A DNA stretch of 28,749 nucleotides from Acidobacteriota bacterium (GTDB lineage Bacteria > Acidobacteriota > Polarisedimenticolia > J045), in contig JAMOQA010000552.1 in the NCBI GenBank assembly GCA_027064265.1, positions 1 to 28,749 of the forward strand. The letters run 5' to 3'. Positions within the stretch are counted from its first letter, which is position 1, and each line of letters starts with the position of its first letter. The notes under the pieces are model-generated. The model was not told the DNA's origin. It made no database searches and was given only the letters and a program-made list of their open reading frames with translations. Positions 1 to 28,749 of the stretch are shown in pieces. A program made the position numbers and the translations under genes.

Positions 1-87
1 AACTCCTCCGGCCCGGGGACGTTGGCGTCCCGCCTGGCGGCCTCACGGCTGGCATCCAGCGTCGGCACGGTTCCCTCCGCCCCGCCG

Positions 88-3000
88 TCAGCTGCGGCTT
101 CCGGCGGGGCTCTTCGTCCCGACCCAGCGCGCGAGCACGCGTTCCAGGTCGGAGCGGCTGATCGGTTTCCCCAGGTAGTCGTCCATGCCGGCCAGGTGGC
201 ACTTCTCCACGTCCTCGCTCATCACGTTTGCCGTGAACGCGATCACCGGCAGGTTCCTGCCCCGCAGGAGTTCCCGGATGCGGCGCGTCGCCTCGAAACC
301 GTCCATCCCCGGCATCTGGCAGTCCATCAGGACGGCGGCGAACTCCTCGGCGGCGACCCGGCCCAGCGCTTCCTGCCCGCTGCCGACGGCGACGACGTCG
401 CATCCCATCGTCTCGAGCATCTTCTCCGCGACGCGCCGGTTGACCGGGTTGTCGTCGACGACGAGGACCCGGACCCCCTCGTACCGGCCGGCCGCGGGCC
501 GGTCTTCCCCCGGCGCCGGGCACGTGTCCGTCCCCGCGGGGAACGGCACCGGCGACGTTGCCGCCGGCTCCTCGGTCACCTCTTCCCCCTGCAGCACGGC
601 CAGGAGCCGTCGGTAGTTGATCGGCAGCGTCAGGCGCACCGCGACGCCTTCCGCCGGGTCCGCGACGACCCGGTGCCCGAGCGGAGCGAGGACGATGACC
701 CGCGGCGCGCGCTCCCCGAGGGTACGGGTCCAGGCCGAGAGGAACTGCGGCGCGGACGCCGAGTCCTCGAGCACGGTGACCAGGACCGCGTCCAGGCCGA
801 CCGCCTCCGCGACGCGCCAGACCGGGCCGGCGGACGTGCGCACCTCGGCACCGAACCACTCCAGTTGCCGCGCCAGCACCTCGCGGAAGCGAGCGTCGTC
901 CTCCACCACGAGCATCCGGACACCGTCGAGGGGCCGGGGCGGATCCTGGACCAGCCATCCCCGGCAACGAAACGTGGCCCAGAAGCGGCTTCCCTTGCCC
1001 GGCTCGCTCTCGACGCCGACCTCGCCACCCATCAACTCGGCCAGCCGGCGACAGATCGCGAGCCCGAGCCCGGTGCCCGAGAAACGTCGCGCGAACGAGT
1101 CGTCCACCTGCACGAACGGCCTGAACAGCTTCCCCTGGTCCTCCCGGGCGATGCCGATCCCCGAGTCCTCCACCGTGAACCGCAGCAGGATCTCGCCGGA
1201 AACGTCCGTCGCCTCCGCGTCGACGTGGACGATGACGCGCCCCTCGGACGTGAACTTGACCGCGTTCCCGACCAGGTTCGTCAGCACCTGCCGGATCCGG
1301 TGGGGATCCCCGCAGACGGTCGCGGGAACCGAGGGGTGGATCGCGCAGCCGAGCCGGATTCCCTTCTCTCCCGCGACGGGGCCGAACAGGCCGAGCACCT
1401 GGTACACGACGTCGTGGAGATCGAAGTCGGTGTCGGCCAGTTCCAGGCTGCCCGCCTCGATCTTCGAGAGGTCGAGGAGGTCGTTCAGGATGGTGAGGAG
1501 CACCCGGCCGGACTGGACGATCGCCTCGGCGAGCTCCCGCTGCTGGTGGTCGAGCCGGGTGGCGAGGAGCAGCTCGGCCATCCCGAGGACCCCGTTCATC
1601 GGGGTGCGGATCTCGTGGCTCATCACCGCGAGGAAGGCCGACTTGGCCCGGGTCGCCTGGCGTGCGACCTCGAGAGCTTCCTGCAGTTCCCGGTTCGCCC
1701 GCTCGAGCTCCTGCGTCCGCTCGGCGACCCGGTTCTCCAGCTCCCGGTTGAGCGCCGTGATGCCGGCGACGCGCCAGCGGTGGGCGGCGTAGATCGTGCC
1801 GAAGATGCCGAAGGCGACCAGGGTGTAGAACCACCAGGTCATCCAGAAGGGGGTCCGGATCGTGAAGGCCCAGGTCGCCTCCTCCCTGCTCCAGGTGCCC
1901 GCCGCGTTCCGGGCGCGGACGTGGAACACGTACCGTCCCGGCCCGAGGTTCGGGTAGGTCGCGCGATTCTGGCTCGTCGGCGGCAGCCACCCCTCGTCCG
2001 CCCCCTCGAGCCAGTACTGGTATCGCACTCCCTCCGGGGCGGCGAAGCTGATGCCGATGAACTCGAAGGTCAGGTGGTTCTGCCGCCAGGAGAACAGCGC
2101 TTCCTGCCGGAGCGGGATGGGCTCCAGGGCGACGCGGATGCCGGTGATGTGCACGGGGGGCGGGGGCAGCTTCTCGCGATCGAGGCGTGCGTCGTAGCGA
2201 ATAGCCCCCCGGATCGTGCCGATCCAGAAGGCGTCGCCATCCTCGACGAAGCGGGCGTGCAGGTTCGCCTCGAGACCGTTGAATCCCTCGCTGCTCCCGT
2301 AGTGGCGCACCGCGCCCCCGTCCGCGTCGTAGCGGTACAACCCTCGGTTCGTCCCGGCGAAGACCCGGTCGCGCCCGTCGACGACCACGGCGTACACGAC
2401 CAGGTCGTCCAGCGCCGACCCGGTGACGACCCGGTGCAGCCGGCGACCGTTCAGCCGGTACAGCCCCCCGCCGCCGGTCCCGATCCAGAGGTTCCCCCGC
2501 GAGTCTTCCGCCATGTCGAAGACGGCCCAGTGGGCGAGGTCCCCGCCGGCCACGAGTTCGAAACCGCCGGACCGGGGGTTCCACCGCACGAGACCGAGGC
2601 CGGAGACGCCCGCCCAGAGCCGGTCCCGGTGGTCCCGGTAGAGAACGTACACGTGGGCCACCGCGTGCCCGGCCGCCTCGAACTCGAAGACGTCGACCCT
2701 CCCGGGCTCACCGTCCGCGCCGGGGCGATAGCGGGCGATCCCCCCCTCGTACGTTGCGATCCACAGCTCTCCCCCGGGGCCGGGCTCGATGTCGCGGATG
2801 CGGGGATCGGGAAGGCGATCCTGCCCCTCGAAGGGAAGCACCCGCCGGCTGCGCGGGTCGTACCGGCAGATCCCGTGATTGCTCGTCGCCACCCACAGGA
2901 CTCCCTCCCCGTCGAACGCGAGGTCCCGCACCACCTCCCCGCACAGGCCGTCCCGTGCGCCGATCGTCTCGTAACGGGGCTCGCCGCCGGGGTGCGTCGG

Positions 3001-4215
3001 CGGGATCTCGTGCACCAGCCCGTCGTCGGTGCCGAACCAGAGGCTGCCGTCGCCGGCCCGGGCGATGGTCCAGATGGAACTGAGTCCCGGCTCGCGCTCG
3101 AAGTTGCAGTGGGTCTCGAACGTGCCCCCGAAGTACCGCGACAGTCCCCCGCCGTCGGTGCCGAACCAGGCGTTCCCCTCCCGGTCGACGAACACGGTGT
3201 TGACGGCGTCGTTGGCGAGGCCGTCCCGCACGGTGAAGCGCCGCCAGGAAGGAGAGGCTCCCTCGTCGTCGTCGCCGGGTCCTCCCGACAGGAGGAGCAC
3301 CCCGTGGCGCTCCGTCGTCACCCACGTGCGCCCCCGGCTCCAGGGACGGATCCCGGTGTACGTGTCCGGGGGCAGTCCCAGCCGCTCTTCGACGTTGACC
3401 GCCTCGAGGGTTCCCCCCTCGCTCCCGGAAAGAACCCAGAGCCCCTCCATCCGCGTGCCGACCCACAGCCGGTTCCCGACGCGACGCAGGACGCGAACCG
3501 GCACGCCCGCGAACTCCCGCACCGGGCGGCAGCTCTCCTCGCCCGGGCGGCCGCGGCACAGGCCCCGGCGCGTGCCCACCCACAGGGCCCCCTGCCACCA
3601 GGCGAGGGCCGTCACTCCTTCCTGCACCCACGGAACCGGGTCGAACCCGGCTCCCTCGGCTGGCCGCGGAGGGGTCCCGCTCGCGTAGAGGCCGGTGCCG
3701 GTCCCGACCCAGATCCGCCCCGCCGGTCCCTCCGCCAGCGCCGTGATGTTGTCCCGCCGTCCCCCCGGCAGCGGGTGCAGGAAGAGGAAGTCCCCGTCCT
3801 CCCGGACGACGGTGAGGGCCCCGTCCTCGTGACCGAACCACAGGCTCCCGTCCCGGGCCGCGAGGCCCGCGAGGACGAAGTTGATCCCGGCGTCCCTGCT
3901 CGGCCGGAACGGCGTGAAGCCACGCCCGTCGAACCGGGCCAGGCCGTTCTGGGTCCCCACCCAGAGGTAGCCTCCCCGGTCCTGGAGGATCGCGGTGACC
4001 TGGGACTGGGGCAGCCCCTCGTCCACGCCGTAGTTCCGGAAGAGCTGCTGGTCCGCCAGGCAGGGAAGGAGCGTCCCGGCAACCAGGAGCGGCACCAGGG
4101 CGAACAGCAGGATCACTGGCCGGGCGCGGGACGAGAAACCGGGGGCGCGGTCGGCCCCACGGCGCGGTGGACCACCGCACCCCCCGCCCGGCACTCGCTG
4201 GAGCTGGGTCCTCAT
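88..4215 (-). CDS. Hybrid sensor histidine kinase/response regulator: signal peptide, two-component regulator beta-propeller repeats, Y_Y_Y domain, TM helix, HisKA, HATPase, degenerate REC, intact REC
   Basis: Repeated 'D..G.LW.GT..GL.R' propeller motifs; Y_Y_Y-like '[14 protein letters not shown]...[19 protein letters not shown]'; TM '[22 protein letters not shown]'; H-box '[12 protein letters not shown]'; N-box '[12 protein letters not shown]'; G boxes 'DSGIGI' and 'GTGLGLAI'; C-terminal REC '[12 protein letters not shown]...GKPI'. Exact start is uncertain and may lie downstream of 4215. Confidence 0.93.
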
Positions 4216-4311
4216 CCGATGGACTCATCGGCCCCCGGAGCCCCGGCTTGAACGGTGGAGCGCTTCCCGGTTGACAAGAAGTTGCGCGTCGGGACAGGAA
4301 GCCCGGACTCC

Positions 4312-5580
4312 TCAGGCCGCCCGGCCGTTCGCCCCGCAGGGGCGGTCCAGGTCCCCGACCCGCTCGAGAAAGAAGGCCATCGCGACCCCGGCGAAGAGCC
4401 CCGCCAGGTCGATGCCCCAGTCGTAGAGGGAGGGCGTCCGGGTCCAGGTCACGTACTGGAGGACCTCGGTCGCCCCGGTGAAGAGAACGAGTCCCCCCAG
4501 GTACCACGGCCACGGGGCGAGGGAACCGCCCCGGCGTCTCCGAACCCAGGCGAACCGGGCCACCACGCCGAGAACGAGAAAGAACGCGAAGTGACCCTTC
4601 TTCTTCATCGTCCTGACATCCACCAGGGGCGGGGCCTCTCTCCGGCGCTGGTCCCGCGGCCTTTCCGCCACGGCCGGGGCGGCCGCCGCCGGCACCCGCC
4701 AGGCGGCCCTGACGCTCCGGGCCAGGCCGCTGACGCGGTCGACCGCCCGCTTCGTCTCGTAGTTGAGGACCTGGCCCGGCAACATCACCCCGAGGAGGAT
4801 CGCCCCGACGACGACCAGGAACGGCCACCGCCAACCACCCCGGAAGATCCCGAGCACGTGGAAGCAGGCGCCGACCAGCAGGAACCACCCCGTCGCGAAG
4901 AACGCCTTCCACGCCGCGTAGCCCGCCTCGAGCCTCATCTCGTGGAGGTGGACCTCGTCCACCCAGAGCGTCCCGGCCGCGCCGGCCTGCTGCAGGTAGA
5001 CCTCGACCCAGGCGTCATGGGGATGGATCCGGTAGATCCCCTCCATGCGGGTCCACGGCAGGTCCCCTTCCACCATCAGGCTCGGGCGCTGGTGGTCCCA
5101 CAGTCCCCTCCCCCGGGCGTCCCGCGGTACCAGCAGGACCCGGGGCCAGGCCCATTCCTGGTTGCCCTTGCGGATCCCCTCCGCCCGGACCCAGCAGGAG
5201 ATCCCGAGGTACCTGAACCGCTGTACGTCCGGCAGCCGCCACCGCAGCGCGGCACGCTGGCCCGTGGGCCCGGCCCGCAACCGGGCGGCGCCGGAACCGG
5301 CCAGGCCCCCTTCCCGGTCCCAGGCCACGTCTCCGTAGTGCTGCCACGAGACCCGCGGCGCCCCGTCGGAGAGATCCTTCGTCCATCCCGCCGGGTCCAG
5401 GGGTATGCCCCGGTCGAAGGCGCCCAGGTCGCCCAGGAGATCCGGCCCCACCGGGTGAAAGGGCCGGTAGGTGGCGAAGAAGGCGACCATGACGGCGAGC
5501 CAGAGGGCGAGGGCCACGAACCATGGCCCGATCCGCCGCGCCGGTCCCCCCGGCACGCATCGCCCGTCCTTGCCGCGCAT
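4312..5580 (-). CDS. VanZ-family membrane protein with an extracytoplasmic carbohydrate-binding-like (CBM4/9-like) domain
   Basis: C-terminal VanZ-like pattern 'KKGHFAFFLVLG...TEVLQYVTWTRTPSLYDWGIDLAG'; N-terminal TM 'WFVALALWLAVMVAFF'; ~190-aa soluble beta-rich region ending 'GTLWVDEVHL'. Start set at the in-frame ATG at 5580 because the longer ORF overlaps the upstream gene. Confidence 0.7.
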   Translation of the reverse strand: MRGKDGRCVPGGPARRIGPWFVALALWLAVMVAFFATYRPFHPVGPDLLGDLGAFDRGIPLDPAGWTKDLSDGAPRVSWQHYGDVAWDREGGLAGSGAARLRAGPTGQRAALRWRLPDVQRFRYLGISCWVRAEGIRKGNQEWAWPRVLLVPRDARGRGLWDHQRPSLMVEGDLPWTRMEGIYRIHPHDAWVEVYLQQAGAAGTLWVDEVHLHEMRLEAGYAAWKAFFATGWFLLVGACFHVLGIFRGGWRWPFLVVVGAILLGVMLPGQVLNYETKRAVDRVSGLARSVRAAWRVPAAAAPAVAERPRDQRRREAPPLVDVRTMKKKGHFAFFLVLGVVARFAWVRRRRGGSLAPWPWYLGGLVLFTGATEVLQYVTWTRTPSLYDWGIDLAGLFAGVAMAFFLERVGDLDRPCGANGRAA

Positions 5581-5629
5581 GCCGGCGATTGTACGCGCTT
5601 GCCACGGCCGCGCCCGCGGGAGAGACCCC

Positions 5630-6718
5630 TCACTCCCCCGGTGGAGAAGGGACCCCGTCCCGGTGGCGGGCCGCCTTCTCGCGGCTGGGCACGTGCCTCT
5701 GCAGGGGAGCGGGAGGCGGCGGAGCGGCGAGCCAGCGCGCGTACTCCTCCCGCCGGCGGGGCCGGTCACCGGCGAGGATCGCGTACCAGGCGCGGCGCAG
5801 CCGGGCGATCTCCGCCTCCGGAAGCGGGGCTCGCAGGCCGGCCGCCGCGAGGCGCGCGTCGACCAGGTGGAGGGAGATCGCCGCCGTCACCGAGACGTTC
5901 AGGTAGGCGGTCATCCCCCGGGTCGGCACGTGGAAGAGACCGTCCGCGAGGGCGGCGAGCCGGGGGGAAACCCCTTCCTGCTCGCTGCCGAAGGCGAGGA
6001 CCACCGGACCCCCGGGAACGAGGTCGCCGACGGGAACGGAGCCGGGCCCGAAGTCGGCGACCAGCACCCGGAACCCCCGCTCCCGCAGGTGGGCCACCGC
6101 GTCCTCCACGTCCCGCCACAGGTGCACGTCGAGCCACCGGTCCGCCAGGTTGTGGATCCGGCGGGCGAGCCGGACGCGACCCTGCCGGTGGACCACGTGC
6201 ACCTCCGCGAGGCCCAGGGCCTCCGCGGTGCGGATCACGGCGGAGACGTTCAGCGGGTTGACCAGGTCCTCGAGGAGCACCGTGAGCGCGCCGGTGCGCG
6301 CGGCGAGGGCCCGCTCGGCCACCCGCAGCCGGGCCGGGGCCTCCTCGCCGGGCCCCGGCGGGGAAGCGCCGGGCGGCGGCTCCGGCAGGGATTCCACCCG
6401 GTCCTCCGGGCGCCGCACCACGTGGGTCTCCTCGCCCCACGGCGCGAGCCAGCGAGGATCCCGGGGGCGTTCGATCTCGTCCCGTCCCGCCCGGGCCGCG
6501 GCGGCGACCAGCCGCCCGAGCACCGGCACGTCGAGGAGCCTCCGGGCGACCTCCAGGTCGGCATCCTCCCGCTCCGGCCCGGACCAGCGGCCGCGACCGT
6601 GGTCCTCGTCGAGGACGGCCTCGACGGCGGCGACGGACGAGCCGAGGACCCGCAGGGCCTCTTCCATCGCGTCGACCCAGCCGCCCCAGCTCCGCTTCCG
6701 CACCCGGCGTTCGCCCAC
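5630..6718 (-). CDS. trmH: TrmH/SpoU-family RNA 2'-O-methyltransferase with a long N-terminal extension
   Basis: SPOUT motifs 'LEDLVNPLNVSAVIRTAEALG', 'AFGSEQEGVS' and 'VPTRGMTAYLNVSV'; strong GGAGGAGGAG RBS upstream of the GTG at 6718. Confidence 0.8.
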   Translation of the reverse strand: MGERRVRKRSWGGWVDAMEEALRVLGSSVAAVEAVLDEDHGRGRWSGPEREDADLEVARRLLDVPVLGRLVAAAARAGRDEIERPRDPRWLAPWGEETHVVRRPEDRVESLPEPPPGASPPGPGEEAPARLRVAERALAARTGALTVLLEDLVNPLNVSAVIRTAEALGLAEVHVVHRQGRVRLARRIHNLADRWLDVHLWRDVEDAVAHLRERGFRVLVADFGPGSVPVGDLVPGGPVVLAFGSEQEGVSPRLAALADGLFHVPTRGMTAYLNVSVTAAISLHLVDARLAAAGLRAPLPEAEIARLRRAWYAILAGDRPRRREEYARWLAAPPPPAPLQRHVPSREKAARHRDGVPSPPGE

Positions 6719-6742
6719 CCTCGTCTCCTCCTCCGGCGGCCC

Positions 6743-6762
6743 ATTCTATCGAGGGGTAGACT
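6743..6762. promoter_or_regulatory. Back-to-back sigma70-type -10 elements for divergent trmH (TAGAAT, - strand, 6743-6748) and cysQ-like gene (TAGACT, + strand, 6757-6762)
   Basis: TANNNT hexamers on opposite strands in an AT-richer patch of the 72-bp divergent intergenic region; -35 elements are not evident. Confidence 0.45.
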
Positions 6763-6790
6763 CCCCCGACCCGCCCCCGGAGGATCGACC

Positions 6791-7693
6791 ATGGCATCCC
6801 CCCTCTCTCCCGCCGACCTGGACGATGTCCTCGGCCGAATCGACGCCGCCCTGGACCGCGCGGAGGAAGTCCTGCGGGACTTCACCGCCGGCGAGACCGC
6901 GGCCAACTGGAAGTCCGCCGGCGACCCGGTGACCGAGGCGGACCTGCGGGTGGACCGGGTGCTCCGGGAGACCCTGCCCCGCGCCGGGGAAGGCTGGCTC
7001 TCCGAGGAGACGGCGGACACGCCGGACCGGCTCGCGCGGGAGCGCACCTGGATCGTCGACCCGCTGGACGGCACCCGGGAGTTCGTCATGGGGGTGCCGG
7101 AATGGTGCGTGGCCATCGGTTTCGTCGTCTCGGGCATCCCCGTCGCGGGGGGAATCCTGAACCCGGCAACCGGCCAGCGCCTGGTCGGCGCGGTGGGGCG
7201 CGGCGTGCTCCTCGCCGAGCCCCCGGGGCTGCCCCCCGCCGGGACGCCGCTCCCCCCGGAGGGCTCGGGGGGAAAGCCCCTGCCGGTCCCCCCCGCGCCG
7301 CAGCCCCCGGGCCCGCGGGAGGCGCCCCGCCCCGTTCGCGCGACCGACCGGGATCGGCTCGAAGGGGCGGTGGTCCTCGCCTCCCGGTCCGAGGTGAAGC
7401 GCGGCGAGTGGGACCGGTTCGCCGGGGCCCCGTTCGCCGTTCGCGCCTGCGGCTCCGTCGCCTGGAAGCTCGCCCTGGTCGCCGCGGGGAAGGCGGACGC
7501 CACCTGGACCCTGGTGCCGAAGAACGAGTGGGACGTCGCCGCCGGCGCCGCCCTGGTCCTCGCGGCGGGGGGCGTCGTCCGGGCCCTCCCGTGGGAAGAG
7601 GCCCGCTTCAACCGGGAGAAGACGCTGCTCGACGGTTTCGTCGCCTGCGGTCCCGGGCTCGCCGACCCGATCCGCCGGCTGCTCGACCTCTGA
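6791..7693 (+). CDS. cysQ: Inositol monophosphatase / CysQ-like 3'(2'),5'-bisphosphate nucleotidase
   Basis: FIG-superfamily motifs 'GDPVTEADL', 'WLSEET', 'TWIVDPLDGTREFV', 'GSVAWKLALVAAG' and 'EWDVAAG'; GGAGGA RBS before the ATG at 6791. Confidence 0.8.
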   Translation: MASPLSPADLDDVLGRIDAALDRAEEVLRDFTAGETAANWKSAGDPVTEADLRVDRVLRETLPRAGEGWLSEETADTPDRLARERTWIVDPLDGTREFVMGVPEWCVAIGFVVSGIPVAGGILNPATGQRLVGAVGRGVLLAEPPGLPPAGTPLPPEGSGGKPLPVPPAPQPPGPREAPRPVRATDRDRLEGAVVLASRSEVKRGEWDRFAGAPFAVRACGSVAWKLALVAAGKADATWTLVPKNEWDVAAGAALVLAAGGVVRALPWEEARFNREKTLLDGFVACGPGLADPIRRLLDL

Positions 7694-7714
7694 ACGTGCT
7701 CCCCGGACGCACGT

Positions 7715-7740
7715 CGGCGCGGGCCCCCGGGCCCGCGCCG
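7715..7740. terminator. GC-rich hairpin between convergent genes, possibly a bidirectional terminator
   Basis: Perfect inverted repeat cggcgcgggccc-cc-gggcccgcgccg between the stops at 7693 (+) and 7763 (-); no U-tract. Confidence 0.5.
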
Positions 7741-7762
7741 CGGTCGGATCGACGCCCGTTCG

Positions 7763-8134
7763 TCAGTGGGACGGGTTCTGTCCCACGACGATGATCGCGT
7801 GGTCGATCGCCCGGTCCAGGGCCTCGAGGATGTCGGTCGGCGGACCCTGGTCCTCGAGACGGCGGGCGAAGCTCGATGCGCTGTGGTAGTAGAGCGGCGG
7901 GACCCGGTTGAGCGCCACGCAGTACATGTCCTCGACGCACTGCTGGCAGCGGCAGACCTCCGGGCAGCGCTCCAGCTTCTGCTCCAGCATCCGGCAGGCG
8001 AGCACCTCGACGGCGTTGCGGATCCGGTCGAGGCGGACGCCCAGGACCTGGCGCATCTCCCCCTCGACGGTCGCCGGGGAGGAGGACAGGGGCTGCTGCT
8101 CCTCGCGCTCGTGGTTCGGCTGGTCGGTGTACAA
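7763..8134 (-). CDS. ComFB-family (late competence development ComFB) protein
   Basis: Family signature 'N..E...CRCQQCVEDMYCVALNRVPPLY'; the TTG at 8134 is preceded by GGGAGG. Alternative starts are at 8173 and 8056. Confidence 0.8.
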   Translation of the reverse strand: MYTDQPNHEREEQQPLSSSPATVEGEMRQVLGVRLDRIRNAVEVLACRMLEQKLERCPEVCRCQQCVEDMYCVALNRVPPLYYHSASSFARRLEDQGPPTDILEALDRAIDHAIIVVGQNPSH

Positions 8135-8249
8135 GGGAACCTCCCGCGAAACGGTTCGTGTCCTCCCGGCCAAAGGTGGGTCCCGTGGACCGTGGCCGTC
8201 AAGCGTCGTGGCAGAATGGCGGGACCGGACACCGGACCGGGGAGCCGCG

Positions 8250-9998
8250 ATGACCGCACCCGCGAGATCCCCCCGCGCCTTCCCGTGGGGGCCCGTCCTC
8301 CTCCTCCTGGCCGCGGCGGGAGCCGTCTTCGCGCTCTCCCTCGGGACGCGGGACCTGTGGCCGCCGGACGAGCCCCGCTACGCCCTGGTCGCCCGGGAGA
8401 TGCTCGAGGACGGGTCGTGGTTCCTTCCCCACGTCAACGGCCGCCCGTACCCGGACAAGCCGCCCCTGCTCTTCTGGCTGATCGCCCTCGCGTCCCGGCT
8501 GACCGGGGGCGTGAACCAGGTCTCCGCCATCCTCCCCTCCCTGGTCTCGGCGCTCCTGGTCCTCCTGGGAGCGGCACGCCTCGCCTTCGTACTGCCGGGC
8601 CGGGACACCCGCGGGGCGCCTCTCCTCGCCGCCGGCCTGCTGGCCGTCTCGTGGCGCTTCGCGATGCAGGCCACCGTCGGCCAGATCGACATGCTCCTCG
8701 TCGCGGGGACGACCTGGGCCTTCCTGCTGCTGGTGCTCGGCGCCGGCCTCGACCCGGGAGGCCGGCCCCGGCCGCGGCTCGCGGTCCTCGCCTGGGGGGC
8801 GATGGGGCTCGCCATCCTGGCCAAGGGACCGGTCGGGCTGATCCTCCCCCTCGGCGGGCTGGTCCTCGGGCTGCTCCTCGCCGGGGAGCGGGTCCCGTGG
8901 CGCCGCCTCTTCCCGCCCGCCGGGATCGCTCTCCTCGTCGCCGTCCTGGCGGCCTGGCTCGTCCCCGCCTCCCTCGAGGCCCTCCGGGGCGGCAACCGGT
9001 CCTGGCTCTTCGACCTGCTGTTCCGGCAGACCGCCGTGCGGTACGTCGCCTCCTGGCACCACTTCCGTCCACCCTGGTACCTGTTCGTCGTCCCGCTCTA
9101 CGACTTCCAGCCCCTCGTGCTCTTCGCCCTGCCCGGCATCCTGGCCCTGCCCCGGGCCTTCCGGGCGGTCCGCCGGGCGGGAGCGGCCGACCCGGACCAG
9201 CGCGCCTTCCGGGCGGTCCTCCTCCTGGCCGGCGCGGTGCTGTTCGTCCTGGTCTTCTTCTCGATTCCCCGGGGAAAGCGGGCGGTCTACATCCTGCCGG
9301 CGATGCCCCTTCTCGCGGCCCTCGCCGGCATCGACCTGGACCGGCGGCTGGCGGGGCGGGCGCCCCTTCGTCCCCTGCGCCTCGCCGCGGGGGCGGCCGC
9401 GCTGCTCTTCGGCGGCCTCGCGATCGCCCTCTTCGCGGTGGTTCCCGGGGAGCTGGCGGCCCGGGGGATCGACCTGGACCCGCGCCTCTTCGCGGGAACC
9501 CTCGCCCTCGCCGCCGCGCTGCTCCTCGCGGCGGCCCTCGCCCGGAAACCCGCCCCCTGGCTCGCGGCCGCGCTCCTCGCCGGCCTCGCCACCTGGGGCG
9601 TCGGCTACCGGACCGTCCTCCCGGCCCTCGACGCGCGCAACTCGGCGGGCGCGTTCGTCGCCGCGGCCCGGGAGAAACTGCGCCCGGGGGCGCCGGGGGG
9701 GATGGTCGACTTCCGGGCCCGCTTCGGCTTCCACGCGGGCCGCCTCGTGGAGGCCCTCCCCTCGGACCACCCGGCGATGGACCGGCTCGCCCGCCGGCTC
9801 GCCGGGGACGAACCGTTCTGGGTGATCGTGAGGGAGCGGCACCTGCCCGCTCTCCTCCGCCGGATACCGCCCGACCGGAAACCGGTCGAGGTGCTCCGCC
9901 GCCCGGTGGGGAACGCCGTCTTCGTCGTCCTCGCCAACCGGGCGGCGCTGCGGGAACCCCCGGCCGGCCGGGGCGATGACCGGGAGGAGGAACCGTGA
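8250..9998 (+). CDS. ArnT-like (GT83/PMT_2) GT-C membrane glycosyltransferase, copy 1
   Basis: 'LWPPDEPRYALVAREM', 'PHVNGRPYPDKPPLLFW', 'LAKGPVGLILP', 'HFRPPWYL' and 'KRAVYILP'; many TM segments; ATG at 8250 with a GGAG RBS. Confidence 0.88.
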   Translation: MTAPARSPRAFPWGPVLLLLAAAGAVFALSLGTRDLWPPDEPRYALVAREMLEDGSWFLPHVNGRPYPDKPPLLFWLIALASRLTGGVNQVSAILPSLVSALLVLLGAARLAFVLPGRDTRGAPLLAAGLLAVSWRFAMQATVGQIDMLLVAGTTWAFLLLVLGAGLDPGGRPRPRLAVLAWGAMGLAILAKGPVGLILPLGGLVLGLLLAGERVPWRRLFPPAGIALLVAVLAAWLVPASLEALRGGNRSWLFDLLFRQTAVRYVASWHHFRPPWYLFVVPLYDFQPLVLFALPGILALPRAFRAVRRAGAADPDQRAFRAVLLLAGAVLFVLVFFSIPRGKRAVYILPAMPLLAALAGIDLDRRLAGRAPLRPLRLAAGAAALLFGGLAIALFAVVPGELAARGIDLDPRLFAGTLALAAALLLAAALARKPAPWLAAALLAGLATWGVGYRTVLPALDARNSAGAFVAAAREKLRPGAPGGMVDFRARFGFHAGRLVEALPSDHPAMDRLARRLAGDEPFWVIVRERHLPALLRRIPPDRKPVEVLRRPVGNAVFVVLANRAALREPPAGRGDDREEEP

Positions 9999-11905
9999 CC
10001 GAGCCCCGCGCGGCCGGCGGCGGCCGGGTCCGGACCCTCCTCCTCGTCGCCCTCGCCGCCGCGGCCCTCGCCCCGTCGATCGTCGATCGCGAGCTGCTGC
10101 CCCCGGACGAACCCCGCTTCGCCCTGGTCGCCCGGGAGATGTTCGCGTCCGGCGACTGGGTGGTCCCGACCCGGGGCGGGCGTCTCTACCTGGACAAGCC
10201 GCCGCTCCTCTTCTGGGCGGCGGCGCTGGCCTTCCGGCTCGCCGGCGGCCCCTCGGAGGCGGCGGCCCGGGTTCCCTCCCTCCTCGCCACCCTCCTCCTC
10301 GTGCTGGTCCTCCACCGGCAGGGCCGCCGCTGGTTCGGCGAGCCGACCGCCACCCTGGGAACCCTGGTCTTCTCCTCGTTCCTCCTGGTGCAGCAGCGGG
10401 GGGCGTGGGTCGCCACCGACGCCCTGCTGGCGAGCGCCGTCTTCCTCGCCCTCGCCGCCCTCGACCGGGCGCGGGACGGCGGCACGTTCGCCGCCGTCCT
10501 CGCCGGGGCGGCCGCCGCCCTCGGGGTACTCGCCAAGGGGCCGGTCGCCCTCCTGCACCTGGTGCTCGCGGCGGTGGCGGGGCTCCTCGCCGGGGAGCGG
10601 TTCTCCCTGCGCCCCCTCGTGCGGCCCGCCGGGCTCCTGCCGTTCCTCGCCGTCGCCCTGCCGTGGCCGGCGCTCCTGGTCGCCCGGCTCGGCTGGGACG
10701 TTCCCCGGCACGCCCTGTGGCACCAGAACGTGGAGCGGTTCGCCCGGTCCTGGGACAACCTGGAACCGTGGTGGTACCACGGGAAGGCGCTCTTCCTCGG
10801 GACGCTCCCCTGGTCCCTCCTCCTCGTCGGCGCCCTCGCCCCCGCGGTGCTGGGACCCCTCCTCCGGGAGCGCCGTGCCCGGTGGCTCGCGGGCTGGGTC
10901 CTCCTCGAGTTCGCCTTCTTCTCCCTCCCCCAGGGGAAGCGGGGGGTCTACCTGCTGCCGGTCTACCCGGCCCTCGCCCTCCTCGCGGCCCGGGCGATTC
11001 CCCTGGTCCGCACCCGGCCCGGCCCCCGTCTCGCAGGGGCGGCGGCCGCCGGGATCGCGGCCCTCGCGGCCCTGGCCGGGGCCGTCTCGATCGCGCTCGG
11101 CGGCCCGGGGCTTCCCGCGGCCCTGGCCGGCGAGCCGGCGGTGCGCCGGGGAGCGGCGGCGCTGCTGGCCCTGGTGGCGGCAACCCTCGGGGCGGCGGCC
11201 GCTCTCCTCGCCCGGGGCGACCGCCGCTATCCCTGGGCGATCGCCGCTCTCCTCGTCGGCGCGGGGATCCTGTGGCCGTGGGCCCTCGCGCCGGCGATCG
11301 ACGCGGGCCAGGGGGCCCGGGCATTCGCGGCGGCGGCCCGGGCGGCGGTCCCGCCCGGGGCGGAGGTCGCGGTCACCCGGACGAAGTGGGAGGTCGTCGC
11401 CTGGTACACCGGGTGGTCGATGGAACGGCTGGCCTCCCCCGAGGAGGTCCGTTCCTGGCTCGCCTCCCCCGGTTGCCGGGTGGTCCTCGGCCCCCCGGGA
11501 GAGCTGGGAGCGCGGGAGCGGTGGCCCCGGGGTACCCGGGTCCTCCTCGAGGGCCGGCTCGGACGACGACGGTACCTGGTCGTCGGACGCGGGTGCGGCG
11601 GGCTTCGTCAGAGGAGGCCGTGGGCGAGGAGGAGGTCCCGGTCGACGAGCAGCTCCTCCGTCCGTCCCCGGGCGACGACCCGCCCCCCGTCGAGGATCGC
11701 CGCCTCCGGGCAGAGGGCCCGGGCGAACTCGAGATCGTGGGTCGCGACCAGCTGGGTCGCCGGGAGCTCGCGGAGCAGCTCCGCGAGCTCCCTCCGCCCC
11801 CGCGGGTCGAGACCGGCGGTCGGCTCGTCGAGCAGGAGGACTCCCGGCTCGAGGACCAGGACCCCGGCGAGGCAGGCCCGCCGCTTCTCGCCCTGGGACA
11901 GGTGA
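9995..11905 (+). CDS. ArnT-like (GT83/PMT_2) glycosyltransferase, copy 2, with a C-terminal tail overlapping the convergent ATPase gene
   Basis: 'LLPPDEPRFALVAREM', 'YLDKPPLLFW', 'LAKGPVAL', 'EPWWYH' and 'KRGVYLLP'; GTGA overlap with copy 1. The last ~100 codons are antisense to 11608-11905. Confidence 0.82.
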   Translation: MTEPRAAGGGRVRTLLLVALAAAALAPSIVDRELLPPDEPRFALVAREMFASGDWVVPTRGGRLYLDKPPLLFWAAALAFRLAGGPSEAAARVPSLLATLLLVLVLHRQGRRWFGEPTATLGTLVFSSFLLVQQRGAWVATDALLASAVFLALAALDRARDGGTFAAVLAGAAAALGVLAKGPVALLHLVLAAVAGLLAGERFSLRPLVRPAGLLPFLAVALPWPALLVARLGWDVPRHALWHQNVERFARSWDNLEPWWYHGKALFLGTLPWSLLLVGALAPAVLGPLLRERRARWLAGWVLLEFAFFSLPQGKRGVYLLPVYPALALLAARAIPLVRTRPGPRLAGAAAAGIAALAALAGAVSIALGGPGLPAALAGEPAVRRGAAALLALVAATLGAAAALLARGDRRYPWAIAALLVGAGILWPWALAPAIDAGQGARAFAAAARAAVPPGAEVAVTRTKWEVVAWYTGWSMERLASPEEVRSWLASPGCRVVLGPPGELGARERWPRGTRVLLEGRLGRRRYLVVGRGCGGLRQRRPWARRRSRSTSSSSVRPRATTRPPSRIAASGQRARANSRSWVATSWVAGSSRSSSASSLRPRGSRPAVGSSSRRTPGSRTRTPARQARRFSPWDR

Positions 11906-12378
11906 TGGGGAGGCCGCTCTCCGTGACCGGGAAGGCCGACCCGGGCGAGGGCGTCCTCCGCCCGCCGGGCCGCCTCCTCCCCCGGCACGCCGCGCACCCG
12001 AAGGCCCCAGGCCACGTCCTCGGCGACCGTCAGCGAGAAGAGCTGGTCGTCCGGGTCCTGGAAGACGATTCCCACCGCCCGGCGCAGCTCCCGGGCCGCG
12101 GCCCGGTCCCTCCAGGAGCGCCCCCCGATCGTGACCTCCCCGGGCGTCCCGTGCCGGTGGTCCGGGTCCCCCGGGCGGTGGGCGTGGACGTAGCGGCGGC
12201 CGGGCAGGAGGCCCGCCACGTGCAGGAGGAGCGTCGACTTGCCCGCCCCGTTCGGGCCGAGGAGGGCGATCCGTGTCCCCGGAGCGACGTCCAGGTCGAC
12301 TCCCCGGAGGGCCGGGGTGCCGTCCGGCCAGTGGTAGGCGAGGCCCCGGACGCGGACCCCGAGAGGCGTCCCGGTCAC
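11608..12378 (-). CDS. cbiO: ECF transporter ATPase component (CbiO/NikO)
   Basis: Walker A 'GPNGAGKST', Q-loop 'VFQDPDDQLF', signature 'LSQGEKRR', Walker B 'LLLDEPTAGLD', H-loop 'ATHD'; the GTG start overlaps the upstream stop (GTGA). Confidence 0.92.
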   Translation of the reverse strand: MTGTPLGVRVRGLAYHWPDGTPALRGVDLDVAPGTRIALLGPNGAGKSTLLLHVAGLLPGRRYVHAHRPGDPDHRHGTPGEVTIGGRSWRDRAAARELRRAVGIVFQDPDDQLFSLTVAEDVAWGLRVRGVPGEEAARRAEDALARVGLPGHGERPPHHLSQGEKRRACLAGVLVLEPGVLLLDEPTAGLDPRGRRELAELLRELPATQLVATHDLEFARALCPEAAILDGGRVVARGRTEELLVDRDLLLAHGLL

Positions 12379-13004
12379 GGCGCCCCTCCCCGGGCGCGGC
12401 GGGCCAGCTCCCTCCGCTCCGCCCGGGCGAGGGCCCGGAGGAGGAGCGCGGCGACCAGGCGCCCGTAGCCCCGCACCGTGTCCACCGGAGCCCCGGCGAG
12501 ACCGGCGAACGGCCGGCCCGCGGGGTGGCGCGCCCGGCGCGCCCGGAGCATCGCCCGGGCCTCGTCCCCCAGGAGGACGAGGCTGGCGAGGGTGGCCTCC
12601 ATCACGTCGACGAGCCCGGCGGGCACCCGGAGCGCGCGCAGGCCGGCGACGATGCCCGGGGGCCCGAGGAGCGCGGCGGTGGCCCCGGCGAGGAGGACCG
12701 CCGTGCCGGCCCGGGCGAGGAGGGCGGCGAGGACGATCGCCCGCCGCCCGGGGGGCGCGAGGAGTGCCGCCGGGGCGGCGAGCAGGAACGCGACCGGCAG
12801 GGCGAAGAGGAGGACCCTGGCGGCGGTCCGGGCGCCCCCGGCGCGGCGCGAGAGGAAGGCGAGGGCCGCGACCGCCAGCAGCCCCCAGGCGCAGAAGGAA
12901 GGGAGCACCGGCTCGCCCCGCAGCCCGGCCGGCAGGAGGCCGGCGAGGGCGGTCGCGCCGACCCCGGCGAGCAGCGCGACGCCCGGACGGCCGACCTCCC
13001 TCAC
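12375..13004 (-). CDS. cbiQ: ECF transporter transmembrane T component (CbiQ/NikQ)
   Basis: Hydrophobic protein with 'GLRALRVPAGLV', 'EARAMLRARRAR' and 'LLLRALARAE' conserved-Arg regions; GTGA overlaps on both sides, between the M and O genes. Confidence 0.8.
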   Translation of the reverse strand: MREVGRPGVALLAGVGATALAGLLPAGLRGEPVLPSFCAWGLLAVAALAFLSRRAGGARTAARVLLFALPVAFLLAAPAALLAPPGRRAIVLAALLARAGTAVLLAGATAALLGPPGIVAGLRALRVPAGLVDVMEATLASLVLLGDEARAMLRARRARHPAGRPFAGLAGAPVDTVRGYGRLVAALLLRALARAERRELARRARGGAP

Positions 13005-13948
13005 CGGTGGATCCGCTCCCCCGCACCGGGCAGGCCCCGCCCGATCAGCCAGCCGAGGACGGCCGCGAGGGCCGTGCCGAGGACCCCGGCGACCGCGGTC
13101 GCGAGGCCGGCGTGGCGCGCGAGCGCCGGCACCCCGTAGTCGGCGAGGGGACCGGGGAGGACCACTCGCTCCCGGGCGGCGAACCCGAGGCGTTCCGCCA
13201 CCGCCTCGAGCCCGTCCGGCAGGCTCGAGGCGAAGGGCGCTGCGAAGGCCGCGAGGAGCAGCGCCACTCCGAGAAGCGTCCCCGCGAGGGCGAACCACCG
13301 CTCGCCGGCCGGGCTCGCCGTGCCCGCCGCCGGCAGGTCCGGCCGCCAGCGGAGGAGCACCACGAGCACCGCGCCGGTCAGGGCCGCCTCGAGCACGCCG
13401 ATCGCCGCGTGGGTCACGAGCACCAGGGGCAGGATCCCCCCGAGGGGATAGAGCCCGGACAGGGAGAGCCACAGGGCGACGAGGGTCGCCCCGACCAGCG
13501 TGGCGAGAAACGCGCCGAGCACCGCCCCGGCCAGGCGCGCCCGGGGGGAGTCGCTCCCGCGGGAGACCAGGGAGGCGACGCCCCAGCCGACGAGGCACCC
13601 CGCGGCGCCCATGTCGAGGACGTTCGCCCCGAGGGCGGTGATCCCGCCGTCCTGGAAGAGCAGCGCCTGGATCGCGAGCACCACCGCCATCACCAGCATG
13701 CCCCGGCCCGGGCCGACCAGCAGGGCCACCAGGGTCGCGCCGACCAGGTGGCCGCTGGTCCCGGGCGCCACCGGGACGTTGATCATCTGGGCGGCGAAGA
13801 TGAAGGCCGCGAGGGACCCGAGCATGGTCGCCGGGGCGGGCTCCTCGCGGCGGCGGGCCGTCGCGAGCCCCCCCGCGAGGAGGGCCCCCGCGGCGAGCCA
13901 GGTCCCGGCGGCGACCGGCGCGGTGACGAATCCGTCGGGGATGTGCAT
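13001..13948 (-). CDS. nikM: ECF S component CbiM/NikM fused to a PDGLE (NikN-like) domain; probably a nickel importer
   Basis: N-terminal metal-binding 'MHIPDG', 'FAAQMIN.P...GTSGHLVG', 'ALLFQDGGITALGAN', and C-terminal 'SSLPDGLEAVAERLGF'; GAGGAG RBS at 13957-13962. Confidence 0.88.
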   Translation of the reverse strand: MHIPDGFVTAPVAAGTWLAAGALLAGGLATARRREEPAPATMLGSLAAFIFAAQMINVPVAPGTSGHLVGATLVALLVGPGRGMLVMAVVLAIQALLFQDGGITALGANVLDMGAAGCLVGWGVASLVSRGSDSPRARLAGAVLGAFLATLVGATLVALWLSLSGLYPLGGILPLVLVTHAAIGVLEAALTGAVLVVLLRWRPDLPAAGTASPAGERWFALAGTLLGVALLLAAFAAPFASSLPDGLEAVAERLGFAARERVVLPGPLADYGVPALARHAGLATAVAGVLGTALAAVLGWLIGRGLPGAGERIHR

Positions 13949-13987
13949 CGGTCCGGCTCCTCGATTCGGGCTTCCCCGGGAAAGTCC

Positions 13988-14032
13988 ATTATCCCCCGCC
14001 CGCGGGGGATCGCCCGGGCACGGCGGTATCAT
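13988..14032. promoter_or_regulatory. Divergent promoter region: GATAAT (- strand, 13988-13993), 9-bp palindrome (13991-14010), TATCAT (+ strand, 14027-14032)
   Basis: atcccccgc-cc-gcgggggat is a perfect inverted repeat; -10-like hexamers lie on each strand; the + hexamer is 9 nt before the kinase ATG and no SD is visible. Confidence 0.45.
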
Positions 14033-14041
14033 CCTCCCGAG

Positions 14042-14968
14042 ATGCCCGGCCGCCGCGAACGAAAACGCGCTCCGAGGGACCCCCTGCAGGTGAACCTGCG
14101 GTGGCTGGTCCACCTGATCCTGCTGACCGTCGTCCTCCCGACGACGGTCCTCACCGGGATCGGGCTCGCGATCCTCTGGGTCCACGAGCAGGTCTCCGAC
14201 CTGCTGTTCGGGCTGCTCGTCGTCGCCTTCGCCGGCTCGATGACCGCGGGGGCGCTGCTCCTGCTCTTCCTCGCCCGGCGGGGCGCCCGCCTCGCCGAGG
14301 TGCAGGAGACCTTCGTCTCCCGGATGAGCCACGAGATCCTGACCCCGATCGCCGGGATCCGGCTCCACGTCCAGATCCTGGAGACGATGGACCTGCCCCG
14401 GGAGGCGGCCGACTCGATCCAGGCGATCCGCCGGGAGGTCGACCGCCTCCAGGAGCTGGTCGGCCGCATCATGGAGTGGCGCCAGGTGCGCTCCCCGAAG
14501 CACCTCTACCGCATCCGGCGCACGACGCCGGCGGAGATCGCGGAGATGGTCGCCGAGCGCCTCGCGGACCCGGCGGCCCTCCGGGTACGGATCGTCGACG
14601 AGTTCACGTTCCGCGCCGACCCGGACGCGATCGCGGAGGCCCTGGGCAACCTGGTGCAGAACGCGATCAAGTACGCGGGAGAGCGTCTCCCGGTGGAGAT
14701 GGTCGCCCGGCGCTGGGGCCGCCTCGCCGTCTTCGCGGTCAACGACGAGGGGCCGGGGCTCCCGCCGACCCCCCTCGAGCAGCTGTTCGAACCGTTCACC
14801 CGGTGGGTCGCCCGGGACCGGCCGGACCCCGGGGGAACCGGGCTGGGACTCGCCATCGCCCGCCAGATCGTGCGGGCCCACGGGGGCCGCCTGACCGCCT
14901 CCCGGCGACGGGGACGGGGCACCCGGTTCCTCGTCACCCTCCCGTCCGCCGAGGGAGCTTCCCGATGA
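14042..14968 (+). CDS. Small two-TM sensor histidine kinase with no periplasmic domain
   Basis: Two TM helices joined by ~6 residues (HEQVSD); H-box 'FVSRMSHEILTP'; N-box 'LGNLVQNAIKY'; 'DEGPGLP' and 'GTGLGLAIA'. Confidence 0.9.
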   Translation: MPGRRERKRAPRDPLQVNLRWLVHLILLTVVLPTTVLTGIGLAILWVHEQVSDLLFGLLVVAFAGSMTAGALLLLFLARRGARLAEVQETFVSRMSHEILTPIAGIRLHVQILETMDLPREAADSIQAIRREVDRLQELVGRIMEWRQVRSPKHLYRIRRTTPAEIAEMVAERLADPAALRVRIVDEFTFRADPDAIAEALGNLVQNAIKYAGERLPVEMVARRWGRLAVFAVNDEGPGLPPTPLEQLFEPFTRWVARDRPDPGGTGLGLAIARQIVRAHGGRLTASRRRGRGTRFLVTLPSAEGASR

Positions 14969-15648
14969 GCCACCACCTCCTCGTCGTCGAGGACGACCAG
15001 ACCCTGCGCGAGGGGCTGCGCCGGGTCCTCGAGAAGAGCGGCTACCGGGTCTCCACCGCGGTGCGCGGCATCGACGCCCTGCGCCTGATCCGCGAGGAGC
15101 CGCCCGACCTCGTGGTCCTCGACCTGATGCTGCCCGGCCTCGACGGAACCTACGTGCTCGAGAAGATCCGCAGCGAGGGATTCACCGCTCCCGTGATCAT
15201 CCTCTCCGCCCGGGACTCGGTCGAGGACCGGATCCGGGGCCTGCGTACCGGGGCGGACGACTACGTCACCAAGCCGTTCGACCTCGAGGAGCTGCTGGCA
15301 CGCATCGCGGTGCGCCTGCGGCGCTCCTACGAACCCCGGCTCTTCCGTTTCGGCGACGTGGTCGTGGACGCCGGCGCCCGCTCGGTGACCCGCGGGGGCG
15401 AGGAGCTGCACCTCACCCCCAAGGAGTTCGACCTTCTCGTCTACTTCGCCGAGCACCCGGGAGAAGCGCTCTCCCGGGGGAAGATCCTCGAGGACGTGTG
15501 GGGCGCCGATTACCGGGGCACGCGACGCACCGTGGACAACTTCGTCCGCGCCCTCCGGGCCAAGCTCGAGGACGACCCCGAGGAGCCGCGCTTCTTCCAG
15601 ACGGTCCGCGCCCGCGGCTACCGGTTCGACCCGCGCGGCCGCACCTGA
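14965..15648 (+). CDS. OmpR/PhoB-family response regulator
   Basis: 'LLVVEDD', 'VLDLMLPGLDG', 'GADDYVTKPF', winged helix 'LTPKEFDLL...RTVDNFVRALRAKLE...TVRARGYRF'; ATGA overlap with the kinase. Confidence 0.95.
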   Translation: MSHHLLVVEDDQTLREGLRRVLEKSGYRVSTAVRGIDALRLIREEPPDLVVLDLMLPGLDGTYVLEKIRSEGFTAPVIILSARDSVEDRIRGLRTGADDYVTKPFDLEELLARIAVRLRRSYEPRLFRFGDVVVDAGARSVTRGGEELHLTPKEFDLLVYFAEHPGEALSRGKILEDVWGADYRGTRRTVDNFVRALRAKLEDDPEEPRFFQTVRARGYRFDPRGRT

Positions 15649-15689
15649 TCCCGCGCGTTGCTCCGCGCCGCCCGGGCCGGCTGCCGTCG

Positions 15690-15934
15690 GCCCCTGCACG
15701 TCGAGTTCCACCAGGTACCGCGCTCCCCGGCAGAGGATTTCGTGCAGGGGCGCAGCGTGCTGCGCCCGGGTCGCCCGCAGGGCGACCAGCATGGCGGTGT
15801 TTCGCACCGCACGGGTCGAGCACGCTCGACCCCCACGCGTGACGTTGAACGGTGATCCGAACCACACGCGTCACGAACGGGCGCAGGGGCGCAGCGTGCT
15901 GCGCCCGGGTCGCCCGCAGGGCGACCAGCATGGC
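15690..15934. repeat. REP-like palindrome cluster: two identical 52-bp units (15744-15795 and 15883-15934) plus additional hairpins
   Basis: Unit gcaggggcgcagcgtgctgcgcccgggtcgcccgcagggcgaccagcatggc occurs twice and contains two perfect stems. Further stems are at 15794-15810, 15813-15832, 15838-15844/15869-15875 and 15690-15700/15741-15751. Confidence 0.85.
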
Positions 15935-15938
15935 CGCG

Positions 15939-18900
15939 CTACGGGAGGGTGCCGGCGCGGAGGTCCAGGTAGCGGACCTTCCCTTCCTTCTCGTTCGAGA
16001 GCACCACGTGCCCCGGGTCGAGGATCCGCGGGAGCGAGTCCCACTGGGCGTTCCCCGACGATCCGTCGTCGGTGAAGCTGGTCCGGAGCACCCACGCGCT
16101 CCCGTCCCACGTGTAGGCCCGCAGCTCCACCGCGTCCTGCCCGACGGTCTCCACCTCGAACCGCACCCGCCAGGGCGGATCCCCGAGGTCCCCTTCCCAG
16201 GGCGCCACGGACCCGGCCTTGACCCCGTTCACGTACTTGTTGAACCGGATCGTGTCCCGGCCCGAGGCCGCCTCGACCTTGCAGCGATAGGACGTATGGG
16301 TGTTCCCCGTGCCGGAGGCACGGAGCCCGAACGTGAAGTCGTAGTCCGGGTCGCCCGGCGTCTCCGGCTCGATGGAAACGACGACGAACGAGTCGGCCGC
16401 GGCGATCGTCACCCCCGTCTGGACCCGCGCGAACGAGCCGGCCTCCGGGTGGACCGCCGTCCGGTTCTCGAGGAGGAAGTACTCGCCGGAGGGGGCCGAG
16501 GGCTCGGACAGGGCTGGCGCCCACAGCTTCCCCCCGAGGTCCAGGTTGTCCGGGGACGCCGGGCGGACGAGGTCCGGTCCCTCGAACCCGTCCACCAGGG
16601 TAACCGTCCCGCCGTGCGCCCCGGAGGCCCCGTCGTCCCCGGGCAACGGCACCGCGTCGAACGCCTTCGAGGGCGACTCCTCCGACCAGCCGCTCTCGTC
16701 CCGGTAGGAGACCCGGGCGTAGAGGGTGCCGCCCTCTTCCGGGTGATCGTAGAGGGCCCGCACCTCGGTGAGCGGGGGCTCGACCACCGTCACGTCCCAG
16801 ATCACGTGGGCGTCGAAGTCCGCCCCCCCGGCCGTGGAGATCCGCCAGCGGGACGCCTGGTGCGTTCCGGTGCCCCCGTACTCCGAGCCGACCAGCCAGG
16901 CCCCGAACGCATGCACCGCCTTGACGATCGTCACCGACGGGCGCTCGCTCGGCTCGCACGCATCCCCCGTGCCGTCGCCGTCCGAGTCCTGCTGGTCCGC
17001 GTTGGGCACGCTCGGGCAGTTGTCGTCGGTGTCCGGCACGCCGTCATTGTCGTCGTCCGGGTCGCACGCGTCGCCGGAACCGTCCCCGTCCAGGTCCTCC
17101 TGGCCCGGGTTCGACATCGTCGGGCAATTGTCGTCGGCGTCCGGCACGCCGTCATTGTCGTCGTCCGGGTCGCACGCGTCGCCGGAACCGTCCCCGTCCA
17201 GGTCCTCCTGGCCCGGGTTCGATACCGTCGGGCAATTGTCGTCGGCATCCGGAACCCCGTCACCGTCCGCGTCGGGGAACTCGCAGGCGTCCCCCGTCCC
17301 GTCGCCGTCGCTGTCGGCCTGGTCCGGGTTCGCGACCCGGGGACAGTTGTCGTCCCCGTCGTTCACGCCGTCCCCGTCGTCGTCCGGGTCGCACGCGTCA
17401 CCCGAGCCGTCCCCGTCGAGATCGGCCTGGTCCGGGTTCGCGACCCGGGGACAGTTGTCGTCGGCGTCGTCCACGCCGTCGCCGTCGTCGTCCGGATCAC
17501 AGGCATCGCCCGAGCCGTCCCCGTCCAGGTCCTCCTGGCCCGGGTTCGACACCGTCGGGCAGTTGTCGTCGGCATCCGGAACCCCGTCACCGTCCGCGTC
17601 CTGGACGTCCTCGCACGCGTCCCCCGTCCCGTCCCGGTCGCCGTCCGCCTGGTCCGGGTTCGCGACCGAGGGACAGTTGTCCACCCGGTCCCGCACGCCG
17701 TCCCCGTCGGAATCGGGACAGTCGTCGGGCCCCGGGCGCGGCGTGCCGTCGGAGTGGTTCCCCAGGGTCCCCTCGCCGAAACAGTTCTGCGCGGCGACCA
17801 GGTAGTAGAAGATCTCCCCGGCGGCCGGCTCCGCCCCGTCGTGGCTCTCGGGCGTCGCCAGGTCGAGCTCGTGGCAGGTGAGTCCCCAGGTGAACGGGGT
17901 CCGCGTGCGGCCCTTGTAGACGTCGTAGGACTGGGCCTCGGGGATCTCGTCCCACGAGATCGTCTCCTTGTCGGCGGCGAGGGTCACGGTCGGCGGCAGC
18001 TCGCCCGGGACGCCGTGGACGTTGCCGTCGCCGGGCGCGCAGTCACAGGCGTCCCCGACCCCGTCCCCGTCCGTGTCGGCCTGGTCGGCGTTCGCGTCCG
18101 CGGGGCAGTTGTCCACGTCGCCGCAGACGCCGTCGTCGTCCGCGTCGTTCTCCGGGTCGAGCGGGCACGCATCGCAGGCGTCTCCCACGCCGTCCCCGTC
18201 GCCGTCCTCCTGGCCGGGGTTCTCGACCCGCGGGCAGTTGTCCACGGTATCGTCGATGGCGTCCCCGTCGTCGTCCGGGTCGCAGGCGTCGCCCGAGCCG
18301 TCCCGGTCCAGGTCCGCCTGGTCGGCGTTCTCGTCGCCGGGACAGTTGTCGACCAGGTCCCGGACCCCGTCGCCATCCTCGTCGGGACAGCCGTCCGGAC
18401 CGGGCCGCGCACCACCGTCGGACGCGACCCCCAGGGAACCCTCCCCGAAGCAGTTCTTCGCCGAGACCAGGTAGTAGAAGAGCTCGCCGATCGCCGGCTC
18501 GAACGAGTCCTCGCTCGCCGTCCCGTCCACGTCGAGGTCGTGGCAGGTGTGCCGGTACTCGAAGCTTCCCCGCACCCGCCCCTTGTAGACCTCGTAGACC
18601 TCGGCGTCGGCCGCCGGGTCCCACAGCAGGGTCACCCGGTCGCCCGCGAACCGAACGGTCGGCCCGAGTTCCTCCGGGATGCCGTGGATGTTCCCGTCGT
18701 TCGGCGCGCAGTCGCAGGCGTCGCCGAGCCCGTCGGCGTCGGCGTCCTCCTGGCCGGGGTTCGCGTCGTCCGGGCAGTTGTCCACGTCCCCGCAGACACC
18801 GTCGTCGTCCGCGTCGTTCTGCGGATCGGCCGGACAGCTGTCGCAGGCGTCCCCCGTCCCGTCACCGTCGCCGTCCTCCTGGCCCGCGTTCGCCGCGCGG

Positions 18901-20654
18901 GGACAGTTGTCGACGTCGTCCGCGATGCCGTCCCCGTCGTCGTCCGGGTCGCAGGCGTCGCCCGAGCCGTCCCCGTCCAGGTCCGCCTGGTCCGGGTTCG
19001 CCACGTCGGGACAGTTGTCGGCGTCCTGGCAGACCCCGTCGCCGTCCGCGTCACCGCCATGGGCCGCGCACGCGTCGGCCAGGAGCTGCCAGGCGGCGTA
19101 CGCGTCGACCAGCCCCTCGCCGGAGACCGTGTCGAACCCGGGCTCTCCCAGGTCCTCCGCGCTCCCGAAGAGGACCTCGGCGATGCGGGCCGGGCTCGCC
19201 GTCCCGTCGGCGTCGAGCAGCAGGGCGACGATCCCGCCGAGGTGGGCGGCCGCCGCGCCCGTGCCGTCGACGCGGCCGTACCCGCCACCGAGCCGGGTGG
19301 ACGTCGACCCGTCGCCGCAGGCGGCCAGGTCCGGCTTGAGCAGTCCCTGCTCCGCGCCGTTGCGGAACGGGTAGTCCCGGTACTCCTCCGGCATGTCGTA
19401 CGGGTAGGCGTCGTCGACCTCGCCCCTGATGTCGGTCCACTCGGCAGGCCCGCGGGAACTCTTCCGCGCGACCTGGTCGGTGGCGACGTCGAGGTTCGCC
19501 GCGGCGAGCGCGCCGGAGAGCCCGCCGACCAGGGTCTGCGCATCGTGGAGCCGCGGGGGGGGACAGTTTCCCGGGGTATCCACGTTGTACGGGACCGGGT
19601 TCTTCCCGAGCTTCTGGCCCTGGTCCCCCGCCCCGGCGACCAGGAGCTTGCCCGCCGCCAGGACGGAGTCGGTCGCCTGCCGCCACGAGGCGTAGTCCGG
19701 GCGAGGATCATCCGCCCAGGACTCGCCGTCGCCGACGACGATCACGTCCGCCCCGTTGTCGAGGGCGTACTGGACCGCCTCGAGCATGTCGGCCTCGGAG
19801 TCCCCGACCCGCAGCGCCATCAGCCGGGCCCCGGGCGCCGCCCCGGTCGCGGTCCCCGACGTCCCGTCCCCCACGATCAGCCCCGCGAGCAGCGTCCCGT
19901 GCCCGTTCTCGTCCTGGGGATCCCCGTCGTCGTCGACGAAGTCATAGCCGTGAACGTCGTCGACGTAACCGTTTCCGTCGTTGTCGAAGTGGTCGCCACC
20001 CCACTCGTCGAGGTTGGTCCAGAGACGGCCAGAGAGGTCCGGGTGGGTGAGGTCCACACCGGTGTCGATCAGCGCGACGACGACTCCGTCGCCGTTCACC
20101 CCCTCGTCCCACACCTCGGGCACGCGCATCCGCTGGAGCGCGGTGGTCACGTCCGTTGCCGTGGAGTCGGCCTCCGCCGCGGTCTCCGGCGCCGCGGGCG
20201 CCGACGGGGACGAGGGAACGATCTCGCGGTCCCGGCGGACGCCCCGCACCCCGGGCCACGCGGCGACCCGCTCGAACGCGTCCGGCGCCAGGTCGACCCG
20301 GATCGCCCCCGCGACCCACAGCAGCCGCGCCCCCCGGGCGAGGCCCTGCTCCTCGAGGCGGGCGAGGCGCCCGAGCACCGGCGCCGCCGCCTCGCGCCAG
20401 GCTTCCCGGGACGGAACCCCGGTTCCCGCCGACCGTTCCAGGAGCACCAGGGCGGGAACCAGTGACGTCTCCGACGACGGAGGCGCGCCGCCGGGGACAC
20501 GCCCTCCCCGTGCCGCCGGTGCCAGGAGGGCGAGCAGCAGGGTGACGATGGCGATCGCGGGGGAGACCCGCGGGACCCCGGAGCGCGTGCTGACGATGAC
20601 CGTTCCCTCCCACCCCGACGGGGCGCTCGCCCCAGCGACCGATGCCGCGCCCAT
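15939..20654 (-). CDS. Large secreted S8 subtilase homologue (probably catalytically inactive) with thrombospondin type-3 repeats, two FN3-like Cys-containing modules and C-terminal beta-sandwich domains
   Basis: Signal-like '[18 protein letters not shown]'; prodomain-like region; 'ALIDTGVD' (Asp); 'NGHGTLLAG' (His); 'AGAGD' and '[12 protein letters not shown]' where AGN and GTSM are expected; many 'DGDG..D..DNCP...NPDQ.D.DGDG.GDACD' repeats. Start set at the ATG at 20654; a later start is possible. Confidence 0.88.
16960..19060 (-). repeat. Intragenic thrombospondin type-3 (Ca-binding) repeat arrays in three blocks
   Basis: 13 'DNCP'-containing units plus two short 'CP' units by manual count; 108-bp periodicity at DNA level in the last block. 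Boundaries are approximate. Confidence 0.9.
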
Positions 20655-20769
20655 GGTACGGAGCCCCCCGTGGCGGTTCAACGAAAAGATGGGGCGGAAG
20701 GGAAGAACACGCCCGCCCGCGGGAGGACCCTTGCCACGGATCGTCCGCTCCTGTCCACGAGCGTTTGCT

Positions 20770-21366
20770 TCAGGAAGGAGCGCCCCCTGGCACCAGGTCC
20801 CGCGGGTCGATCCCCGCCTCGCGGAGCGCCCGGGACCACGCCGCCTCCGGCGGCACGTCGAACAGGTACGAGGCGTGGGCGGCGAGCGGCACCCAGGCCC
20901 CGGCCGCCAGCTCCGCCTCGAGTTGTCCCGGCGCCCACCCGGCATAGCCCAGGTAGCACCGGAACCGGGCGCCGGGCCGCCCGGCCAGCCGCTCGAGCCC
21001 CGCCCGGGCGACCACCAGCCGGATCCCCGGCGCGACGAGCAGCTCGTCGTCGCCGTCCTCGGCGAACAGGGGGTCCTCGCCGTGGAGGACCAGCAGGTGG
21101 CGGTCCGCCTCCACGGGGCCACCGATCATCACCCGGGCGTCCGGGTCCCCCTCGTAGGGGATCTCCTGGCCCTCGCACAACTCGGCGACGGTGAGGGGCC
21201 CCGGCCGGTTGATCACGAGCCCGAACGCTCCCTGTTCGTTGCTCCTGACCAGGAAGACCACCGTCCGCTGGAAGTTCGGGTCCTGGAGCTGGGGCATCGC
21301 CGCGATGAACCCCGGTGCGAGTCCCTCGTCGATGCGCGGCCGGCCGTCTCCGCCGGGGCCGGTCAT
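20770..21366 (-). CDS. yqgE: YqgE/AlgH family protein (UPF0301)
   Basis: '[17 protein letters not shown]', '[10 protein letters not shown]', 'GGPVE', '[15 protein letters not shown]'; ATGA overlap with gpmI. Confidence 0.92.
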
Positions 21367-23039
21367 CCGTCCACCTCCAGGAGGCTCGGCTCGAACGGTT
21401 CCGGGGGGACGTACCCGAGCAGCGTGACGATGGTCGGGGCCACGTTGGCGAGTCCCGGCGTCGCGATCCCCTCGCGCAGGCGGAACCTGCGGCCCGAGAA
21501 GTCGAGGACGGAGAAGGCCACCGGGTTCAGCGTGTGGCTGGTCCGGGGCTTCGGACGCCCGTCCGGGCCCCGTTTCGGCCGGCCCTCGGCGTCGCGTTCC
21601 ACCATGTCGTCGGCGTTCCCGTGGTCGGCGGTGACGATCAGCACGCCCCGCGCCTCCTCCACCACGGGGAGGATCCGGGAGAGCGCCAGGTCGACCGACT
21701 GCACGGCGAGGACGGCGGCGTCCAGGTTGCCGGTGTGACCCACCATGTCGCCACCGGCGAAGTTGACCCGCAGGAAGCGGAAACGACCCCCCCGGACCGC
21801 GTCGATCAGCACGTCCGCGGTCTGCGCGGACTTCATCCACGGCCGCTCGTCGAACGGCACCTGGTCCGACGGGATCTCCACGTACTCCTCGAGGACGGGG
21901 TCGAACTTGCCGGACCGATTGCCGTTCCAGAAGTACGTCACGTGGCCGAACTTCTGGGTCTCCGCGGCGGCGAACTGGGGCACGCCGTTCCGGGCCAGGT
22001 ACTCCGAGAGGGTCTTCTGCACCGCCGGTGGCGGGACCAGGTAGCGGTGCGGGATCCCGAGGTCGCCGTCGTAGAGCATCATGCCGGCGAACAGGACGTC
22101 GGGGCGGCGCACCCGGTCGAACTTGTCGAACTCGTCCCCTTCCTCGAACGCGCGGGAGAGCTCGATCGCCCGGTCTCCCCGGAAGTTGAAGAGGATCACC
22201 GCGTCGCCGTCCTCGATCGGCCCGACCGGCTTCCCGTCCTCCCCGACGATCGTGAAGGCCGGCAGGTACTGGTCGATGATGCCGGGTTCCTCCTGCCGGA
22301 AGGTCTCGATCGCCTCCCGGGCCGACCGGAACGGCCGCGCGTCCCCGAGCACGTGAGCGTGCCAGCCCCGCTCGACGATCGACCAGTCCGCCTCGTACCG
22401 GTCCATCGTGACGACCATCCGGCCCCCGCCGGAGGCGATCCGGTAGTCCCGGTCTCCCTTCCCGCGGATCTCCGCGAGGACCTCCTCGAGCCGATCGACG
22501 TAGGTGAGCGCCGAGGTCTCCGGCACGTCCCGACCGTCGAGCAGGATGTGAACGTAGACCCGCGGGAGCCCCTCCTCGTCGGCACGGCGCAGGAGGGCGT
22601 GGAGATGCTTCTCGTGGGAGTGGACGTTCCCGTCGGAGAGCAGCCCGATGAGATGGAGGGCGCCTCCCGTCCGGTGGAGCCGCTCGACGATCTCGGCCCA
22701 GGCCCCCTTCCAGATCTCGCCGGTCTCGATGGCCCGGTCGACCAGCTTCGCCCCCTGGTCGAACACCCGGCCGGCCCCGAGGATGTTGTGCCCGACCTCG
22801 GAGTTCCCCATGTCCCTGTCGCTCGGCAGGCCGACCGCGGTCCCGTGGGCCTTGAGCCGGGTGGTCCATCCTTCGCGCCGCACCCGGTCGATGGTCGGCG
22901 TCCGGGCGAGGGCCACGGCGTCGAACTCGTCCCCGGGGCCGATCCCGACCCCGTCCAGGATCACCAGCACCACCGGACCCGCCGGCGGCTCGATGCGGGG
23001 GTCCCGCGAAAGCCGGAAGTCCTCGTCCCGCGCGGTCAT
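21363..23039 (-). CDS. gpmI: 2,3-bisphosphoglycerate-independent phosphoglycerate mutase
   Basis: 'LVILDGVG', catalytic 'MGNSEVGH', 'GLLSDGNVHSH', 'LDGRDV', 'NFRGDR', 'ETQKFGHVT', 'DMVGHTG', 'TADHGNAD' and 'SHT'; AGGAGGAG RBS. Confidence 0.97.
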   Translation of the reverse strand: MTARDEDFRLSRDPRIEPPAGPVVLVILDGVGIGPGDEFDAVALARTPTIDRVRREGWTTRLKAHGTAVGLPSDRDMGNSEVGHNILGAGRVFDQGAKLVDRAIETGEIWKGAWAEIVERLHRTGGALHLIGLLSDGNVHSHEKHLHALLRRADEEGLPRVYVHILLDGRDVPETSALTYVDRLEEVLAEIRGKGDRDYRIASGGGRMVVTMDRYEADWSIVERGWHAHVLGDARPFRSAREAIETFRQEEPGIIDQYLPAFTIVGEDGKPVGPIEDGDAVILFNFRGDRAIELSRAFEEGDEFDKFDRVRRPDVLFAGMMLYDGDLGIPHRYLVPPPAVQKTLSEYLARNGVPQFAAAETQKFGHVTYFWNGNRSGKFDPVLEEYVEIPSDQVPFDERPWMKSAQTADVLIDAVRGGRFRFLRVNFAGGDMVGHTGNLDAAVLAVQSVDLALSRILPVVEEARGVLIVTADHGNADDMVERDAEGRPKRGPDGRPKPRTSHTLNPVAFSVLDFSGRRFRLREGIATPGLANVAPTIVTLLGYVPPEPFEPSLLEVDG

Positions 23040-23102
23040 CTGCTCCTCCTTCCCGGCCCGGCGCCCTCCGGCAGCCGCATTACCGACCCCCGGGGTCCCG
23101 AT

Positions 23103-23132
23103 TTGCCGGTCCCCGGGCCCGCCGCTAGTCTA
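23103..23132 (+). promoter_or_regulatory. Putative sigma70 promoter for the dsbA-like gene, overlapping an opposite-strand -10 for gpmI
   Basis: TTGCCG (23103-23108)-N17-TAGTCT (23126-23131) on +; TAGACT (23127-23132) on -. Confidence 0.5.
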
Positions 23133-23197
23133 AGGCGTCCGGGCCCGCGGGGGCGACGCTCGCCGCGCCCCGTGCCGGCCGTTTCCCTGGAGAGTCC

Positions 23198-24232
23198 ATG
23201 ATGACACCGACACGTTCCCTCTCGCTCTTCCTCGTTCTCGCCCTCCTGGCAATTTCCCCGGTTCTCGCCGGCACCCCGGCGAAGGACGGCGACGTGGTCG
23301 CGGTCGTCGGCGACCGGTCGATCACCCGGGCGGAGCTGACCGAGGCCGCCGCCAGCGAGCTGCAGAAGCTGCGCCAGCAGGAGTACGAGATCCTCAAGCA
23401 GACCCTCGACCGGATCGTCGTGGACCACCTCCTCGAGGTGGCGGCGAAGAAGGAGGGGAAGACCCTCGACCAGTACCTGCAGGACCACGTCGACTCGAAG
23501 GTCACCGAGCCGACCGAGGACGAGATCAGGCAGACCTACGAGAAGTACAAGAGCAAGCTGCGGGGCCAGACCCTCGAGCAGGCGAAGCCGCGGATCGTCG
23601 ACTTCCTCAAGCGGCAGCAGAGCCAGCGCCTCTTCGAGGACCTGGTCGCCTCCCTGAAGAAGGGCACGAAGGTGCAGGTGCTCCTCGAGCCGCCGCGGAT
23701 CGACGTCTCGCCGGACGACGACCCCGCCGAGGGGCCGGCGGACGCCCCGGTGACGATCGTCGCGTTCTCCGACTACCAGTGCCCGTTCTGTGGCCGGGCC
23801 GAGCGGACGATCGCCCGGGTCCTCGAGAACTACAAGGGGAAGGTCCGGTACGTCTTCCGCGACTTCCCGCTCGGTTTCCACCAGCACGCGATGGACGCCG
23901 CCCAGGCCGCCGGCTGCGTCTACGAGCTGGGAGGCAACGACAAGTACTGGGCCTACCACGAGAAGCTGTTCCAGAACCAGCACTCCCTCGACAGGGACAG
24001 CCTCGTGAAGTTCGCCGGCGAGGTCGGCGTCGACCAGGCGAAGTTCAAGGAGTGCCTCGAGTCGGGCCGCCGCCAGGCCGAGATCGAGAAGGACGTCGAG
24101 GCCGGCAAGCGGGCGGGCGTCACCGGGACCCCGGCGTTCTTCGTCAACGGCCGGATGATCTCCGGCGCCCAGCCGTACGAGACCTTCCAGGAGGTGATCG
24201 ACGACGAGCTGGCCCGCAAGCAGGCGAAGTGA
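23198..24232 (+). CDS. DsbA/thioredoxin-fold oxidoreductase with an N-terminal SurA-like helical domain
   Basis: Signal peptide; helical N-domain; 'APVTIVAFSDYQCPFC', 'FRDFPL', and 'GVTGTPAFFVNGR..SGAQP' with the cis-Pro motif. Confidence 0.88.
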   Translation: MMTPTRSLSLFLVLALLAISPVLAGTPAKDGDVVAVVGDRSITRAELTEAAASELQKLRQQEYEILKQTLDRIVVDHLLEVAAKKEGKTLDQYLQDHVDSKVTEPTEDEIRQTYEKYKSKLRGQTLEQAKPRIVDFLKRQQSQRLFEDLVASLKKGTKVQVLLEPPRIDVSPDDDPAEGPADAPVTIVAFSDYQCPFCGRAERTIARVLENYKGKVRYVFRDFPLGFHQHAMDAAQAAGCVYELGGNDKYWAYHEKLFQNQHSLDRDSLVKFAGEVGVDQAKFKECLESGRRQAEIEKDVEAGKRAGVTGTPAFFVNGRMISGAQPYETFQEVIDDELARKQAK

Positions 24233-24243
24233 TCCACCGGAGG

Positions 24244-24268
24244 ACGCGGCGCCCCGGCGCCGCGTTTT
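24244..24268 (+). terminator. Rho-independent terminator after the dsbA-like gene
   Basis: acgcggcgcc-cc-ggcgccgcgt followed by ttt, 11 nt after the stop codon. Confidence 0.7.
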
Positions 24269-24376
24269 CCCGGCCCGGGAGACTGACTGGATTTCTTCAC
24301 CGGTAAGTCAGCCCGACCCTGTCCCGCGCCCCGACGGGCCGTGTAGGATCCCGGCGCCACCCGAGGACGAACGACG

Positions 24377-25474
24377 ATGCCACGGAAGATCGTGCAGAGG
24401 TTCCAGGTGCCCTTCCTCCAGGTGCTGGACGAGAAGGGCAAGGTCGACCCGAAGCTGGACCCGGGTCTTCCCGACGAGGACCTGGTCCGGCTCTACGAGG
24501 CGATGATCCTCGCCCGGGAGGCGGACCAGCGCATGCTGCGCCTCCAGCGCCAGGGCCGGATCGGCACGTTCGGACCGGCGACCGGCCAGGAGGCGGCGTC
24601 GGTCGGTCCCGCCCTGGCGATGGGGCCCCGGGACTGGCTCGTCCCCTCCTTCCGGGAGATGGGGGCGATGCTGATGCGGGGGATCCCCCTCTCGACGATC
24701 CTGCTCTACTGGGGCGGCTGGGAGGAGGGGAACGTCTTCCCCGAGGAGGCCCGCACCCTCCCGATCGCGGTGATCCTGGCGAGCCAGGTCCCCCACGCGG
24801 TCGGCCTCGCCTACGCGGAACGGTTGCGGGGCGAGGACGCGGCGGTGGTCGCCTTTTTCGGGGACGGCTCGACCTCCGAGGGCGACTTCCACGAGGCCCT
24901 GAACTTCGCGGCCGTCTGGAAGGCGCCGGTGGTCTTCGTCTGCCAGAACAACCAGTGGGCGATCTCGACTCCGTTCGAGAAGCAGACCGCCTCGGAGACG
25001 ATCGCCCAGAAGGCGATCGCCTACGGGATGCCCGGGATCCGGGTCGACGGCAACGACCCCCTCGCCACGTACGTGGCGGTCCGCGACGCCCTCGCGCGGG
25101 CGCGGGCCGGCGAGGGGCCGACGCTCGTCGAGGCGCTGACCTACCGCCTGATGATGCACACGACGGCGGACGACCCGACCAGGTACCGCAGCGACGAGCA
25201 GGTGAAGCCGTGGCAGCGGCGCGACCCCCTGGTCCGCACCCGCCTGCTCCTCGAGAAGAGGAAGCTGTGGGACGACGAGCGGGAGGCGGAGCTGCGCGCC
25301 CGCTGCAAGGAGACGATCGACGAGGCGGTGAAGGCGTACGAGACCTGGAAGCCGCCCCGGCCGGACGTGCCGTTCGACCGGGTGTACGCGACGCCCCCCG
25401 CCGAGCTCGAGGCCCAGCGGAAGGAGTTCCTCGCCTCCCTGCCGGGGGCGGACGCCGGGAAGGGGGTGGATTGA
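24377..25474 (+). CDS. pdhA: 2-oxoacid (pyruvate or branched-chain) dehydrogenase E1 alpha
   Basis: 'LQRQGRIGTF...GQEA', TPP motif 'GDGSTSEGDFHEALNFA...QNNQWAIS', 'YRL..HTTADDPTRYR'. Substrate specificity cannot be determined from motifs alone. Confidence 0.92.
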   Translation: MPRKIVQRFQVPFLQVLDEKGKVDPKLDPGLPDEDLVRLYEAMILAREADQRMLRLQRQGRIGTFGPATGQEAASVGPALAMGPRDWLVPSFREMGAMLMRGIPLSTILLYWGGWEEGNVFPEEARTLPIAVILASQVPHAVGLAYAERLRGEDAAVVAFFGDGSTSEGDFHEALNFAAVWKAPVVFVCQNNQWAISTPFEKQTASETIAQKAIAYGMPGIRVDGNDPLATYVAVRDALARARAGEGPTLVEALTYRLMMHTTADDPTRYRSDEQVKPWQRRDPLVRTRLLLEKRKLWDDEREAELRARCKETIDEAVKAYETWKPPRPDVPFDRVYATPPAELEAQRKEFLASLPGADAGKGVD

Positions 25475-26454
25475 TGGCCCGGATGACGATGGTCCAGGCG
25501 ATCAACCTCGCCCTCCACCAGGAAATGGAGCGGGACGACTCGGTCCTCGTCCTCGGCCAGGACGTGGGGGTCAACGAGGGCGTCTTCCGGGTGACCGCCG
25601 GCCTCCTCGCCAAGTTCGGCGAGCCGCGGGTGATCGACACCCCCCTCGCCGAGTCGGCGATCGTCGGCACGGCGATCGGGATGGCCCTCGGGGGCCTGCG
25701 CCCGGTGGCGGAGATCCAGTTCTCCGGGTTCGCCCTCCTCGCCCTCGGGCAGCTGGAGGGGAACGCCGCCCGCTACCGGTCGCGGACCTGCGGCCAGCGG
25801 GGCGTGCCGCTGGTGGTGCGGATGCCCTACGGCGGCGGCGTGCGGGCCCTCGAGCACCACTCGGAGAGCCGGGAGGCGATCTTCGCGCACGTCCCGGGGC
25901 TCAAGGTGGTGATCCCCTCCACCCCGCGGACCGCCCGCGCGCTGCTGGCCGCGGCGATCCGGGACCCGGACCCGGTGATCTTCATGGAGCCGAAGAAGTC
26001 GTACCGGGCGTTCCGGGAGGAGGTCCCGGAGGAGCCCGAGACGATGGAGATCGGCCGGGCCCGGATCGCCCGCGAGGGGAACGACCTCGCGGTGGTCTCC
26101 TGGGGAGCGATGCTCCGGCCGACCCTCGCGGCGGTGGAGCAGGTGGAAGAGGCCCGCGGCGTCTCGATCCGGGTGATCGACCTGCTGACGATCTCCCCCC
26201 TCGACCGGGAGACCCTGGTCCGGGCGGTGAAGGAGACCGGCAGGATGGTCGTCGTCCAGGAAGCGCCCCTCTCCTTCGGGCCCGCGTCGGAGATCATCGC
26301 CACCGTCAACGACGAGGCGCTCCTCTGGCTGGAGGCCCCGGTGAAGCGGATCGCCTCCTGGGACGTCAACACCCCGTACTTCGCCCGGGAAGAGGCGTTC
26401 TTCCCCGGGGTCGAGCGGATCCGGAAGGGGATCGAGGAGACCCTCGACTTCTGA
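25474..26454 (+). CDS. pdhB: 2-oxoacid dehydrogenase E1 beta
   Basis: 'MTMVQAINLAL', 'GVFRVTAGL', 'DTPLAESAIVG', 'RPVAEIQFSGF', 'EHHSES', 'FMEPK'; TGATG overlap with E1a. Confidence 0.93.
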   Translation: MARMTMVQAINLALHQEMERDDSVLVLGQDVGVNEGVFRVTAGLLAKFGEPRVIDTPLAESAIVGTAIGMALGGLRPVAEIQFSGFALLALGQLEGNAARYRSRTCGQRGVPLVVRMPYGGGVRALEHHSESREAIFAHVPGLKVVIPSTPRTARALLAAAIRDPDPVIFMEPKKSYRAFREEVPEEPETMEIGRARIAREGNDLAVVSWGAMLRPTLAAVEQVEEARGVSIRVIDLLTISPLDRETLVRAVKETGRMVVVQEAPLSFGPASEIIATVNDEALLWLEAPVKRIASWDVNTPYFAREEAFFPGVERIRKGIEETLDF

Positions 26455-26472
26455 GCCGAGGAGGACCGGGAC

Positions 26473-27783
26473 GTGTTCGAGTTCAAGTTGCCGGACCTGG
26501 GAGAGGGGATCCACGAGGGAGAGATCCTCGCCTGGCACGTCTCCCCCGGGGACGTGATCGAGGAGGACGCGCCGCTCCTCGACGTGGAGACCGACAAGGC
26601 GGCGGTGACGATCCCCTCTCCCCGCGGGGGGAAGGTGGTGAAGATCGTCGGCAAGCCGGGCGACATCATCGAGGTCGGCCAGGTGATCGCCGTCATCGAC
26701 GACGGCAGCGGCGAGACCGTGGCGGAAACGCCGGAGGAGGAGAAGACGCCCACCCCCGCCGAGGCGCCGCCGCCGGCCGCCGCGGAGGCAGTGGCGGCGG
26801 AAGCGCCCGCGCCGGCCCCGCCGACCGCCGCGACCGGACCGGCCCGCCGGGTGGCCGCCGCCCCCTCGACCCGGCGCCTCGCCCGGGAACTCGGGGTCGA
26901 CATCCGGCTGGTGCCGGGGACCGGCCCCGGTGGGAGGGTGACGCCGGAGGACGTGCGCCGGTTCGCGGAGGGGGGCGCCCCGGCCCCGGCGGCGCCGGCC
27001 GAGGAGCCCGGGGAGGCCCCCGCCTTCACCGGCGGCGGACGGGTCCCGTTCCTCGAGGTGGGACCGCTGCCGGACTTCACGAAGTGGGGCCCGGTGGAGA
27101 AGGAGCCGCTGCGCTCGATCCGCCGCAGGGTCGCCCGGAAGATGACGACGTCGATGGTCGTCGTCCCCCACGTCGCCCACATGGAAGACGTGGACGTCAC
27201 CGTCCTCGAGGAGTTCCGGCAGCGGGAGCGGGAGCGGGGCGGCGCCCGCCTCACCCTGCTCGCCTTCGTGCTCAAGGCGGCCGCCCGGACGCTCCGGGAC
27301 TTCCCGATGTTCAACGCGAGCCTCGACCCGGTGCGCGAGGAGATCGTCTACAAGAAGTTCTGGAACATCGGCATCGCGGTCGACTCGGGCCGCGGGTTGA
27401 TCGTCCCCGTGATCCGCGAGGTCGACCGGAAGTCGATCCGGGAGATCTCCGCGGAGATCGTCGCCCTCGCGGAGAAGGCCCGGTCCGGGAAGATCGGGGT
27501 CGAGGACCTGCAGGGCGGCACGTTCACCGTGACGAACGTCGGTCCCCTGGGGGGCACCGGCATGATCCCGACGATCAACTACCCGGAGTGCGCGATCCTC
27601 GGCATGGGCCAGGCGCGCCCCCGGCCGGTGGTCCGGGACGGCGAGATCGTCGTCCGCACGATCATGCCGGTCACCCTGGCCTTCGATCACCGGATCGCGG
27701 ACGGCGCCGACGCCGCCCGCTTCGTGAACGCCCTGCGCCGGCGCCTCGAGGAGCCGATCTCGTGGCTCCTCGACACGCCCTGA
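26473..27783 (+). CDS. pdhC: Dihydrolipoamide acyltransferase E2 with a single lipoyl domain
   Basis: '[13 protein letters not shown]', lipoyl motif 'VETDKA', E3-binding '[15 protein letters not shown]...GTGPGGRV', catalytic 'FDHRIADGA'. Confidence 0.95.
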
Positions 27784-27796
27784 GGAGGATGCGCGG

Positions 27797-28749
27797 ATGG
27801 TGATGGGATCCCTCGTCCAGGAGACGGACGTCCTGGTGATCGGCGCCGGGCCCGGCGGCTACGTCGCCGCGATCCACGCCGCCGACCTCGGCCTCGAGGT
27901 CACCCTCGTCGAGGAGCGGGAGCAGCTCGGCGGGGTCTGCCTGCTCGAGGGGTGCATCCCCTCGAAGGCGCTGGTCCACGCCACGGAACTCGCCGAGGGG
28001 GTGCGCGGCGGGAAGCGCTTCGGGCTGCTGGCCGAGAACGTGCGGATCGACCGGAAGGGGCTCCAGCGGTTCCGCCGGCAGGTCTCGGACACCCTGGCGA
28101 AGGGGGTCCGCGGCCTCCTCGAGCGCCGGGGCGTGGAGATCGTCCGGGGCCGGGCCCGCTTCGAGGGGCCCCACCGGGTCGCCCTCGAGGGGGCCGAGGT
28201 CGCCGCCATCGAGTTCAGGCGGGCGATCCTCGCGACCGGGTCCCGGGTGAAGACGCTCCCGTTCGCCGGGGGGCTCGACTGCTGGACCTCCCGGGACGCC
28301 CTCGCCCTCGAGGAGGTCCCCGGGAAGCTGCTGGTCGTCGGCGCCGGGTACATCGGTCTCGAGCTCGGGTTCGTCTACGCCGGGCTCGGCAGCGAGGTGT
28401 CGGTCGTCGAGGTGCTCCCGGAGATCCTCGCCGGCGTCGACCGGGACCTGGCCGCCGTCGTCGAGAAGAACGCCCGCCGCCGGTTCCGGAACCTGTGGCT
28501 CGAGACGACGGTGAAGGGGATGGAACGGGACGGCGATGGATACCGGGTCGTGCTCGCCGGCAAGGACGGCACCGAGGAGACCCACGTCTTCGACCGGGTG
28601 CTCCTCGCCGTCGGGCGCGCGCCCAACACCGACGGGATCGGCCTCGAGGCCCTCGGGCTCGAGACGGACGAGCGGGGCTTCCTGCCGGTGGACGATCGCT
28701 GCCGGACGAGGGTCCCCCACGTGCTCGCCATCGGGGACATCACGCCGGG
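27797..28749 (+). CDS. lpdA: Dihydrolipoamide dehydrogenase E3, truncated by the window end
   Basis: Read manually because it is absent from the ORF track (no stop in the window): 'MVMGSLVQETDVLVIGAGPGGYVAAI', redox disulfide 'GGVCLLEGCIPSK', NAD motif 'VGAGYIGLELG', 'AVGRAPN'; GGAGG RBS. Confidence 0.95.
   Translation, partial: MVMGSLVQETDVLVIGAGPGGYVAAIHAADLGLEVTLVEEREQLGGVCLLEGCIPSKALVHATELAEGVRGGKRFGLLAENVRIDRKGLQRFRRQVSDTLAKGVRGLLERRGVEIVRGRARFEGPHRVALEGAEVAAIEFRRAILATGSRVKTLPFAGGLDCWTSRDALALEEVPGKLLVVGAGYIGLELGFVYAGLGSEVSVVEVLPEILAGVDRDLAAVVEKNARRRFRNLWLETTVKGMERDGDGYRVVLAGKDGTEETHVFDRVLLAVGRAPNTDGIGLEALGLETDERGFLPVDDRCRTRVPHVLAIGDITP

Follow-up and report, generated by a model that had tools for sequence, protein, structure and literature searches.

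A multidomain subtilase gene in a vent Acidobacteriota genome

The window, the whole stretch of 28,749 nucleotides of contig JAMOQA010000552.1 that was analysed, comes from an uncultured vent Acidobacteriota bacterium whose genome, a MAG that is 84% complete, is fragmented into 603 contigs. It holds a long minus-strand gene set in the frame PDH-DsbA-iPGM-DUF179-[gene]-RR-HK, the product of which runs from a signal peptide through a prodomain and a Peptidase_S8 domain to three blocks of TSP_3 repeats, two Cys modules and a C-terminus predicted to be Ig-like and then lectin-like. Residue numbers count from the ATG at 20654, taken as the start, although the frame stays open as far as 21122 and translation might also begin at a nearby GTG. 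The parts of the gene are:

15939..20654, minus strand: whole gene, 1571 codons plus stop, coding part 15942-20654 (ORF list and translation)
20505..20654, minus strand: N-terminal region with a putative Sec-type signal peptide (read from the sequence)
20232..20459, minus strand: predicted subtilase prodomain, residues 66-141, beta-alpha-beta-beta-alpha-beta (AF2, pLDDT >90)
20154..20231, minus strand: pro/mature junction, residues 142-167 (alignment A1)
19062..20153, minus strand: Peptidase_S8 (subtilase) fold, residues 168-531, predicted to be catalytically dead (Pfam, PDB phmmer, AF2)
18690..19058, minus strand: TSP_3 calcium-binding repeat block 1 (Pfam, matches to COMP and thrombospondin-2)
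18429..18689, minus strand: Cys-containing beta-rich module, copy 1, residues 656-742
18021..18428, minus strand: TSP_3 repeat block 2 (Pfam)
17760..18020, minus strand: Cys-containing module, copy 2, residues 879-965
16956..17759, minus strand: TSP_3 repeat block 3 (Pfam)
16653..16937, minus strand: predicted Ig/FN3-like beta-sandwich, residues 1240-1334 (AF2 model m43545def39be)
15942..16430, minus strand: predicted ConA-like (L-type-lectin or galectin-like) jelly-roll domain, residues 1409-1571 (AF2, pLDDT 82-95)

The N-terminus reads as a basic stretch followed by a hydrophobic stretch of 13 residues and the motif PAARG, with no lipobox Cys in this region, and homologues, live and dead alike, also carry signal-like N-termini. 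In both other species of the genus the 28-kb context is collinear at 86-87% nucleotide identity; a collinear orthologue of the whole gene (L001) shares 86% amino-acid identity, and the ORF is free of frameshifts and stops in three species. Literature searches returned no published description of this family of multidomain proteins with a subtilase head.

The S8 domain lacks the nucleophile and the oxyanion-hole Asn

Homology and the subtilisin alpha/beta fold place the head in the S8 superfamily: Pfam PF00082 (Peptidase_S8) matches residues 188-514 with E 7e-36 over the full length of the profile (1-288 of 288), and Foldseek matched the AF2 model with probability 1.00, at TM 0.88-0.91 to subtilisin BPN' (by target length). 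The model has a mean pLDDT of 88.6 and a pTM of 0.88, and the fold is predicted with high confidence to be that of a pro-subtilisin. The positions that matter for catalysis are:

20064..20066, minus strand: Asp197, catalytic Asp kept, motif IDTG
19899..19901, minus strand: His252, catalytic His kept, motif HGT, codon CAC
19623..19625, minus strand: Asp344 (GAC) at the oxyanion-hole Asn position
19257..19259, minus strand: Gly466 (GGC) at the nucleophile Ser position

The first-pass annotation had listed these four residues, two retained and two replaced, and its coordinates and codons proved exact. The phmmer alignments to solved subtilases agree with it, pairing 'GTGAAAAH' with 'GTSMATPH' or 'GTSMAAPH' and 'GAGDQG' with 'AAGNEG' or 'AAGNNG'. 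The Asp-His-Ser triad of an active S8 peptidase is thus broken by Gly466, here and in the two sister species alike, and the oxyanion-hole Asn, present in 37 of 37 live homologues, is an Asp. Indeed, the two remaining species of the genus, G001 and G002 (P0004), carry the entire D-H-D-G pattern, with a Gly codon that varies synonymously (GGC in the window, GGG in sister species G001). Most live relatives have AGC at the Ser position, so GGC here is one transition away; their oxyanion codon is AAC or AAT. The suggestion of several coordinated changes holds only in part. Ser->Gly and Asn->Asp are specific to the loss, as are, among strongly conserved positions, changes at two non-catalytic prolines. 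However, the Met->Ala and Pro->Ala differences are ancestral and lie outside the loss, since live-looking relatives already read GTSAAAAH as their usual Ser motif.

Replacing Ser221 by Ala in subtilisin lowers kcat about a million-fold. A head that still hydrolyses by another nucleophile or chemistry, be it Thr465, a water activated by Asp and His, or an acidic oxyanion site of the sedolisin type, would fit the retention of Asp197, His252 and a conserved cleft, and sedolisins (S53) do have Asp at the oxyanion position. The two triad types are described in PMC11593635. Yet there is no Ser within about 10 residues of position 466, the aligned lining of the catalytic centre consists of Gly, Asp, Gly, Ala and Thr only, and Thr465 is the equivalent of Thr220, an invariant residue that active subtilases all have without using it as nucleophile. 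A related dead lineage has also exchanged His for Arg, which argues that catalysis was abandoned. We therefore regard residual hydrolysis as very improbable, and favour a head that would lack catalytic activity altogether, to judge from its residues.

The substitutions are present in independent assemblies

An error of sequencing, assembly or binning, or a chimeric window, could be suspected in a MAG as fragmented as this one, all the more as the repeat region was assembled differently in other runs. Logan contigs from four public runs of two studies cover 18944-20300 and agree throughout, with no difference at either key codon; these are assembled contigs and not raw reads, and one of the four runs may be the source sample. 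The S8 domain is identical in an independent assembly (P0003), assembly trouble is limited to the TSP3 repeats, below about 19060, and the same residues recur in two other species within the collinear 28-kb context. With contigs, second assembly and sister species all in agreement we dismissed an artefact, the chance of which we consider negligible.

Live, dead and S8-less orthologues share one locus

Across the family the gene is the positional orthologue downstream of DUF179. The head is live, with Asp-His-Asn-Ser kept, in four genera (g5, g6, g7 and g10); positional orthologues such as G007/L011, G011/L014 and G006/L016, and the metagenomic P0005, P0006, P0009 and P0010, are live at the same locus as the dead protein. 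They share its order of signal, prodomain, S8, TSP3, Cys modules and C-terminal Ig plus lectin-like domains, and their S8 domains, with the family motif GTSAAAAH, are 50-59% identical to the dead head. They differ from it in retaining both the catalytic residues and a GDGDQSGPN junction. Dead heads occur also in genus g3 (D-R-D-A) and in P0007, and the positional orthologues of genus g4 contain no S8 domain.

An acidic residue has replaced the oxyanion Asn in both dead lineages, alongside His in the genus of the window (g1) and alongside Arg in g3. As to whether there was one loss or several, an unconstrained S8 tree requires three changes and does not group the dead sequences, a single clade of dead heads is compatible with the AU test (p 0.185), and a genus tree built from E1a, E1b, DsbA and DUF179 lacks resolution. 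The codons permit a path AGC -> GGC -> GCC.

The prodomain is predicted to remain attached

The best Foldseek matches of the model are unautoprocessed pro-subtilisin E (3whi), ProN-Tk-SP and SUB1 with its prodomain, and Pfam at E up to 5 gave no family for the predicted prodomain. At the junction, the GDGDQSGPN(P) motif of live relatives is replaced in this genus by an Ala/Pro/Ser/Thr-rich linker (alignment A1), of which residues 151-165 have pLDDT <50; the AF2 model gives no confident placement of this linker in the cleft. Catalytic-site mutants and the Csp pseudoproteases fail to autoprocess (PMC7200643). Because of this precedent, the missing nucleophile and the lost junction motif, we infer that autocatalytic removal of the prodomain is absent. 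The prodomain would then stay uncleaved, which fits the loss of the motif in this genus, although a paralogous live S8 protease (L003 or L004) could remove it in trans.

The dead domain is under purifying selection

In three pairwise comparisons, at dS of about 0.5-0.6, dN/dS of the dead S8 domain is 0.08-0.11, which shows that the domain is under purifying selection; against the sister species the whole gene has 0.147, its S8 domain 0.10 and the D-to-N core of that domain 0.04-0.05. Neighbouring housekeeping genes span 0.03-0.29. The head of live relatives gives 0.04-0.06 (three genus pairs), and the roughly twofold higher value of the dead head indicates some relaxation. Among 81 columns that are at least 88% conserved in the 37 live homologues, this genus keeps 77, and two of the four exceptions are catalytic; the second dead lineage departs from conserved columns at exactly the His, Asn and Ser. 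The domain combines the properties by which an S8 pseudoprotease is recognised: homologous fold, missing catalytic residues, intact frame and purifying selection. The first-pass annotation's reading as a pseudo-protease is thus borne out by substitutions shared across the genus, by selection and by the predicted pro-subtilisin fold. A burst of evolution on the genus stem was considered and rejected: the S8 stem measures 0.6, yet housekeeping genes alone give a stem of 0.42, and no clear acceleration is evident.

The same data bear on whether the head is a decaying relic without a function of its own, on its way to being lost as in g4, with constraint imposed only by folding and export of the whole protein. 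The orthologues without S8 show that the locus can work headless, and the head's own role may therefore be minor; besides this dispensability, the degenerate junction motif and the roughly doubled dN/dS of dead head and prodomain (the latter at 0.20-0.29) speak for decay. However, 0.08-0.11 at such dS is far from neutral and below the 0.11-0.14 measured elsewhere in the protein, over its TSP3 and C-terminal parts, the changes cluster at catalytic residues instead of being scattered over the conserved positions, and no frameshift or stop has arisen in the three species. We hold a relic to be quite unlikely, and a head maintained without catalysis remains our preferred reading.

A thrombospondin-type stalk leads to a putative lectin-like domain

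The TSP_3 match (Pfam, E 2e-94 over 12 stretches) corresponds to the type 3 repeats of COMP and thrombospondin-2; block 3 is shorter by one 36-aa repeat in another assembly of this protein. The Cys module recurs in homologues at 50-62% identity, and Pfam at E up to 5 gave only a TSP_3 edge for it. The conserved C-terminal region, for which Pfam at E up to 5 returned no family, opens with the Ig/FN3-like sandwich, where the feature leads from the ESM Atlas are FN3 and Ig clusters. It closes with the jelly-roll domain: Foldseek gave ERGIC-53, VIP36, galectins and CBM66 as matches of the C-terminal domain, at TM 0.5-0.66 (by target length), E 1e-4 to 2e-5, a sequence identity of ~10% and a mean model pLDDT of 71. 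The protein ends in a beta-strand of this domain, with no Cys-containing tag and no MYXO-CTERM, PEP-CTERM or transmembrane tail at its C-terminus. Every orthologue, with or without S8, has the lectin-like domain at 52-60% identity, and, judged by its modelled fold, it probably binds glycan on matrix or cell surface.

A proposed non-catalytic role for the head

With no nucleophile (Gly466) and with Asp344 at the oxyanion hole, the head would be capable of neither peptide hydrolysis nor removal of its own prodomain, and once both are gone it is most likely a non-catalytic binding or structural module. In the arrangement that we propose, the head, whose predicted fold and substrate cleft are kept along with Asp197 and His252, would sit at the tip of the Ca2+-binding thrombospondin-type-3 stalk, with the lectin-like domain at the far end. 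We consider it very likely that the head is a true pseudoprotease within a secreted multidomain protein, kept as a non-catalytic module that bears its prodomain and serves binding or structure; the head and the C-terminal domain would both have binding roles, and the scaffold, decoy or adhesin named in the first-pass annotation are candidate roles for the protein.

A more specific idea, which we think unlikely, is that the head has been re-purposed as a receptor pocket for a ligand or cation, the Asp at the oxyanion position having been selected for a new binding chemistry and the live, dead and headless states reflecting repeated switching. The old active site would then be displayed on a Ca2+ stalk and tied to glycan by a lectin-like foot, and the matrix protein encoded at this one locus might have changed over repeatedly between a form that cuts its target, one that holds it and one that ignores it.

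Relation to known systems

The closest known parallels to the pseudoprotease head are CspC and CspA of Clostridioides difficile (S8A, PDB 6MW4), which combine a subtilase fold and a prodomain with replaced catalytic residues, as here, and likewise have live paralogues or orthologues in related organisms. In CspC, Gly (G485) stands at the Ser position and Thr at the His; CspA has Ala and Gln there, and both proteins fail to autoprocess, keep the prodomain and serve a non-catalytic role in signal sensing (PMC7200643, PMC6636752). The protein described here differs in its host, a diderm Acidobacteriota and not a spore-forming Firmicute, in being secreted and about 1570 aa long, with its head on a TSP3 stalk that has a lectin-like domain at the other end, and in keeping the His while the oxyanion Asn is also changed. 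It shows no specific kinship in sequence with the Csp proteins and scores far below the germination subtilase models (18 bits against a cut-off of 675 for NF040808, CspC; 32 against 1250 for NF040809, CspBA), and its genomic context is one of PDH, iPGM and a two-component system, not of sporulation. The type VII secretion mycosin model (TIGR03921) gave 101 bits against a cut-off of 278.75.

By sequence, the top-scoring solved subtilase is deseasin MCP-01 (PDB 3VV3, E 1.8e-26), which has an S8A catalytic domain and shares an insertion of Ca-binding type, D-N-D-G-N-G-Y-(I/V)-D-D, between Asp and His. Unlike the protein in the window, deseasin has kept both Ser and Asn and is active as a collagenolytic protease; its C-terminal domains are different, and it lacks the ~100-aa insertion found here between Asn and Ser. 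Thrombospondin and COMP (PDB 3FBY, 1YO8) and bacterial TSP3 proteins such as Myxococcus MtsC share the tandem calcium-binding repeats DxDxDGxxDxxDNCPxxxNxxQxD, a likeness at the level of the repeats only, for the protein here has neither MYXO-CTERM nor a thrombospondin C-terminal domain. Its score of 426.7 bits with the MtsC model (NF047638) exceeds the cut-off of 350 only by summing six repeat stretches, the best of which covers model positions 89-266 of 428.

One locus with three head states

Dead enzymes that selection maintains are an established class, but one of which bacteria have so far been poorly sampled, and the Clostridioides Csp proteins are, to our knowledge, the only pseudo-subtilases studied in depth. 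The present protein is a pseudoprotease of this known kind, comparable to CspC and CspA, and to call it an undescribed system, as had been proposed, overstates the case for one gene encoding a dead subtilase. What is new, as read from the aligned sequences, is the series of live, dead and headless positional orthologues together with the replaced junction motif of this genus. No new principle is involved. It is an unusually clean natural experiment, with one locus, one family and three head states, and head swaps between orthologues can therefore test what a pseudoprotease head contributes and whether the Asn-to-Asp change at the oxyanion hole is adaptive. Such proteins also pose an annotation problem: they are named 'S8 family serine peptidase' in public records, and because of the TSP3 repeats the protein scores above the NCBIfam cut-offs of two equivalogs whose names are unrelated to it.

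Catalytic residues are replaced in an otherwise complete subtilase domain

The gene under study encodes P0002, and the longest frame over it and the codons discussed here lie in the window (G+C about 73%) as follows.

15939-21122, minus strand: longest frame over the finding (ORF listing)
From 20654, minus strand: ATG of P0002, a protein of 1571 aa
20064-20066, minus strand: Asp197, retained
19899-19901, minus strand: His252, retained
19623-19625, minus strand: GAC, Asp344 at the oxyanion Asn position (phmmer alignments)
19257-19259, minus strand: GGC, Gly466 at the nucleophile Ser position (phmmer alignments)

A Pfam search of P0002 revealed Peptidase_S8 at residues 188-514, covering profile positions 1-288 of 288 (E 7e-36), and at least 12 thrombospondin type 3 (TSP3) repeats (E 2e-94), whose blocks match the type 3 repeats of COMP and thrombospondin. 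Read from the sequence, the N-terminus resembles a Sec signal, in which a basic stretch leads into [13 protein letters not shown] and PAARG, and has no lipobox. An antisense frame of 1537 aa on the plus strand has no support from any family and was discarded as a shadow of the high G+C content.

When aligned by phmmer to subtilases of solved structure (deseasin 3VV3, intracellular serine protease 7Y6M, PvSUB1 8COY and Ak.1 protease 1DBI), '[12 protein letters not shown]' of the window falls under 'sgtsmatphvag' or 'tgtsmaaphvsg', and 'vagagdqgq' under 'caagnegd' or 'aaagnngs'. Therefore, Gly466 stands for the nucleophile Ser and Asp344 for the oxyanion Asn, bearing out the S-to-G and N-to-D changes that the first-pass annotation had read from sequence alone; its four codon coordinates are exact. 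The Met-to-Ala and Pro-to-Ala changes that it had also counted toward the loss are instead ancestral in the family, since live relatives read GTSAAAAH. No alternative Ser occurs within about 10 residues of position 466, and where the alignment puts the lining of the subtilisin catalytic centre, P0002 offers only Gly, Asp, Gly, Ala and Thr. At the position of Thr465, all active homologues in the alignment have the Thr that comes just before the nucleophile; this is Thr220 of subtilisin, which is not the nucleophile.

The key codons are not an assembly artefact

The window belongs to a MAG of 2.59 Mb in 603 contigs, 84% complete. Five public runs from two studies contain the stretch, one of them labelled hydrothermal vent metagenome. 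Contigs from four of the five span 18944-20300 without a difference from the window and list no variant at the Gly466 or Asp344 codon, although rare variants could escape assembled contigs, and one run may be the source sample. P0003, the same protein from a second assembly, is identical throughout the head and differs solely by having one 36-aa TSP3 repeat fewer in the block at window 16956-17759. Together, the four-run contigs, P0003 and the residues shared by two sister species argue strongly against an artefact at the key codons. Below about 19060 the public-run contigs are broken or rejoined differently; these breaks and the P0003 repeat difference reflect either copy-number variation or assembly collapse of repeats. 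In one run, a divergent contig differs by 24 changes spread over 22 codons, of which 17 codons are synonymous, and its residues are those of the sister species.

The probably inactive head is conserved and constrained

Both other species of genus g1, G002 (P0004; loci L001 and L009) and G001 (L010), share the D-H-D-G pattern of Asp, His, oxyanion and nucleophile positions, with heads 88-91% identical to that of the window. The Gly466-equivalent codon in G001 is GGG, not GGC, and the Gly codon itself has thus drifted synonymously. Over its 28 kb the window aligns collinearly with L001 (86-87% nucleotide identity), and dN/dS between the two (Nei-Gojobori) is 0.147 for the whole gene, 0.10 for the S8 domain, 0.04-0.05 for its Asp-to-Asn core, 0.30 for the prodomain, 0.11-0.14 for the TSP3 blocks, modules and C-terminal region, and 0.03-0.29 for neighbouring genes. 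Head dN/dS is 0.08-0.11 in three dead pairs but 0.04-0.06 in five pairs within three live genera, and prodomain values are 0.20-0.29 and 0.10-0.20, respectively. Constraint on the dead head is therefore strong, though somewhat relaxed.

The changes are also narrowly placed. Alignment to 37 live homologues gives 81 columns conserved at 88% or more. Genus g1 differs at four of these (Pro163, Asn344Asp, Ser466Gly and Pro484), and a second dead lineage with the pattern D-R-D-A (G004/L015, P0007 and P0008) differs at the His, Asn and Ser columns and at no others. Cleft-side residues under less strict conservation have changed in g1 too (HVNSAGN to LVAGAGD), and GDG stands in its strand that aligns with subtilisin Ser125-Gly127. 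About 10 of 164 S8 homologues gathered by two protein searches are missing at least one catalytic residue, with several patterns that are unrelated to one another, indicating that loss of catalysis recurs in this subfamily. Metagenomic P0151, P0164, P0176, P0190 and P0197 show such unrelated patterns, for example His to Asn, Ser, Leu or Gln with Ser to Glu, Gln or Leu.

With its substitutions shared by three species, a dN/dS in the purifying range and 77 of the 81 conserved columns retained, the head agrees with the earlier proposal of a pseudo-protease, and we judge it to be a genuine pseudoprotease under selection, of a known kind. Among proteins that have been studied, the closest analogues are CspC, with Thr in place of the His and Gly in place of the Ser, and CspA, with Gln and Ala, respectively. 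Both retain their prodomains and act non-catalytically (PMC7200643), but show no specific sequence kinship to P0002.

Whether the two dead patterns reflect one loss or two was considered on the S8 tree. Unconstrained, it gives g1 a separate stem and joins the D-R-D-A rows to live rows in a polytomy, with three changes needed; by the AU test, the data are compatible with a single dead clade (p 0.185). The Ser codon of live relatives is mostly AGC, one step from the GGC of g1, and the GCC of g3 lies one further step beyond GGC, or a single step away from TCC. A genus tree built on four neighbouring proteins lacks resolution. It places g1 on a long branch for housekeeping genes too (0.42), and so the S8 stem of 0.6 is no clear evidence of an evolutionary burst.

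The locus occurs with live, dead and absent heads

Across the family a homologue occupies the same position, flanked by PDH E1/E2/E3-DsbA-iPGM-DUF179 and, on its far side, by a response regulator/histidine kinase pair.

Head types at the locus, by genome (genus)
Live, D-H-N-S: G007 (g6); G011 and G018 (g10); G006 (g5); G008 (g7)
Dead, D-R-D-A: G004 (g3) and metagenomic P0007
Dead, D-H-D-G: genus g1

In genus g4 (G005, G014, G021 and G022) the locus is complete as DUF179-[TSP3 + C-terminal domain]-RR, with a protein lacking the S8 domain, as it is for P0097 and P0115 from two NCBI 'Acidobacteria bacterium' MAGs. The g4 orthologues (L114:6315-10091, L115:2446-6177, L116-L118 and L120) carry a signal peptide, TSP3 repeats, Cys modules and the shared C-terminal domain but nothing else, and the 15-80 bp between DUF179 and the headless gene hold no S8 remnant. 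These complete headless loci argue that the TSP3/C-terminal part is the core of the locus and the protease head optional. A single copy of the C-terminal 325 aa is present in 20 of the family's 23 species genomes. What the family adds is an orthologous series of live, dead and headless forms, with changes very cleanly restricted to catalytic residues.

Closely related live S8 domains lie elsewhere in g4 genomes (L022-L024, on G022:C6, G014:C56 and G021:C12) and in P0013 and P0017, fused to other C-terminal domains (Pfam MopE-type copper-binding, dockerin), which hints that the head is shuffled between proteins. The 'single-contig' genome of L028 (G004:C1) is a scaffold with N runs; its D-R-D-A gene is gapped inside the TSP3 repeats and has its C-terminal domain 1.36 Mb distant, at the end of the scaffold. 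NCBI labels family members, including P0018 (L019) and P0019 (L021/L045), Acidobacteria or Acidobacteriota.

The prodomain is probably retained

An AF2 model of residues 60-570 from a 32-row alignment (mean pLDDT 88.6, pTM 0.88) predicts a complete subtilase fold, preceded by a prodomain of beta-alpha-beta-beta-alpha-beta topology (residues 66-141) and a linker without order (151-165). Foldseek matched it best to unautoprocessed pro-subtilisin E (3WHI), SUB1 with its prodomain and ProN-Tk-SP, and to mature subtilisins at a TM of about 0.9 by target length. Directly after the prodomain, live relatives and also P0007 conserve a GDGDQSGPN(P) motif, in place of which genus g1 has a longer Ala/Pro/Ser/Thr-rich linker. 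Catalytic mutants and Csp pseudoproteases fail to autoprocess (PMC7200643). The missing nucleophile, the replaced junction motif and these precedents suggest that the P0002 prodomain would stay uncleaved. The genome does encode two intact S8 paralogues (L003 and L004), which could cut it in trans. The dead head may serve in binding, as a capped cleft or as an aid to folding.

C-terminal region and neighbouring genes

Two Cys-containing modules of P0002 recur in all homologues and match no Pfam family. The C-terminal region (mean pLDDT 71) is predicted to fold as an Ig-like sandwich plus a jelly roll; the jelly roll is modelled well and matches L-type lectins (ERGIC-53, VIP36), galectins and CBM66 (Foldseek TM 0.5-0.66 by target length); P0002 carries no C-terminal sorting tag. 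Between these domains, residues 1337-1414 (window 16201-16644) are modelled at pLDDT below 50, and many (Gly, Pro, Asp, Trp) are invariant among orthologues, a conserved segment without a predicted fold. Summed TSP3 repeat matches alone lift P0002 over the NCBIfam cut-offs of two unrelated equivalogs, MtsC (426.7 versus 350 bits) and Omp28-related selenoprotein (263 versus 200 bits), at the risk of automatic misnaming. Window 8250-11605 and 14090-15642 encode a tandem pair of PMT_2 (GT-C type) glycosyltransferases together with a histidine kinase/response regulator pair. Their linkage to the TSP3 gene persists in the distant relatives L001, L114 and L115, and may denote a functional tie to the secreted protein, for example glycosylation or regulation.
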